The notes below the pieces were generated by a model. That model made no database searches. It was not told the DNA's origin and worked only from the letters and a program-made list of their open reading frames with translations. Both the position numbers and the translations under genes were made by a program. Positions 1-64,000 of a DNA stretch of 64,000 nt are shown one piece after another. Every line of letters starts with the position of its first letter. Position 1 is the stretch's first letter. Source of the stretch: Mantamonas sphyraenae STR306 (taxonomy: Eukaryota; Protista; CRuMs); contig JAPMXV010000032.1 of the NCBI GenBank assembly GCA_026936335.1, positions 1 through 64,000 of the forward strand. Reading direction: 5' to 3'.

Positions 1-145
1 ACCCTAACCCTAACCCTAACCCTAACCCTAACCCTAACCCTAACCCTAACCCTAACCCTAACCCTAACCCTAACCCTAACCCTAACCCTAACCCTAACCC
101 TAACCCTAACCCTAACCCTAACCCTAACCCTAACCCTAACCTTAA
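1..145. repeat. Telomeric repeat array (CCCTAA)n, i.e. TTAGGG on the other strand; chromosome end
   Basis: About 23 perfect CCCTAA units from base 1, ending in one variant unit CCTTAA at 140-145. Confidence 0.99.
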
Positions 146-428
146 TTGTGACTCTGAATGTAATATTGAATATGCTTTGTTGAGATGAGTCCGGTCTATG
201 TCACGTGAGTTGTGCTTGTGATGGTTGGCTGGGTGGCTGAGTTGGGTGGTGACATGGGGCAGTGGGCAATGGGTGCAAGTGGAAATGTTGCTCGTGAGTG
301 GCCGTTGTCCTGCAATGCCGCGCAGTCAGCACTGCCCTCCCGCCTTCAACAAAAATATCACCAACACCCACAACACCCTCCACCAGGCCAACACAATACA
401 CATACACTCCTGTACCACCACCAGCATC

Positions 429-3400
429 ATGGACAAAGACTACTCAAGCACTCCGAAGCAACTACAAAAACCCAACACCTACCCAGCGTGCGTTTTGCCT
501 TCCACTCCGTTTTCTGACTGCCCGCTTCTCCATCTTCCTTGCCTCCTCCATGTCTCCGTCGCTTCCCTGCACTCCTCACCTGCATCTCCACTTGCCCATC
601 ACCACCGTTGCTGCCTTCTCCGCTCTTCTCCGATCCCCTCTCCCCTGTCACTGCCCTCCCCGTTGCCGGTTTCCCGGTCTGCCAATCTCCTCCGTTTCCC
701 TCTCTGCTCGTTCCAGCCCCTTCACCCCCGCTTCTGCCCTGACGGCGTCCATTCCGCCTTTCGCTCACCGTTGCCACCCCGCGTTGCCCCTCCCCGTTTC
801 CCCCACAGCTACGCGTACATGGTCCCTCCCATGGCTGCCCAGCCGTTCCCGAACATGCTGCCCGTCTCTGGCGTACAAAACTCGTACCAGCACCCACAAC
901 CACCCATCATCTGGGTCCCTGTCAACACCCACCCGCAGCAGCACTCCGCATACGGCCATCACCATCCACACTACGCCTACCCTCCTCCGCCTCCTCCTCA
1001 GCCGCGACAAACCGCCCAGACGCACTTCGCTCAGCCTCCGGTGCACCGTCCGCCTGCTCAACCCACCACAAACCACAACCGCGTCCCCAAACGCATCGGC
1101 CCTGCCTTTGTCGGCATGACACCGACCACATCCACCACCACATCGTCGTCCTCGTCCCACCAGGCCACACAGCAGACTGGAGACAGCGACGACGACGACG
1201 CAGACCAGGGCACAAACATACATGACACCGGCGACGTGGAGGACTTGATGTTCCTGAACTTTGGCCACCGTGAACCACGGTCAACCTCCAGCAAGTCAGA
1301 CTGGATGACCAGCCCAGGGATGGAGGCGTACGACGAAGACGGCGAGGCAAACGACACAACCCAGCAGCATGTGGACGACGAGATGGATACTCGGGGATCA
1401 CTCAACTTCGCAGACACTGATGATGCCATGGATGAGGAGTACATGCCGCAAGACGACAGCGACGACGACACAGCCGACATGGAGCAGGAGGACTCGGACG
1501 AATGTCAGCCAAGGCGCACATGTAGAGGCCACACACGACGACGCAGAGGCCACGCCAGCCGTCGTATTGATCCACAAACGATGAAAGGCAGCGGACAGCG
1601 CAGGCGCAGGGTCACGGTTGGCAGTGGCACAGAGACAGGAACGTCGAGCACACGGGCAAGGAGGGCCAAGAACGGAGACACCGGCGCACGGAAGAAATCA
1701 GTCGTGGACAAGACGAACAAGTTGCCAGATGGAGTTGTGCGCAAAGGGTGGACAGCGAGAAACAGCGACGAGCGCATGCACAGTAACAAGAAGGAGCACA
1801 CGGCACTGCTGAAGCACATGCACACTCTGGCCAACGAGCATCGAATTGACAACATCCCCGACCTGGTGACCCTGCAGGCGCGTGTTGTGGTCTGCCATGG
1901 CACCCTGAACACGCTGGTCCGACAGATTCAGCTCGCTGTGGGCAACCTTCCCCTCTCCCAAGGCGGCATGGCCATGTGCCTCACCCTTCTCGGCCATGAT
2001 GTGGATCAACAGGCGTGCAGCAATGCCATCAAAGACGCTGGTCTAGCCATGGGTGTGACAAAGGCTGGGTTGAAGGTGTGCTGGCTGGAGGAGCCACACG
2101 ACCACGGCGACCCCAACTACGCCCTCCTCCACCTGCTCATGACAGAGATGGACACTCTCGGCAACAGGACCCATCCCACCAGCTGGAAGGAGCACGAGCA
2201 GACCCAGCTGTGGCTGCAGAAAGCACGACGCCCTGCTGACAACGACAGCGACCCACACTGGACACAATGCGACTACGACCACCTCCTCACCACCATCAAG
2301 ATGTACCAGTGGCATCCTGAGTCTGTGCGCAGTGGCTGGGCAGCGCACAGTCCCAACGACGAGCGTGGCAGCTGCACGGCGCTGGAGTTCCAGACGCTGC
2401 TGGCACACATGAAGGCACGCGCAGCCAAGTACCCTCGCCATCAGCACGCACACGAGCTCCAGTCACTGCGTGATCTGATCAACAACGGCAGCAAGATATC
2501 CCTGCTGCGACACATCATGCTGGCGCTGGGCAACGTTGGCGTGCCACCTGTCGACCTGGCCTTCTTTGTCCGCCTCCTCAGGCCACAACTCAACTACCAA
2601 CTAGTTGCCAGTACCATAAGCAACACCCTCACCCGCGGCGTCACCTCCCTGTCCCTCAAGATCGCCTGGCTCGACATCCCCAAACCCAGCGACGCCACAC
2701 TGCACACCCTCCTCCACACTCTCATCGACCGCATCACACCCCACATCACCACCCGTCCCACCACTCCCGCACTCGTCAACGCCCTGTACATCCCCAAGCT
2801 TGTTCTACCCAAACCCACAGAGGAGGAGATGGTGGCCGTGGAGGATGGGCTGCCAGATGGCGTTGTGTGCAGTGGCTGGAAGTCCTGGCGCAAGGGCGAG
2901 CGCATGCACAGAAACAAGAAGGAGCACACCGCTCTGCTGAAGCACATGCACTCCCTGTCCAACGACCATCCCGTGGACGACATCCCAGACCTCATGACCC
3001 TGCAGGCGCGTGTTGTGGTCTGCCATGGCACCCTGTTGACGCTGATCCGACAGATCCTGCTCGCTCTGGACAACATTCCCCTCTCCCAGGGCGACATGGC
3101 CTTCTGCCTCTCCCTTCTCGGCCGTGACATGGATCAACATGCGTGCATCGTTGCCATCACCAACGCTGGTCTGGCCGTGGGTGTGACAGAGGATGGGTTG
3201 AAGGTGTGCTGGCTGGAGGAGCCACACGACCACGGCGACCCCAACTACGCCCTCCTCCACCTGCTCATGACAGAGATGGACACACTTGGCGACAGGCCCC
3301 ATCCCACCACCTGGAAGGAGCACAAGCAGACCAAGCTGTGGCTGCAGGAAGCACGACGCCCTGCTGACAACGACAGCGACCCACACTGGACACAATGTGA

Positions 3401-3998
3401 CTACGACCACCACCTCACCCCCACCGAGGTGGACAAGTGGCATCCCGAGTCTGTGCGCAGTGGCTGGGCAGCGCAGAGAACAAGCGACGAGCGTGGCAGC
3501 TGCACGGCGCTGGAGTTCCAGACGCTGCTGGCACACATGGAGGCACGCGCAGCCAAGCACCCTCGCCATCAGCATGCACGCGAGCACCAGGCACTGCGTG
3601 AGCTGATCAACAACGGTAACCTGCAGTCCCTGCTGCGTCACATCATCCTGGCGCTTGGCAACGTTGGCGTGCCGCCTGTCGATCTGGCCTTCTTTGTCCG
3701 CCTCCTCAGGCCACGACTCACCTACAAGCAGGTGCAAATTGCCATCAAGGACACCCTCACCCGCGGCGTCACCTCCCTCTCCCTCAAAATCGCCTGGCTC
3801 GACAACCCCAAACGCAGCGACGCCACACTGCACACCCTCCTCCACACCCTCATCGACCGCATCACACCCCACATCACCACCCGCCCCACCACTCCCGCTC
3901 TCGTCAACGCCTACCCCATCCCCCCCTTCACCCTCCCCAAGCGCAAAGACCCTTCCTGCTCCTCCTCTACCTCCTCCAAACGCCAACGCCTCGAATGA
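429..3998 (+). CDS. Telomere-adjacent orphan protein, ~1082 aa: Pro/Gln/His-rich, acidic and basic N-terminal region, four winged-helix-like modules, C-terminal NLS; join(429..487,809..3998)
   Basis: Open frame 225-3998. ATG at 429; GC|GTGCGT donor at 488 and CCCCACAG acceptor at 808 are phase-compatible and remove a low-complexity pyrimidine-rich stretch. Internal 376-aa duplication. Ends PKRK...KRQRLE. Confidence 0.8.
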   Translation: MDKDYSSTPKQLQKPNTYPACVLPSTPFSDCPLLHLPCLLHVSVASLHSSPASPLAHHHRCCLLRSSPIPSPLSLPSPLPVSRSANLLRFPLCSFQPLHPRFCPDGVHSAFRSPLPPRVAPPRFPHSYAYMVPPMAAQPFPNMLPVSGVQNSYQHPQPPIIWVPVNTHPQQHSAYGHHHPHYAYPPPPPPQPRQTAQTHFAQPPVHRPPAQPTTNHNRVPKRIGPAFVGMTPTTSTTTSSSSSHQATQQTGDSDDDDADQGTNIHDTGDVEDLMFLNFGHREPRSTSSKSDWMTSPGMEAYDEDGEANDTTQQHVDDEMDTRGSLNFADTDDAMDEEYMPQDDSDDDTADMEQEDSDECQPRRTCRGHTRRRRGHASRRIDPQTMKGSGQRRRRVTVGSGTETGTSSTRARRAKNGDTGARKKSVVDKTNKLPDGVVRKGWTARNSDERMHSNKKEHTALLKHMHTLANEHRIDNIPDLVTLQARVVVCHGTLNTLVRQIQLAVGNLPLSQGGMAMCLTLLGHDVDQQACSNAIKDAGLAMGVTKAGLKVCWLEEPHDHGDPNYALLHLLMTEMDTLGNRTHPTSWKEHEQTQLWLQKARRPADNDSDPHWTQCDYDHLLTTIKMYQWHPESVRSGWAAHSPNDERGSCTALEFQTLLAHMKARAAKYPRHQHAHELQSLRDLINNGSKISLLRHIMLALGNVGVPPVDLAFFVRLLRPQLNYQLVASTISNTLTRGVTSLSLKIAWLDIPKPSDATLHTLLHTLIDRITPHITTRPTTPALVNALYIPKLVLPKPTEEEMVAVEDGLPDGVVCSGWKSWRKGERMHRNKKEHTALLKHMHSLSNDHPVDDIPDLMTLQARVVVCHGTLLTLIRQILLALDNIPLSQGDMAFCLSLLGRDMDQHACIVAITNAGLAVGVTEDGLKVCWLEEPHDHGDPNYALLHLLMTEMDTLGDRPHPTTWKEHKQTKLWLQEARRPADNDSDPHWTQCDYDHHLTPTEVDKWHPESVRSGWAAQRTSDERGSCTALEFQTLLAHMEARAAKHPRHQHAREHQALRELINNGNLQSLLRHIILALGNVGVPPVDLAFFVRLLRPRLTYKQVQIAIKDTLTRGVTSLSLKIAWLDNPKRSDATLHTLLHTLIDRITPHITTRPTTPALVNAYPIPPFTLPKRKDPSCSSSTSSKRQRLE
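1722..3911 (+). repeat. Intragenic tandem duplication with a 1128-bp period (1722-2783 vs 2850-3911)
   Basis: TGCCAGATGG...CTCGTCAACGCC recurs at an exact 1128-bp offset; long stretches are nearly identical at DNA level. Confidence 0.97.
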
Positions 3999-4016
3999 AC
4001 CACCCTTTCATTCCAT

Positions 4017-7000
4017 TCACCCCATCACCTCCCAATCGCCTCCCCGAATCCTCAACAACCGCGCCAGAGGCCCTCCCGTCACCCCAACATCCTCCCTGTC
4101 ACCAGCGCCCCCCAGCACCACCCGGCCCACAATCCGACTGGCAATGCGCACAAACGCTGCCTGTGCACTCATCACCGCCTCATACCCTCCCTCCCGCACC
4201 ATCACAACCTCACCCTTGCCCAGCCTATCCACACGCACCTCCCCTTCCTCCCCCGGCATCACCACCACCCCGTGCTCGCTCCTGTCCCCGCTGCCTTCCA
4301 ACTCCACATCCACACGCTCAAACACAAAGTCCACCGTGTGACACACCGCCTCCAATCCACACACTTGCTCCACCAACCTCTCGTCCCTCCCTCCCACAGC
4401 CACCACTACCTGCCAACGTGCAGGCATCGACCCTACCGCCTCCAATTCCCCCCGGTTGTATCGCACCTCTTGCATCGCCTGCTGGCCCACGTGCACAAAC
4501 AGGCTCCCCGGCCGTACACGTACTCCTTCCTCTTCCTCCCTCGCCCCTAGACGCCCCATCGCAAGCTCCCACTCCTCCAGCGCGCTCTGCAGGTGCAGCT
4601 CCGGAACCTCATCCCCCAGGCTCCCCTTGCTTTCCACACGCACAACCATCCCATCGTCCACCCCTTCTTCGCTCACCTCGTCCACAGATCCCAACGCACG
4701 CCGCTGCGCAAGCTGCTCTAGGTTTTCGTCCGTCGTCGCACTACGCACCCCACGTGCCATCAAACTCATCACCGGTGATCCAGGTGGCGAGTCCTCCTCG
4801 TAAACACTTGCAGTCGACTCGCTGCGTGATGTCGACGCGTCGCTTGCCACAGACGATGCCCCAAGCACGCTGGGGCGCCGTCCCCCACTGCTTCCTCCCG
4901 CAAGCCCTCCCAACCCTCCCAATCGCTCCATCGGAGGGTACATTGCACCCATGTGTTCTTCCTCCAGCAAAATCGGGTACTCGTCGTCTTCTTCCAAATC
5001 CAAGTTCAGCGCAAGCGCAGGCAGCGGTGCAAGCGTTTCCACACCGTCCATGTCTGTCAAAAGATGCTCCAACAGCCCGTTGCCCTCCTGCTCATCTTCG
5101 CCATCCCCTTCCGTCGATCCGTGGCTGTTCTCGCGCGTCCCACGCCGCCGCTGTACAAACCGCTCGTCCGTCGAAAACGAAAACGCTGTGTTTGGAGACC
5201 GCAGCCCGTCCTGGCTCACACGCACCTTACGACGCCGTGGCACAATCTTGGCCAGACCCGGAGTTAGCGGCCCAGCCATCCCGCTGTCTCCTCTCCCACT
5301 TCCCACAGCCTCTTCTGCACCCACACTTTCGTGCAGCAGACACCGTCCACCCATGCCCATGCACGAGCACTGCATCTCCACACTTTCCTTGCCCTGCACT
5401 GCATTGTTCAGCTGGCCCAGCCAACTCAACGTGCCCGTCGCACACACAAACGTCATTTTGAACCAGTTGAACCGCCCACTCATCACATGCACCACCTGCG
5501 AACGACTGCGCCACACCCGGTGCCCTCCCTCCTTCTCGCTCAGCAGCAAATCATTCACCTCTGCGTCTACGTCTGCCTGCTCCAAGCTCACCCACCCGTT
5601 CTCCGTCCCGTACGCCATCCGCAGCACGCTCTCCACCAGCAACTGCCGCTCCGCACTCCGACGTTCCATCTGCTTCACACACACAAGCAACTCCGTCGCC
5701 ACCTGTTCCCTCTCTCCACGCGGTACCAGCGGCATCCAGCACGACAGCATATGCCACGCAAGCCCAAACTCCATCTCCCCCACCTGCTCCCGAATCCACC
5801 GCACAACAGCCCTCGCTCCGGCTCCGCTCCCTCGGCACCCTCCCTGTACACCCACGGCCAAGTGGTACAGGAAATCGTGTACCTGGACTGCGTTGCCCAA
5901 ACGCAGCACCGTCTCAATGTGCTCCAGCACAAGCTCCGGCCAAAACAAACTCATCATCCCCAGCGCCTCTGCGCACAACCCCGCCGCCTCCTCCATCCCG
6001 CTAGCCAGCCCTTGACCCAGCAGCACCAACACTTCTTTGCTCACGGGCTTCGTATGTGCGTCCGCCTCCATCGCCGTCAGCAGGCCCACAATCCCGCGCA
6101 GCGCACAGTATGCCGGCTCACGATCCACAAACGCACGCTGTTGCACATTCATCGCCAGGAACTGGATCAACACAGACAAGTCCACGCTCTTGAACACATA
6201 GTAGCTGTTGATCAGCCCCAGCAGCGCATCCACAAGCTGCCCTTGCCTCGCCCCATGGTCCCGTTCCGCTTGCAGCCGCCGTTGCAACAGCGACGTAAGC
6301 AGCGACACATCCAAGAACCTGTCCTGCATGCTGCTCCGCACGGACAACTTGGGCAACCGCTCGCTGTCCTCCTCGGGCACCACCTGTGCACTGTAAACTG
6401 CGTAGTTTTCGTCTGCACGCAGGTTCACCAGCGCCGTCAGCGCATGCTGGCTCACAGACGCCCGTGGTGCCTCGCACAGACGCAACAGGACACGGTACAG
6501 GTGCAGGCTCATGCTCGGTGGATGCAGCACCAAGTGCCTCTGAAAAGCTTGCACCAGCCGCCTTGCCGCGCTGCTGCTCACCTGCACAAGCTGCAGATCT
6601 GTGCTCAGCGCAAGCGCTTCCAGATACGCCACACACATCTTGAATTGCTCCAAATTCGGCGTCAGCTTCTCCATCGTCTCCTGCACAACCTCCACCATCA
6701 GCGCCACCTCTGCTGCCTCGTGCGTGTGGCCCTCCATGGACGTTGCCTTCATCACCACCCGCAACAAGTTCACATATTCGTCCTCGTAGATGCCCACAAC
6801 CTCGGGCAGAGACGTTCGCAGCACCTCCACCGCCTGTGTGCACGCCCCGTGACTGCGCGCGTCCACCACAAACGCACTCACAAACGCAAACATGTTGTCC
6901 ACCCATGCAGGGTGCCACACGCGCAGTCGCTCCCCAAAGTTCTCCAGGTACATCGTGCACGCCGTCTCGTCCCCTGCCATCAACAGCAGGTGGTGCAGGC

Positions 7001-8253
7001 TTTCCGCCAAGTCGCTCGCCTCGCCCTTGTACTCCCGAAGGTGGATCAGCGAGTGCAGGTGGTCAATGATATCCTGGAACAGCGTCGCAATGTTTGCATG
7101 CTGCTGTGTCAACGGGTGCAGCAGCTCCAGGATGCGTCGCAAAATGTCCCACTCCGCCCCGAGTTCGCTGCCATACTTGCGGATCAAACGATTCAGCGCA
7201 AGCAGCACTTCGTAGCACAAGATCGCTTGTGTGTGCTTCACGGCCGCCAGCATCGCCGGCAACACGCACGAGAATTTCAGGTGCTCATCCGCGACTCTTT
7301 GCGACCCCCAGCTGGCCATCCCCAGAAAATACACTGCACCACGCAACTGCGACAGTGCTTCCTGTTGGTGTCGCTTGCTGCAATCACACACACACACACA
7401 CAATTGACCACACACACACCTTCCGTGTCAGCTTTCCGCGCATGCCGTTTCGCACCTGCTCCCCCTCCTTGCCCCCCGTCCGCGCTACCCACCTCTTGCT
7501 GCTTGCCTGAAGCGTCCGAGTCAGCACCTGCGTCGTTTTGTACTTGTAGTCCGACTGCAACAGGGTGCGCATCACCTTCCAGCTGTGCTGCGAAAGCTCC
7601 TGCAGGTTGATCGCCACGCACAGCACAAGCACCACTTGCTCCAGCGCCCTGTGTGGCACGTAGGGCTGGTTGGCCGCCAGATTCAGCACAGACAAGCACT
7701 GGTTGGCCACTGTGTTCAGCTTGTCATAGTACACCGAACACACACGCTCCAGCAGCTGCGTCAGCGCCAGAATGAGCGGTCCCAGCGTGTCCCTGTGCTT
7801 GTTCAGAGCCAGACATTGCGCCACGTCCGACAACAACGTCAGAGCCATGTCCACTCCTTCCGCTTGCGTCATCGACGGCGCCTGTACAAAGAACGACTGC
7901 AGGATCGTCGCCACCAGTGCGGGATCCTGGCCCAGATCCACGTAGTTGTTTGTCAGCAGCCGAACCGCCTTCAGCCTCAATGTCAGCTCCCCCCGCCCGG
8001 CTGCCTCGATGTCCTCTGCAATGCGCAGTCGCAGCTGCTCCTTGATTCCCGAGTGCTGATATTGCAGCAGAAGAAAGAGCAGCGACCACCCAAACCTCGC
8101 CAATTCCAACGACTCCTCCTGGATCAGGTCATGCAGCGCCTCCCACACAGCCCCGACGTCCTCCACACTCTCTTCTTTCAACTGTGGAATAAATGCCTGG
8201 ATGGCCCGCAGCCTAGCTTCCGTGGTCGGCGGGCCCAGCTCGTCCACGTCCAT
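4017..8253 (-). CDS. TSC2: Tuberin (TSC2) homolog, ~1373 aa, with a degenerate RapGAP domain; complement(join(4017..7377,7493..8253))
   Basis: INLQELSQHSWKVMRTLL, LRGAVYFLGMASWG and YEVLLALNRLIRKY...EWDIL match tuberin N-terminal motifs (INVKELCEPCWKLMRNLL, LRGAVFFVGMALWG). GT-AG intron 7378-7492 joins two ORFs in frame. Confidence 0.9.
7385..7419 (+). repeat. Intronic (CA)n microsatellite
   Basis: cacacacacacacaca tracts in the TSC2 intron; similar CA/GT tracts near 14210, 15020, 43590 and 52990. Confidence 0.8.
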
Positions 8254-8380
8254 CTCGTGTTGTCCTGTGCCCCCCGCCGCCCCTACCCCCCCACCCCCAT
8301 CCCCCCACCCAACAACGACACAACACGTCACCTTCCTCATGTGCCCTATGCCCGTTCCTCCAATGGCCCCAAATCAACCC

Positions 8381-10348
8381 ATGGCTTCCCACTCCCACCA
8401 CGTTTCCGAATACCAAAGCCAATTCGACCACGGTGTGGACATACTACAAAAGGCGTACAAAGCTGGTGTCGGCCACGTCCTCTCCGAGCTCTCCGCTGTG
8501 GAAAAGACCCTTGCTGAACGCGACGCAGACATCCTCGCCCTCAACTCCACCGTCGCCCAACTCCGTTCCCAGCTCGACGACCTGAGCAGCAAGCTCGACA
8601 GCGAACAGAACGACCACGCAGACACCCGCAACACCCTAGACGAGGAGAAGCAAGCACACAAAAGCACACGCAACGCCCTGGAAGAAGAAAAGCTGGCCCA
8701 CGCAAACGCCGTCCAAGAGTGGCGCCAGACCGTTGACACCCAAGCCGCCTTTATTGCCGACCTCCAGGCAGCCCTTCGCAACATGACTCGCTACCGCGCC
8801 ACCATCACCTCCATCCTTCACGACGACCGCGCCCCAGCCGATGCAGACCAGACCTCCGCACTTGTCCCCGTCAAGAGCGACCTCGCCTTTCTGAGAGAAT
8901 GGGATCGTCAGGAAGCCGGCCGCGAGCGCATCGCTGCAGAGCAACGCCAGATCCAGCAGGCCGTCTCCTCTCCCCAGGAGCTCTACGAGGAGACTCTCTA
9001 CGAGCAGGAGCTCGCCAAGGAGCGAGCAGCGGAGCAGGCGGCTGCACGCACAAACCCACCCCCGGTACAAACCACAGACGCAGACGCAGAAGCCCAGCGC
9101 CAACGCGACGACATAGAACGTGAACGCAAGCGCATCCAGGACCTCCACATCCAGCGCGAGCGTGAGCAGCGTGCACAACGCCAGGCCGAAGAGCGCCAGC
9201 GCCAAGAACTCGACCGCGAACGTGAGCGCATCCAACGCGCAGAGCGTGAACGTGCACAAAAGGAGCTCGACGCAGAGCGCGCAAAGATACGCCAGGCCGA
9301 GGCTGCCCTCGCCCAGGAACGCGAGCGCGCAAAGCAGCACGAGCGCGACCTTGAGCGCGAGCGCCAGCACAAGCGCGACCTCGAACGCAAACACGAGCGC
9401 GAACTCGAGGATGCACGCAAGCGCGAGCGCGACCTTGAAGACGCACGCAAACGCGAACAACGCGAACAACGCGACCACGGCAAACCTCCACAGTCCCCCG
9501 ACCCAAGCTCATCCTCTTCATCTCCCTCCACACACACCCGCAAGCGAGCAGACACGGGCTACGACGTACCCAAACTCCAAGTCGACAAACCCCCCAAAGA
9601 TGCTCAATTCTCTCCCCGCTCTTCCCTCGTCAGCCGCCGCAACTCTACAGATTCCTCCGCTTCAAAGACCAAGTCCTCGCCTCGCCGCCGCTCCTCCTCC
9701 TCTTCCGACGAAGGCTCCTCCGATTCTGTCCGCAAGCCTCCCTCCCGTCGCAAGACAGAGGTCGTCTCTGTAAATAGGCGCAGCACGGGCTCTCTCAACG
9801 CCGCTGTCGCTGCTGCCGCCGTCGCTGCCGTCGACGCCGAGCAGTCCCAGCCCCAGTCCAAGGACTCCGAATCCGACTCTGCCTCCACTGTATCCGCCAC
9901 CCAGGACAACTCCGACACCTCCTCCTCCTCATCATCATCATCATCCACACTGTCCACAAAGACACGCACCCGCTCCCTTTCCCGTGACTCCGCTTCCTCC
10001 ACAACTTCCTCCTCCTCCACCTCCTCCTCTACGCGCCGCTCCTCCTCCTCCACTTCTTCACGCCACAGTGCCTCCCCATCCTCCGTCTCCTCTAGCGCCT
10101 TTGCCGCCAAGTACGGCGACCCGTCCCGCGAGTTTTTCCGCAAGGCCCGATCCCGAATGCCCAAGAAGGAGTTTAAGCAGTTTATTGCCAACATGCAGAG
10201 CGGTAAGGACCGCAAGGTCATCCTCGCCGAGGCCAAGGTCCTCTTTGGCGAAGACAACCGCGATCTCTACGACGCATTCAAAGCCCTTCTCAAAGCACAG
10301 GCTCGCGTCGCAGCAGAGACCCAGGCTGCTGCTGCTGCAAACGGATGA
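8381..10348 (+). CDS. Coiled-coil, Ser-rich protein with a C-terminal At4g15545/NAIP-like domain
   Basis: Long E/R/Q coiled coil. C-terminal REFFRKARSRM..KEF..F.ANM...A..LFGEDNRDLY..F..LL resembles the plant At4g15545 C-terminal domain. Start uncertain (ATGs at 8340-8381). Confidence 0.75.
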   Translation: MASHSHHVSEYQSQFDHGVDILQKAYKAGVGHVLSELSAVEKTLAERDADILALNSTVAQLRSQLDDLSSKLDSEQNDHADTRNTLDEEKQAHKSTRNALEEEKLAHANAVQEWRQTVDTQAAFIADLQAALRNMTRYRATITSILHDDRAPADADQTSALVPVKSDLAFLREWDRQEAGRERIAAEQRQIQQAVSSPQELYEETLYEQELAKERAAEQAAARTNPPPVQTTDADAEAQRQRDDIERERKRIQDLHIQREREQRAQRQAEERQRQELDRERERIQRAERERAQKELDAERAKIRQAEAALAQERERAKQHERDLERERQHKRDLERKHERELEDARKRERDLEDARKREQREQRDHGKPPQSPDPSSSSSSPSTHTRKRADTGYDVPKLQVDKPPKDAQFSPRSSLVSRRNSTDSSASKTKSSPRRRSSSSSDEGSSDSVRKPPSRRKTEVVSVNRRSTGSLNAAVAAAAVAAVDAEQSQPQSKDSESDSASTVSATQDNSDTSSSSSSSSSTLSTKTRTRSLSRDSASSTTSSSSTSSSTRRSSSSTSSRHSASPSSVSSSAFAAKYGDPSREFFRKARSRMPKKEFKQFIANMQSGKDRKVILAEAKVLFGEDNRDLYDAFKALLKAQARVAAETQAAAAANG

Positions 10349-10351
10349 GCG

Positions 10352-12218
10352 TCAGAGAACCCGATTTGCACTCGCAAGCACCCGACCAATGAACCCAAAG
10401 ATCGTCAGACCCAACGTGAACAGAGCACGGATTAGCGGGATCCCAGCAGAGAACCCCAGAATTGCGATCGGGTGCGTCTCGTGGTCCAGCACAATCGCCT
10501 TTTCTACATCCCGGATCAAAATGTATGCCTCCTGCAGCTCGCGCACTTCTTCCTCCGACCAACTGCTGTCCACCGACGCCAGCGTCGCCCGCAGATTCAC
10601 CATGTGCTTCAGCAGCGCCAGGGATGTCCACTTGGTCACCGCGTTGGCCTTGGACGCAGGCCGCACCATCACCACCACCCCCACAAAGAAGATCACCAGG
10701 TCCACTGCCATCAGCACAAACAGCTCCGTGTTGTTTCTCACATCCAGCGGCTTGAAGTCTGTCGACGTGTCAATCAGCATAAACACGCTCAGTGCAAACA
10801 AGAACGACATGTGCACTGACAGCAGTCCTCCAATGCGCTTGTAGTGCGTCTGCGCAAACGAAACCATCACCTGCCTCAGCCGAAGCCACTGCAGCACGTT
10901 TGTCGGCCGCTTCAGCGACACCACAACCCTCTCTTCCGGCTTCGACATGCTGCACACAACACCTGCGTGTCAGTACTCCCCACAACACAGAGCACCCCCG
11001 ACCATGTCCCTCCACTGTCACTTACTACCGCGCGAGAATCGGATCTTCCAGAAACGCCCCTCGCACGTACCCCGTGCTGATCAGCGCATTGCACGAGTTC
11101 AAAAAGTGGAACCGTCGATAAAAGTCCAGGATGCCGGTCAGCACGTACACAAAATTGGCGCTCACAAGCCAAAAGTTTGCCATGATTCCCAGCACTGCAA
11201 GCGCATTTGCTGCAGGCGTCTCCCCAAACGCTGCCTTGTTCTCCACCATACGAACAAACATAGGCAGCAATGCGTGCACAAGCGACGCCCCCAGATTGAA
11301 CAGCATCACCTTGTTGGGCGACGTCGCCTCTCGAATCATCTGCAGCGCCAACACGGCCATCGGTACGCGCGACGGGTCCGACGCATCCAACTCTAGGATG
11401 GAGCGCGTAAACTTGAGAAATTCTGCGTTGCCGTAGTACGCCTCAAGCGTCAGCTCCGTACTTTCCAGCTCCTTCTGGAATCGCACAAAATCCTGAAACG
11501 CGTACTGCAGCGTCTCTGGCTTGTGGTCCGACAGGTCAAAGTGAGCCAACATCACCTCTGTGCCACGGAACCGCGCAGACTCGTACAACTCATACGCCAC
11601 TGTACGTGGCGCCGGACTCAGCCAATTCACCAGCAACCGGTCCGACCGCCTGTTTGCAGGCACCCTGCCCTTCCGCAACGCCTCCAGGTAGTCGTATGGA
11701 GAGAAGCCATACTTGGTGGCAATCACCAGACACCGCAGCACGTACAGCGCCGTCGTGAACGCCACTTCTGCAAACGAGATTCCCTGCACGTCTCCAAACG
11801 CATACACCAAGTTGCAAGTCAACACCAACAGGAACGTTATCCACTCGCGCACCATCGACACTTTGCCCAAGATGAAATCCCGGTTGGCCGCTCCATGCAC
11901 GCCTTCCAGCAGAACGCACGGCAAAATTCCCAACGGGAACAGCACGTGGTACACCATGTCCTTCAAGAATTGCCTCGGTTTGAACCGTGTCGGCTCTCCA
12001 AAGTCGTTTGTCGACGTCACCACAACATCTTGGCCCCACTGCCTGCTCTCCCGCCCGTACGCGCCCTGCCCCTTGTCGCCTTTGCTCTCAAACGGCTCAA
12101 ACTCCTCCCTGCTCACCGTCCCTGCCCGCCTGCGCGTGCTCCCTTCCCCCATGGTGCTCTCCGACCCTGTGTGTTGCAGCACACTCAGGTGCACCTCGCT
12201 CTCGCGGTGTGTGTTCAT
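10352..12218 (-). CDS. Uncharacterised multi-pass membrane protein; complement(join(10352..10949,11026..12218))
   Basis: Two hydrophobic ORFs joined in frame by intron 10950-11025 (GTAAGT...CTGAC...TGCAG). Alternative starts at 12152 and 12287. Confidence 0.75.
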
Positions 12219-12292
12219 GCACCTTTTTGCTCTGGCCGCCACGTCGCGCAACCGCTCCCACCGCAACTCCCTTTGCCACCTACCCATCCCTC

Positions 12293-13479
12293 ATGGTTGT
12301 TCGCTACAAAGGCAGTGCCATGTTCCGCCATCGCATTGTCTGCTCCATCCTCAGTGGCAAGAGCGTCGTCATCCAGGACATCCGCTCTCTCGACAGCCAG
12401 AACCCGGGCCTCAGGGACTACGAGGCCTCATTTCTGCAGCTTATCGAAAAAATGACCAATGGGTGCAAGATTCAGATCAACGAGACAGGTCAGTGGCCAC
12501 TCTGTCCCTCCTACGGCCCGTCTGCCCTGCGAAAAATCCGCGCATGCGACTCACACACCCCACCCCCCCCCAACCCCACACATTTCGCTTGCCCACAGGC
12601 ACCACCGTTCGCTTCTCCCCTGGCTTCATTGTTGGTGGCAAGGGTGTCGAGCACCATTGTGAGGGCCGTGCTATCGGCTACTTCCTCGAAGCTCTCCTCT
12701 GCCTCGCTCCCTTTGCAAAGACCCCCGTCCAGAACATGGTCCTCACAGGCATCACCAACGACAACAACGACGTCTCTGTCGACATGCTTCGTACCGTCCT
12801 CCTTCCCCTCATGACCCACTTTGGTGTGGGCGAGGGTCTGGAGCTCAAGATCCTTCGCCGAGGCGCTCCCGAAAAGGGAGGAGGCATGGTCCACTTCACA
12901 TGCCCCACCGTCCGCACACTCAAACCCATCGACCTCTGCGACCTCGGCCAGGTCAAGCGCATTCGCGGCATTGCCTACTCCACCCGCGTCTCGCCTCAGA
13001 TGAGCAACCGCGTCGTCGACGCCGGCCGCTCCATTCTCACAAAGTGCCTGCCAGACGTTTTTATTTACACAGACCACTACCGCGGCAAAGAAAGCGGCGC
13101 CTCGCCCGGCTTTGGCCTCTCCCTCGTCGCCGAAACAACCTCTGGCGCCCTGTACAGCGCCGAGCACATGAGCGGCGGCCAGCAGCTCCCAGAAGATGTT
13201 GGCCGCCTCGCCTCCCTCATGCTTCTCCGCGAAATCCAGCGCAGTGGCTTTGTAGATACCCTCTCGCAGACACTCATGCTCCTGTACATGGTCCTCTGCC
13301 CCGAAGACGTCAGCCGCATCCGCCTCGGCGCTGTCTCCACCTACACCGTCCTCTACCTCCGCCTCCTCCGCGATTTTTTCGCCGTCCAATTCCACCTCAA
13401 GCCGGAAAAGTCCTCTCGCACCGTCATCTTTTCCTGTGTCGGTGTCGGCTTTGTCAACCTGAACAAGAAGATCCAATAG
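12293..13479 (+). CDS. RCL1: RNA 3'-terminal phosphate cyclase-like protein Rcl1; join(12293..12488,12599..13479)
   Basis: FRHRIVCSILSGK, PGLRDYEASFL, INETG|TT..F.PG, RRGAPEKGGG, KRIRGIAYSTRVSPQ, SPGFGLSLVAE and C-terminal CVGVGFVNLNK. Confidence 0.97.
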
Positions 13480-13704
13480 ACGCGCAGCGCACCCCAACCT
13501 TTTCACCCGTTCGTTCCGCTCTCCATCCCACCCCACTGCAACCTCCCACCCACCCACCACGGACATTCCTCCCCGCTCTCAGCCCCGCCCGCCTATCCAT
13601 CCATCCTCACCAACCCTTGCCACCACGCCAGCTCACGTTGCGACATGCGCCCTGCTCACGCCCCCCAACCCCACACGCCTGTCCCACCAGCCCGCATCCG
13701 TACC

Positions 13705-14190
13705 ATGTCCTCCAACAAGCTCAAGAAGGTCATCGACCAGCCCATCAACATCATCTTCCGGTTCCTCCAGAGCGTACGTTCCTCCCCGTCAGCGGGGTCT
13801 CCCTGCCACACCCTTGAGCCTTTCCCGTCCTACACAGCGTCCATCTGACACACCCTCTCTTCCCGCCTTGCGCACACAGAAATCCCGTGTCTCCATCTGG
13901 CTCTACGAAAAGACCGACTATCGTATGGAGGGTGTTATCAAGGTACGCCGCCCAGCCAATGCGCGCCTTCCGTCGCCCCGCCCCCCCACGCCCAACAACT
14001 GCCCCTCCGTTCCTGACCCCGCCCCTCCCGCCACCCAACCACCCGCTCACAGGGCTTTGATGAGTTTATGAACGTCGTACTCGACGATGCAGAGGCTGTC
14101 TACACCAAGGACGACGACCGCCAGGCCCTCGGGAGAATCCTCCTCAAGGGCGACAACATCACCCTCATCCAGACCGTCCAGGACGCCTAA
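13705..14190 (+). CDS. SNRPE: Small nuclear ribonucleoprotein E (SmE); join(13705..13773,13880..13942,14053..14190)
   Basis: [48 protein letters not shown]; two GT-AG introns, 89 aa. Confidence 0.98.
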
Positions 14191-14253
14191 TCACACTCTC
14201 TACTACTGCACACACACACACACACAAAATGAACACACACGCGCATCCATTGC

Positions 14254-15210
14254 TCACCCTCCCAGCCCAAACTCCTCCAGCCGTTCCCTCCTCGCCTCCG
14301 TCGCCTCCCACGACTCGCTTGTCAGCTCCACGCTTTCCCCAAGCTTGTCCAGCGTTTCCTTCAGCATCTCTGCAAACTGCACCGCCATGTCGTCCAGTCG
14401 TTTCTTCAGGTCCATGATCACCATGTCCTTTTCCTGCAGGATTTTGTTCTTCTGCAGCTGCGTCTCCTCCAGCGCAATATGTGCAAACTCTGCCTTCCGG
14501 TGTCAGCACGCCGCTGCCCTCCTTCATGTTTCCATGCCCATACTCCACTCAAAACTCACCCAGCTGGTCACGCAACTTGCTGTTCTCCTGATCCAGCGCG
14601 CTGATTCGCGTCAGCAGCTCATTCTGCATCGTCTTGTATTGACGCGTCATGTCTGCTGCCATTTCAAACTTTTCCCCCTTTTCCACATCCACCTCTTTGC
14701 TGTACTTTTCCAGCTGTGCCTTCAGCTGATCACGCTGGCCCCGCGCCTTTTCCGCGTTCTGTGTTTGTTGAGCTGCCCCACACTCGCACGTCAGCCCCCG
14801 CGCTACCCCTGCCATGCTCCCACACTGGCCCAACCACCATCACTTCCCTATTTCCTCCCACTCCTGCCTCCCCTCTCCTTCTCCTCTCAGCTTCACCTAC
14901 CCAGTTCGATTTGCAAAAGCTCCATCCGGCCGTTGGCTAGCCGCAGCTGCTCCTTCAACACCTGCTCATCTACACACATCAAACCCCATCCACCCAACAA
15001 CACACACAGGCGTTCCACCCCACACATGCACACACACATGCACACACACGCACACGTCCACACGCAAGCACAAGCGACATCAGCAAACCACCAGCAAACG
15101 CAGCCGTCCCATCCCAACCAACCGCGTCAGTCTCCTTCCACACCCACGCCACCGTCCCCACGCCTCGTAAACCCACCGGATTTCTTCTCCGGCTTGCCCA
15201 GTCTGCTCAT
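14254..15210 (-). CDS. DRC12: Dynein regulatory complex subunit DRC12/CCDC153; complement(join(14254..14489,14560..14772,14901..14969,15177..15210))
   Basis: Coiled coil with ADMTRQYKTMQNELL and later DDMAVQFAEMLKETLDKL; four exons join in frame (183 aa). Confidence 0.85.
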
Positions 15211-15270
15211 GTCCTTCTTCTCTGCCTCCAACGGCGCTCTTCCCGCCAACCACACTCCTTCCCGGCAATC

Positions 15271-15822
15271 ATGTACGCGGCGGCCATCTACGTATGGTAC
15301 GTCAACATGATCATCGACATTATCCTCAACATGGAGGTTTCCCCAAATCGCAACACGAATTGGATCCTCCTCGCCGCCCAGCTCGCCCTCCTCATCGTCT
15401 CCATCTTCATCCGCTTCTTCCTCTTCACCCGCACCTTTATGTTCCAAAACGGCCTCCTCACCCTCCTTTTCCGCGAGTTTCGCGTCGTCATCCTCGTGTC
15501 TCCAATTTATTTTCTTCTCACCTTTGCTGTCCGCCTCTGGCAAGCTGTACGTCGCCACTCTGCACACCGGCCGTTTTTTTGGCGCGTCAACCTGAAAAAT
15601 CCGCTCACACCTCGCCTTCCACAGCTCAATGTTCACTACGGCATGCCTCTCGTGAACACATGGTCTGCCCCAGGGTTTTTTGAACTACTCATTCTCCAGC
15701 GCCTCTTTGCAATCGCCTACTACTGGGTCAATCTCGTCGCCACGCGCAAGCTCGGCGATCAAAAGTACTACCGAGCCGAGTTGTTCCCTGTCAGTGAGCT
15801 CGGCAAGTTTACGGGCAGGTGA
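15271..15822 (+). CDS. TMEM138: Ciliary transmembrane protein TMEM138; join(15271..15546,15625..15822)
   Basis: TFMFQNGLL.LLF.EF and LQRL.AI.YY....A..KLGD.KYY motifs; 78-bp stopless intron GTACGT...CCACAG. Confidence 0.9.
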   Translation: MYAAAIYVWYVNMIIDIILNMEVSPNRNTNWILLAAQLALLIVSIFIRFFLFTRTFMFQNGLLTLLFREFRVVILVSPIYFLLTFAVRLWQAVRRHSAHRPFFWRVNLKNPLTPRLPQLNVHYGMPLVNTWSAPGFFELLILQRLFAIAYYWVNLVATRKLGDQKYYRAELFPVSELGKFTGR

Positions 15823-15852
15823 CCATCCCTTGACTCCAACAACATCCCCTCT

Positions 15853-18800
15853 TCATTCCCCTTCTTCCAATAGCTCCTCAAGCGCCTCCTCACGCCCATC
15901 GTACTCCGTCTTGAACAGATCCAGCAGCGGCCCAAACAACTCCCCCACTGCTCCATCCCACATGGTCGCCGACAGCACTCCGTCGTTACACGCATACGTC
16001 AGCTGTGTTACCGTGCCATACTCCAAATCCTCCAGGAACAACTCTTCGTCGTCGTCCAGGAATTTGGCCGCAAACCTGTTGGCCGCTTCGTGCCTCTCCT
16101 CCTCCTCCATCCTCTCAAATCCTGCCCTCCACTCCTCACTTTCCTTCAAGAAAGGCAGGTAGCTCTCAGGATACGCTGCGTTCCCGGCCAGCTCTTGCTC
16201 CACGTACGTCAAAAACACTCGCCGCAGCGACTCGTCCTCCAGCACACCTGTGATCGACGTAAACCGCGCCACCCCCCTCACCTCATCCTCCTCCTCCGCC
16301 ATCTCTTCTCCATCTTCCCACTCCTCCCCGCCACCGTCTTCTCGTCCTGTCGTCTCCTCGCCCAACTTCCCGCTCCGCTCGCTTCGTGTCGACGACGCCT
16401 CATGCAGCTTCTCGATCGCCTTGGCACGTGACTCGCGCATCGACTCTTCCACTTCCTGCCGCTGTTGCTTGCGCACTTCTGCATCCATCGACAATCCGTT
16501 CAGCCCGATGCCTACGCTCTTGCGATTGTTCGTCACGTTGTCTAGGATCTCCTTGCGTCGCTTGCGTTCCTCCTCCTTGGCCTTCATCTCTGCGTACTGC
16601 TTCACAAGCTGCTCTTCCATCTCCTGAACTGCCGCCGCCTTGCGCGCAAGCTGCACAAACTCGTACGAAATGTACACCGCAAACAGAATGCACACCAAGC
16701 TGTTCAGGATCACAAGGAACACAGACACCACAATGATCGCACCGGGCTCCATCTCCTTCGAGAAGAACATCATGCCCGTTAACAGCGTCACTGCCGTCGT
16801 CAGCAGCGAAATGCCCTCCAGGTTCGTCGCCAGTGCCTTTTCAAACGGCCGCGCGTACAGATGCATGATCAACGCCCCCATGACAAGCCACAGGCCCAAG
16901 TACAGCTGCGTCAGTGGCTCGTTGCGGAAAATCACAACAAGGGCCACCACACAAAGCTTGCGTGTCATGATCACCACCTCCCAGAAGTATCGCTTGCCCG
17001 CGTATCCATCAAACACAAACTGCAGCCGCGCCATCACCGTCGGATGGTTCAGCTTGCCTCGCACTCGAATCAGCACCACCAGCGCAACCACAAGCAGCCC
17101 CACGCAAAACACAAGCGCAATCGGGATACCGTACGTGTCCCGAAACAGCTGGTACTCCTTCGATTTGCAGTCCACACGCATGTCCTCCACCAGATACGAC
17201 GATCCGTCCTCGAACGATTGGCAGCTGAACAGCTGGAACACTGCCTTGGACACAATCGGATGGATCAGAAACAAAATCACCACAACCGTCACCGAGTACA
17301 ACGTCACCAGCTTGTGCCGCCATGCCTCCTTGAACGACAGGCCCGACAGGTCCAAAAGATCTTTGTCCTCCTCATGCTCCACGCCAAACTCGGCCCCAAG
17401 ACGCCTCGCCAATCGCTTCGCACGACGCTGCACCTGTGCTTCCGTCATCACAGACTCGTCCTCCAGCGTTGGCTTGCCAATGTCGACTCCCATGCGCGGC
17501 ATCACCTCTGTGATCACCACGTACGCGACCAGGTACCCAAACACAGGCAACACCAGCACAAGCCATGGCAATACCATGTACGCGCTCACCTGGTCGTAGT
17601 ACGACAGGCGCATGGTGCAGTCCATCGGCTGAATGTTCAACGAAAACAGCGAAAGTGACGTCGCCTCGTAGAACCGCACCAGGTCGTCCGACCAGTCCAG
17701 ACGGAACTGTCCAATGAACGCCGTCACCTGCAAGTAGTTCAGCATGATCTTCATGATAATCGACACGGCGCTACGCTTGCCCGTCGCCGTGCGCACCAGG
17801 CCACCCAGTCCGAACAGCAGCACAAGGAAGAACAGCACCACAAGCAGCCAGTTCACCTCGGCCTCCGGACATTCCAGGCAGCTGCTTCCAAACTTGCCGT
17901 ACGTGTCTGCACAAACCGTACACAGCGGCCCTGTGTACCCGGCCGCGCATGTCGAGTTCACTCCACCCTTGCACGCCGCCGGGTTGGGACACGGGTACGA
18001 ATTGGGCGATCCAGGCACAAAGCGGAAGTTGCCTGGCAGCGGCTGCACCTCTTGGCCCTGCACGCAGCTTGTGCCCGCAGGACACTTTGCACATCCGCCA
18101 GACGTCGTGTTGCGATAGAACGTAGAGATGCACGAGCACTGCGATCGCAATACTGCGCCCACCAATCCACCGGTGTCTTCGTTCAAAGGGCAGCGGCTGC
18201 ACGCGTCGTTGCCCACCTCGTCCTTGTACTTGCCAGCCTCGCACGCAACACAGGGCAGCTGCTCGCCGTTGAACCCTTTGGCACACACGCAAAACCGTCC
18301 CGTGCCGTCTCGCTCCGTGTTGGCAGTCCGCTCCGCACACTGCACAATTTCAAACGTGCCGTTGATCCCAGACGTGCTCACGGCCACTCGTGTCGCCGTG
18401 AACGTGTACGTGTAGCGTTCGCCGTACACGCCCGTAAACGTCAGCTCGTCAAACGTCACTACGCCCGACTTGGACACGGCCACCTCGCCGCCAGCAGAAA
18501 ACACATTCGGCTGCACCACAAACGAAAACACTTCACCCGTCTTGTTGGCAAAGTTGCTTGCACTGTCGTACAGGTACAGCTGCGGCGGCTGTGCAATCAC
18601 ACCTGTGTTGTTGTTGCGCGCCTCGATGCCTCGGTGCAGGCGAGCCTCCACGACGGGTCCCGCCAGCACCTGAATCTGCAACTCCACCTGCCCTACGTCC
18701 TTCAGCGTCACAGAGAACACATGGTTTCCCGTCATCGCCGTCACGTACAGTGCATTCAGCACTGCCCGCCCGTTTGTCATGCTCGCCTGCCCCCCAGACA

Positions 18801-21800
18801 CAAAGGCCGTGTCCAGCGGTGACGACGACCCCGTCGCCCGCACCGGCCGCACAACCACAGGATCGCTGCGTGTCTGGTTCACACGGTTCAACGCCACATC
18901 TTGCATCCCCAGCTCCAGCGTGGGCACATGTGTGCCAGCGCTCACGTCTCCGCCAAACGGCACGCTCACAAACGCAGATGCCCCGGCGTGCGTCAACACC
19001 AGCGACCTAGGCACACCCGCAGACACCGTCACCTCCATCCTCCCTTCGAGTACACTCGAGCCGACAAAGCCCACAGCCAACACGTGCACACCCACCTGCG
19101 GCCGATTCAGCGCCAATCCGCCAAACCGCACACGTCCCTGCTGCATCAGCTTGCTCTGCTGACCAGACAGCTCCGCTATGGCCACCACCTGCCCGTTGCT
19201 GTTGACCCCGCCCGTCGACGAAGCCACTGCCACTGTCACTGTGCGGTCCGGCGCAGTCGTCACCTCGTTGCCACCCGAGTCCAACAGCACACCCAACACC
19301 TCTGGCAGGTACGACTGGTCACTCGTGAGCACAGACGCCTTGGTTTTGTCCACTGAAGACGTAAACAGAAACTCTGCACGCACACGTGCAGGTTGGCCAA
19401 CAAAGAAACGGACCGACTCTTGCATGGGCTCCAACCCGTTCGCCGCAAACTGCAGCGTGTACACGCCCACGAGTCCAGCTCGGAGCGCGAGGCTGTCAAA
19501 CACAGCCGTCGTGCCGTTCACAAGCGCCACGCGCGTCATGCCGCCCACCAGTTCCGACCCTGCGCTAACCAGCGTCGCATTCACAAGCACGCCCGCCACG
19601 CTCGGCCCATCCGTCACCACGTTCCCTCCTGCATCGGCGCTCACCACAGTGTACCTGCGCAGAGGCACAACTTCCGCATTCACAGCGTAGCCGTTGCTGC
19701 TGGTTCGCTCGGCCACCGCACGCACAAGGCTAAACGCCAAACCCGTCTTCACGTACACTCGCACGCGCTGCGGTATCAGACCCACACTGCTCAGTACCAG
19801 CTCGTACCCTTCACTCAGCACAGCCGGACGAAACAACGTCAGCCCGCCAAACGACACCACTCCGTTCATCATGCTCTGTGTCGTCGACCCGTTCAACGAC
19901 GCAAACGCACTGCTTGCGCTCGCCAGCCGTACGCTCACGTTGCGCACGCCGCTCAACGTCGTCGTGTTGCCTCCGGCATCCGTTGCGCGCACCGTCAACA
20001 CTGGTACAGCCGTGTCCACTGCCACCGCTGACGATGCAAGCTCGCTCGCCCCAGGCACAGACAGAGACACCGCCACACCTTGCGTCACGACAACCACCAG
20101 GCTACTCGACGCCAACCCTGTCGAGCTGATCACAAGCACGTGTTGTCCTTGAACAGGTGCCTCCAGAGTCACATTAAATTCACCTGCGCCCTGAGCCAAG
20201 GTGTGTGTCTGCGATCCGCTGGCAACCTTCACGCTGCTACTCTCCACACGCAACGTACGCGTCCCGGCAGTGTCCAGCGCACCTACTTCGTTGCCCCCTG
20301 CGTCCACAACCACCACGCGCATCGCAGACACGTCGACCACACTGCTCGATGCAATCGTCACGTTCGGCTGTCCCTGCACCGTAGCCACAATCCCCGTGGC
20401 AGCACCCGCTGTCACCTGCACCTGCACCGTTGCCCCTGCCAACGACCCGCTCGACACCGACAGTGCGTATGTGCCCACGCGCCCACCTTCCACTTGCACT
20501 CCGATGGCCGTCGCCTGCCCGCCATTCATGCTGTACGAAAGCGAGCCGCCACCCTGGCGGCTCACCACAAGGCCCGCAGGACCTGCCACAGCCACCGTTC
20601 CCACGCCTGTGCTCGTCACGCTTCCTCCTGCGTCCTCCACAACCACACGCACAGGCGCCAACACGCTTGCCGCGCTGCTGGCCACTTGTTGCACGCCGCC
20701 TTCCACCACGCGCAGTTGGTGATTCGGTCCAACCACAACTTGGAACGACGTTTGTCCGCTGCCGAGACCTGCGCTACTCACCTCCAGCACATACACACCC
20801 GCCGCGGGGCGGACCAACACCCCACACGCAAACACCAAGCTGCCGTTGCGCATGATCTGAGCGTTTGCAGCCCCCAAACCGGTAGTCGTCGCGCTCGCGT
20901 TCAAAATCCGACCTTCCACACTGCGCACCGCTGTGTCGTCGTCCACGGGACCGTTTCCACCTGCGTCCAGCAAACCCAGCAGGATGCCCGGGAGCTCGGT
21001 GTTTACCACCGCACCCAGCCCAATGTTGCTGCTGTTGCGTGCATACAGCGCACGTGCCTCACCCACCACAATTTCTACGCTCGTTCGCGTGCTCACGAGC
21101 CCGTTCGACTCAAACACCACCGCATACGCTCCGACCTTGGGCCGCTGCATCTGCACAGAGTAAACAGACGCAGACTGCTGTGTCAACCGAGACGCAAGCC
21201 CGCTCGGCACAACTCCAGATCGGCTGTCGTTCACACTCGCGGACACAAGCTGCTCGCCGCTCACGCCGCTCTGCGTGCCCCCGGCATCCAGCACACGCAC
21301 CACCACGGCGCTTACGTTCACAATCTCCGACGACCGGTACACTCCAGCTGAGCTCGGCGACACGGACAACTGTTGCGCAGCGCCCACGCTCACCACAATG
21401 CTCCCACTCACGTTTTGCAGCCCACCGCTTTGGAACCACACCTGATAGGTTCCGTTCTGCGGCCTGGCCAGACGCAAATTGCTGAACTGCACCTCGCCCG
21501 CCACACTGCTCAGCCCCAACGTGCCCACCAGAGGCGCGTCGCTGGCCACCACCACGCTGCGGTTCACAACGTCAGTGTCCCCGACAAAGTTGCCGCCACT
21601 GTCCAGTACACGCACAGTGTACGTCGGCAGTGCCACGTCTACAGCCGAGGAGACTGCCACTGACCCCGATGGCGACACAATAACCAGCCGCTTGCCCGCG
21701 CCTCGCACTACCTCCACACTCACGTTGGTCGCCAACAGGCCCGCGCTGCTGACCTCTAGTGTGTACTGGCCGGCCAGTGGACGCACGAGCGACACGTTCC

Positions 21801-24800
21801 CGAAACTTGCTGTGCTCGCATTCAACAAACTTGCAGACAGTGTGCCCGACAGAGCCATGTTGCTTGGCCCACCCACCTGTCGCACACTCACAGTGCGCGT
21901 ATCGGCAAGCTCCACAGGCACCACGTTGTCCGCTGCATCCCTCACATGCACAACCAACACGCCTACTGCACTGTTTTCGTCCGACGCAATGCCGCTCACA
22001 GAGCTGTTTGCACTCAGTCGGTACCCCAAGCCCAGCTGCACTGCAAGCACGACGCTCGCATTCTGAAGGCCCACACCACCAATCTCCAGCGTGTAGTTGG
22101 CCACAGCCGGCCGCACCAACGTGATCGCTCCAAAGCTGCCCGTGCCGCCGCTGCTGCTGGACACGACCGATCCATGAAGTACAAGGCTTCCACTTGCACT
22201 CAGTTGCACATCCACCACCGTGCCGCTTGCCACGTTACCCGATACGTCCAAAACTTCGTACGACAACGTCGGCACGTTCACGGTCGACGCTGTGCGCACA
22301 ACCAACGCACCGTCGCCTACTCGCCGAACACGTACCGCAGCTCCTGCGCGCACCACCAACGCGGCACTGCCATTCAACAGACCTTCGCTGGTAAACTCAA
22401 GGCTGTACACCCCCGTGCGCGGCAGCACCAATTGCACAGAGTCAAAAAGTGCCACCGCCGTGCTTCCGTTCAGCACGACCGACAGGCCGCCCTGCAGCTG
22501 CAGGCTCGTGTCGTTGCTTCCACCCACGCTCACCGTTCGATTCACCACGCGGTGTGCGTCCACCGTTTGCCCATTTGCGTCCACAACGCGCACTTCCACC
22601 TGCCCTATGTTGGCCACAGAGGCACTGGTCACCGTGGTCGAAACCACGCTGCTTGTAAGTCCGTACGGAATGCCTGTCGTGCTGTTTACCGTCACCTCCA
22701 CGCCCAAAGCAATGCCCACAGCGGAAATGCGCAGCGTGTACTCGCCCTGCGGCAGCCGAAGAACCGCAAGGTTGTTGAATGTCGCAGTGCCAGCCACCAT
22801 GCTCGTGCTGCTCCCATTGCTACGCAGGCTGCTGCTCTGCGTCGTCAATGCTGCCGTGGTCGTGCGCGTTTCGTTGTCAGCCGTGCCCACGACGTTCCCG
22901 CCCACATCCAAGCTTGTCACTTGAACCTCGCCCAGTGCAAAAGCGACTGCACTTTCCGCGTTCAAAACACCGCTTGCGGGCTTGTCCACACGCAGAGATG
23001 CACCTGCGCCTGGAACAACCACGACCGTCAATGTGACCGCTTGCAGCCCTGGCAAAAGCATCTGCAGCACGTATGTGCCCACACGAGGCGATCCGAGCGA
23101 GAACGAGGCAAACACAGCACGTCCGCTCGACAGAGGCTCTGCTTTCACTGTTTTCAACGCTGAAACCGGCCCGCTTTGCTGTGTCACGCCCACGGCGAGC
23201 GTAGAGCTGTCTGCGCTGCCCAGATACTGGCCAAGCAGATCTGCAGTGCGCACGTCCACATTGTCCACCGTGGTCGAGCTGCTGCACGCCAACGTCACAT
23301 TGGATGTGCTCGCCAGTACAAGCTGTGTCGCTGTGCCGACACGCACCTCTACGGATACGCTCGTATTGAATGCGATTCCCGCACCTGCCCCAACAGAAAA
23401 GACATATCGCCCCACCTTCGCCAGACTGAGCGACAGATCATTCACCTGTGCCACGCCGTCTTTCAGCGCCACCGTGGTACTTCCTGACAGCGCGACGCTG
23501 CTGTTCAAGCTGCGTACACTCAGCATCGTGTTTGCAGCTGGCCCCAGCGCCGTGGCCACCCCGGCAGAGTCCACCGTGCGTACCGACAAAGACCCCAACG
23601 CCATTGTGGTTGCACTCTGCACCGATGCGCTCAGCGCGTTTGTCACTTCCAGCGAGTACGCAACGCCCTCTGTGACCGTCAGAGCAACGCTCGTCCCGAG
23701 AATTCCGCTGCTGTTGAACTTCAGCACATAGTCCCCTTTGCGCGGCGACAGGCTATACACCTCGTTGAACGTCAGCAACGGCCCTGTGGCGTTGGCCCAA
23801 ACTCGGCCGTGGAGCGATAGCGACTGCGAGTTGCCCCCTACGACCTCCACCGAAACGTTCACTCCCGGTGCACTCAGCACGTTGCCCGACACGTCCAGTA
23901 CGCGCAACGAAACCGCAGGTATGCTGCTGTTCAGGGTGCTTTGCATGCTCACGCTTGCACTGCTGGTTCGGTCCAGTCGGTACGCCACGCCGACGCTCAC
24001 GCGCAGACTCAGCCACGTTGCGTTTGTCGACGGTATGGTGTCAAACTGAATGCGGTAGGTGTCTGCAACCGGGAACAGCAGCGCGAGGTCCGAAAAGTTG
24101 GCTCGCCCGCCTTGGGCTGTGCGCAGAAGTGTCCCGGCAACAGCCCCGCTCGCAAGCTGAACTTGCCCTCCACCCAGTCCGTCGCGGAACAAACGCACTT
24201 GGAAAGACTGCGTCTGTGTATCGTTACTCAAGAGAACTTCCGCTTTGTGGTTCAGCGTCTCTGCCACCACACTGGGCAGCGGAAACGTGGCCGTGGCGCC
24301 CAGGCCATCCACAGCCCCGTATGTGCCCACTGCACGCACCTGCGTCGGCTCGTCTGTGGCAATCCCATGCACCTCGACTTCGTACATCCATGCCCCGTCA
24401 GACACACTGCTGCCCACCGCACCCATCAGCGCCTCGCTGTTGTTGAATCGGATACGGAACTGCTGAGCGCGCACCTCACTAGCAAGGAAGTCCAGGCAGA
24501 TGGACGCGTCGTTCTGGTCCGAGGGCACAAAGAAGCACGGCTTCTGCGCACCCAGACTCACACCTTCCACCTTGGTCACACGTGTCACCAGCTGCGTCCA
24601 CTGCAACGTCGACTCGTCCCAGTAGTCCACGAAATAGAACGGCGGTTGGTTTCGACACGGTTGATACCATGTCGTCACAAACTCGTTGACAAACGCAGGT
24701 TTCGCCAGGTTCACCTGCACGGCGGTCAGTGCCGTTGCACTCGACGCCAGAGCGTCAAACTTGCGTCCACATCGGAACCCGCCGGTTGCGTCCGTCTTGA

Positions 24801-27800
24801 GGCAACATCGATCCCCGTCAATCAGAGATCCCAGACTCGTGCTCGTGTTTGAAATCCCGTCCTGTTGACCTGCCGCCGTCCCGTTCAGCGTCGCATTCAG
24901 CGCAAGGTTGGGGAAGTACACGGCTCCGAGGCTCGTGCGCTCCTGCACGCCCACTTCTAGCTCTCCTGTTTCGCGGCACAGGGGCGAAAATGGTTCGACC
25001 ACGGTGTAAAGCGTATTGCTGCTCACACGCGCGTATTGTTGGCCATTGTTTCCCACGCCCACCGTGTACTTGCCCGCGTCCATCGGCGGCGCTTCGCACA
25101 CCACCTCATTCGCCGATACAAACGTCACCGTCGGGCTCTTGTTATTTCCAAACGCACAGCCCAGTGTGGCAGTGTTCAGGAAGTTGCTCCCTGTCACCGT
25201 CACCTTTTCCTTGCCAAACGTGCGCCCGGAGCTGGGCGAAAACGCGCTTGCGGTCTCTGGTGGATATGTGCTGTACAGGATCTCCGTGACGCTGTAAGAC
25301 CCGTCATTGTTCGTCACATTCACTGTGTAGCCCGAACCCAGAGGCAATGCGGGTGCGGAGCAGTACAGCTGCGTGCCGCTCAGCACTGTGACGCCCGTAC
25401 ATGCAAGCCCGTTCACAATCACCTTCATCTCTGGAATCTGCACAAAGCCTGTGCCCGTCAGAGTCACCAGCGCACCGCCTGTTGTGCGTCCCTTGTCTGG
25501 CGAGATGCTCGTCAGGTTCGCGTTGGCCAGTGGTTGGGCAGTGAAGGGGCTTCCTGGCAGCTGACTTGCGCCGTGCAACACCGTCACATTGTGGTTTGTC
25601 AGCGCGCCAAACACGTACGTGAAAAGATACTCGCCTGCGCTCACTGTGCCAGCGTTGGTCACGTTCACCGATGGGCCCCCGACGCGGTTCACCAATACGG
25701 TAAACGTGTCGGTGGACAACGAGCGCACGTTTGAAAACACATCTCGCGCGCTCACCACCACTCGCGCATCTGTGCCCAGTGGCTGCTGCGACACGCCCTG
25801 GCCAGACACCGTGCTGTGGACCACCGACAACGCCGCAGGCCGGATCGTTACCACGCGCACCTCTCCCACCAGAGCCGAGCCGCTCGATACGCCAACGCGG
25901 TAGTCTCCACTCAGGGTCACGTTCACTGCGCCTTGGTATGTGCCCACACCTGCACCTCCGTATGTGAGCACTGTCGTTTGGACGGCGCTCGCCTGCGCCG
26001 TGTGCTCCAGACGTACGGACAAACCAACACCCGGGTCGCTCGTCTGGTTGTTTCCATATTGGTCTCGAGACATCACAGTCACCTGCAGCAACGACCCTGC
26101 GTCTACAGACGCGGAAAGGCTCGCAAAGATGCTCGACGAACGCGCAACCGCACCCGGAAACACATCCACCGTTCCTGCGTCCATCCCAACGTTGCCCAAC
26201 GTCGCATTGTTCACTGAAGCACTCACACGATACCTGCCTGATGTCGTTGCGTGCACAGCCACAGTGTACACAGCCAACTCGCTGTCACTCGGTGTCGTCG
26301 TGGCCATGCCAACAAATACAGGAGTGCCAGCGCCATCCGCCGCCAGTTTTCCGACCACGCTCTGCGAAACGCCCGCCTGCGCGCGAGTCACATTGTTTCC
26401 GAATGCGTCACGCAACTGCACCACAAACGTGTTGGCCACATCCGCCACGTTGTTGCTCGTGTTGCGCAGCACACTCTGGAACGCGTTCACCACGCCTGGC
26501 GAGATCGTCAATGTGCGCGGCGTTGTCGGTGCCGTTGCTCCGTTGACGCTAACCGTCAGCAAGTATGTGCCACTCAGGGTTGCGTTGTATGTGCAAGCAT
26601 GGATCCCTTGGTTGCTGTTGGCCACTGTGCACGCGGCAACCACTGTGCTGCCAATCCCGTGTCCGCCAGTACCCACTGCCTGGGCTGACACCGCGTCCAT
26701 GCCTACGTCGCGTGCGTTTCCATACGCGTCAAACAGTTGCACTTGGAACACCTCGGCCGAGCCCGCAACTCCGTTTTCAAGCGCCCCTCCAGTCAACACC
26801 GATTTCGATACGAGCGTCGGTCCAGAGCGCACATTGAACTGCCGAGGCGTGGCGTCGGGCACCAAGTCCACCCCAAAGCGTACTTGCAGCGTCTGCAGAC
26901 CTCGCTCCGTGGCGTTGTACTCCACCACATACAGGCCCTGTGACGATTGCACCACCGTGTGCGTTGTGCTCGCCTTGCCGAATGTCACCACAAGCGTCTC
27001 TTCGTTGCTCGTGCGGTTGTTGTCGAATTTGTCTCGAGCCTGTACGTAGACCGTACTCGCAATACCTGCAGTTGTTTCCGCCGTGCCTGGGCCAAACACA
27101 AGCGACCGGCTCACGTTTGTCGCTTCGGGTCTCACCACGGGCGCAAACGGACTGCCCGCCACATGCTGTGGACTGGTGCCAACTTGCTGCGCAAGCACAG
27201 CAAGCGAATATGTACCGGCCACCGTGGCTGTGTGCATGGTCACCGCGTATTCGCCCGATGCAACAGAGAAAGTGTTCAGGACCCGTGTCACTTGGCCTCC
27301 ACCCAGCAGGTTCAGCGTCGCCGTGGCGGCAATCGACTCTGTGTTTTCGGTGCGATTGTTTCCAAACGCATCGCGTGCTCGGATCGAAAACGACCACGCC
27401 TGGCCGGCAAGCACTCCTGACACACCTGTGCCAAACGTGACAAACTGCGCTTGTACGGGCGCAGCCGGGCTGATTGTCAGCGTCATTGGGCTGCCTTTGA
27501 TGTCGACACCGTTGCTGCGCACATGCATGGTGTACCCGCCCGACAGCGTGGCGTTGAGCATCAGCACCGATTGGCCCAGCGAGCTCGCAGAAACCGTGCT
27601 ATTCACAACAAGCTGCACGCCGGCAGATGAGTGCACAGCCTGCGCCGTGAATACACTTGGCACGTCTGTGCGCGCGTTGCCAAACTCGTCCCTTGACTGC
27701 ACCGTCAGTGTCGTCCCTGCGCCAGCCAGCACAGACAAAGTCCCACTAAGCGTGCACTCGTTCACTCGCTCCGCTGCAGGTAGCACGCTTGCCTGTTGAG

Positions 27801-30800
27801 GTCCTCCTTGGATTGCTGTGCCGCCCACGTTCACTGTGACTGTCACTGTGCCCCGCTTGGTCGCTCGAAATCGAATCAGCTTGACGCCTGCCGTTCCGTC
27901 CACCACCGCCAAATTTCCGCCCGTCACCTGGCTGCCATCTCCGTCCTGCACAGTCACTGTTGGCTGTCCCGGGTCGTACGTGCTACGATTGTTGCCATAC
28001 TGGTCGCGGTACTGCAGCGAGGCTTCGCGCAGCTCGCCTGCCGTCATGTTGACGACTCCATGCAGTGTGAATGCCCCCACAGACGCCGCTGCCGGGTTTA
28101 CGCGCACTGTCGATGGTGACGGGCTGATGTGCGGCCCGCCTGCTCCTACCCGCACGCTGTAGGCGTGTTCGGTAGCCACCGTGGACGTGTATGTGCCCGT
28201 AAACATCCCGTTCAAGCCCGCTGACTTTGTAGGCGTACCCAGGAAAGTCACTGCAAGATCGCTCGCCTGTGCTTGTGTCACCTCGTTGTTGAACGCATCT
28301 CGTAACGTCAAACTGTACGTTCCCGACACACCATTCGAGGCGACACCGTTGTTGACACTCAGCGTGCTCTTGCTTGCGTCAATGGAGGCAGAGCCCACAG
28401 TGACCGTCTTTGTCGACGTTGGCGCGGGCACACTCACGCCTCCTGTCTGTGTTTTCATCTGATATGACCCCGTTTTGGTCAGTGCAACCGTTGTGGCCGT
28501 GTACAAGCCTCCCGAAACGGCTTGGAATTGCACAGCCGGCGGCTCAGGCACGCCTACCGGGTGGAGTGTCCACACAAAGTTGAACTGCACTCCGTTGTCC
28601 GTCATCTGGTTGCCATAGATGTCACGTGCCGTCACGTTCACGGTCCACGTGTTGCCTGCGACCAGCGAGTCGGCCGCACTCACTTGTGTGTTGGAAGGTC
28701 CAAACGACGCCGGCTTCACCATCACCGTCGCGCTGTCCACGTCATCGCCATTCAGCCTCACCGTCACGTTGGACATGCCGGCCTTTGTGGTCGCCACGCG
28801 TACGTCGTACTGCCCATTGTTCAGGTCCGTGAGGGTCAGTCCTACCGCAGCTGCATCGTTGTAGTCCATGCCAAGCAGTCGCACCTTTGCCTGAAATCCG
28901 TTTTCGCCTCCCAGTACCTGCACGTTTCCGTACGCGTCTCTTGCCTGCAACCGAAGAAGCAACGTCTGCCCAGCCACCACTTCCAGGTTGCCCGCAACCA
29001 CAAGGTGGCTACGGGCCGCGCTCGTCACTCCTTGACTCACAACCACACTCAATGGGATCCCATTCACATCCTGTCCGTCAAGTTTGATGTACAGCTGGTA
29101 GGTCGCTGCACCCTGGGTCACGGTGTAGTTGTACTGCACCGTATCTGCGCTCACTGCCTCAAACTGCAACTGTGCACTGCCGATGTTGCCCGTAAGCGCC
29201 AGTCCCGTACTCGATGCCAACGGGTTGTTGAATCTGTCTCGTGTGTGCAGCGGAAAGGTGATCGGGACGCCTACTTGCGACGTCCCCGTATTCCCCACGA
29301 CAAAGTTGCTTGCAGAGGCCACACCTGCATCGACTCTCAGCGCACCCAGAGTCCCAATGTCACCGCCGTTGTAGCGCACAGCCGCGCTGTACTGCCCTGC
29401 GCGTGTGATGTTCAATCGCAGGCGCACCTTGGTGTCCACGACATCGCGCACAGTGAAATCCACGTTCTGGTCGTTGATGTTGATGGTCACAGTCGTCAGG
29501 TCACGCTGCGCCGCACTCGGTGAAATCAGATTCTCGTAGGTGTCCTTCAGTTGCACCTGCACCTCGGCCAGAGAGCCGGCGGTGATGGGGAAATTGTTGG
29601 ACGTCACTGTGCTGCGTGCGGCTATCGGACTGCCGGGCACAAACGTGACCCCCGCGGTGTATGGTGATCCCGAAACGTGCACGCCGCCGATGGTCGCGTT
29701 GAAGCGAACTACTTGGGCCACGTGGTAGGTTGTGCTGGATGTTTCCTGTCCAATAGGGGCCACGCACGGCCCAGACGTAATGATCTGGTTTCCCGCAGGG
29801 AAAGAGATCAGTGCCGAAGGAGAGCACGCGCCGCTCGGCTCTGCGTTACCAAATTGGTCGCGCTTGACCACTGTGACACTCATTTGGCTGCCCACCGTCA
29901 ACGTGGTCGCCGTGGTGACCGATACAATGCTGTGAGAGGCGCTCAGCGGGCCGCTCTGCACCGTAGTTGTTCGCAAGCTGCCGCTCGTGGTCGAACCCAA
30001 TCGAGCATGCACCGTGTACGCACCCCTTTGCGTCACAGACACACCAGAGGCGGTGAACACGTTGGTGGCATGCGCGAGCGGAATCACAATGTCCGCGTTT
30101 CCTGTGCGCTTCATCACCGCAGCGACGCCCACGCTGGCGTTGTTGGTCAGCTGGTTGCCAAAGGCGTCAAACAAGGTAAACTGGATGGTTTGCGAGGTGC
30201 TCGCGACAGGTGTGGCTGCACACAGAGTTCCGCTGCTGCACTGCGTGCTTGCCGCGTTGGGTTCGCCTGCATTGATGGCCACCTGTGTTGTCGCCACGTC
30301 CACACCGTCAATGTACAGTTTGATGTCGAATGTGCCCGCTCCGTTGACCTGCGTTGGAGCCTGCAACGTGAACTCATTGGTATTCGTCGATTGCACCTCC
30401 AGCGTGGCTACGCCTCCGGCTTGCCCAAAGTCCACGGTGATGTTGTGCTTGCACGCCACGTTGATGGCCGCGGTGTTTCCATCGCGCAGAACTGCAACGG
30501 CGGTGGGCTTGGTGGTCCCCGCCGCGCCCGCAGTCACCGTGCCAAAGCCGGATTTGACTGAAACAACCTCCGAGACCTCCCACGACTTGCCGTTCGCCAT
30601 CTGCCAGGTCATACCTCCGTCCATGGACGCACACAACCTAAAAGTCACGGCTGTGTTGGGTGTGGGCGTGTTCAGCACCACATTTCCGCCGAGGGCGGTG
30701 ATGCTGGCCACCTGTACTGTGTCGTTCGACGTCTTGGCTCCGTTGCAATCGGCTGCAGTCGTAAAGTGAAGCATTTTGAGGGAAGCCCGCACGGTGGTGG

Positions 30801-33303
30801 TCCCACACGTGCCCGTGCACCACGTAAACGAGTTGACGGTGCTTGCGACGCAGGCACGCGCGGTCATGTCCAGCGTGGACGGATGCGTCTTGGGCATCAG
30901 CGTGCGGTAGTGAACGGGCCGTTGGTCGATTCCATTCTGCGAGCCGGCCGGGGGCTGCCCAACATCATTATTGGCGTCGATGTTGGTGAGAGACACCACC
31001 TGCATCGGCACCGCGTTGGGGCCATAGATTGTCACCGCCATCCCATCGGGACCGAACCGAATTGGGAGAGTGGAGCACGGAGCGCACCCGGGCGGGGATG
31101 CTGTACTGCTACGCAGAAAATCAAGGGCAAAGCGAGCATCGACAGCTGCTTGCCCCCACTCTGTGAAGCCAAGCATCCTCTGCATGTCCGCATCGAGTGC
31201 GCGATCCAGCCATATCACCTGGGAAATAAATCCCGTGAAGTATCGTTCACGAATGCCAAAATTGGCATCTACAGGGTGTGGTCCACCAATGGTGCTGTGA
31301 AAGTCGGGTGAGGTGAACGGATGCACGTGTGTCAGAGCAATGGGTTAAAACGGCACGGCGCGGGGGAGGACATGACCAGAAGGCACATACAAGTGATCTG
31401 TGGTGGCGGGTTGGTTGGTACAATCGGCTGTGGGCGAGTGTTTGCCTTCGACAACCTGCTCATCGAGGTGTAGACGATGTTGGCCTCCAGGTCCCCCATA
31501 GGAGAAAGACAGCTGCTGCCAGGTGCGCTCGTTTGCACTCAAAGGAGCGTACCAACATTCGTCAGCCAACGTAGAGTGACGAAGGTACACTTTAACGCGA
31601 TGAATACGCGAAGCCGCCTCTGCCTGGTAGTACGCAGCCACGCCAAAGCCTCCCTTGGAGAAGGAGAAGAGGTAGCCACTCTGGAACTTTACATCGACCG
31701 CGGGCGCACCCGTTGCTTCGGAAACGATGTCGGCGCGGAACTCCATGGCCAATGTGAATGGGCTGGCCTCGTCGATGGGTCGGCCCGTGTTCGACAGTTG
31801 CATCGTATCCGTCCTGAACCACAGTGCATAGGCTGGCGAAAGCTGTGTGGTCGAAAACAAATTGGTGTTGGTCTCGGTGGCCGTGTCTGAGAAACAACGA
31901 AATTGGTTGGGGGTGGGGTGTGTGAGTGGTTGGCATGCCAGCGGCTATGGTTCTGGTTCACAAACTTACACATGGGTGCCTGCAATGCTAAAACTGGATT
32001 GGTCTCCCTAGGTGTCTGCGGTTGCGTAAATTGCAACGCCAGCGGTGTTGGGCGCGGGCTCGGAATAGCGACGTCTGCGACCCGACCCTGGTCAGCCCAC
32101 GTGTATTCGATGGTGCCGAAAACTTGCAGGTACGGCACGAGCATGTACTGGTCCAGAGTGCGAAAGATGTCCAGAGGCAATTGTTGTGCAGCCACATACT
32201 GCTCTAGTTGCATGTAGTTGATGCCTGTGCCAATCCAGATGCCGACCTCGCTCAGAAACCCATAAAAGAGCTCCTTATCTTCGTAGTGCAGCGCGCCAAT
32301 GTTCATGGCGTTGATAGTGCCACCCGATCCACATGAAGAAGGAGGTGTTGTCAAGGTGTCCAATGTTTCGGGAAAGGTGCCAGGAAGGTCAACTACGGTC
32401 ACCACGTTCTTCACCACCAAATAGAACTTGCGTGCCTCAACACGAGACACAATGACCGGTGTCCATTCTCCAATGGTGATGGTGGCACTTGCAGTTTCGT
32501 GCTGTGTGGTGGTGGGCAGAATGTGTCAAGAGCGCAAATCAACATACATCCACGCCACGTCTCGCAGCAGACGCAGTCCTATTCCCCCACAATCCATCCA
32601 CGGGTGAGCACAAAATGTGTGCGTCCAACTTACATCTGCAGCGGGGCTATTCGAAGGATTCTGTACAGTCTTGGTGATCGCTGCAGAAACACCGAGCACC
32701 ACCTGGTTGTTCTTGACACCGATGCGCACGCCGCGCACATAGCGGCCACAGCCCCCATCGTTGGAGTTGAAAGCAAGCTCTCTGCAGAACACGCCTTGCA
32801 TTGTGGAGCCCACGTTGGCTTGCACCTGAACGCCCCAAACGGTGTCAGCGGTGTGATCACGCGGTGTGACAAAGTGCTTCCACACAAAATCCCGCGAACG
32901 AGTTCATTCGCCGTGCTGCCGGTCAGGAAACCTACATAAATCCACACAGCGATGGTGAAGCGGTCATCCAACAGCAGTGGGCCTGTGGTGAGGTGATGGG
33001 CAGATTGAGCGTGAGCAGCGGAAGAATCGGAAAACGCCTGAAAAACGTGCGTCCTCGGGCTCTTCGGCTTGCCTCGCCGCGCATCATCAACCTACTCTTC
33101 CAGCGATTGTTCACATAGGACGTGGTAGTTGTTGGGTATGTCAGCTCCGCACTGACTTTGGGACTCCTTGTAACAGGGTCTTGGCCGAACACCTCGATGA
33201 ATTCTGTGAAGCCGGCCTTCATGGAATACTGAAGTGCAAAAGATCCCACGACTGCCAAAGCCAACAGTAGCACAAGTTCTCTTGCGCCGACAATACGTGC
33301 CAT
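15853..33303 (-). CDS. Giant (~5638 aa) cell-surface receptor: signal peptide, 2 LamG, filamin/Ig-like repeats, 2 IPT/TIG, Cys-rich repeats, ~9 TM, coiled coil, C-terminal RGS domain; introns 32983-33095, 32826-32935, 32502-32633, 31887-31969, 31295-31390
   Basis: 5157-aa ORF plus five upstream exons joined in phase by canonical introns (16917 nt). N-terminal hydrophobic signal; LamG motifs FTIAVWIY...IGA...FYG.LSEV.IW; repeated RD.[FY]GN Ig units; ISP.KG.T.GG..VTLTGTGF; CxxC repeats; LNYLQV and Y....YFWEVV..RK TM motifs; RGS-like tail. Confidence 0.9.
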
Positions 33304-33379
33304 GGTTGCCTATCCAAGGTTCCGGGATCTCGTTGCTCCCGGCCCCGCACCTGCCAAGACAACCAAGCAAACGTCACAC

Positions 33380-34204
33380 ATGTTTGCCAGACGCTTTCCT
33401 CCCTCCACATCCAATGCAGCCAGTGCACAATCGGCCGTTTTGTACATGCACGGGCTGTTTGGGTCGCACATGCAGTTTGTAGCGATTGCCAAGCGAGCGG
33501 CCGCGTCGCTGGACACGCTGCAGTTGGCGCTGGATTTGCGCGGCCACGGACAAAACACTCAGGTGCACAACGAGCCAAGCATTACCTTTGACCACCTCAT
33601 GGACGATCTTTGCGTGTTTCTTGACAAAGAGCGCCTTGAGCAGGTTCATCTTGTGGGCCACTCCTTTGCAGGCAAGCTGGCCATGCTCACGGCTCTGGAA
33701 CAGCCCGAGCGCATCCAATCCGTGACTGCTATCGATGTGTTGCCCGTATCCTATGCGCATGACCACGACGAGAAGTTTGCAGCCATGCGCGCCGTGCCGC
33801 TCGACCTCGTCCACGACCGTCTCTCAGCCGCACAGCACATGGAGAGCCAGGTGGGTGGCATTGGCACCGCACTCTATCTCGCTTCCAATTTGACTCGAGT
33901 CAAAGGCCAAGGCATGCGCTGGGGGGTGGACCTGGACCTCCTGCAGGCCAGCCGCGGGCTGATCGGGTGGCCTCAGGAACGCGCCGCACAGTGTCCACCA
34001 AGCAACGTGCCTGTTCTCGTTGTCGCAGGTGGTGATTCGCACTATTGTGCAGATGCTGCGCATGTGCGTCAGCTGCATGAGTTGTTTCCAAACGCGGTCG
34101 TCCGCTCTGTGCCCGAGTGCACCCACATGGTGCACGCACAGGCACCCAAGACCTTTGTGAACTTGATGACACAGCACATCGTGTCCAGTGGCGCAGACAT
34201 GTGA
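33380..34204 (+). CDS. ABHD11: Alpha/beta hydrolase, ABHD11/YbfF-like esterase
   Basis: HGLFGS, DLRGHG, nucleophile motif GHSFAGK, GGDSHY, HMVHAQAP. The in-frame ATG at 33302 overlaps the neighbour's start codon, so 33380 is preferred. Confidence 0.85.
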   Translation: MFARRFPPSTSNAASAQSAVLYMHGLFGSHMQFVAIAKRAAASLDTLQLALDLRGHGQNTQVHNEPSITFDHLMDDLCVFLDKERLEQVHLVGHSFAGKLAMLTALEQPERIQSVTAIDVLPVSYAHDHDEKFAAMRAVPLDLVHDRLSAAQHMESQVGGIGTALYLASNLTRVKGQGMRWGVDLDLLQASRGLIGWPQERAAQCPPSNVPVLVVAGGDSHYCADAAHVRQLHELFPNAVVRSVPECTHMVHAQAPKTFVNLMTQHIVSSGADM

Positions 34205-34230
34205 TGATGGCGCTCGCCCAGCCAACCCCC

Positions 34231-35259
34231 ATGTCCATGTCGGCCAAGCGCAAGCGCAAGCTGCCGGTCACGGATGACCAGGACGAATCGACCCTCGAAT
34301 CTGAGAACGACTACAAACGTGCACGTCTCGACGTCTGCCTGGACCTTCTCCAGTCTCCCTTTGCCCAGGAGCGCGCTGCAAGCCGCAGCGACGACTATGT
34401 CCTGCAGCTTGTGCAGGACATGACCTCGCTCGAATCACAAGGTGGCCAGCATGCACAGCTTGCAGTGCATGTGGCTGTTCTTTGTGCCCGCATCATGGTA
34501 CGCCGCACAACTACGGCTGCCGTGGTCCTGGCTGACAACGACTGCTTCCTCCTAGATCTCGCGCGCGTCTCCCCAGCTGCATGTACAACGCTACTCCAAG
34601 CCCCACACATGGCTTCCGACCACTTTCTCCCTCAGCTTCATCTCTTTAGCTTTTTGTGTGACCTTCCGCCTGCTTTGCGCACCAGCGACCTCGACGAGCG
34701 CTGGTCCCTCTTCGACGCCGTCGTGGACAACCTCAACGCCATGGAACGGCCGTACGACACACTCCTCGAGAACGACTTGGACTTGAAGGTGCTCGTTGCT
34801 TCTACTCTCGATGCCTGCACCGACCTGGCTACTGCCCTGAACAGGGCGTCTGGCTTTGTCCTGCGTTTGGTCGTTCACGCCGCTCTCGACCGCTACTTGG
34901 TCACCCTGTACAAAGATCCATCATCCTCGGAAGATTTCAATGCGCACAAAGAGCTCCTGAGCACTGTAGATGACATCGTGCAGGCCATGCGCCGTGGCTC
35001 GGGCGTTTGCCAACCGCTGCTGGCCTTTGTACGCGCCATGCCTTCTCTGGCGACTGAGCGCACCCAGCGCGATGCACAACTACAGGCGCATCTGCTGTTC
35101 TGGACTGTGGTCGATAGTGTCATCTGGTCCGACGACACCTCTGCGTTCCGCCGCGCAGCAAACAAGACTCTGAAAGCCCTGATCCCAGCCGCCGAACACA
35201 CCGACGCCCTGTTTCCCCTGTTGGACCGGATTGACCACCGATTACCACAACCCACCTGA
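34231..35259 (+). CDS. Hypothetical alpha-helical protein with N-terminal NLS (KRKRK)
   Basis: Long Leu-rich ORF with gene-like codon usage filling the space between two genes; no family recognised. Start could be 34204-34237. Confidence 0.7.
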   Translation: MSMSAKRKRKLPVTDDQDESTLESENDYKRARLDVCLDLLQSPFAQERAASRSDDYVLQLVQDMTSLESQGGQHAQLAVHVAVLCARIMVRRTTTAAVVLADNDCFLLDLARVSPAACTTLLQAPHMASDHFLPQLHLFSFLCDLPPALRTSDLDERWSLFDAVVDNLNAMERPYDTLLENDLDLKVLVASTLDACTDLATALNRASGFVLRLVVHAALDRYLVTLYKDPSSSEDFNAHKELLSTVDDIVQAMRRGSGVCQPLLAFVRAMPSLATERTQRDAQLQAHLLFWTVVDSVIWSDDTSAFRRAANKTLKALIPAAEHTDALFPLLDRIDHRLPQPT

Positions 35260-35316
35260 TGATGTGAGCCGTGTGAACCCCGCGCAACCGCGCTTGCACT
35301 GCCACACCCAATCCCG

Positions 35317-36228
35317 ATGGCCGCTCAAGCTCACCTGGTTGCCGACGAGAAAGCATTGGTCAATACACTCCGCGACCTTCTCCACGTTCACCGAGCCCTC
35401 TATGTCGTCGACGTGGGCCCTCTTTTTACCCAAGCCGGCACCCTTGCCCCCACTCTGGCGCCCCACTGGACTCTGGAGGGCTTTGCTGGCCTTGCTCTCG
35501 GCCTTGACGCTCCCGCCAGCCAGTCGTCCTACACAGTGGCGTGCGTGTACCCCGTGGTACACGGCCTACATGTGGACTGCTTCGTCCTCACACACTCTCA
35601 GGTCTGTGAACTCAGCGTTTCCAGCCGCGCAGAGGTGCGGATCCTTGATTGCGACGCAGACATGAAGCTTGCACTCGACGACCTGGACGCCCAGCAGACA
35701 ACCTCCCACGATTCCCCGTCTGAAGACGATTGGGAACAGTATGCGCTTGTTGAAACACCCAACAACCAGCAGTGGACAGCGATGGAAGCTGTCCAGCGGC
35801 TCGAAAGCAAGCTCGATCGCTTGCACAATCGCATGAGCTTCCCCGAGGACAGATTGCCGTCTTCAACACGCAAGCAGTCCCGCTTGGGCAAAAGCAAGCC
35901 CCACGGCAAGACTTCGATCCGGTGGGTCGCCCCTACTGCCAAACGTGGCAAGCTCCAGCCAGTCCACCTCCCGCAGCTTTCTACAGAAGAACAGGACGCT
36001 CTGTGGCAAGAGGAGCTCGAGGATGGCAGTGACTTTGCCCTTTCCTCCACGGGGCTACTCTCGGGCAGTGGTCAGGCGTCATCCTGGGCTCCCGCTTGGC
36101 AAGACGATCAGCACGACGACCTCGTCGACCATGGTGACCACGATGACGACAGTGACAATGACACAGTACGCCTCACGCAACACCGCGCTCGTGACGACAA
36201 CATCTGCTCCGGATGCACAATCACATGA
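35317..36228 (+). CDS. Hypothetical protein ending in a CaaX-like motif (CSGCTIT)
   Basis: 303-aa ATG-initiated ORF with a globular N-terminal half, acidic tail and terminal CTIT. Confidence 0.7.
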   Translation: MAAQAHLVADEKALVNTLRDLLHVHRALYVVDVGPLFTQAGTLAPTLAPHWTLEGFAGLALGLDAPASQSSYTVACVYPVVHGLHVDCFVLTHSQVCELSVSSRAEVRILDCDADMKLALDDLDAQQTTSHDSPSEDDWEQYALVETPNNQQWTAMEAVQRLESKLDRLHNRMSFPEDRLPSSTRKQSRLGKSKPHGKTSIRWVAPTAKRGKLQPVHLPQLSTEEQDALWQEELEDGSDFALSSTGLLSGSGQASSWAPAWQDDQHDDLVDHGDHDDDSDNDTVRLTQHRARDDNICSGCTIT

Positions 36229-36335
36229 GGCTGATGAGCACCGAATAGCAAATTCATTCAGCGCTGCGCTGCGCAGGCCTCCGAAGCAATCAGCTCCTGA
36301 TGGCCAACTCCCAAGCAATCAGCAGAAAGAGTCGC

Positions 36336-38265
36336 TCAACGGAACAGCATGCTGTTTGATCGCGCCAGACTCCCCGACGGCGTGTTGGCTCGGAAGCGGC
36401 TGAGCGAGCCACGCACAGCTCTGCTGGCTGCCCGTCGCGAGCTGTTGGCCTGCAAGTGACCAGGGACAGGAAACTGGTTTTCCACCAACCAGTCCCGGTA
36501 TTCACGCGTTGAAATCACAGTCTCGCGATGGTTGACTCGCTTCAGCAAAAACATAATGATGTTCTGCACGTCCTGGCTCGCGTGCTCCTGCGCTGGCACA
36601 GAGCCCACCAGCCGGTAGAACAGCGAGCGCGAGAGCGGAATGTGCTCCTCCACACACCGTTTGATCTGGTTCACCAAGAAGCGTTCGCCTTCTGACATCT
36701 CACGTCCACTCTCCGTCACCATCGCAATCAGGTCAATGTACCAAGGCTGCGCCTGGTAGCACTCCAGCTGGTCTTCGATTTTGGCCTTCTCCGCCTCCAG
36801 TCGCATGATTTCCAGCTCCACATGCGGCACTAGGTTGTCCAACGATTCCGTTGTGTTTTCGATGTGCTTGTCAAACGCCTGGAACTTGCGCTTCAGCGCG
36901 TGTGGCCTCTCAAAGTCCTGCCTGTTCAGCTCGCTTTCCAGCTGCTCCAGCTTCTCCTTTTTCATCGCCCTAAACTCCCGCATGGTCTGTTGAAACTGGT
37001 ACTTGCTGTCCAACACCGTTCCCTCGTTCATGCGCATCAGATCCTGAAACACGGTGTCCTGTTTGCCCTCGCCTTCGACGCGCCCTCCATGTCCCTTGCC
37101 AATGCTCTTGCCCTTCCCCTTGCCCTTCGCCTTGCCCTTGCCCTTCCCTCCCATGCCGCGCATCCCCGGACTGCCTCCATGTTCGCTCCCGCTTGCGCCG
37201 CTTCCACCCCCGCTGGCATCCACCTGCATCGATGATGTGTTGGCCACGGAGCCAGCCCCCGTGCTGGCCGTGCCCAATCGCGAGTTCTGTGTCCCCATCA
37301 CGTTGCGGTTGCTCTCGCCAATCTTTGGCAGGAACCCCGCTCCGCTCGCTGTGCTCCGCAGAGTTGCACTGGATCCCATGTGCTTCAGCTTGCTTCCACC
37401 CGCACCAGTACCTGCACCGCCACTGCTGCTTCCGCCTCCACCTGCTCCTCCCACCCCACTGCTCCCACTCCCTGCTGTGCCGTCGCCCGACGAGCCGCCT
37501 GCACCCAACAGCTGGCCAGACGACGGCTGTCTGCCCACGTGCAGCCGGATGCCAGACCGTTCGTCTGCAGTCATCCGTGACTGCTGCGACCCCACCGAGC
37601 GGTCGTCGTCGTCCCCGTCTGCCTTCATCAGCGGCGTCGCTCGCGACGCGTCCAGCTCGCCGCCCGACGGCAGCAGATCCGGCTGTTCCACGTTGCTCAG
37701 AAAGTGCATGCCGGCCTTTGTGAACTTGAGGCGTTGTTGCGACACCTGCAAGCGTTCCTTCAACAACGCATACCCACTCCCACCGTCCTCCACCTCCTGC
37801 TCCTTCTCCTCCGCTTGCTGCTGCCACCACAAATCCGTGTTCAGCACGCTCATATCCACTTCTTCGTCCTCCTCCTCCATTTCCCTGTGTGCGTGTGATC
37901 CCCCAAAGAGTGCCTTGCTGTGTGTCAACACACATCCTAGTCCCTGTCGAGTGCTCCTGCACGCAAACGCCACACCGGCCTTTGCAACGGTCGCAACACA
38001 TTTCTCTCCCCTCCTCACGCACAACCCACCTCTTGGCTTGCGCACGTTTCTTGCGCGGGTAGCGCACGTCCTCAAAGTCGTCCCCTAGCATGTGGAACGG
38101 CTCGTACGATTTCGTGTTGATAAACGCCTGCCGTGCTTTGCGACGTGCCAACTCTTGCTCAAAGTTGGGCTTGATCGATTTGAAGGTAAGAAAGTGCCGA
38201 TAGAGCACCTGCACGGGCTTGTACGCATCCTCTTCCTCGTACTCGTTCAGCAGTTCCTCCTCCAT
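36336..38265 (-). CDS. CCDC60: CCDC60-like (DUF4698) coiled-coil protein; complement(join(36336..37884,38030..38265))
   Basis: C-terminal KFQAF...WYIDLI...EHASQDVQNIIMFL...EYRDWL matches the CCDC60 C-terminal pattern (KF.AF, WY.DLL, E..S.D....I.F, Y..WL); intron 37885-38029. Confidence 0.7.
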
Positions 38266-38368
38266 GGCTCTCGGCTTGGGCGAGGCAGCGCCCCGCCTGC
38301 TGCCACCTTTGCAAAAACCTTGCGCCCGTGCGCCCACACGGACGACTCCCCACCCACTCTTTTGAATT

Positions 38369-39599
38369 ATGGACGACAAGGCTGTCAACAAGCAGATCGA
38401 GCAGATGTGCTCTTTCATTCGTGTGGAGGTACGCACGCCCACCTGTGCCCCGCCGCATTTCCCTCCCGAAGAACATCCGCCTCGCTCACACACACCGCGC
38501 ACACATGGCTCTGTCGCGTGTTCCCCTTCCAACTTCCACCGCGGCGCCCTCGTTGCTTCATTAGGCCGAGGAGAAGGCCACCGAGATTGGTATCAAGGCC
38601 AAGGAGGAGTTCAACATCAAAAAGGGGCAAATGGTGCAGGCTGAGAAGCAGAAGCTCAAGAAGGAGTTTGACCGCAAGAAGAAGCAGGTCGAGGTCCAGC
38701 GCCGCATGTACGTTGTTTCCATTCTCGGTCTACCGATACTCCCACTCTCGACATGAACCCTCCCTCCGAACCCGCCTGTCGCCCGTCCTTCCTTTGCGTG
38801 GATCTGACCCTCTCGCGATTCCCCTCCCTCTGTGCCCCCGCCCACCACAGCGCCTACTCCAACGCCATCAACCAGTCGCGCCTCGAGGTCCTCAAGGCTC
38901 GCGACAAGGCTGTCCAGGAGACCTTCCACGAGGCCTACATGCAGCTCGGCAGCCTTTCTGCGAACAAGAAGGAGTACGAGCAGCTCATGAAGGACCTCCT
39001 CCTCGAGGTACGTCTTTCCATTTTGCCCCGCACCTGTGCCCACAGGCTCCATCCCGCCTTCTCAACCCCATCTTCATCCACCTGCGCTCCCTTGCCATCC
39101 CATCACTGCCTTTCCTCGCCCATCCCTTGGCCAGCGCCTCGGCAGAGCGCCCACTTGGCAAGTGTGGAAATGCACCGCCAGACACAGACCCGCCCCTGAC
39201 ACCCTCCTGTGCGCAATCTCACCTGCCCGTCACCTATCCCAGTCCCTGATCAAGATGCGCGAGCCCGAGGTCGAGCTTCTCTGCCGCCAGGAAGACAAGG
39301 ACATGGTGTTTGGCTTTGCCAGCGAAATCGTCGACGAATACGTCAGGGTCACGGGCCTCACCTGCACCGTCAAGCCCTCCAAGCGCTACCTGCCTCCCGG
39401 ACCCTCCGAGTCAAACAAGTCAAACAAGTTCTGCTTCGGCGGTTTTGTCCTCAGCGCCCAGAAGGGACGCCTTCTCATTGCAAACACCCTCGATCAGCGC
39501 CTGCGTCTCGCCTACGAGAAGCGCCTGTCCGACATCCGCAGCACCCTCTTTGGCAAGCCCAAGTGGGCTGAAGCCCAGTGGATGCAGAGCGAGGCCTGA
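38369..39599 (+). CDS. ATP6V1E: V-type ATPase subunit E; join(38369..38428,38565..38707,38851..39007,39243..39599)
   Basis: V.KQI.QM.SFI..EAEEKA.EI..KA.EEFNI.K, SN.INQSRL.VLKAR, GG.VL, NTLD.RL; 238 aa. Confidence 0.97.
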
Positions 39600-39665
39600 T
39601 TGCCACTGCACAGCAACAACACCAAAAAAATCCACAACTTTTCGATCTGTCCATTGGTGGTCCGT

Positions 39666-42164
39666 TCATTGGTCGTCCCCTTCCCCTCCCGCATCCGAAG
39701 CCAACAAGGCTTCCTTGGGCACGGGTTCTTCATCCTCGTGAGCCTCCTCTTCCTCCTCTTCCTCCTCCTCGTCTTCATCCTCCGCTCCACCCTGGCCCTC
39801 CTCCCCTCCTTCCCTCGTTGCGTCCTCTCCTGCCTCGGCTTCAGATTCGTTTGCCCCTTCAGCGTTGGATTCCCCTTCATCGTCGTTTCCGCCGGAGCTG
39901 CTGCTGCTACTGCTGCTGCTCCCTCCCTCGTTGCCAAAGTACTCTTCCGACCCCGACACGCTCGAAGCACGCTGCCTCTCCACGTGTTTTGTCACCTTGG
40001 TCGCCTTGAGCGCACTGGTGTACTGCGAGTGCGTGATCGTCAGAATCATTGCGTCGTCTTCCTCCACACACGCCGTGTAATCACACTTGTATGACTCCTT
40101 GGTCAGCGCCTTGCGCCCCAGCGTGCTGAACGGCCCGATGCGAGACTGGAACCCTTCGTCGCCACTGCGCACTTCCAAGTATCCCGACAGAACCAGCGTG
40201 AAAAAGTTGGCCTTGCTGCCGCGCTTGTAGATCGTGCGCGACTCGATCGGGTCCTCCGCGTTGATCACGCGCACCGATCCAGCAAACACAATCTTCTTCA
40301 GTACGTCGTGCGAGATCTTCTTGAACTCTTCCACAGACGACGACAAAAACGCAATTGCCGCAGAGCCTTGGTCGTTGCTCAGCATGTTCACTTGCTTGCT
40401 GTACGAGCGCTTGTTCAGCAGCGAAGCAATGTGCTTGTAATCGGTCGTTTGGCGCACACGCACGTTCTGTCCAGAGATGCTTGTCACCACATCAGTGTCC
40501 GTCTCGTCATAGATCTCCGCTCCGATGAGCTCCTCAATCAGATCTTCCAGCGTCACAATGCCCAGAATCTCGTAGAACGGATCGCCGTCACCCGAGTTGT
40601 TCACTGTTTGCACACAGCACAGCTGCAATGCACCATCACCGCCGCCATCGCACCACACACCCCGCGTCAGCACACAATTCCATTCCACTTCTTCAACCCG
40701 CCGAACACTCCGAACCTACGTTGCAGTCGCTCGCCTTGAACTCGTTCAACATCTGCAACAAGGGCGCATCGTCAAACACCTTCACCACAGCACGTCCATA
40801 GAAGCCCAGAAGCGTGCGAATTTCAATCTCGTCCGCCGGGTTCAACAGCGCAAGGTCCTTCACCAGAATCAGTCCAATGATGTTGTCCTTGGTGCCTTCC
40901 CACACGGGGATGCGGCTGTGTCCGCTTTGCAACAGCTGCGCAAGCATCTCGTAGTCCAACTTGGCGTCCACATCCATAGACTCGACCTGTGTCAGCGGCG
41001 TCATCACGTCTCGCACACGCTTGTCGTTAAACTCCAGCGCACCCGACAGGATGGTCGACTCGTCCTTTGTCAGCTTGCCAATCTCTTCCTTGGCGTGGTA
41101 TTCGATCAGCGTCTTCATCTGTGTGCAGCGCATCAGCCGTGCGTCAGCGACAACCCGTCTCCCTCCGCGAGCACTCACCCACCAAGCCGCCACACTTACC
41201 TCGTTGCGGCTAAACTGAGTGCCCACCTCGTGACCCAGCACATAGTCCAACACCTTGCTGATGGGCCACGACACAGGGAACGTCACAGCGATGAAAAACT
41301 TGACCAGCCACACCGTATGCGCGCCCACGTCTGCACAAACACCCTTGTCAGTCTCATCACCAGCCAAAGCTCTGCCTGGCATCCCAGTTGGGTCCTCACT
41401 CCGCCTTCACATGCGTTCCCCCCCACTTACACAGGCCGTGGCGCGAGCAAATGCTCTGCGGCACAATCTCGCCGAAAATCACAATCAGCGCCGTAGCCAC
41501 GAGACCGCCAATCACACCTGGCCAGCGCCACGTTCGACGACACGTATAGGGAGGGAAGCAGAAATGCAAAATTGTGAGCATGGCGCCGCCCAGTTCGTAT
41601 GGTCCGTTTCCCCACGTACGTGTGTGTGTCAGTGTGTCGCCTCACCCATGGCCGAGCCCTCTGGTCGTCCGTCACCGCTGTGGGCTCTCAACACACTCTC
41701 CAACTCCCTCAGTGAACTCACCGCTCGACAGCTCGGCCAAGAAAATAGGCAAGATAGCGTTCACAGCCACATTGCCAATCAGCAGCGTGCACAACAGCAG
41801 GTTTCCGTTCGCCCGCACAGGATGAATCTTCGCTGCATACTCCCGATCTTGTGGCGACCCGCTTTGCATCACGATCTGTGTCCATACGTGTGCACGGCCC
41901 CGCCCCAACACGTCAGTGTCTCCGCCTGCACAATTCCCTCTTGCTCCTTCCTGCCGTCCCATCCCCGATCGACTCCGCTGCAACCTCCTGCGCTGAGCCC
42001 TGAGCCAAAGGGCTGCCGTCACACCGCCCGCCTCGTCTTACCTCCAGGCCCACTTTGTCCAGACTCAGCAAGCCAAGTGTCAGACCTGAAAACAGGCCGG
42101 ACAGTCCTACAAGACCGAGTACCACCAACGCATTGTATGCTAGTGTTTCAGGTGAACTGTCCAT
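39666..42164 (-). CDS. CNNM: CNNM/DUF21-CBS metal (Mg2+) transporter with C-terminal cNMP-binding-like domain; exons 42042-42164, 41722-41875, 41431-41517, 41200-41330, 40720-41118, 39666-40622
   Basis: [88 protein letters not shown]; six exons in phase (616 aa). Confidence 0.96.
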
Positions 42165-42335
42165 CTGTGAAGCGTTGCCTCGCCCAGCGCACGTCATCAT
42201 CCCTTCCCATCAAGTGCACAAGTGCATCCATGCCTACCGTACAACCTCAGTCGGTTCACTTGCTTGTGTGGATCAGCATCAAGCGCCCGTCCCACCACAG
42301 ATTTTCCAAGGCCACACTCGTTGCTCTCTCTGTGC

Positions 42336-44339
42336 ATGCTTAGCCGCATTGTGCCTCGCTCTCGTACCCCCGCACTCGCAAGCCGAGTAACTCGCCACGC
42401 ATCCACTCGTTCTGTGCACGCCGGCCCTGTGCGTCGTGTGACCCTTCTCGTGACGCCCGCACCTCAAGCTCGACCTTCCGCACGACTCGTCCACGCCTCC
42501 ACGAGTGCTACATCTCCCCGATCCGCCTCTACCCGGTCGGTGGGCATCGTTCTTGCCCTTGGCTCCGCCACCGTCGTCACTGCCGGTGTCCTGCATGCTT
42601 TCCAACTGCCCAGCGATGCCCACGCAGCCGCTCCCATTGACGACAGCCCCGCACCGGACCTTGAGCTTCAGGATCGCCTCCGTCGCTCCCGCCTCCTCGT
42701 CGACCTCACCGACACTGAAGTGGCCTTCCGACACAAACCCACATGGAAGCTGCTGCAGGAGTACCTCATCCTCTACGGCTGCACCTTTACCACCCTCTTC
42801 AACTTTGTCTCGGCCTTCTGGGACATGCCAGTCCTCTCCAGCATCGTCAAGCACACTGTCTTTACCCACTTTGTCGCTGGCGAACACTCTGAAGACGCCG
42901 TCCGCGTCTACCAGCACCTGAAAAGCGTCGACGGCCCTCTGGCCATGCTCGATCACTCTGTTGAGGTCGCCTCGGGCGAGCAAGCGTTTGACGCAACACG
43001 CAACAATACCCTCGACGAAATCCGCGTCTCCCGTACGTTTCCCCTCCCTCCTCTCCATGACTCCTCTCTATCCTCCAAGCATCGCTGCCCGCCTCGTTTT
43101 TTTTGGCCAAAAAACCTGCCACCGTCAAGCTTCCCGGCAACTGCCGCCTGTGCTGACTATTGCCCCGCCGTCCCTCTCACAATTGCGCATGCACTGCCTC
43201 ACCGCGTTCACCCCTTCCCTTCACACAGACGAACACTGCCCAGGGGCAAAGTTCACCTGCATCAAGCTCTCTTCCCTCACAGACTGGCGCGTCATGGAAA
43301 AACTTGCCGCCTGGATTCGATACCACGAGGCTCACCCCGAGCTCGAGCGACCAGCCTGGCTCACGCAGGTGTTTGGTGAACGCCTTGCTTACACCTACGA
43401 CGAGGGCTTTGTCACCTCACCCTTCCTCATGGACACCTGGAAGCAAACCCCCGAGCCCCTCACTCAAGACGACATGAACTCGCTCACTCGCTCCCTCAAA
43501 CGCATGGTACGTGCAACCCCATCCCATCCCGTCCCACCCTTTCAAAGCACGGCACCATTCTCCCATCCTGAACTGTCTGTGTGCGTGCGTGTGTGTGTGT
43601 GTGCAACTTGGCTCACAATACCGCTCCCTCTCCTCCCCAGCACGAGATCTGCGAGGAGCTCACGCGCACAGGCATGTCCATTCTGGTAGATGCAGAGGAA
43701 CATGAGGTGCAGGTTGCCGTGGAGTACATGGCGTATGCCCTGATGCGCACCTTCAACAAGGAACGGCCCGTTGTATATCACACGCCGCAAATGTACATGC
43801 GCGAGTCTCTCGGACGTCTCAAGAAGATGGTAGCCCAGGCACGCAAGGACGACATCCAGCTGGGCATCAAGATCGTCCGCGGGGCCTACCTCTGGCGCGA
43901 GCGCAGGCGTGCAGCCCACTTTGGCTACGACGACCCCACACAGCCTCACAAGACTGCCACCAGCCGTGCCTACAACCGTGGCGTCGAGTTTTGTCTGGAC
44001 AACATCGACCAAGTCGGCCTCATTGTCGCCTCCCACAACATGGAGAGCGTAGCGCTCGCCCTCCTTGGCATGGCCGAGCGCAACATTCCTGCTCGCCAAA
44101 AGGACGGCTACCAGAAGGTTTACTTTGGCCAGCTCTACGGTATGGCTGACTATCTGTCATTCAACCTGTCACGTGCCGGCTACGCCTCCATCAAGCTGGT
44201 GCCCTTTGGCGAAATTGGCGTCGTCGTTCCCTACCTCCTTCGCCGCGTCGAGGAGAACCGCGATGTCGTGGACACAGGCGCCGAAATCGACCGTCGCATG
44301 CTGTGGCAAGAAATCAAGCGACGTTCCCTGCCTTGGTGA
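42336..44339 (+). CDS. PRODH: Mitochondrial proline dehydrogenase; join(42336..43032,43229..43506,43641..44339)
   Basis: Arg/Ser-rich presequence; F.HFVAGE, ILVDAE, GIKIVRGAY, VASHN, FGQLYGMAD, VPFG....VPYLLRR.EEN. Confidence 0.96.
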
Positions 44340-44375
44340 TGCGCGTTCGCGCCCGTTCACACAACCAACCCGGTC

Positions 44376-45021
44376 ATGGACAAGGCAGACGTGCGTCGCA
44401 CACGCCGCAAGCGAGAGAAGCACGCACGACGCCAGAAAAACAGGAGCAAGGCAGGCCAAAAGGCAAACTACGAGGCATACCAGGCGCGAGTGGCCCAGCA
44501 GGCTAGAGAGGATGCCGAAGAGCAGAAACAACACATCAATGGAAGGCAATTCGACCCCCAGAGTGACCAAGGAAACAGCAGTAGAGATGTGGGCAGCGTA
44601 GCGTGGGACCAGGATACGTTGAACACTCTGGACGAGCGTATTCTGGGCGACTTGAGGGGCGCCGATTTCGCTACTCTCCTTCACGAGGCGCGTGCCCACC
44701 AACTGCGCCATACTCAGCGCAAAAGCACACACGCAAAGGGTGCAAGCCGTGACAGGGCCCAGCTGGACAGCGAGCATGAACAGAGTCAAGGCCATGCTCA
44801 GCTCCAGGAAGCGCTGGACAGTGTCGAATGGTCTCTGCTAGAGACCAGTCTGCTCCAGCACACTCCACTTCACTCCCAGCTTCACATGCAGCCTTTTGTA
44901 CAGTATACAGACAGTTCGAACGATGCACAAGGCATTCCGAGCTCACACGACGCCGCAAACGACTCGGCCGACTCTGGTGTTGCCGTCCACTCGACGGACA
45001 AAGACGACGACGACAAAGACG

Positions 45022-45052
<31 letters not shown>

Positions 45053-45092
45053 CGATCTTCTCGACGACCTCCTGGGAGACCTTTCTGAATGA
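44376..45092 (+). CDS. Small basic/acidic protein, possibly Aven/CER16-like
   Basis: Basic N-terminus, RGADFATLLHEA motif and acidic tail ending DDLLDDLLGD; resemblance is from short motifs only. Confidence 0.6.
45023..45056 (+). repeat. (GAT)n coding microsatellite (poly-Asp)
   Basis: gatgatgatgatgatgatgatgatgat. Confidence 0.85.
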
Positions 45093-45140
45093 AGTGACAC
45101 GCTGCACCGCCCCACCCAATCCGACATTTGCGCCCGCCCC

Positions 45141-46644
45141 ATGCTCCAAGCCTGGTGGGACTTGTTGGCCGACTTTGAAACCTGGCTCGACACCCTTCCA
45201 TGGTTCCGTGTCACTCTTGGATTCAGCACCTTTTGCTTTGTGTTTGAATCCTACCTCGATCTGCGGCAAATTTACCATCTCAAGTTCTCCAAGCTGCCCA
45301 ACCAGTTTGCCGGGCTCATTTCCACCGCCGTGTTTGAACACCTGAAACATTACGTGCGTTCCCCACTCCGCCACCACCTTTCACTCTCTGTTCCTTCCCT
45401 CCCTCCGCTCACTCGCCCTCGTTCACACCCACAGAGCTGCAAGCGCATTGCCTTCTACCGCATAGAGGCCACCATCGGCTTCATTTTCGAAATCCTCGTG
45501 GTCTGGACGGGCCTCCTCGTCTGGATGTGGGCCCTCTCCTTGCAGGCACTCCATCTGCTCGGTCTCGACGATTCCTACGTCACCACCCGTGGCGTTCTGT
45601 ACATGCTCCTCGTCTCTGTGTTCTCCACAATCTGCAAGCTGCCCACAGAGCTCGTGCGCCTCCTGCGCATCGACGGATCCCCATCTGCAGCCGGAAACTC
45701 CCTCTCTGCCTGGATTCTCGAACAGCTCGGCATGCTCTCCATGAGCATCATATTTGGCGTGCCTCTCATTGGCCTTGCCCTCATGCTCCTCGAATGGGAT
45801 GCCGAGTACCAGTGGTTCTGTGCGTCTTCGTGTCCCGTCCTTGCCCCACCGCACCACCCAAACACGCGGCTGACCCTCTTCCCAACCTCCCCGCCCCGCA
45901 GACACAATTTTGCTTGTCAGCGTTGTTGGCGTCTTCTTCAGTGACGTCTACCCCAACTTTGTCGCCCCTCTGTTTGACAAGTTTGAGGTGCTGCAAAGCT
46001 CCCGGCTGCGCACACGCATTGTCGATCTGTGCCTCAAGTTGGACTTTCCCCTCGACGATGTGTACCTTGTCAACGGCTCGCGCCGCTCCAACCATTCCAA
46101 CGCCTTCCTGATGGGCATGGGCACGGCGAAAAAGGTCATCCTCTACGACTCGCTCCTCCGCGACTTGGAGGAGGAAGAGGTGCTGGCGATTGTGGGCCAC
46201 GAGATTGGCCATCACAGGTACAACCACATTTGGAAGCAACTGTTGCTTCAGCTCTTTTGCATTGGCGTATTTATGTTTCTGTTCTCCCGCCTGTTCAATC
46301 TGCCCCAGTACAACCGTGCCTTTGGATTCGACTCGTCCAACGTCGCCGTGGGGCTCATCAACTTTTCCTACGGCTACCAGCCGTTTGCCAACGTACTCCA
46401 GTTTGTTACCAATTCTGTCCTGCGCACCTTTGAGTACAGCGCGGATCGATACGCAGCCTCCCACGACCTGACCCAGCTCGAGAACGCCCTCATCAAGATG
46501 CAGGTCAGCAACGTGTCCAACCTCGACCCCGATCGCTTTTACTCGGGCTACCACTTTGCCCACCCGTCGCTCTACGAGCGCATCAAACGGCTCAAGTGGT
46601 TCCGCGAGCAGAAGGCGGTGCAAGAGCACCATAAAAGCGATTGA
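45141..46644 (+). CDS. STE24: CAAX prenyl protease 1 (peptidase M48); join(45141..45353,45435..45819,45902..46644)
   Basis: FESYLDLRQ, APLFDKF, GSRRSNHSNAF, ILYDSLL, zinc motif HEIGH, R.FEY.AD, Y..YHFAHPSL.ERI. Confidence 0.96.
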
Positions 46645-46676
46645 CGCAATTCCACCGCAGTCCCACACGTGTCCTG

Positions 46677-48177
46677 CTACCTTGTGATCATGGTTGCCCG
46701 CACACCAAACTCGTCCAGCAGGTCCTCCACATACTCGGGAGGCTTTTCCAGCTTGCAGCAGATTTCGTCCAGGCTGTGCCTTCCATCGAGCATGGGCAGC
46801 AGTGAAAACACATGCTGCACCTCTACTGCCTTTTCTCGGTCCTTGGAGATGACCACCTGGCCCGTTTCCGCAGAAAGAAGCGGGTAGCTGTGTTGCCGGC
46901 AGAGGAAGCCCTTGACAAGACCAAACAACACCAGATTGCGTTCGTTGATGTTCTTGCTGCGCAGCTGCTGCTGCTCGCACACCTCCAGCACAGTAAATCC
47001 TGGCTGGAAGGCGCTGTAGGCAGAGAACAGCACATCAATGCTGGGCGGATCTTGCTTGGGGTCCAGACGCACAAACTCAAAACACTGTGTCTGCAACTCT
47101 TCATGGTCCGCCAGCTGCTTGATGCTTGCCTGCACGGCGTAGATGTTGGCGTACGCAAACATGTCCACCAGGACCACCACGTTGTACACAAGCAGAAACT
47201 GCACTGCGCGCCGGGCAAGCTCGAGGTCCACGTTGGCCATGACTGCAAGCCGCTTGACGTGTCGTACTCCGTCGATGTAAGGCAACAGCTGCTGCAGGGT
47301 GAGATCCCACTCGGAGATGTCGACGTCTGTGAGGTCAGTCATCACCACAGGTACCTGGTGGTCATGCACACTTGGAGCGTCCTCCAACTCGGGAAACACG
47401 CGCAAGTGCAGTTCGTCTCCCTCCTCTGTGTGCGTGAGCAATCATGCGATACCACAGCCAGAACACACACGCACGAAACCGCGCGTAGCAACGCACAGAC
47501 CAGCAAGGGGCAGCGTGTGAAGTGTGAGTGAACACCAGGCAAGCGGACAAGAGTGGCGAGTGGCAGGCGCACCGCCGATTGGCCAACCCACCCAATATCA
47601 GGTCGAGCTCGCCCTGTTGCATGCCCTCATGCAGCAGCCGCACAATCTCTTCCATGTTGGCCTTGGTTTCCACAGTAGTGAGGTACTCCGAATTGACCTC
47701 CAGGCCCTCGAGCACAGACGCGATCTTGGCCACAACCGGGTGGTACGCGTCCTCGCTGGCCTCCTCGTCAAACACAAAGCAGACGTTGAACAGGTACTCG
47801 TTGCGGTTGTACTTTTCGTCCTCCACCACCACAGGCACACCAACAAACTTGTAGCCCATGGCTGTAACGCTCATGAGCTGGTTTCGCAAGCTGGGGTGGT
47901 TGTTGATCACAAACTCGGACACTGCGTCAAACAGGTCTGCGTTGATGGTGTCCCCCGGGTGTTGATACACAATTTGGGGTCCTTTGTCAATGTCAAACTC
48001 TGAATAAAACACACAAAGCACGCTGGGTCGCTCAGGCAGCTCCCGCTGCAGCTCAAACGCCTTGGCCGCCTCCCGCTTGCTCTTGGACACAAAGGACGTT
48101 TGCGGACGGACAAATGTAGAGTCCCGCCCTTCAGAAGCGGAAGCAACGACGTTGCTGCTGCTGCTTTTGTTGGACAT
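46677..48177 (-). CDS. NPRL2: GATOR1 subunit NPRL2; complement(join(46677..47425,47592..48177))
   Basis: FYSEFD..KGP.I.YQ.P, G.PV.V...KY.RN..LFN.CFVF, WDLT.QQ.LPYIDG..HVK.LA..A.VD, I.ER..V.FGL.KG. Confidence 0.96.
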
Positions 48178-48210
48178 GGGTTGCGCGAGCGCGGGCAAAC
48201 ACTTCACGGC

Positions 48211-49519
48211 ATGAGCATCGATCATCTGCTGAAGAATCGAAAGTGCCGCAACTACCTCAGCCTTTTCCGTGAGGATGACTGGTGCGTAGCTGGCTTCACG
48301 TGGCATGTGCCCTGTGGCTGTGGAGAGGGGCGAAAAGGCCGCGCGCCAAAATCGCCAAACGGCAGCGAAATTGACACGGCCCGTTACACCATACACAGGG
48401 AACGCGTGGTCAAGCTCACACTGATCTACGGAATTCAAACGCTAGAGAGCAACTACCAGGTGACACGCATGACCGTGGAAGAGCTACAGAAGATCCTGGG
48501 TAGGTGCGCCCTGCGCTTCGCACAAACGGATTTTCTGAGCTTGGCTCGTGCAAAACAAGCGCGGAATCCGCCAGGTTGGAACGCCATGCTCACGACATAC
48601 TCACACGGAATATACAGAACGCAACGACTACGCGCAAACGGTCGAGTCGACCATTCCAGCATTGAAGGAGCAGCTGGAGGAAATCACCGACTCGGTGTCG
48701 CACATCGACACGTCGTTCTTGTCGGAGGAGCCCGTGAAGCAAGAAGCCAGCCAGCGCAGCAGCACACACACAGCGGAGAAGGCTGACAGCAGGAAGCAGC
48801 CACGCACGGAAGTCCAGCGCAACACCAAGGAGGGCGCAAACCACACTGCGCGCAAGCAGGCGTGGGCCAACCGCGAGGCGCAGCAACGATCCAAGGTGCT
48901 GCCTGAGAGCAAAGTGGCAATCAAGGAGACGACAGGGAGTGATAAGGAGGTGCAGAAGGATCACATGTGCACAGAAAAGGCAAAGGTGGACAGCGGGGCG
49001 CGAAAGTCATCGAAAGCTGAGTCACACAGCAAGCCGCCGAGCACATGGCGACAGGGCAACAACATTGTGTTTGCACCATACAGTCCCAGCCGACACTTTA
49101 CAGAAACAGAAGAGGGACAACCCGATCTGGACCTGAAGCAGACGGTGGTGGAAGGGATCCACAACAAAGAGGACTTGCGCGAGGCGGAGCACATGATGAA
49201 GCACAGCCACAACACAAAGGGCATGTCTGTAGAGGTGTATCCCGACTGGTGGTTCCACCTGGGCGATGGTGGCGCAGAGGAGGAAGCGCCATCGCAGGAA
49301 AAGAACACAGGCAAGCGAGAGCAGCATCAGCATCAGCATCAGCATCACATGCACAAACACCGCAAGGAATCGTCCCATCCGCGAGAGCAACCTCGCTTGG
49401 CGTACAGCATGCCGGCATCTGCAAACAGCGGGCAGCCTGCCGTGTACGAGAACGACCTTGTGACGACCAAGTATCTGGACGTGGAGCCACGAGTGAACGA
49501 ATGGTATGAACAGCAGCAA

Positions 49520-49553
<34 letters not shown>

Positions 49554-50158
49554 GATCAGTGCAAGAAAGACCGGGCACGGCACACAACAAGATGCGCTCG
49601 ACGGCGAAGGAGGAGCTGTACACACACGGGCGTCACCAGCACCACGGACAGGCGCGTGGGAAAAAACACAGTGTGCGCTTCGACAACCACGAGTACGTCA
49701 ACGAAAGGCCCGTATTTCACAACGATCTGCCGTACGACACGCGCAAGGTGCAGAGCAAGATCAAGCAGGACATAGACCAGTCCAAGGAGTACGCCAAAGT
49801 GCGCAAGCGAGCCAAGCGCCAGGCCTACACAAGTACCCAGCAGCTGTATGGCGATCCATCATGGGAGTATGGCGCCGCTGCAGATGCCTACGGCGACTAT
49901 GCACGTCAGCAAGTTTACCGTCAGACGGCACCGGCTCGCAAGACCAAGATGAACAGCAGCAACAGGCAAAACACGGCGTCGGTGAGCCAAATTGCAGACG
50001 ACTTTCTGGCCAACAACTTTCTTGAGATGTTTGCCAGCAACGAGCAAGGGTATGCTGGGCCAAGCAACATGGTCGACGTGCTCCGTGAGGCCGATCGGGA
50101 CGGTTTCGCTGCTCCCTCGTCCAGTGTGCATTTTGGTGGTGTGGCGTTTGACGTCTGA
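48211..50158 (+). CDS. Hypothetical protein with a small N-terminal helical domain, coiled coil and long disordered tail; join(48211..48281,48399..48499,48618..50158)
   Basis: Two GT-AG introns give the in-frame N-terminus MSIDHLLKNRKCRNYLSLFREDDWERVVKLTLIYGIQTLE, continuing into the 536-aa ORF; contains a polyQ tract. Confidence 0.75.
49511..49549 (+). repeat. (CAG/CAA)n polyglutamine tract
   Basis: 13 consecutive Gln codons. Confidence 0.85.
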
Positions 50159-50186
50159 TGGCAACGATGATTGAACCATGTTCCTT

Positions 50187-51179
50187 TCAGCTCCTCACTG
50201 TGGTTTTCCCATTGCTGTCGACATCTTTCGGCTCGAGATCGTCGAACGGGATGCCGTTCTCTTTCAACCTTGCCTTCAGCCTGTCGATGTGCATGCGCGC
50301 GTTTGTGATGGCTACCGCGTGATTAAACTGGATGGTTTGAAGCTCCTGATGCAGCTCTTCCACTTCGCTCTCGTGGACAGGCAGCGGAATCGATCCCTGC
50401 TCGCTCAGCATCTCCTCCGTCAAGCTCTTGCGCGTGCTTGTGCCGCCGAGGCCTGCCCGTGTGTCTGATTGGGTGGTGCTGGTGCTCGTACTCGTTGTGC
50501 TGCTGGCTCCCGAGCTCTCATTGGTCCCTGCACCGCTGATGCGCACTCTTCTCGCACGGACCTGGGCTCTCAGCATCTCCACCATACTTGAGTGCCTCGT
50601 GCTCGTCTCGGCCTCTTGAGTCGTCGAAGAGCTGCCCTGCCCTGCTCCCACCCCTGTTCGCACAGACGATAGCAGACTCGAGCTTGTTTCTGGCCCTGAC
50701 GTGTCGCTAGAGTCGCCTGAAGAGGTTTGCGAGGCAGGCTGTTCTCCTTCGGAGAGGAGCACCCCGAGCAGCTCACCCAGCGAGTCGCTGTTTCTGCTTT
50801 CCAGACTCTGTTGCCTCACAAGGCCCAACACACTCGGTCGCACCCATGTCGACTCCCGGGTCCTCGAGTTGTAGAAGTACGGGCGATTGGAGGTGGGATC
50901 GCGGTACTCTGTCCATTCGTCGTCGTTGTGGCCTGTGGGATCCACTGTGCCCGGCAAGTCCCTTGCGCTCCACGCGGCCTCGTTTGTGAATCTGTTCAGG
51001 AAGTATGTGCGTCCGCTGTGGTCGCACATCTTGGCCCAGCCTGCCAACTTTTGCTGGCGCGTCAGCGAATACTGCTCTGGCGACTCCCAATCCTCCACGT
51101 CAGGTTCAGAGAGGTCCAGTCGCAGATCATCTTCATCCTCACTTCCGCTGTCGCTGTAACTGTCGTATGCGAAGGACAT
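50187..51179 (-). CDS. Tandem WW-domain protein with C-terminal coiled coil
   Basis: GWAKMCDHSGRTYFLNRFTNEAAW and WTEYRDPTSNRPYFYNSRTRESTWVRP. Confidence 0.9.
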   Translation of the reverse strand: MSFAYDSYSDSGSEDEDDLRLDLSEPDVEDWESPEQYSLTRQQKLAGWAKMCDHSGRTYFLNRFTNEAAWSARDLPGTVDPTGHNDDEWTEYRDPTSNRPYFYNSRTRESTWVRPSVLGLVRQQSLESRNSDSLGELLGVLLSEGEQPASQTSSGDSSDTSGPETSSSLLSSVRTGVGAGQGSSSTTQEAETSTRHSSMVEMLRAQVRARRVRISGAGTNESSGASSTTSTSTSTTQSDTRAGLGGTSTRKSLTEEMLSEQGSIPLPVHESEVEELHQELQTIQFNHAVAITNARMHIDRLKARLKENGIPFDDLEPKDVDSNGKTTVRS

Positions 51180-51237
51180 GGGACAAGTTGGCAGCCGATC
51201 CGCGACACCCAGCCCAACTCTTCCAGTGGTCATTGTC

Positions 51238-52259
51238 ATGTCCAGCATGCAGGCAAACAACCTCAAGCTGCTGCAGCTTATGTTGCAGCAGTCTGAGACG
51301 CTGAACAGTGTGCAGAGCAGCAACAGCAGCAAGCGAAGCGCCATGGCTTCGGTGGACTCCGCGCTGCTCTCCAAGCGCAAAGAACATGCCCAGCTCAAGC
51401 AGCGCGTGGAAGCAGCACAGCGCAGCATTACATTGCGCGACTCCATTGTCAAGGAGCTGCAACAGGTCGACATGGACCAGGGGTCCGCCTTGGACGAGGC
51501 TGCGAGCAAGTTGCGCAAGAAGAGCCGCAAGCGCAAGCTAGAAGAGGTGCAGATCGCCTATCGTCTGACAGGAAAGACCATCTTCCACTTGGAGAATGGG
51601 CGCATTGGGGTGCGCCTCGAAACCATGGACAATGGTGTGTGACGTGTGGTGCCTTGGCGCCAAAATTTTTCTCGTGTGCACAACCTCTTCACAACGCCCC
51701 GCCTCTCACACACTTCCCTTTGCCCACAGGCCAGTACCACGAAACTTATTACGTCATTCTTGACTATGACCACACCAAGGAGCGCCTGGTTGTGTACCGT
51801 CACTCGCTGCCGCACTTTGTGCCCGTTGCCACCTTGGCCCGCAGACACCTCAACCGTGACGTGCACCATTTCCTCGACCACATCTCCCAGTATCTGAATG
51901 CCTATGTGTGTCGACGTGAGCAACTCCACGAGCTCCACCTGGCCCATGGCCGCGGCAAAGGCCGCAGGGTTTCCAGCCTGCTCGCTTCGCAGTCATTCAA
52001 CCAGGTGGAGTTTGTTGGGCGTGCTGCAGACACAGAGCTCCAAGTCCGCCTCCTGTACAAAGAATTGCGCCACACGCGTCCCAGCCACGTCTCGGTCAAG
52101 GCACGCTCTCTCAGCGCTGATCAGGGCGCCGACTACCTCGACGCAAAGCGGCAGCCCGCCAGCAAACGACGCCACCTCGTCCAATCTGCACGTTCACATT
52201 TCAAGCGACAGCGTGTAGGCGAGGCCATGGATGCAGTGGTGGAGCTGAGTGAGGAATGA
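51238..52259 (+). CDS. CENPO: Centromere protein O (CENP-O/Mcm21); join(51238..51634,51730..52259)
   Basis: Coiled coil, then AYRLTG.T, IGVRLET...G.Y.E.YYVIL, V.RHSLP.FVP, L..YLNAYV.RREQ. Confidence 0.92.
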
Positions 52260-52338
52260 AAGAGCGGTTCGTTGTTTCCGGCACCTTCACACACCGCAAG
52301 TACTGGTTGTCCCTCACACTCCCGCACAACATCGCTCC

Positions 52339-54029
52339 TTACAGACTGGACAACAGCTTCTGGGCCTCCTTGTGGTCGTCCCTGTCCTCGGCTGTCTTGG
52401 TAGGCACCTCCAGGGCCTTCTGAAGATACGTGCGCGCCTTGCGCTTGTTGCTTGTGTTGATGTAGCACTTGCCAATCATCAACAGATTCTTCTTGTAGAA
52501 TCCGGGCTCCACCTCTTCGGCCTGCAGAAAATGCTCCAGCGCCTCCTCGTACGAAGAAGACGGCGGCGTGCCAAACAACAGGCTTGCCGCGTTGCGCTCC
52601 AGCCAGGTGATTTCAGCGATGTTGTAGCACCAAACGCCCAGAAGATGGCGCGAAGTGGCGTCTTGCGGGTTCAGCGCCGTCGCACGTTGCCAGTGGTCCC
52701 GGATCTTGAACGAGTTTTTGATCTTTTCGCTCGTGTCCTGCAGACCGCCAAGCGCGCCCAGCAGGATGCCGTACCACTTGTGGCAAGCAAAGTTCTCGCT
52801 TCCCGAGCCTGCCAGCGACGAATCCATCAGTTCGATGGCCTTTGTCAGCAGCTGTTTCTGCGTGTTTGTGCTGTTGCCCTCGCTTGGATCCTGAGCCACC
52901 TCGTACAGAGCACGCGCCAGTCGCCACTGCACCTCGGCTTCTCCCTTGAACTCCTTGTTCAGTCGCTTCACGGCGTCCAGAAGTTGCTGTGTGTGTGTGT
53001 GTGTCCTTGTGAGTCTATGCGCTCGCAAACGTCCACGCCGCGCGCCACCTTCCGCTGCCCCCTGCGTCCACTTACACGACGGCTAAACTCGTCGGGCGTG
53101 TCGTACATCTCGTCCACCTCCTTGAGTCTCTCGTCAAACACGTCCTTGGGGTCCTGTCGTAATGTGCGTGTGTTGTCGGAGCCTCGTCCGTGTCAGCTGC
53201 GCCAAACTCCCCGGCCCTCCCTCGTGCCCTTCGTGGACCTCCTCTCTTTCTCCCCTGCCCAGCCTGCTCGTCGCTCGCTGCAGAAAGGGGGAAAGCACAC
53301 AAGCACACCCGCACGCGCGCTGTGCCCACCCTGTCTCCCAATGTGCACGCAACCTACCTCCTCCACAGCGGGCTCTGCGCTCGTGTTTTCGTCGGCTCCA
53401 GGCAGGGCCAACTCGACCAGACCAGCACCGCCATTGCTGCTGCTGGATGCACCGTTGCCATCCACCAGACGAGACGCATCCACCAGCGTCGTCGAGTTGA
53501 GAACACTCTCGCCGTACTGTTCGCTGTTCATGTCCAGTGCCAGGATGGAGTAGGCACGGCCAAGGTACAGTCGTGCGCGGTTCGCGTTCACCTGGTCGTC
53601 GCGGCTGTTGCACAACGCCAGTGCCGTCTCCCAATGCCGGCAGGCATCCTCAAAGGCAACCAGGCCCGAGCGGAACAGTGCCTCTGCGTCGTTTGCGTCT
53701 GCCACACCTGCCACGCTGCGGCGGCTCACCGCCGTGCTGCTGCTGCTGCTGCTGCTCGTGCTCACGTTCAGCAGGTTGTCCACCTCCAGATCGGCGTCGC
53801 TGTCGCCATCCAGGTCCAACAGGTCGTTCAATGCCGAACTGTTGTCCTGCACCTGCTTCCTGCCCTCCTCACTGCCACCTGACGGCGACGCCCACAGCGC
53901 ATCGTACCCCCACTTCAACGCCACTGCAAGCACAACCGTCGCGCCCACTCCCGCGCCCACCTTGCTTGTCATCGACCATCCATCAAAGTATCCGCCCAGA
54001 TCGTCGTTGCCCAGATCGTCGTTGCTCAT
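52339..54029 (-). CDS. RMDN: RMDN/FAM82 (PTPIP51-like) TPR protein with N-terminal membrane anchor; complement(join(52339..52986,53076..53153,53358..54029))
   Basis: WRLARA, CHKWYGI, KIKN...I..H..RA..LNP.D, LG.WCY..A...W.ER..A..LFG.PP.SSYEEAL.HF..AE...PGF...N. Confidence 0.92.
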
Positions 54030-54090
54030 GTTGCGAAGAAGGAAGGAAGGAAAGAGGTGGTCGCAGTGGCGCCTGCGCCGCCATCCAACC

Positions 54091-54315
54091 ATGTCATCGT
54101 CATCGTCCTCCTCCTCTTCTTCATCCTCTTCCTCGACCTCTTCGGACGCTGATGTCCCCACTGTCGATCCCAAGGAGCACGAGAAGGACATGGAAGTCAA
54201 GGCCAAGGCCGACGGCCTCAGCAAACGCGAGATCCTCTCTGGCAGCAAAGACCTGGACAAGGACCTCAAGAAGGTCGAGATCAAGGGACGCGACGCAGAC
54301 TGCGTCCTCCAGTGA
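54091..54315 (+). CDS. 74-aa protein: poly-Ser, WH2/thymosin-like LKKVE motif, C-terminal CaaX (CVLQ)
   Basis: ATG 61 bp from the RMDN start (head-to-head like neighbouring pairs), strongly C/G-ending codons, ends CVLQ-stop. Confidence 0.75.
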   Translation: MSSSSSSSSSSSSSSTSSDADVPTVDPKEHEKDMEVKAKADGLSKREILSGSKDLDKDLKKVEIKGRDADCVLQ

Positions 54316-54545
54316 TTTCCCACCCGTTCACTTTCTCCATGGCTTGATGACGAATTCCCTGGACCGCTCCCTGAATTTTGCAGAAGGCCATTTCCCTCCC
54401 CCCCGAAACACAACTGTCAAATACACAGCAGCGCAAGACGACCACGTTGCAACCATATCCACATCACTCATCTGCCACATTGTCTTTGCTAATGCCGTCT
54501 ATTTTGTTCTTTGTGCCGCGTGAGCCACTCCTGTGCCGCCGGCCT

Positions 54546-55222
54546 TCATCCGCTGCTGCTGGACGACGAGCCCGCTCCTGTACGCCGTTTTGGGAAACGG
54601 ATGTCAGCACGCGAGGGTGTCAGCAAACGCAATTTGGTGTAAACGGGAGTGATTGCGCGCCCGACATCGCATCCTGTCCCACCTGCGCCCTCAAACGCGG
54701 CCAGCCTACCTGTGCCCTCCCCGGTCACCTTTGGGTCCGTGTACAGGCGGAACACAGTGCTGTACAGTTTCTCGATGCGCTTCACCTCGTACAACCGGTC
54801 CGTTTTGTACTTGTAGCACTGTGCAAACAACGTCCACTCGTGTCAGTTTCCGTCCACCGGCCCTCCAGCGCATTGCAATCGTGGCGCACAACCCTTTCAC
54901 TCACCACCCGGTCATCCGTGATCTTCAGAATAATATAGCCCTGCGCATGGCGGTACTTGGAAGTCATCCGTGTCTGTGCTCCCCATCCATGTCCGCCCGT
55001 GTCAGTGGTCCGTCCGTGCCAACCACTTCCCACCTCGGGAGGCCACCGCCGGCTTACCTTGGACGGATTCATCTCGATCAGCGTCGTGCACGCCTCCTCA
55101 AAGTCATCAAACGAATTCAAGTACACCTACACAGAGCACAACACACCGTACATGCCATTCCTTCACTGTCAGTTCTTCTCCTTGGCCTCGTGCAGGCTCC
55201 CACCCTCACAGCCACCTACCAT
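54546..55222 (-). CDS. SRP9: Signal recognition particle 9 kDa protein; exons 55220-55222 (ATG only), 55058-55126, 54905-54973, 54818 onward (3' end uncertain)
   Basis: M|VYLNSFDDF.EA...L....P.K|TR...KYRH..G...LKITDD.V|C.KYKTD...EVKRIEK. Confidence 0.93.
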
Positions 55223-55255
55223 CTCTCTGACAAACGCTGGCCCGCCCAACGCATC

Positions 55256-58200
55256 ATGCACTTTTTCGGTTCCAAACGGAACCAACGCCAGGACTTCTTC
55301 GCATTGGACGACGACGAAGGTGGCGACTTTGAGGATGCTGCCCTGCAGCGGATGGACTCGGACGCCTCTTTGCTCTCGGATCGCGTCGTCGCTTTCTCTT
55401 CGCTCCTAGACGACGGGAACAGCTCAGATGCACTCGCAGAGGGTCTCCCTCCCAACGACACCGATCCTCAATCTAGCTCATCCACATCCCATGCCAGCAC
55501 AACCTCGGCAGGGACTGGCAGTGGCCTTCGCACTGGCGACGAAGACCGGCACTTGCTTGCTGGCTCTCGCTCCTCCTCCGCCTCTGCAAGCGCTCACATG
55601 CAACGCGCTGCCCAGGCCCAGGCCTCCGACCCGTCTTCACTCAACATCACATTGGCACCGCCTCCCAAAGAGCTCTCCGACCGCCTCAAGCAACGCAAAG
55701 ACCTGGGCCGCTTGCAGTCCTCACGCCGCTACCTCTTCGAACCTGTCCAGGACACCGAGGACCCATCTACTCCCTCCATCACTCACACAGGTCTTGTCAA
55801 CGCAGCATCGTCCATCTCTGAACAGTCTGAACACGACGACGACGCCCTCATGCAGTCCATGCTGGACGCTGTGCAGGAGCAGGTGAGTGTCCATCCGCAC
55901 GACATTCTTGCTCGGGCAACCCTCCGCTCACACACCGCCCCGTCCACAGATCGACACCATCCAGTACTCTCTGCCTCCTCTCCCATTCGACGCGATCCGT
56001 CTGCAACGGGCCATCCATGCAGCCGTGCACGGCGCACGCAGTTTTGCCGCCCGTCGAACAGAGCGCGTCACATCCGAGGCCCTCATCGAGTCGGGCCTCA
56101 ACTCGGTTTGGACGCAGCGTCAGTTCATCAAAACCGTCTCTGGTCAGTGCGACCATGGCAACAATGCCACAGGCTCCGTCACCGTTACAACCATGGAGTG
56201 TGACCACAGAACCCTGGACACCTCCAGGGTCCGCATGAGCGAGTACCAGGCCATGATGTCTCGCCATCACTACGAAGAGGGCTATCTCGAACACTCCACC
56301 GAGCTTGCACTCATGGAAATCCTGTTTCAGTGCCATGCGCTTCTCTCCCCGGACCCGACCATCCTTCGAACCCAGATGCACATTCTCTTTCATCAGGCCA
56401 TGCGCCACGCCTACATCCCGTCCACCTTGCGCGCTGTTCTCCAGTCGCTTATTCTCACTCTCGGCATGATGCTGTTCCGTGCCCCCGCATCTCCCGTCGA
56501 GTCCATCCGCGGCCACCACGACGATAACAACAGCAACAAGAACTCCGACGCAAACAACCACAATCAAGTCGAGGAGGAAGACACCTTGTTGATTGACCTC
56601 TCTTCGCCCGAAGAGACCTCCTCCACCCTCGTAGAGGCTCCTGCTACTGCCTCCAGCAGTGACGACATCTTCTCCGACGATTTTCTCTCTCTTCTCGGCC
56701 AGGGTCCATCACAAGGTGCCAGCCCTGTGCTCCCACAAGGCAATGTGGAGGATTCAGAGGCACACATTCCGCAAGAACACGGTGAACAAGACACACAGGA
56801 CGTCCCTGCGACGGAAGGTCGAGAGGACACGGACGACGCCACCACTTGGCGAAGAGCGAACCAAGACTTCCTCCTTGCCTACATTGCCTCATGTGGTGGT
56901 TTCAGTTGGGCCGCTCCCCTGCTTCATCCGGATATCCGCGATCTCGTCGAGTGCGACTGGATGCGCAAAGTGTTGCAGCAGCCGCCGCCAAAACCCGACG
57001 GCATGCCCGCGATTGTCGACGAGCAGGAGGCTGTCGTTTCCCTGGACGACATCAAGGGCGTCCCCATGTCTCCCAGCGACTACGTGCGCATCCTCCGTCA
57101 GATGGAATGGGAATGTCTCGACGAACTGTCTGACCGCGAGCTGCTCGACTCGGTGGTTACGCCTGCCTGTGAAGGAGCAAACCAACTCGTCTCCACCGCA
57201 GAATCTGCACCCATTATCCTTTTTCTGGCCAAACTCATGGTGCAAGTCGCCTCCCTGCGCCCTCATCTCCTTCCGGCCATTCTCCCGTCCATTCTGAGCA
57301 TGCCCTTTCCCAGCGAGCTCGTCTGCGTCCCCGTGCTCAAATGCCTTCCGCTGGCGAATGCACACTCGAATCAGCTCCAACAGCTGCTGTGCTTCCTCAT
57401 CAACATCGACGACGACACTCTGGACACATATGCTCGCAAGCCCAGATCCGAACGCAGGACCCACCGCACCAATCTCGCGCGCTACTGGATCCAAAACACG
57501 GAGCTCATGCAATGGATCAGCCAGCAGCTGCCCACGCAGCTCAGCTCCTCCTTTCCAGCCATTGATCTCATCGCGCACATCGCGTCCGTCAGCTTGCGCA
57601 ATTGGGAGCTGGCCACCGGAGCACGTGTCCTTCCAGACAACCTCCACTGTGCACAGTGGGTCAAAGACCCCCAGCATGCCATGAAAGAGCATGAGGTTGC
57701 AGCGCTGCCATCGTATCATGCACATGTGTACATTGGCCAAGCCGACACCCGAACTGTGTTTTCGCATCCCGACTACGCCGAACAGCTCCTCGTTGCAACT
57801 GTGGCCATCGAAGAGCTCCAATGGCTGGTGTTTTCTAGCCCCAATGCCCTGGACACATCCATGCAGACCAAGACTGCCGAGCTTCAACAGCATGCCACGC
57901 GCACTCTCGGTCTCCTTACACAGCGCTTCCCCGTTGTGATCGACCATCTCATGGTCCACCACAACGTGCCCACCGACTCGATGCCAACCTGGTGGGCCAC
58001 GGCTTGGAACAGTCTCGCAGTGCAGAACCACTTTCCGTCCTTGGAAAGCATGCATCATCTCACGATCCCCATGCTGGACAACCCCATCGCCCCAGGCATG
58101 GATGTACAGGAAGCTTTGGACCACATACTCAGCCATAGCTACCCGCGCTTTGACTCGGACACGACAAGCGTCCAGTACCGTAGCAGCTTGCTCTGGCTCG

Positions 58201-61200
58201 TGGCAACACACACCAATTGGCATCTGGCTGCGCCGTCCGTCAAGGAACATACGCAACTGATGCTCTTGCACGCATTCTTGCAGCAGCGTGCACCTCTGCG
58301 CTTGCTTCAAACCCAACTGCTTGGCCCGCGCACGAGCGGACGCCCGCTCACCTGGATTACACCCGACCTTGCACGTGCCCTTGTGCGCACGCCGTGTCCG
58401 ACCTCGTACAACAAGGCCCAACAACAGGTGTTCATGTTCTTCGTCTTTCTGGCACAGGCTTCGTTGGGTCCGCACGAGGACTATGATTCCTCCTGGGTCG
58501 CCGCGCTGCTGGAGGTTGCCACACAGGCCCTGGAGCTCCCTTCCCAGCTTGACTACAACAGTGCAGACAGGAGGAGCGAAGCAGTGGCACATACGATGTT
58601 TCGCACGCTGGATGCTTTGAAGGATGTGCCCTATGCCGTCGATGGACACGTGGCAAAGTTCATCAAACAAGCCATGAGTGCATTCGGAGGAAGCAAAGCT
58701 GACCAGGCCACCATGGTGAACAATATGGTTTCCAAAAGCGTCCAGCATTCGCCTGTGGATCCCGATGTGCGCTTGTGGATTGATCTGTGGGTGCAGGCTT
58801 TCACAGTAGGGGACTTTGCAGACAGCAAGCTCATGCCCTTTCTGCACACGCTGTCGTACGGCTGTTGGATAGAGACAAATTCTGGGGCCAACTTCCAGGC
58901 GTTTGAGTGGCTGGTTCAGAGTTTGGAGGTGCGTCAGGAAAACGACGTGCCCAAGAAGCTCATCGACAAGATGGTGGCCAAGAACCACGATTTTACGGCG
59001 TTGGCACTCATGCTTGCGTACTCGCCTCGTTTCCCGTCGGTAATGGGCGAGAGTGGATCGTCGACTGGGTCGTCCTCGTCGGGCGACGGCCGGGGCCGAT
59101 CCTCCAGCTTGTTTGGGTCACTGCTGGGAGGATCCAACACAGAAAGTGCCTTGGAAATGATGATGAAGGCCGGCATCAAGAGGAAACAGCAAGTGGTGGC
59201 GTTGATTTACTGGCAGGCCTTTTTGTGGGAGTGTCACACGGGCGACCACGCTGTCAGCACAAGCATGCAGGAGACGTGCAACAAGCATTGGGTCGAAACG
59301 GCCAAAGGATTTGAGGACGAGGATCGTGTTCTGTACTCCCTGTACTACTCGTTCTGCACCTGGTCACGTGAAACGTTGCCCGGGCAGGGCATGTTCTTCC
59401 ACGCTGTGCCCGACCTGCTCACGTATGCGCTGGAGCTTCCCGACACCCAAAGCTGGCCGCGAGTATCGTATCTCCACGGAAACGTGCGCGTAGACGCCGA
59501 GACCAGGGACCCTCGAGGCGCTGAGCAGATTGACGTGCTTTCGTTGCTGGCGCTCCAATTGCCAGCAGTGGAGTACACACAGGGCTCCTCCACATCCACT
59601 CACCCGGAGATGAAAAGTGCTTTGGAAGCCATCTGTCAGCGGGCCAGCCAACGCGTGGCAAACCAGCTGTGTGGGATGCCTTTGGCCATGGAAGAGTTGC
59701 TGCACGATGTCCTCGACGCAGACGCGCCCCCGCGCACTGTGTATGTGCAGCTGCTGCGCGAAGAGACGTACCGACGCACATGCGTGGACAAGCAAATTGT
59801 ACAGCTGCTGTCACACTGCGCAGAGCACGGTGCGGCCGCGCCGTTTGGCAACGACCTGCTTTCGTTCTCGTCGATTTTGGGCACCTATGGCATGTGTACG
59901 GGCTCACTGAGTCGCTTGGACACAGAGCTGTTGGATATTGTGCAGGGGATGTTTGCCAACCAGGCGATCATGGTTCCGTGTCAGCTGTTCTGCTCTGAGG
60001 TGTGCGCAAGTCCTCGGTTTATCCAGGCACCTTCCTCGAGCGTGTCGCGCGACATGAGCGCGCCTCAGCGTATCCAAACCAACCGAGCCGAGTTCCAGCA
60101 GTGGATTGGCCAGCTGCTGGACAATGCCAAGGCATTTGCCAACTATGGCAACGTGCTGGGACGCATCCGAGCGTTGGGCACGCGCCTGGACACATCGGAC
60201 GAGGCCATGCGCCATGCACTGCAAGCGTATGTCCAATACCTGTGTCGGTTTTCCATGATGCAACAGATCCCAGGGTTCTTGCAGAGAATTCGTGCTACCT
60301 TTCAAAACACGACCACGCAGCTTGCACAGCGCTGGTTGGTGCCCGACGCCGCGGCTCAAGGTCCTTGGCTTCGTTTTCTGATGCAATCGAGCATGGATTG
60401 TGCAGAGGTGCTGCGCAAGCAGGGGATCAATCAGCCGAATGCGAGCGGACGCACCGATCTGCTGGAGTCCGACGGCATGGATGAGGACAGGGATGGCTCG
60501 TCGTCGTCGGCCGCACCGCAAAGTCGCTGGTCGCATGCATTGGGTAAAGCACGAGAACAAGTGCGGCTACAGCGTATGGAACGGCTGCGGCACGAGGGAC
60601 ATCGTACTTGGGTGGTGCTGCTGCTCAACACAGGCGTGTTGCTGGACCAGGGCGACCTGGAAACGTACATGGAGCTTATGGAAATGTTTGCGCAGGAGGA
60701 ATACGACATGGTGGATTTCGAAGAGCAGGCGCTGTTGAACCAGTTTGACATGGAAAAGTTGGCGAGGACGCTGGAGGCTGAGGCTGGAGGCGAGCGTGTG
60801 CAACAGTGTGTTGTGCGTGCCGTAGGCGCCTCTTTGTCGTTTGCTACTCGAACGGCACTGCAGGGAATGGCTGGCCGCCTGCTGGGACTGATGGCAAGCG
60901 TGCACTCGCCCCGCAATGTGACGTTGGTCACGGGCCGCCTGTTGGATGCGGCCGCCGACGGGACGTTGCCTGAGCACGTGGGCCTTGGATCGGTGCTGGC
61001 AGCGTTGAGCCCCGAGCAGCTCGACATGAAGGTGGTGAGCCAGGTGATGCAGCTTGTGAAGCGCAAGTATGCACGAGTGAGCGACAGGGGCCACCAGGCA
61101 GGTCTGGTGACGCTCTGTGCGCACATGGTGGCCCATTCGCTGGAACTTCGAGAGAAAATGGCCGACATGGTGGAGCAAATGGCAGTGTGCCTGACTGAGA

Positions 61201-63359
61201 AGCTGCCGCAGCATGAGGATGCGAGCGTGGTGCTCGGTGAGGCCATTGAGGACGATCTCGCAGAGAATGTGCTGGCCATCATGATGGCCGTGGGCCTGAA
61301 TGCCATCCACTTTCCGGCCGAAGTGAAGCGCACCCTCTATCCCGTGGAAACAAGGGCCCTGGAGCAGTACTGCACGTGGGTGTCAGCTGTGGGGCGAGCG
61401 CCAGGATGCGAACGCTTTGTGGATCTGGTTTTGCTGAGCTATGATGGGTGGACGCAACGCGCATTGCAGCGTGCACCTCCCTCGGCTGCGGCTGACATCA
61501 TCCTGCTGTGGCAGAGTCTGCCGTGGAACGAGTGCCGCGTGGTGACCGAGTCGCCCGAGTCGCTGGCACAGCTCATACGCATGTGTGCCGATCAGCCGCA
61601 GCTCGTGCAGATGATCCTGAGTGCGGTGGATGTGGACCAGGTGCTGGAACGCGACCGGGCATTTGCTCCGCCACTACTGGCCGCCGGGTGGGCATTGGAA
61701 CTGGTGAACAACGTGTTGCTGCCGGGCGTCTCTCAGCTGGCCGCACGCATGTGTGACCCAGCGTGGTACAGTGGAGTGGACCAAAGCCATTTTGTTGCAG
61801 TATGGGAGCATGCCATGGCCAATTTTGATGTTGGTGGGTGCATCCAGACTCGCTCGGTGGCGTTTGACAATGTGGAGGTGTCGGTGGTGGGCATGATGGA
61901 AGCACTGAAGACAATGGCCGAAGCCAGTGGTCTTTTGTGCGTTGCAGAGAGCACGGCGGCGATGTGCATGTCGTTGATGTACGCGTGCTTCCGCGATCAC
62001 TCGGCAGGACTGTTTTGGTTCCTGTCGGACGTGGCCCACGCCAATGTGTGCACGAGTGTCATAATGCCACTGTGTACGCTACATCCATCCAACGAACAGG
62101 TTCTGAGTGCGCTTGTTTCGTGCGTGCGCGCTGCCTTCCTTCCGGAACGAATGCTGCTCACGTCGAACGTGCTGGCAGGATGTTCCGCGGCCTCGCGGGA
62201 CAACCCACGCCCGCTGTCGTCGTCAAACATGTCGCCACGCCGAAGCGTGTCCGGTGCAGTTTCCACTTCGCCTCGTGCGTATTCGAGCAACGAAGCCGGA
62301 TCGTCATCTTCGTCGTCCACGTCGGCATCCAGTGGACGCAGCAGGTCGTTGCTGTCCGCATTTGGCGGGAATGGTGGCAGCAATAGTGGCGGTGGTACAG
62401 GGAGCAGCGGGGTGTCCGAGAGCAAGATGGGGGCGTACACTCTGGAGGTGCCTTTGCGCCACTCTGGCAGCACGCTGCTGCCGAGGTGGCACCCAGAGTC
62501 TGCACTGATGGAGCGAATGAGGCAATTGGTGATGCAAGTGGTGATGCAAAGTTCTGCCGAAATGGCTCTGGGTGTGGTGAGTGTGCTCAGCGACAGTGTC
62601 GTGCTGGATGGGCAAACGATGACGGAATTGATGGAAGAGGCCATGCTGCTGTACCTGCGCAGCATGAGCGAAGTGGAGGACGAATGGCCGCGACAGGCAC
62701 TGTGTGACAGCTTGGCCCGATCCAAGCGAGCACATTCGGACGAGCTGGAGCTTCTGGCCGAATTGAGTGTGATCAACCGCACGCCTGTGGTGCTGGCCGT
62801 GTGTATGGCTGTGATGCGCAAACAGACCTCCCACGAGAATCTGCTTGCGATGTTGATGACGCTGGCGTCCAATGCAGAGGGCAATGCGGCGAAGCACAGG
62901 CAGGAGGACATGGCCATGTGCTGGTTTGTTGCGCTGGAAGAACTTGCAGCCAGCAGCGATGCAGCGCTGCGCCGTGCGTTTGGAGCGGTAGGTGCGTTGC
63001 GCATGCGACTGCTCCAGCTCACTGAAGGGCTGGCACAGGGGACACGCAGTCTCAAGGCGTACAACAAGGCAAACAAGGCTCCCAAGCTGGAACAAGCTGG
63101 ATCCTGGGGTCTGCGGCTTGCCGCAGGAGCATGTTTGGTGTACTTGGAGCGTCTGTGTGGCAGTGACGAGACAGAGGCGCTCTTGGATGCATTGGTGGCC
63201 ATGAGCAGCAAGGCGGGCGGAGTTGCGGCCGAGTTTGCTCAGGAAGCGCCGGGCATCTCTGCCACCCTGTTTGAGGTGCCCGATCTGGAGCAGCTGCTGG
63301 CTGCACGTCTTTTGCCCATCTTTGTTGAGCTGGGTGGGTTCGTGGCAAGGAGTGGGTAG
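55256..63359 (+). CDS. EPG5: EPG5 (ectopic P-granules 5) autophagosome-lysosome tether, ~2678 aa; join(55256..55882,55950..63359)
   Basis: Size and ordered motifs matching EPG5: VW.....V.GQC, GG..WAAPLL, DY..IL.Q, LIYWQ.F, LY.S...W..E, LD.ELL......N, LPW; 67-bp intron GTGAGT...CCACAG. Confidence 0.78.
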
Positions 63360-63390
63360 CAGCGCGCACGGCTGAAAGAAAACAAAGGGA

Positions 63391-63932
63391 ATGGTTGGTT
63401 TGTGTCTTGTTGGATGGTTTGTCTGGTTGCATTGCTGCCGCTCACACCAACGCTCCCACACATGAGCAGTCGGGTGCACAGGAAGACTTGTACCACTTTG
63501 CATTCAAGGTTGTTGTGGTGGGCGACACTGGCGTTGGCAAGTCGAGTCTAGTCCTGCGGCAAACGGGCAGCATGGGGGCACAAAACGACGAGCATGGCTC
63601 AACTTCGTCGTCGTCGTCGTTCTCATCCTCATCAGGAAAACAGGGAGGCCGCAAAGGAGTCGTGGGAATCAACTTCAAGGTGAGAGGGGGGTGGGGAGCA
63701 GTGTCGAGTAACGGCGAAATCGCCGTCTCGGGTTGCTGGTGTTGGAAGAGACATACCCTGACACAGGTGGGCTTCGGAACGACGTGGAATGGGTGTGTGC
63801 AGACGGCGTTGTATGTGGCAAAGCCACGAATCTACCAGGTGCAGCTGTGGGACGCACCGGGCGCGGAGCGGTACCTGAAGCTGACCAGCCGGTTTGCGGC
63901 GGGTGCAGCAGGTGCTGTGTTTGTGTATGACA
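63391..63932 (+). CDS. Atypical Rab-like small GTPase, 5' part (ATG micro-exon at 63391 or 63414; exons 63482-63679, 63803-63932); continues beyond the window
   Basis: FKVVVVGDTGVGKSSL P-loop, VGINFK, QLWDAPGAERY, AAGAVFVYD; split by introns, so absent from the ORF track. Confidence 0.88.
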
Positions 63933-64000
63933 GTGAGTTAGAGGCCAGAAGACACAAGAAAGCAAACAGAGTGTTTTATTCAAAGGGGGGGGGGGTTGGG

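Follow-up and report, generated by a model that had tools for sequence, protein, structure and literature searches.

A terminal element with a modular, hypervariable gene family at the chromosome ends of Mantamonas sphyraenae

Contig JAPMXV010000032.1 of the Mantamonas sphyraenae STR306 assembly opens with telomere repeats, and a long gene lies close behind them. What kind of gene is this, and is it particular to this chromosome end? A first-pass annotation, made from the letters of the first 64,000 nucleotides of the contig (the whole stretch analysed, hereafter the window), had proposed a telomere-adjacent orphan protein composed of four winged-helix-like modules. The basic layout was recovered as described. 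An unstranded (CCCTAA)x24 telomere repeat occupies positions 1-145 at the contig start (period 6, 24.2 copies, 99% matches), the open reading frame runs on the + strand from an ATG at 429 to a TGA at 3996-3998, and the peptides that had been quoted from it were found at their places. The gene starts ~430 bp from the contig end and 283 bp from the telomere repeats, and it is transcribed away from the telomere.

The DNA between the repeats and the gene consists of two parts, both read here on the + strand. The distal part (146-339) is terminal-specific, being confined to telomere-adjacent copies, while the proximal part (340-428), which includes a AAAAATAT box at ~352-359, is common to terminal and internal copies. 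In internal copies homology begins at window position ~335-340, that is, without the terminal-specific leader. Nucleotide diversity (pi) in the paralogue alignment was 0.094 in the proximal leader (340-428) versus 0.20 in the distal one, and the proximal leader may comprise the core promoter and 5′ UTR. On the other side of the gene, homology to 20/20 other ends breaks off between 3999 and 4066, just past the stop codon. This interval is the unstranded proximal boundary of the shared element: identity is 88-89% over window positions 1-~4000, and none of it extends past 4066. Unique DNA starts here, including a TSC2-like gene on the - strand, and no poly(A) tract was found at the boundary or after the stop codon. 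Window positions 1-~4010 are one copy of a terminal element in which the telomere repeats are followed by a conserved leader of 283 bp and then by a gene with one intron.

The distribution of this element was examined across the genome (25 Mb, 78 contigs, about 156 ends), and the full sequence was read for 20 further contig starts and 15 short loci. Each of these contig starts carried the ~3.9-kb element with telomere, leader and gene (21/21 with the window), as did every end examined, which bears out the earlier suggestion of a subtelomeric multigene family or telomere-associated element to be checked against other chromosome ends. A search with the terminal-specific leader gave 132 first-look matches against about 156 ends, and the whole leader gave 159 candidates. 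The 40 terminal-leader candidates that were scored all lay ~150-520 bp from contig ends at 87-92% identity, and near-terminal matches were oriented + at contig starts and - at contig ends. The element is present at essentially every, or nearly every, chromosome end of this genome. Searches with the A-B unit and the N-terminal part returned 406 and 333 candidates, respectively, and all 109 scored unit matches were 78-95% identical and stop-free. These matches place the gene in a lineage-restricted family with well over 100 members, which probably makes up a few percent of the genome as a rough estimate from candidate counts. The label of orphan accordingly stands outside this genome and fails within it, as over 100 paralogous units occur there. 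Most copies carry two A-B units, and some of those read carry one or three, giving 2-6 modules per protein in the copies read. Tandem copies also occur internally, with no telomere repeats in between, and the length of open frames suggests that longer internal arrays exist as well, for instance on contig C29 at 75-97 kb.

The gene is interrupted by a single intron. Exon 1 (429-487, + strand) is 59 nt long in 19/19 parsed copies, with a conserved ATG context. It is followed on the same strand by an intron reading GTGCGT...CACAG (488-808; 321 nt in the window copy) and by exon 2, which includes the stop codon (809-3998), so that the spliced product has 1,082 aa and not 1,189. Neither the GTGCGT donor nor the AG that closes the acceptor varies among copies. 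Intron length varies from 319 to 330 nt and is not a multiple of 3 in 13/20 copies, and several paralogues contain in-frame stops inside the intron. All examined copies have kept the intron, and no intronless (spliced) copy was found in the assembly. The full frame is retained in 16/19 spliced models, with the conserved tail. Paralogues differ by indels in multiples of 3, apart from frameshifts in two copies and an alignment artefact at 876. Additional support came from the public run X4, which the tool tagged 'DNA?', its RNA nature being our inference. Its contigs join 485/487 to 809/814, with the junction at 487|809, and intron depth is 10-35 times below that of the exons. No contig of this run falls on 146-344, depth starting in the bin 345-543, and an exact 172-nt piece lies at 2844-3015. 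Based on this one RNA-like run, the gene family is apparently expressed and its intron spliced.

Translation of the spliced gene on the + strand revealed a Pro/Gln/His/Tyr-rich low-complexity region (810-1178, pi 0.067), an acidic region with a conserved EDLMFLNF (1179-1502) and an Arg-rich basic region with the motifs RRRRG, QRRRR and RARRAK (1503-1724). The acidic and Arg-rich segments had been correctly noted upstream of the modules, whereas part of the reported Pro-rich segment is the intron at 488-808 read in frame. Next come, again on the + strand, module A (1725-2315) and module B (2316-2852) of unit 1, and module A (2853-3443) and module B (3444-3947) of unit 2, each module being about 180-197 aa long. 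The protein ends in a conserved tail of the form LPKRK-x-P-(S)n-KRQRLE (3933-3995, + strand). This tail, predicted earlier to be a bipartite nuclear localization signal (NLS), is indeed present and conserved in 16/16 full-length paralogues (with RR replacing KRK in one of them), with the lowest pi of any region (0.062). Given the Arg-rich block and this NLS-like tail, the proteins would be nuclear; no signal peptide or membrane anchor was found in the protein.

The A-B-A'-B' architecture was confirmed, since the two units (1725-2852 and 2853-3995) are 79% identical over 363 aa without gaps, and module A (1725-2315) shares 30% identity with module B (2316-2852), which is above chance (E 1e-14). 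The duplication of 376 aa proposed by the first-pass annotation is therefore real, but it is not recent. At alignment column 7 every first unit has K (30/30) and every second unit has S (26/26), and such fixed diagnostic residues across paralogues indicate that the duplication is common to the whole family and predates its expansion.

Comparison of the copies provided insights into the selection acting on these modules. Pi was 0.077 at 0-fold sites, 0.122 at 4-fold sites and 0.100 in the intron, and the 0-fold/4-fold ratio was 0.63 overall and 0.80 in the N-terminal part. Scaffold windows displayed pN/pS values of 0.1-0.3, and by this comparison the scaffold is under purifying selection. Where the annotation had considered an unexpressed single copy with no purifying selection between repeats, we found a family, an RNA-like run and a constrained scaffold. 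Meanwhile, 23 hypervariable codons per unit displayed a pN of 0.458, versus 0.081 elsewhere. This value compares with 0.12 for pi at 4-fold sites, 0.10 for the intron and 0.17 for global pS, and amounts to 2.3-3.0 times global pS and 3-4 times the neutral-site rate. Taken by themselves, the hypervariable codons have a pN/pS of just 1.06 (bootstrap 0.83-1.41), so the case for positive selection depends on the comparison with neutral sites in other parts of the gene, and local hypermutation may be an alternative cause of the variable codons.

The hypervariable codons lie at two fixed places in each module, all on the + strand. The first is a loop that follows an invariant GW (1752-1769 in A1, 2340-2357 in B1, 2880-2897 in A2 and 3468-3485 in B2), which displays up to 17 different residues per column among 57 units and a pN of 0.39-0.56. 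The second is a predicted helix 3 (2010-2036 in A1, reading QACSNAIKD; 2586-2624 in B1; 3138-3164 in A2; 3714-3752 in B2). Here the variable columns 97, 100, 101, 104 and 105 are interspersed with residues that change little or not at all (D, Q, A, C, A, I, A, G and L), and pN is 0.47 at the variable columns versus 0.11 at the remaining positions. The variable codons of this helix are spaced i, i+3/4 and i+7/8, as on one helix face.

Based on these findings, we postulate, with a probability of about 70%, that the locus is one copy of a universal terminal element that carries a lineage-restricted, modular and hypervariable family of presumed nuclear recognition proteins. The modules would be recognition units, with the variable positions of helix 3 and the GW loop forming the binding surface. 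Their subtelomeric position would allow ectopic recombination to spread copies and to reshuffle them between ends, and selection would keep the binding residues diverse.

The alternative that survives best, although we regard it as unlikely, is a selfish subtelomeric element comparable to Y', spread by recombination or break-induced replication. Its open reading frame would serve the element itself or telomere maintenance upon telomerase failure, and the variable sites would be a relaxed surface. The occupation of every examined end in a single orientation, the sharp boundaries, the internal tandem copies and the weak mean constraint expressed by the 0-fold/4-fold ratios of 0.63 and 0.80 are all in keeping with such an element. 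Relaxation alone is nevertheless insufficient for codons that vary about 3-fold above the neutral rate, and no helicase or any other enzymatic domain was found. The earlier observation that nuclease, transposase and reverse transcriptase (RT) motifs are absent agrees with Pfam, which found no domain in the 1,189-aa unspliced translation (helicase, nuclease, transposase, RT, endonuclease (EN) and Gag included). Furthermore, the copies are about 88-89% identical to one another, and a divergence of ~11% with few long identical tracts is unlike elements under active copying. Identical tracts of 178-281 nt were present in only a few copy pairs, and the longest identical run between copies had a median of 79 nt, compared with 53 nt upon shuffling. 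Gene conversion was hence rejected as a strong current homogeniser, and the rarity of long identical tracts suggests that the ends now exchange sequence only weakly or did so long ago.

On the fold of the modules the first-pass annotation, which had likened their core to the winged helix of ArgR, was not upheld. The AlphaFold2 (AF2) model of module B is all-alpha, with helices at residues 22-38, 45-57, 60-71, 78-88, 94-108 and 127-143 (pLDDT 74.6 and pTM 0.76 in the best model; 1/5 models confident), while that of a whole A-B unit is of low confidence (pLDDT 48.6). No strands that could form a beta-hairpin wing are present in the module model, and residues 107-119 of module B (GVTSLSLKIAWLD), the putative wing, are disordered (pLDDT <50). 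Foldseek found no significant match for the module model in the PDB or BFVD, so that the proposed check on single modules did not recover a winged helix, and a structure search of the ESM Atlas gave TM values of at most 0.36. VIA-align gave a best Z of 3.8, which lies under the level that the tool itself gives as noise. Among the top 50 of these sub-threshold matches, ~30 are helix-turn-helix (HTH) or winged-helix entries by our own count of entry titles, aligned to model residues ~55-120. Helices 60-71, 78-88 and 94-108 superpose on many such chains at sub-noise Z values of 2.7-3.8, with an rmsd of 1.7-2.5 Å over 46-56 residues for chains of the RecX, Hop2, Fur, Stn1 and BlaI type. The hypervariable codons fall in the third of these three HTH-aligned helices. 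Together, the abundance of HTH entries among sub-noise matches and the variable third helix make an HTH-like core in the predicted model possible but unproven.

Pfam profiles matched no HTH or winged-helix family in 74 modules at E values up to 10, and a PDB profile search returned FOXP3 alone (E 1.2), on another part of the module. Word-index searches with the unit and with residues 433-1189 found no homologue, and a scan of JGI metagenomes found no relatives. Against 1.84 billion representatives, a profile search produced a single hit, P0001, which was judged spurious, being a low-complexity TLHHLLTHLKSL repeat protein. The first of two feature-similarity atlas searches returned nothing, and the second returned clusters of DNA-ligase N-terminal domains by similarity of language-model features (score 0.94; recognition 1620, below the useful level). 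The N-terminal DNA-binding domain of ATP-dependent DNA ligases (PF04675) was rejected, as it had no HMM hit and no ligase occurred among the fold matches. Literature searches on subtelomeres and telomeres, centred on Corallochytrium, and on genomes of 78 chromosomes turned up no account of this family. The family is apparently restricted to this species, no relatives having been found outside this genome, and as the organism's own proteins are absent from the libraries searched, close sister taxa may be absent from them too.

These results weigh on a second alternative, in which the modules are true DNA-binding domains of the ArgR-like winged-helix type, with telomeric or subtelomeric DNA as the target of the protein. 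The many HTH and winged-helix titles on helices 60-108, the variable residues within the third helix and the basic and NLS-like segments speak for it. We nonetheless consider it improbable, given Z values that never exceed 3.8, the lack of predicted strands and of a profile match and, for a binder of telomere repeats, the fact that more than 100 divergent recognition surfaces would not be needed. Lastly, a HeT-A-type telomere-targeted retroelement, encoding a Gag-like protein only with RT supplied in trans, would account for the occupied ends and for a uniform orientation with the 5′ end distal, as in telomeric non-LTR elements, but is very improbable and largely refuted by the intron kept in every examined copy, the absence of a spliced copy from the assembly, of poly(A) at the proximal boundary and of telomere repeats between tandem copies, and the lack of an RT, EN or Gag profile match.

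Returning to the terminal element with its presumed recognition proteins, nucleic acid is our leading though tentative candidate for the ligand of the modules; a protein or other ligand ranks behind it, and for the remainder, a smaller share, we cannot say. The family might even represent a new class of diversifying modular sequence-recognition proteins, although this seems improbable to us. In such a class, helical modules of ~190 aa would read DNA or RNA by an HTH-type helix face and the GW loop, and the genes would be kept at all ~156 telomeres for the new specificities that recombination continually makes, for instance to counter mobile elements or viruses or to mark individual ends. Modules that bind nucleic acid with a readable code, if this is true, would be of engineering interest. 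The family would escape standard homology-based annotation. Universal protein-coding terminal elements are rare, and here the same apparently expressed gene seems to end each examined chromosome of a compact protist genome. This offers a tractable system for studying the origin and upkeep of protein diversity at subtelomeres other than in host-parasite antigen families, and for asking whether the ends of chromosomes code for factors that bind to them.

The element is reminiscent of yeast Y' and fungal TLH/UTASa, which are likewise coding elements adjoining telomere repeats at many ends, highly similar and sometimes in tandem. Y' and TLH, however, encode helicases and sit at some ends, whereas this gene has no known domain, occurs at every examined end and contains hypervariable codons. 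A preprint on Aurantiochytrium describes a subtelomeric rDNA unit at essentially every chromosome end (bioRxiv 10.1101/2023.06.15.545109). Such universal subtelomeric rDNA, as in Encephalitozoon, Aurantiochytrium and nucleomorphs, resembles the present case in placing one unit at essentially all ends, with the difference that the genes there are for rRNA and the gene here is a protein-coding orphan.

As a large chromosome-end family with a conserved scaffold and diversified patches, it also resembles var of Plasmodium, VSG and RHS of Trypanosoma, MSG of Pneumocystis and FLO/EPA of yeasts. It differs from these in having no signal peptide or membrane anchor, in its nuclear-type signals and in being unrelated in sequence, although trypanosome RHS proteins are nuclear. 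In contrast to variant-gene clusters, a copy stands at an almost constant distance from the telomere, in most cases alone and sometimes in a short tandem array. At the level of the module, ArgR, Fur, BlaI, E2F and the C-terminal domain of Stn1 are comparable in a possible three-helix core with the most variable residues in the third helix, which holds the recognition residues of HTH proteins. Winged-helix domains differ from a module of ~180-197 aa, which is far larger and has no predicted wing, no profile match and a Z of at most 3.8. In organization there is a parallel with TALE repeats, KRAB zinc fingers and PPR/PUF proteins, in which tandem modules also combine an invariant scaffold with a few hypervariable positions at fixed places; the modules of the Mantamonas family are 5-6 times longer than theirs and number only 2-6 per protein read, and their recognition function is putative.

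The gene next to the telomere (429-3998, + strand) follows 24 copies of the CCCTAA repeat (1-145) and a leader of 283 bp. The first-pass annotation had described it as an orphan, and hundreds of copies of its family proved to lie inside this genome (25.06 Mb in 78 contigs, hence 156 ends). A search with the 376-aa A-B unit, present twice in the gene, gave 406 first-look candidates, and all 109 that were scored displayed 78-95% identity with no internal stops. The N-terminal part of the protein gave 333 candidates, the leader 159, and its terminal-specific stretch (146-339) 132; all scored leader candidates were no more than a few hundred bases away from a contig end. The gene was found in 20 of the 20 further contig starts read, with 88-89% identity between the window copy and other ends from the telomere to just beyond the stop codon, and homology among the ends stops between 3999 and 4066. 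Thus, the suggested comparison against chromosome ends returned, at contig starts, a shared element, in agreement with the proposal of a subtelomeric family and telomere-associated element.

Near-terminal copies occupy the + strand where a contig begins and the - strand where it ends, and therefore the gene always reads away from the telomere. At some ends a second copy follows in tandem; a spacer of ~150-200 bp, devoid of telomere repeats, separates the two, and the second begins at the equivalent of ~335-340 in the window. This places the repeated unit at ~340-4045 and makes 146-339 particular to the terminal copy. Among the copies read, each contained one to three A-B units. Judged from its open frames (1,902, 2,172, and 3,224 aa), an internal cluster at G000:C29:75000-97000 (including L009, 74137-78264) would consist of arrays with many more units than the usual two. 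Of its paralogues, the window copy is closest to L002, a second, internal copy on another contig (G000:C27:4001-8128), with 95% identity in the unit 1 protein and 91.7% in DNA, compared to the usual 88-89%; the two ends may thus have exchanged sequence more recently. At one end alone (L023, G000:C8:1-8000), ~700 bp (~175-850) separate the telomere repeats from the leader, beginning with tandem ~27-bp units that are AACCCAGAATAGCTTAGAGAAAGCCA-like.

The open frame runs from the ATG at 429 to the TGA at 3996-3998 and comprises two exons (429-487 and 809-3998). In an alignment of 20 copies (the window and 19 other contig starts), the segment 488-808 always starts with GTGCGT and ends with AG, in most cases CACAG. 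Its length varies from 319 to 330 nt, is not divisible by three in 13 of the 20 copies, and several paralogues have in-frame stops inside it, flanked by conserved exon sequence. Joining 487 to 809 restores a single frame in 16/19 copies. The spliced products are 1,078-1,089 aa in two-unit copies (1,082 aa in the window), 707 aa in a one-unit copy, and 1,458 aa in a three-unit copy. All 16 full-frame copies carry LPKRK..(S)n..KRQRLE, or a slight variation on it, at the C-terminus, which upholds the nuclear-type features noted at first reading. No Pfam domain was found in the window's family protein. In the remaining three terminal copies, at the starts of C11 (L026), C19 (L034), and C8 (L023), the frame is cut at 159-226 aa; the alignments of L026 and L034 display frameshifting deletions of 2 nt at ~1688 and 8 nt at ~1238 (window coordinates). 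These three copies are probably pseudogenes or sequencing errors.

Contigs from four public sequencing runs were aligned to the window. Runs X1-X3 covered leader, intron, and exons alike, whereas run X4 had zero contigs over 146-344 and an intron depth lower by 10-35 times. X4 contigs connect 485/487 with 809/814, matching the predicted junction as it appears in paralogue variants, and an exact 172-nt piece of X4 matches 2844-3015. Since a search of the assembly for the spliced junction, tolerating as many as 3 mismatches, gave 0 matches and thus no intronless copy, X4 most likely contains cDNA. We infer from this that the gene is expressed, the kind of run being a tool's guess (labelled 'DNA?'). 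Over 146-6100, X4 behaved like a transcriptome despite that label; its longest record is 20 kb. It also displayed a 240-nt skip in the acidic region (1200-1441), which may reflect either a second splice or a length difference among paralogues.

The repeats are real. The two units (1725-2852 and 2853-3995) share 79% identity across an ungapped stretch of 363 residues, and module A (1725-2315) shares 30% with module B (2316-2852; E 1e-14). Identity between pairs of 57 units had a median of 81% (range 76-95%), with values of 81.6% between first units, 84.4% between second units, and 80.4% between first and second units. Some residues are fixed by position: at alignment column 7, all 30 first units have K and all 26 second units have S. 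The duplication had been taken as recent; these diagnostic residues indicate instead that the A-B-A'-B' layout was ancestral, predating the family.

Diversity (pi) was 0.077 at 0-fold sites, 0.122 at 4-fold sites, 0.100 in the intron, and 0.138 in the leader (distal part 0.20, proximal part 0.094). The selective constraint anticipated earlier was evident, as the Nei-Gojobori dN/dS of 0.57 overall falls to 0.1-0.3 in scaffold windows. Coding indels are multiples of three, except for one alignment artefact at 876 and the frameshifts in two copies. By a rough estimate, neutral evolution at ~5% change per copy would have introduced several stop codons into the 3.2 kb, so the intact frames of 16/19 copies argue for selection. 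Variation clusters in helix 3 of each module and also in the loop that follows the invariant GW. Helix 3 of module A reads D-Q-x-A-C-x-x-A-I-x-x-A-G-L, with up to 12 different residues at the x positions and the same periodicity in module B; this i, i+3/4, i+7/8 spacing is as would be expected of one helix face. At 23 hypervariable codons pN is 0.458 versus 0.081 elsewhere, or 2.3-3.0 times the global pS, but pN/pS inside these codons is 1.06 (0.83-1.41). We read this pattern as diversifying selection, the alternative being local hypermutation at the same codons. Long identical tracts shared between copies are rare, hence homogenisation is not strong at present.

No relatives outside this genome were found by word-index searches or in the JGI metagenomes, a PDB sequence search gave no significant match to the modules, and a 74-module profile run against 1.84 billion representatives had one match, low-complexity and spurious; as the searched libraries apparently lack this organism's own proteins, the negative result carries less weight than the size of the searches implies. 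AF2 gave low confidence for the A-B unit (pLDDT 48.6). The check on a single module fared better, as module B, modelled from an alignment of 74 A and B modules, reached pLDDT 74.6 and pTM 0.76 in the best of five models (the others 41-50). Foldseek returned no match to it among PDB and viral models, and the ESM-Atlas structure search gave TM ≤0.36. The predicted structure is all-alpha, with the proposed wing (residues 107-119) disordered, and the highest Z that VIA-align reached over 48,161 chains was 3.8, below noise by the tool's own standard; the winged-helix fold is therefore not demonstrated. Judged by entry titles, about 30 of the best 50 VIA rows, all sub-noise, represent HTH or winged-helix domains (CRP/FNR, Rrf2, Fur/PerR, BlaI/MecI, GntR, E2F8, Hop2, MCM, the Stn1 C-terminal domain, ScpB, SAMD1, and a homeodomain). 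Their alignments all fall on model helices 60-108, the third of which is the hypervariable one, hinting at a possible HTH-like core. A DNA ligase N-terminal domain, proposed as a language-model neighbour, found no confirmation in HMM or fold searches.

The family gene converges with a TSC2/tuberin-like gene (4017-7415, - strand; Pfam DUF3384, tuberin-type, E 3e-11), whose ORF ends ~19 bp from the family stop codon. X4 depth falls at 4126-4324, possibly because of an intron close to the 3′ end of this gene. Over the first ~28 kb (1-28000), GC skew is strongly negative (-0.1 to -0.44, the + strand being C-rich), whichever strand bears the long ORFs. The DNA is 60% GC, and both strands show long spurious ORFs, such as 5331-7610 (+) opposite the TSC2-like gene. 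An ORF at 50187-51533 (- strand) contains a WW domain (E 1.4e-14), and seven other long window ORFs had no Pfam match.

Collectively, these findings most likely reflect a universal subtelomeric family, apparently expressed, whose modular recognition proteins evolve under diversifying selection. A retroelement is largely excluded, and the main rival to this family of recognition proteins is a selfish element similar to Y'.

Follow-up and report, generated by a model that had tools for sequence, protein, structure and literature searches.

A giant receptor gene of Mantamonas sphyraenae joins a Pkd2/Flc-like nine-helix membrane domain to an RGS-fold tail without the canonical GAP residues

The closest described systems are the 7TM-RGS proteins of Naegleria fowleri, an expanded family of 28 genes whose members 7TM-RGS2/3/4 combine an adhesion-type lectin/Cys-rich ectodomain with a multi-pass membrane domain and a C-terminal RGS; ectodomains of the family carry GPS, EGF and lectin modules, and the RGS domains are proven GAPs (PMC9283941). 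Arabidopsis RGS1 and the 7TM-RGS of Trichomonas are likewise membrane proteins with a cytosolic RGS, but they lack a giant ectodomain and are canonical GAPs with self-activating G-alpha targets. Another type of membrane domain is found in fungal Pkd2/Flc proteins (PF06011) and in the protist DUF7630/Ephrin_rec_like family, which have nine helices, an extracellular Ig-like part and a coiled-coil tail. Fission yeast Pkd2, with its nine helices, lets Ca2+ pass upon stretch (10.1101/2022.08.11.503631; PMC9727806). Very long modular stalks in front of a multi-pass domain, likely contact or force sensors, are known from adhesion GPCRs and polycystin-1, families from which RGS is absent. Finally, it is established that some RGS domains serve as scaffolds and have no GAP activity (PMC3971589).

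In the 64,000-nucleotide stretch of DNA analysed here (the window), from the gliding flagellate M. sphyraenae, we confirm a giant receptor gene with an RGS-fold tail. The minus strand of the contig carries a continuous reading frame of 5,163 codons (31344..15853), and the summed exons 1-6 (16,917 nt) encode 5,638 aa plus the stop without internal stops, which agrees with the single polypeptide of about that size and the five introns first read from the sequence. All five GT..AG introns are absent from one spliced contig of 17,428 nt (run X3), showing that the gene is transcribed. This contig starts at 33324 and was followed down to 28200, and its length is compatible with a colinear exon 6 that extends into the convergent neighbour gene. 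Below 28200, no in-frame strong-donor candidate for an intron hidden in exon 6 was found. Wrongly joined exons are ruled out for the 5' end by this one contig across exons 1-6, and an artefact or chance ORF by the spliced contig, the paralogs and a second species. Past the stop codon the sequence is antisense of the adjacent gene, and no second, broken RGS was found 3' of it. The features of the gene are collected in Table 1.

Table 1. Positions of exons and protein features of the giant receptor gene within the window.
Feature	Position	Strand	Content and basis
Exon 1	33096..33303	-	ATG, signal peptide (~aa 1-23), first part of putative LamG 1; spliced contig and translation
Exon 2 (47 nt)	32936..32982	-	LamG-like strand; spliced contig and translation
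Exon 3	32634..32825	-	Spliced contig and translation
Exon 4	31970..32501	-	Remainder of putative LamG 1 (motifs only), Pro/Thr linker; spliced contig, no family match
Exon 5	31391..31886	-	LamG/ConA-like domain 2, finishing in exon 6; Atlas Laminin_G_3 clusters, 0.96
Exon 6, giant terminal (15,442 nt)	15853..31294	-	Translation; no strong-donor intron candidate below 28200
Ig array I, 15 filamin/GEX2-type repeats, ~105 aa each	25528..30264	-	Pfam and self-HMM
Two IPT/TIG domains	25000..25515	-	Pfam TIG, two stretches, E 1.8e-10
F5/8 type C (galactose-binding)-like domain, Cys-containing, weak	24357..24990	-	PF00754 E 0.004, under cut-off
Array II, Ig-like repeats (17 or more, ~108 aa)	18650..24228	-	Self-HMM; CarbopepD_reg_2 under cut-off
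Juxtamembrane Cys-rich region, no GPS	17875..18340	-	Ephrin_rec_like and DUF7630; domain searches
Nine-helix membrane domain, PF06011 (Pkd2/Flc TRP_C)-like, non-GPCR fold	16657..17865	-	AlphaFold2 model, pLDDT 86.8; homologues
Coiled-coil-like cytosolic segment and acidic linker	16291..16656	-	Sequence
Single RGS-fold domain without Asn88/Asn128/Asp163/Arg167 equivalents	15871..16290	-	Pfam, AlphaFold2, alignments
Acidic alpha5-alpha6 loop of the RGS-fold tail	~16021-16056	-	Alignments

The ectodomain of ~4,950 aa sets the receptor apart from the Naegleria proteins. It follows a putative signal peptide, read from the sequence. The sequence-only reading had listed two LamG domains, the second of which holds (Atlas score 0.96), whereas the first is suggested by motifs, exon-by-exon family searches having returned no match. 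Its long filamin-like Ig array was recovered with 15 repeats by self-HMM (Pfam Filamin E 3e-63, Ig_GEX2_N E 8e-33), and the two IPT/TIG domains, the second Ig-like array and a Cys-rich region before the membrane were recovered as well. Its Cys-containing beta-rich domain weakly resembles the F5/8 type C fold. The stalk comprises ~34 Ig-like domains and, by a rough estimate, would measure ~150 nm when extended. Neither a GPS pattern nor a Pfam match to a GAIN/GPS autoproteolysis motif was found in the receptor.

The membrane domain appears to be of the fungal Pkd2/Flc (PF06011-like) type and is not GPCR-like; a TRP_C-like rather than GPCR character had been proposed from its motifs, together with a count of about nine helices. 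Its model has nine helices rather than seven, and PF06011 is matched by 20 of 26 aligned homologues (best 2.5e-12), the receptor's own copy scoring under the Pfam cut-off (E 0.084). It also matches an Atlas TRP cluster (0.93) and uncharacterised eukaryotic Atlas clusters (TM-score 0.7-0.84). Structure searches returned neither a PDB relative nor a GPCR, the best hit being to unrelated bundles (Z 7.9). A GPCR or adhesion-GPCR identity is ruled out by the nine helices, the lack of a GPCR structural match and the lack of a GPS. Naegleria 7TM-RGS proteins, in contrast, have seven helices and often a GPS (PMC9283941), and adhesion GPCRs and polycystin-1 differ from the Mantamonas receptor, which has no GAIN/GPS or GPCR fold match. 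Unlike fungal Pkd2/Flc, it has no detected ML-like lipid-binding domain, but a giant stalk and an RGS-like tail. Since the number of helices after the signal peptide is odd, the tail is predicted to be cytosolic, in line with the earlier proposal. Cysteines of the membrane domain occur only in the loops preceding helices 1, 3 and 5, placing these disulfide loops outside in the predicted topology, and basic loops precede helices 2 and 6.

Modelling indicates that the tail has a true RGS fold, as had been suspected. In isolation it scores 24.5 bits against RGS (PF00615; cut-off 23.9), and in the genome scan 24.0 bits. Its AlphaFold model (pLDDT 91) shows the two-lobed helical RGS fold, and the best 50 Foldseek and top 12 VIA matches are RGS/RH-containing, with one unannotated. 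The best is EhRGS-RhoGEF (Z 12.2; rmsd 4-6 A across matches). The highest-ranking structural matches (Z 9-12) also include Axin, GRK2/5, SNX13/25 and the RhoGEF rgRGS, soluble or endosomal proteins whose RGS folds lack the canonical contacts. As a single query against PDB sequences the tail found no match; the family profile was required. The nine-helix domain occurs at ~90 loci in the genome, 16 of which end in RGS-like domains, the giant receptor being one of them and not unique in this respect. Counterparts of the RGS-tailed paralogs were found in M. plastica only, and there the RGS-like domains are kept at 30-70% identity; therefore, the fold is under constraint.

The critical RGS-G-alpha contacts are Asn88, Asn128 and Asp163 (PMC8252600). 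Based on sequence alignments at ~20% identity, the equivalents of Glu87/Asn88, which contact switch I, are Ser/Tyr in the tail, that of Asn128, the residue that (like Ser in its place) orients the catalytic Gln, is Glu or Asp beside a one-residue insertion, and those of Asp163/Arg167, in a region of less certain register, are missing in both alignments. The Ser previously assigned to the Asn128 position sits in the alpha3-alpha4 'EEN' segment instead. Across the family the loss is nearly complete: Asn88 is present in 2/33 family domains (31/39 canonical RGS), Asn128 in 2/33 (27/39), Asp163 in 3/33 (16/39) and Arg167 in none (15/39), and the Phe149 core position is kept in 23/33. In a quick tree a single branch (SH-aLRT 96) sets the family apart. 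Canonical RGS proteins with intact contact residues are encoded elsewhere in the genome. Thus, the proposal of a G-protein 'off-switch' is not supported, and the interpretation of the sequence-only reading as a whole is partly supported. Because the switching residues are lost, a docking module is likelier than an off-switch. We judge the chances slightly better than even that the protein is a cell-surface contact or adhesion receptor of a lineage-expanded Pkd2/Flc-like family with a non-catalytic docking tail. Its putative lectin-like head may bind glycans on prey or on the substrate, and the membrane domain, a putative mechanosensor, would be acted on by load that the stalk transmits. The tail would serve like the RH domains of Axin, GRK and SNX, its conserved acidic loop recruiting a basic partner without speeding up GTP hydrolysis. 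Candidate partners are active G-alpha, in which the Lys180 position is Lys/Arg in all three proteins of the genome, or a cytoskeletal adaptor.

This loop replaces the Asn128 loop by a conserved D-x-D-x-[DE] patch, present at the same aligned position in 23/33 family domains. Asp at loop positions 1 and 3, the two near-invariant family columns, occurs in 27/33, but in none of the 39 canonical RGS, counts that are not independent since the aligned rows are related. We know of no non-GAP RGS-homology domain (Axin, GRK, SNX, rgRGS) with a D-x-D-x-D loop. The Asn loop may have turned into a Ca2+-binding loop, the tail acting as Ca2+ sensor or feedback on a stretch-gated, Ca2+-permeable domain like that of fission yeast Pkd2. 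In line with this, 11/33 family domains, and 0/39 canonical ones, deviate from the PROSITE EF-hand loop pattern by at most one mismatch, with three full matches, which include paralogs C7 and C25 and of which one is in M. plastica. Moreover, Dx[DN]xDG loops arose convergently in many folds (PMC3123361). We nevertheless consider the Ca2+ loop rather unlikely: at positions 1, 3, 5 and 6, where the EF-hand signature has three Asp and Gly, this copy has Asp, Asp, Glu and Leu, and no family member has Gly at position 6. The position-12 acid derives from the RGS helix cap, the 11-residue spacing is found in about half of the members, and the domain is highly acidic (pI 4.1); against shuffled sequence, the match in this copy has a p of 0.06. 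Improbable, too, is the wider reading in which an RGS GAP became a Ca2+ module on a stretch-gated Pkd2/Flc-type domain with a 150-nm lectin-tipped lever, a one-chain tethered mechanosensor encoded by 16 genes. If true, the catalytic-Asn loop would have become D-x-D-x-D in a lineage that branches close to the base of Amorphea, and the mechanosensor would have built-in Ca2+ feedback.

A receptor-GAP that silences G-alpha on surface contact, in the manner of AtRGS1 or Naegleria 7TM-RGS and maybe by a non-canonical acidic mechanism, is an unlikely reading. It would fit the RGS fold with its predicted cytosolic location, as well as the three G-alpha genes found in the genome, whose catalytic Arg, Gln and RGS-sensitivity Gly are intact, and it has a precedent in the GAP-active lectin/EGF proteins of Naegleria. 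Some GAPs tolerate a change of Asn128, and p115-type rgRGS domains use an acidic motif that lies outside the RGS box; both points weigh against the docking interpretation. The Asn128 equivalent is kept in one paralog domain, the second RGS of C12, but is Gly in its M. plastica counterpart. The absence of all four contact residues from the giant receptor and the 7tm_2-type receptor matches in the genome likewise argue against this reading.

Most of the ~90 loci lack an RGS-like tail, and eight paralogs have two RGS-like domains where the giant receptor has one. In the quick tree the giant receptor has a long terminal branch (1.41), and a one-to-one counterpart of this copy did not turn up in M. 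plastica. These features would fit a tail that, in this paralog, is decaying from an ancestral RGS module, on a protein that is a plain adhesin or glycocalyx rod. We give this reading little credence, since the confident model has an intact hydrophobic core and family loop, and the gene has an open frame and is transcribed.

Although the nine-helix domain occurs widely in protists, none of its relatives has a solved structure, and a function is known in fungi only; in other organisms it bears other tails (TIR_2, START, EF-hand). Word-index searches within a limited length window found no full-length relative, only membrane-domain relatives without RGS, and an RGS-like tail on this domain was not seen outside Mantamonas. 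Searches of mostly non-subscription literature found no account of RGS proteins in Mantamonas or of such a combination of domains. The claim that no such receptor was known must be narrowed, the Naegleria proteins having comparable GPS/EGF/lectin ectodomains, though on a different membrane domain. RGS-fold domains on a Pkd2/Flc-like nine-helix instead of a 7TM domain are an architecture for which we found no published description. CRuMs, to which Mantamonas belongs, branch close to the root of animals, fungi and amoebae. With ~90 copies, 16 of them joined to a recognisable signalling fold, the genome offers a handle on the nine-helix domain; the tails, being small and soluble, lend themselves to direct assays of GAP activity and of G-alpha and Ca2+ binding, with only three G-alphas to cover. 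The same RGS-like domain also occurs in two soluble proteins, one of which carries two PH domains.

The scanned genome comprises 25,061,354 bases in 78 contigs and the window has a GC content of ~59%; the published assembly of Mantamonas sphyraenae has 25.06 Mb, 78 contigs and 59.19% GC (PMC10492846). The source is taken to be this species, whose genus consists of gliding bacterivorous flagellates of the CRuMs group, and the nearest relatives found are Mantamonas plastica proteins. The gene contains an open frame of 5,163 codons (31344..15853, minus strand). A contig of 17,428 letters from sequencing run X3 was placed over positions 28200-33324 in six pieces, skipping five stretches whose ends (CT..AC) read GT..AG on the minus strand. 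These five canonical splice joints, together with a word share of 0.84 in X3 vs 1.00 in two other runs, indicate that X3, which carried the guessed label 'DNA?', is RNA. The six exons total 16,917 nt, corresponding to 5,638 aa plus a stop, and their phases are consistent. With one contig skipping all five introns and the exon frames open, both the gene and the splicing proposed in a previous sequence-only reading are confirmed. If colinear below 28200, the X3 contig would end near 15363; passage through the apparent intron of the convergent neighbour would shift this end to about 15285, close to that gene's ATG (15271). Its length thus fits, without proving, an exon 6 free of further introns.

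Domain searches, run one exon at a time, resolved the ectodomain into the features listed in the table. None of the tools tried in these exon-by-exon searches confirmed the first LamG domain, and a pattern search of the receptor found no GPS motif. At ~4.5 nm per unit, the ~34 Ig-like units would form a rod estimated at roughly 150 nm if extended.

Features of the receptor and of neighbouring genes in the window
Feature	Position	Strand	Basis or remark
Signal peptide	receptor N-terminus	(-)	read from sequence
Putative LamG domain 1	exons 1-4	(-)	motifs only
LamG domain 2	after LamG 1	(-)	Atlas score 0.96
Filamin/GEX2-type Ig repeats, n=15	after LamG 2	(-)	Pfam and self-HMM
TIG domains, n=2	after first Ig array	(-)	Pfam
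F5/8-type-C-like domain, weak	after TIG pair	(-)	Pfam, below cut-off
Further repeats, at least 17, ~108 aa each	after F5/8-type-C-like domain	(-)	self-HMM
Ephrin_rec_like and DUF7630	juxtamembrane, before helices	(-)	domain search
Receptor transcript contig, start	33324	(-)	head-to-head with hydrolase gene, 54 bases between
Alpha/beta hydrolase gene contig, start	33378	(+)
Small convergent membrane-protein gene	15271-15822	(+)	stop 31 bases from receptor stop
Apparent in-frame intron of this gene, 78 nt	15547-15624	(+)
Frame of 2,490 codons	55887-63359	(+)	no Pfam match

An AlphaFold model of the membrane domain built from 26 homologues (pLDDT 86.8) contains nine long membrane helices, with conserved cysteines in the loops preceding helices 1, 3 and 5, and basic loops preceding helices 2 and 6. 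Since the N-terminus is outside, nine helices put the RGS tail in the cytosol, a predicted topology that agrees with the sequence-only reading. The same reading had likened the domain to TRP_C-like ones rather than to classical GPCRs, which the analysis supports: PF06011 (the fungal Pkd2/Flc 'TRP' domain) was matched by 20 of the 26 homologues, the receptor copy alone reaching only E 0.084. Judged by structure searches the model is not a GPCR fold, as neither Foldseek (nothing under E 0.2) nor VIA (no Z >7.9) matched it to a solved structure. In the ESM Atlas, an equivalent fold occurs in uncharacterised eukaryotic clusters (TM-score 0.7-0.84), some of which also carry TIR_2, START, EF-hand or LRR domains. 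For Pkd2 of fission yeast, too, predictions give nine helices followed by a coiled coil in the tail. Pkd2 passes Ca2+ upon stretch (PMC9727806). The nine-helix domain of the receptor might conduct ions.

Sequence profile and predicted structure agree that the tail is an RGS fold, as had been proposed. The isolated tail scores 24.5 bits against PF00615 (cut-off 23.9), and a profile from 18 domains of the receptor's RGS-like family best matched EhRGS-RhoGEF (E 3.8e-6), followed by RGS18, 8, 10, 6 and 16. Foldseek with the AlphaFold model of the tail (pLDDT 91) returned RGS/RH-containing chains in all 50 rows shown, none under E 0.001. In a wide structure search the top 12 rows had Z 12.2 to 7.7 and the first clearly unrelated row 7.0; for a helical bundle a Z near 12 is by itself not decisive.

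What the tail lacks are the residues of a GAP. In RGS4, three residues make the critical contacts to G-alpha: Asn88, Asn128 and Asp163 (PMC8252600). The segment of the tail corresponding to 'EEN' reads E-S-Y, with Ser at the Glu87 site and Tyr at the Asn88 site, so that the Ser previously equated with Asn128 belongs to Glu87; the true Asn128 site is Glu or Asp, adjoining a one-residue insertion. Asp163 and Arg167 have no match. Across 33 family domains vs 39 canonical RGS domains, Asn88 is kept in 2 vs 31, Asn128 in 2 vs 27, Asp163 in 3 vs 16 and Arg167 in 0 vs 15, counts that are descriptive because the rows are related and not independent. The tail is thus probably not a GAP. The genome also encodes three G-alpha subunits, as the earlier proposal presupposed, and all three retain the catalytic Arg, the catalytic Gln and the RGS-sensitivity Gly. 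It further has canonical soluble RGS proteins with intact contacts and four 7tm_2 matches, so that ordinary off-switches are available to the cell. Among receptor-tail domains, just one, on contig C12 near 146,700, clearly retains an Asn128 equivalent, and its M. plastica counterpart has Gly there. Any residual GAP activity would most likely be found in this pair, which branches apart from the remaining family.

Where GAP residues were lost, the family conserves a loop of the form D-x-D-x-[DE], which connects helix 5 to helix 6. We favour, with moderate confidence, a contact receptor with a lectin-like head, a load-transmitting stalk and a non-GAP docking module as its tail; its anatomy is observed, while ligand, partner and gating are proposed. 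The head would bind glycans of surface or prey, contact or load would reach the nine-helix domain along the stalk, and a basic partner would dock on the RGS-fold tail, which would not speed up GTP hydrolysis. That the tail senses Ca2+ is a minority reading and rather unlikely. Asp1 and Asp3 of the loop occur in 27/33 family vs 0/39 canonical domains, and the PROSITE EF-hand loop pattern is matched fully by three members and within one mismatch by eleven; however, Gly at position 6 is absent from every member, positions 5 and 6 of the receptor copy are Glu and Leu, and acidity extends over the whole domain (pI 4.1). Loops of this kind do evolve by convergence in many folds, with acidic regions especially prone to acquire them (PMC3123361). 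An acidic docking patch is the likelier use of the loop. A true receptor-GAP, the off-switch originally proposed, appears slightly less probable still: the fold, the predicted cytosolic tail and the G-alpha genes bore part of that interpretation out, but the critical contacts are absent from the tail and nothing in the analysis favours a self-activating G-alpha. Least probable is a decaying remnant.

Most eukaryotic lineages contain fusions of RGS to membrane domains, and certain RGS domains serve as scaffolds that lack GAP activity (PMC3971589). In Naegleria fowleri there are 28 7TM-RGS proteins; GPS, EGF and lectin ectodomains are present in several of them, and the RGS domains of these proteins act as GAPs (PMC9283941). 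The adhesion-type RGS receptor is thus a kind already known. The receptor resembles these proteins in layout but stands outside their family in its nine helices, different fold and absent GAP residues. Our literature search found no paper that deals with RGS proteins of Mantamonas or with the fusion of an RGS domain and a PF06011-like one.

The membrane domain matched ~90 loci in the genome, a lower bound (~1% of 9,416 genes); 16 of them carry RGS-like ends, eight as tandem pairs and eight single, and many have filamin and LamG matches upstream. When 1.84 billion cluster representatives were searched with the family profile, all four strong matches (E 1e-48 to 6e-29) were from M. plastica, and ordinary RGS proteins followed from E 3e-9. 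Two are giants (6,023/6,831 and 5,219/5,365 aa) with an Ig stalk, nine helices and tandem RGS; the others are tail fragments. In Rigifila the membrane domain occurs with no RGS attached. On present sampling, the RGS-tailed family is confined to the genus Mantamonas. Identity between matching pairs of the two species is 30-70% over the RGS-like domains; over the membrane domain it is 60-81%. A quick tree places the 33 family domains on one side of a branch (SH-aLRT 96) and gives support of 98 or more to four pairings or groups of M. sphyraenae with M. plastica. These shared pairs indicate that the family predates the split of the species.

Two soluble proteins also carry the receptor-type RGS variant. 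One (C49 near 555,300) is of low complexity, its acidic RGS-like domain lying among four L-x-H-P-T-x-G-R repeats that have no Pfam match. These repeats resemble capping-protein-interaction motifs. The other (C46 near 194,000) combines two PH domains, an acidic RGS-like domain and a coiled coil. A paralog on C26 near 135,000, whose one open frame runs for 10,900 codons and ends in a degenerate RGS-like domain, forms a close subgroup with members on C2, C53, C54 and C61. On C70 near 152,000, a near-identical partial copy of that contig's tandem RGS-like receptor tail lies ~15 kb from it and has no membrane-domain match. An RGS domain also ends a long Furry/MOR2-like helical protein, as read from sequence (C70 near 27,300), and a canonical one stands behind an apparent GBA2-type glucosylceramidase domain, read by eye (C57 near 311,700). 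Finally, nine-helix loci on C31, C45, C58 and C63 are paired a few kb apart with equal or near-equal scores, which suggests recent local duplications.
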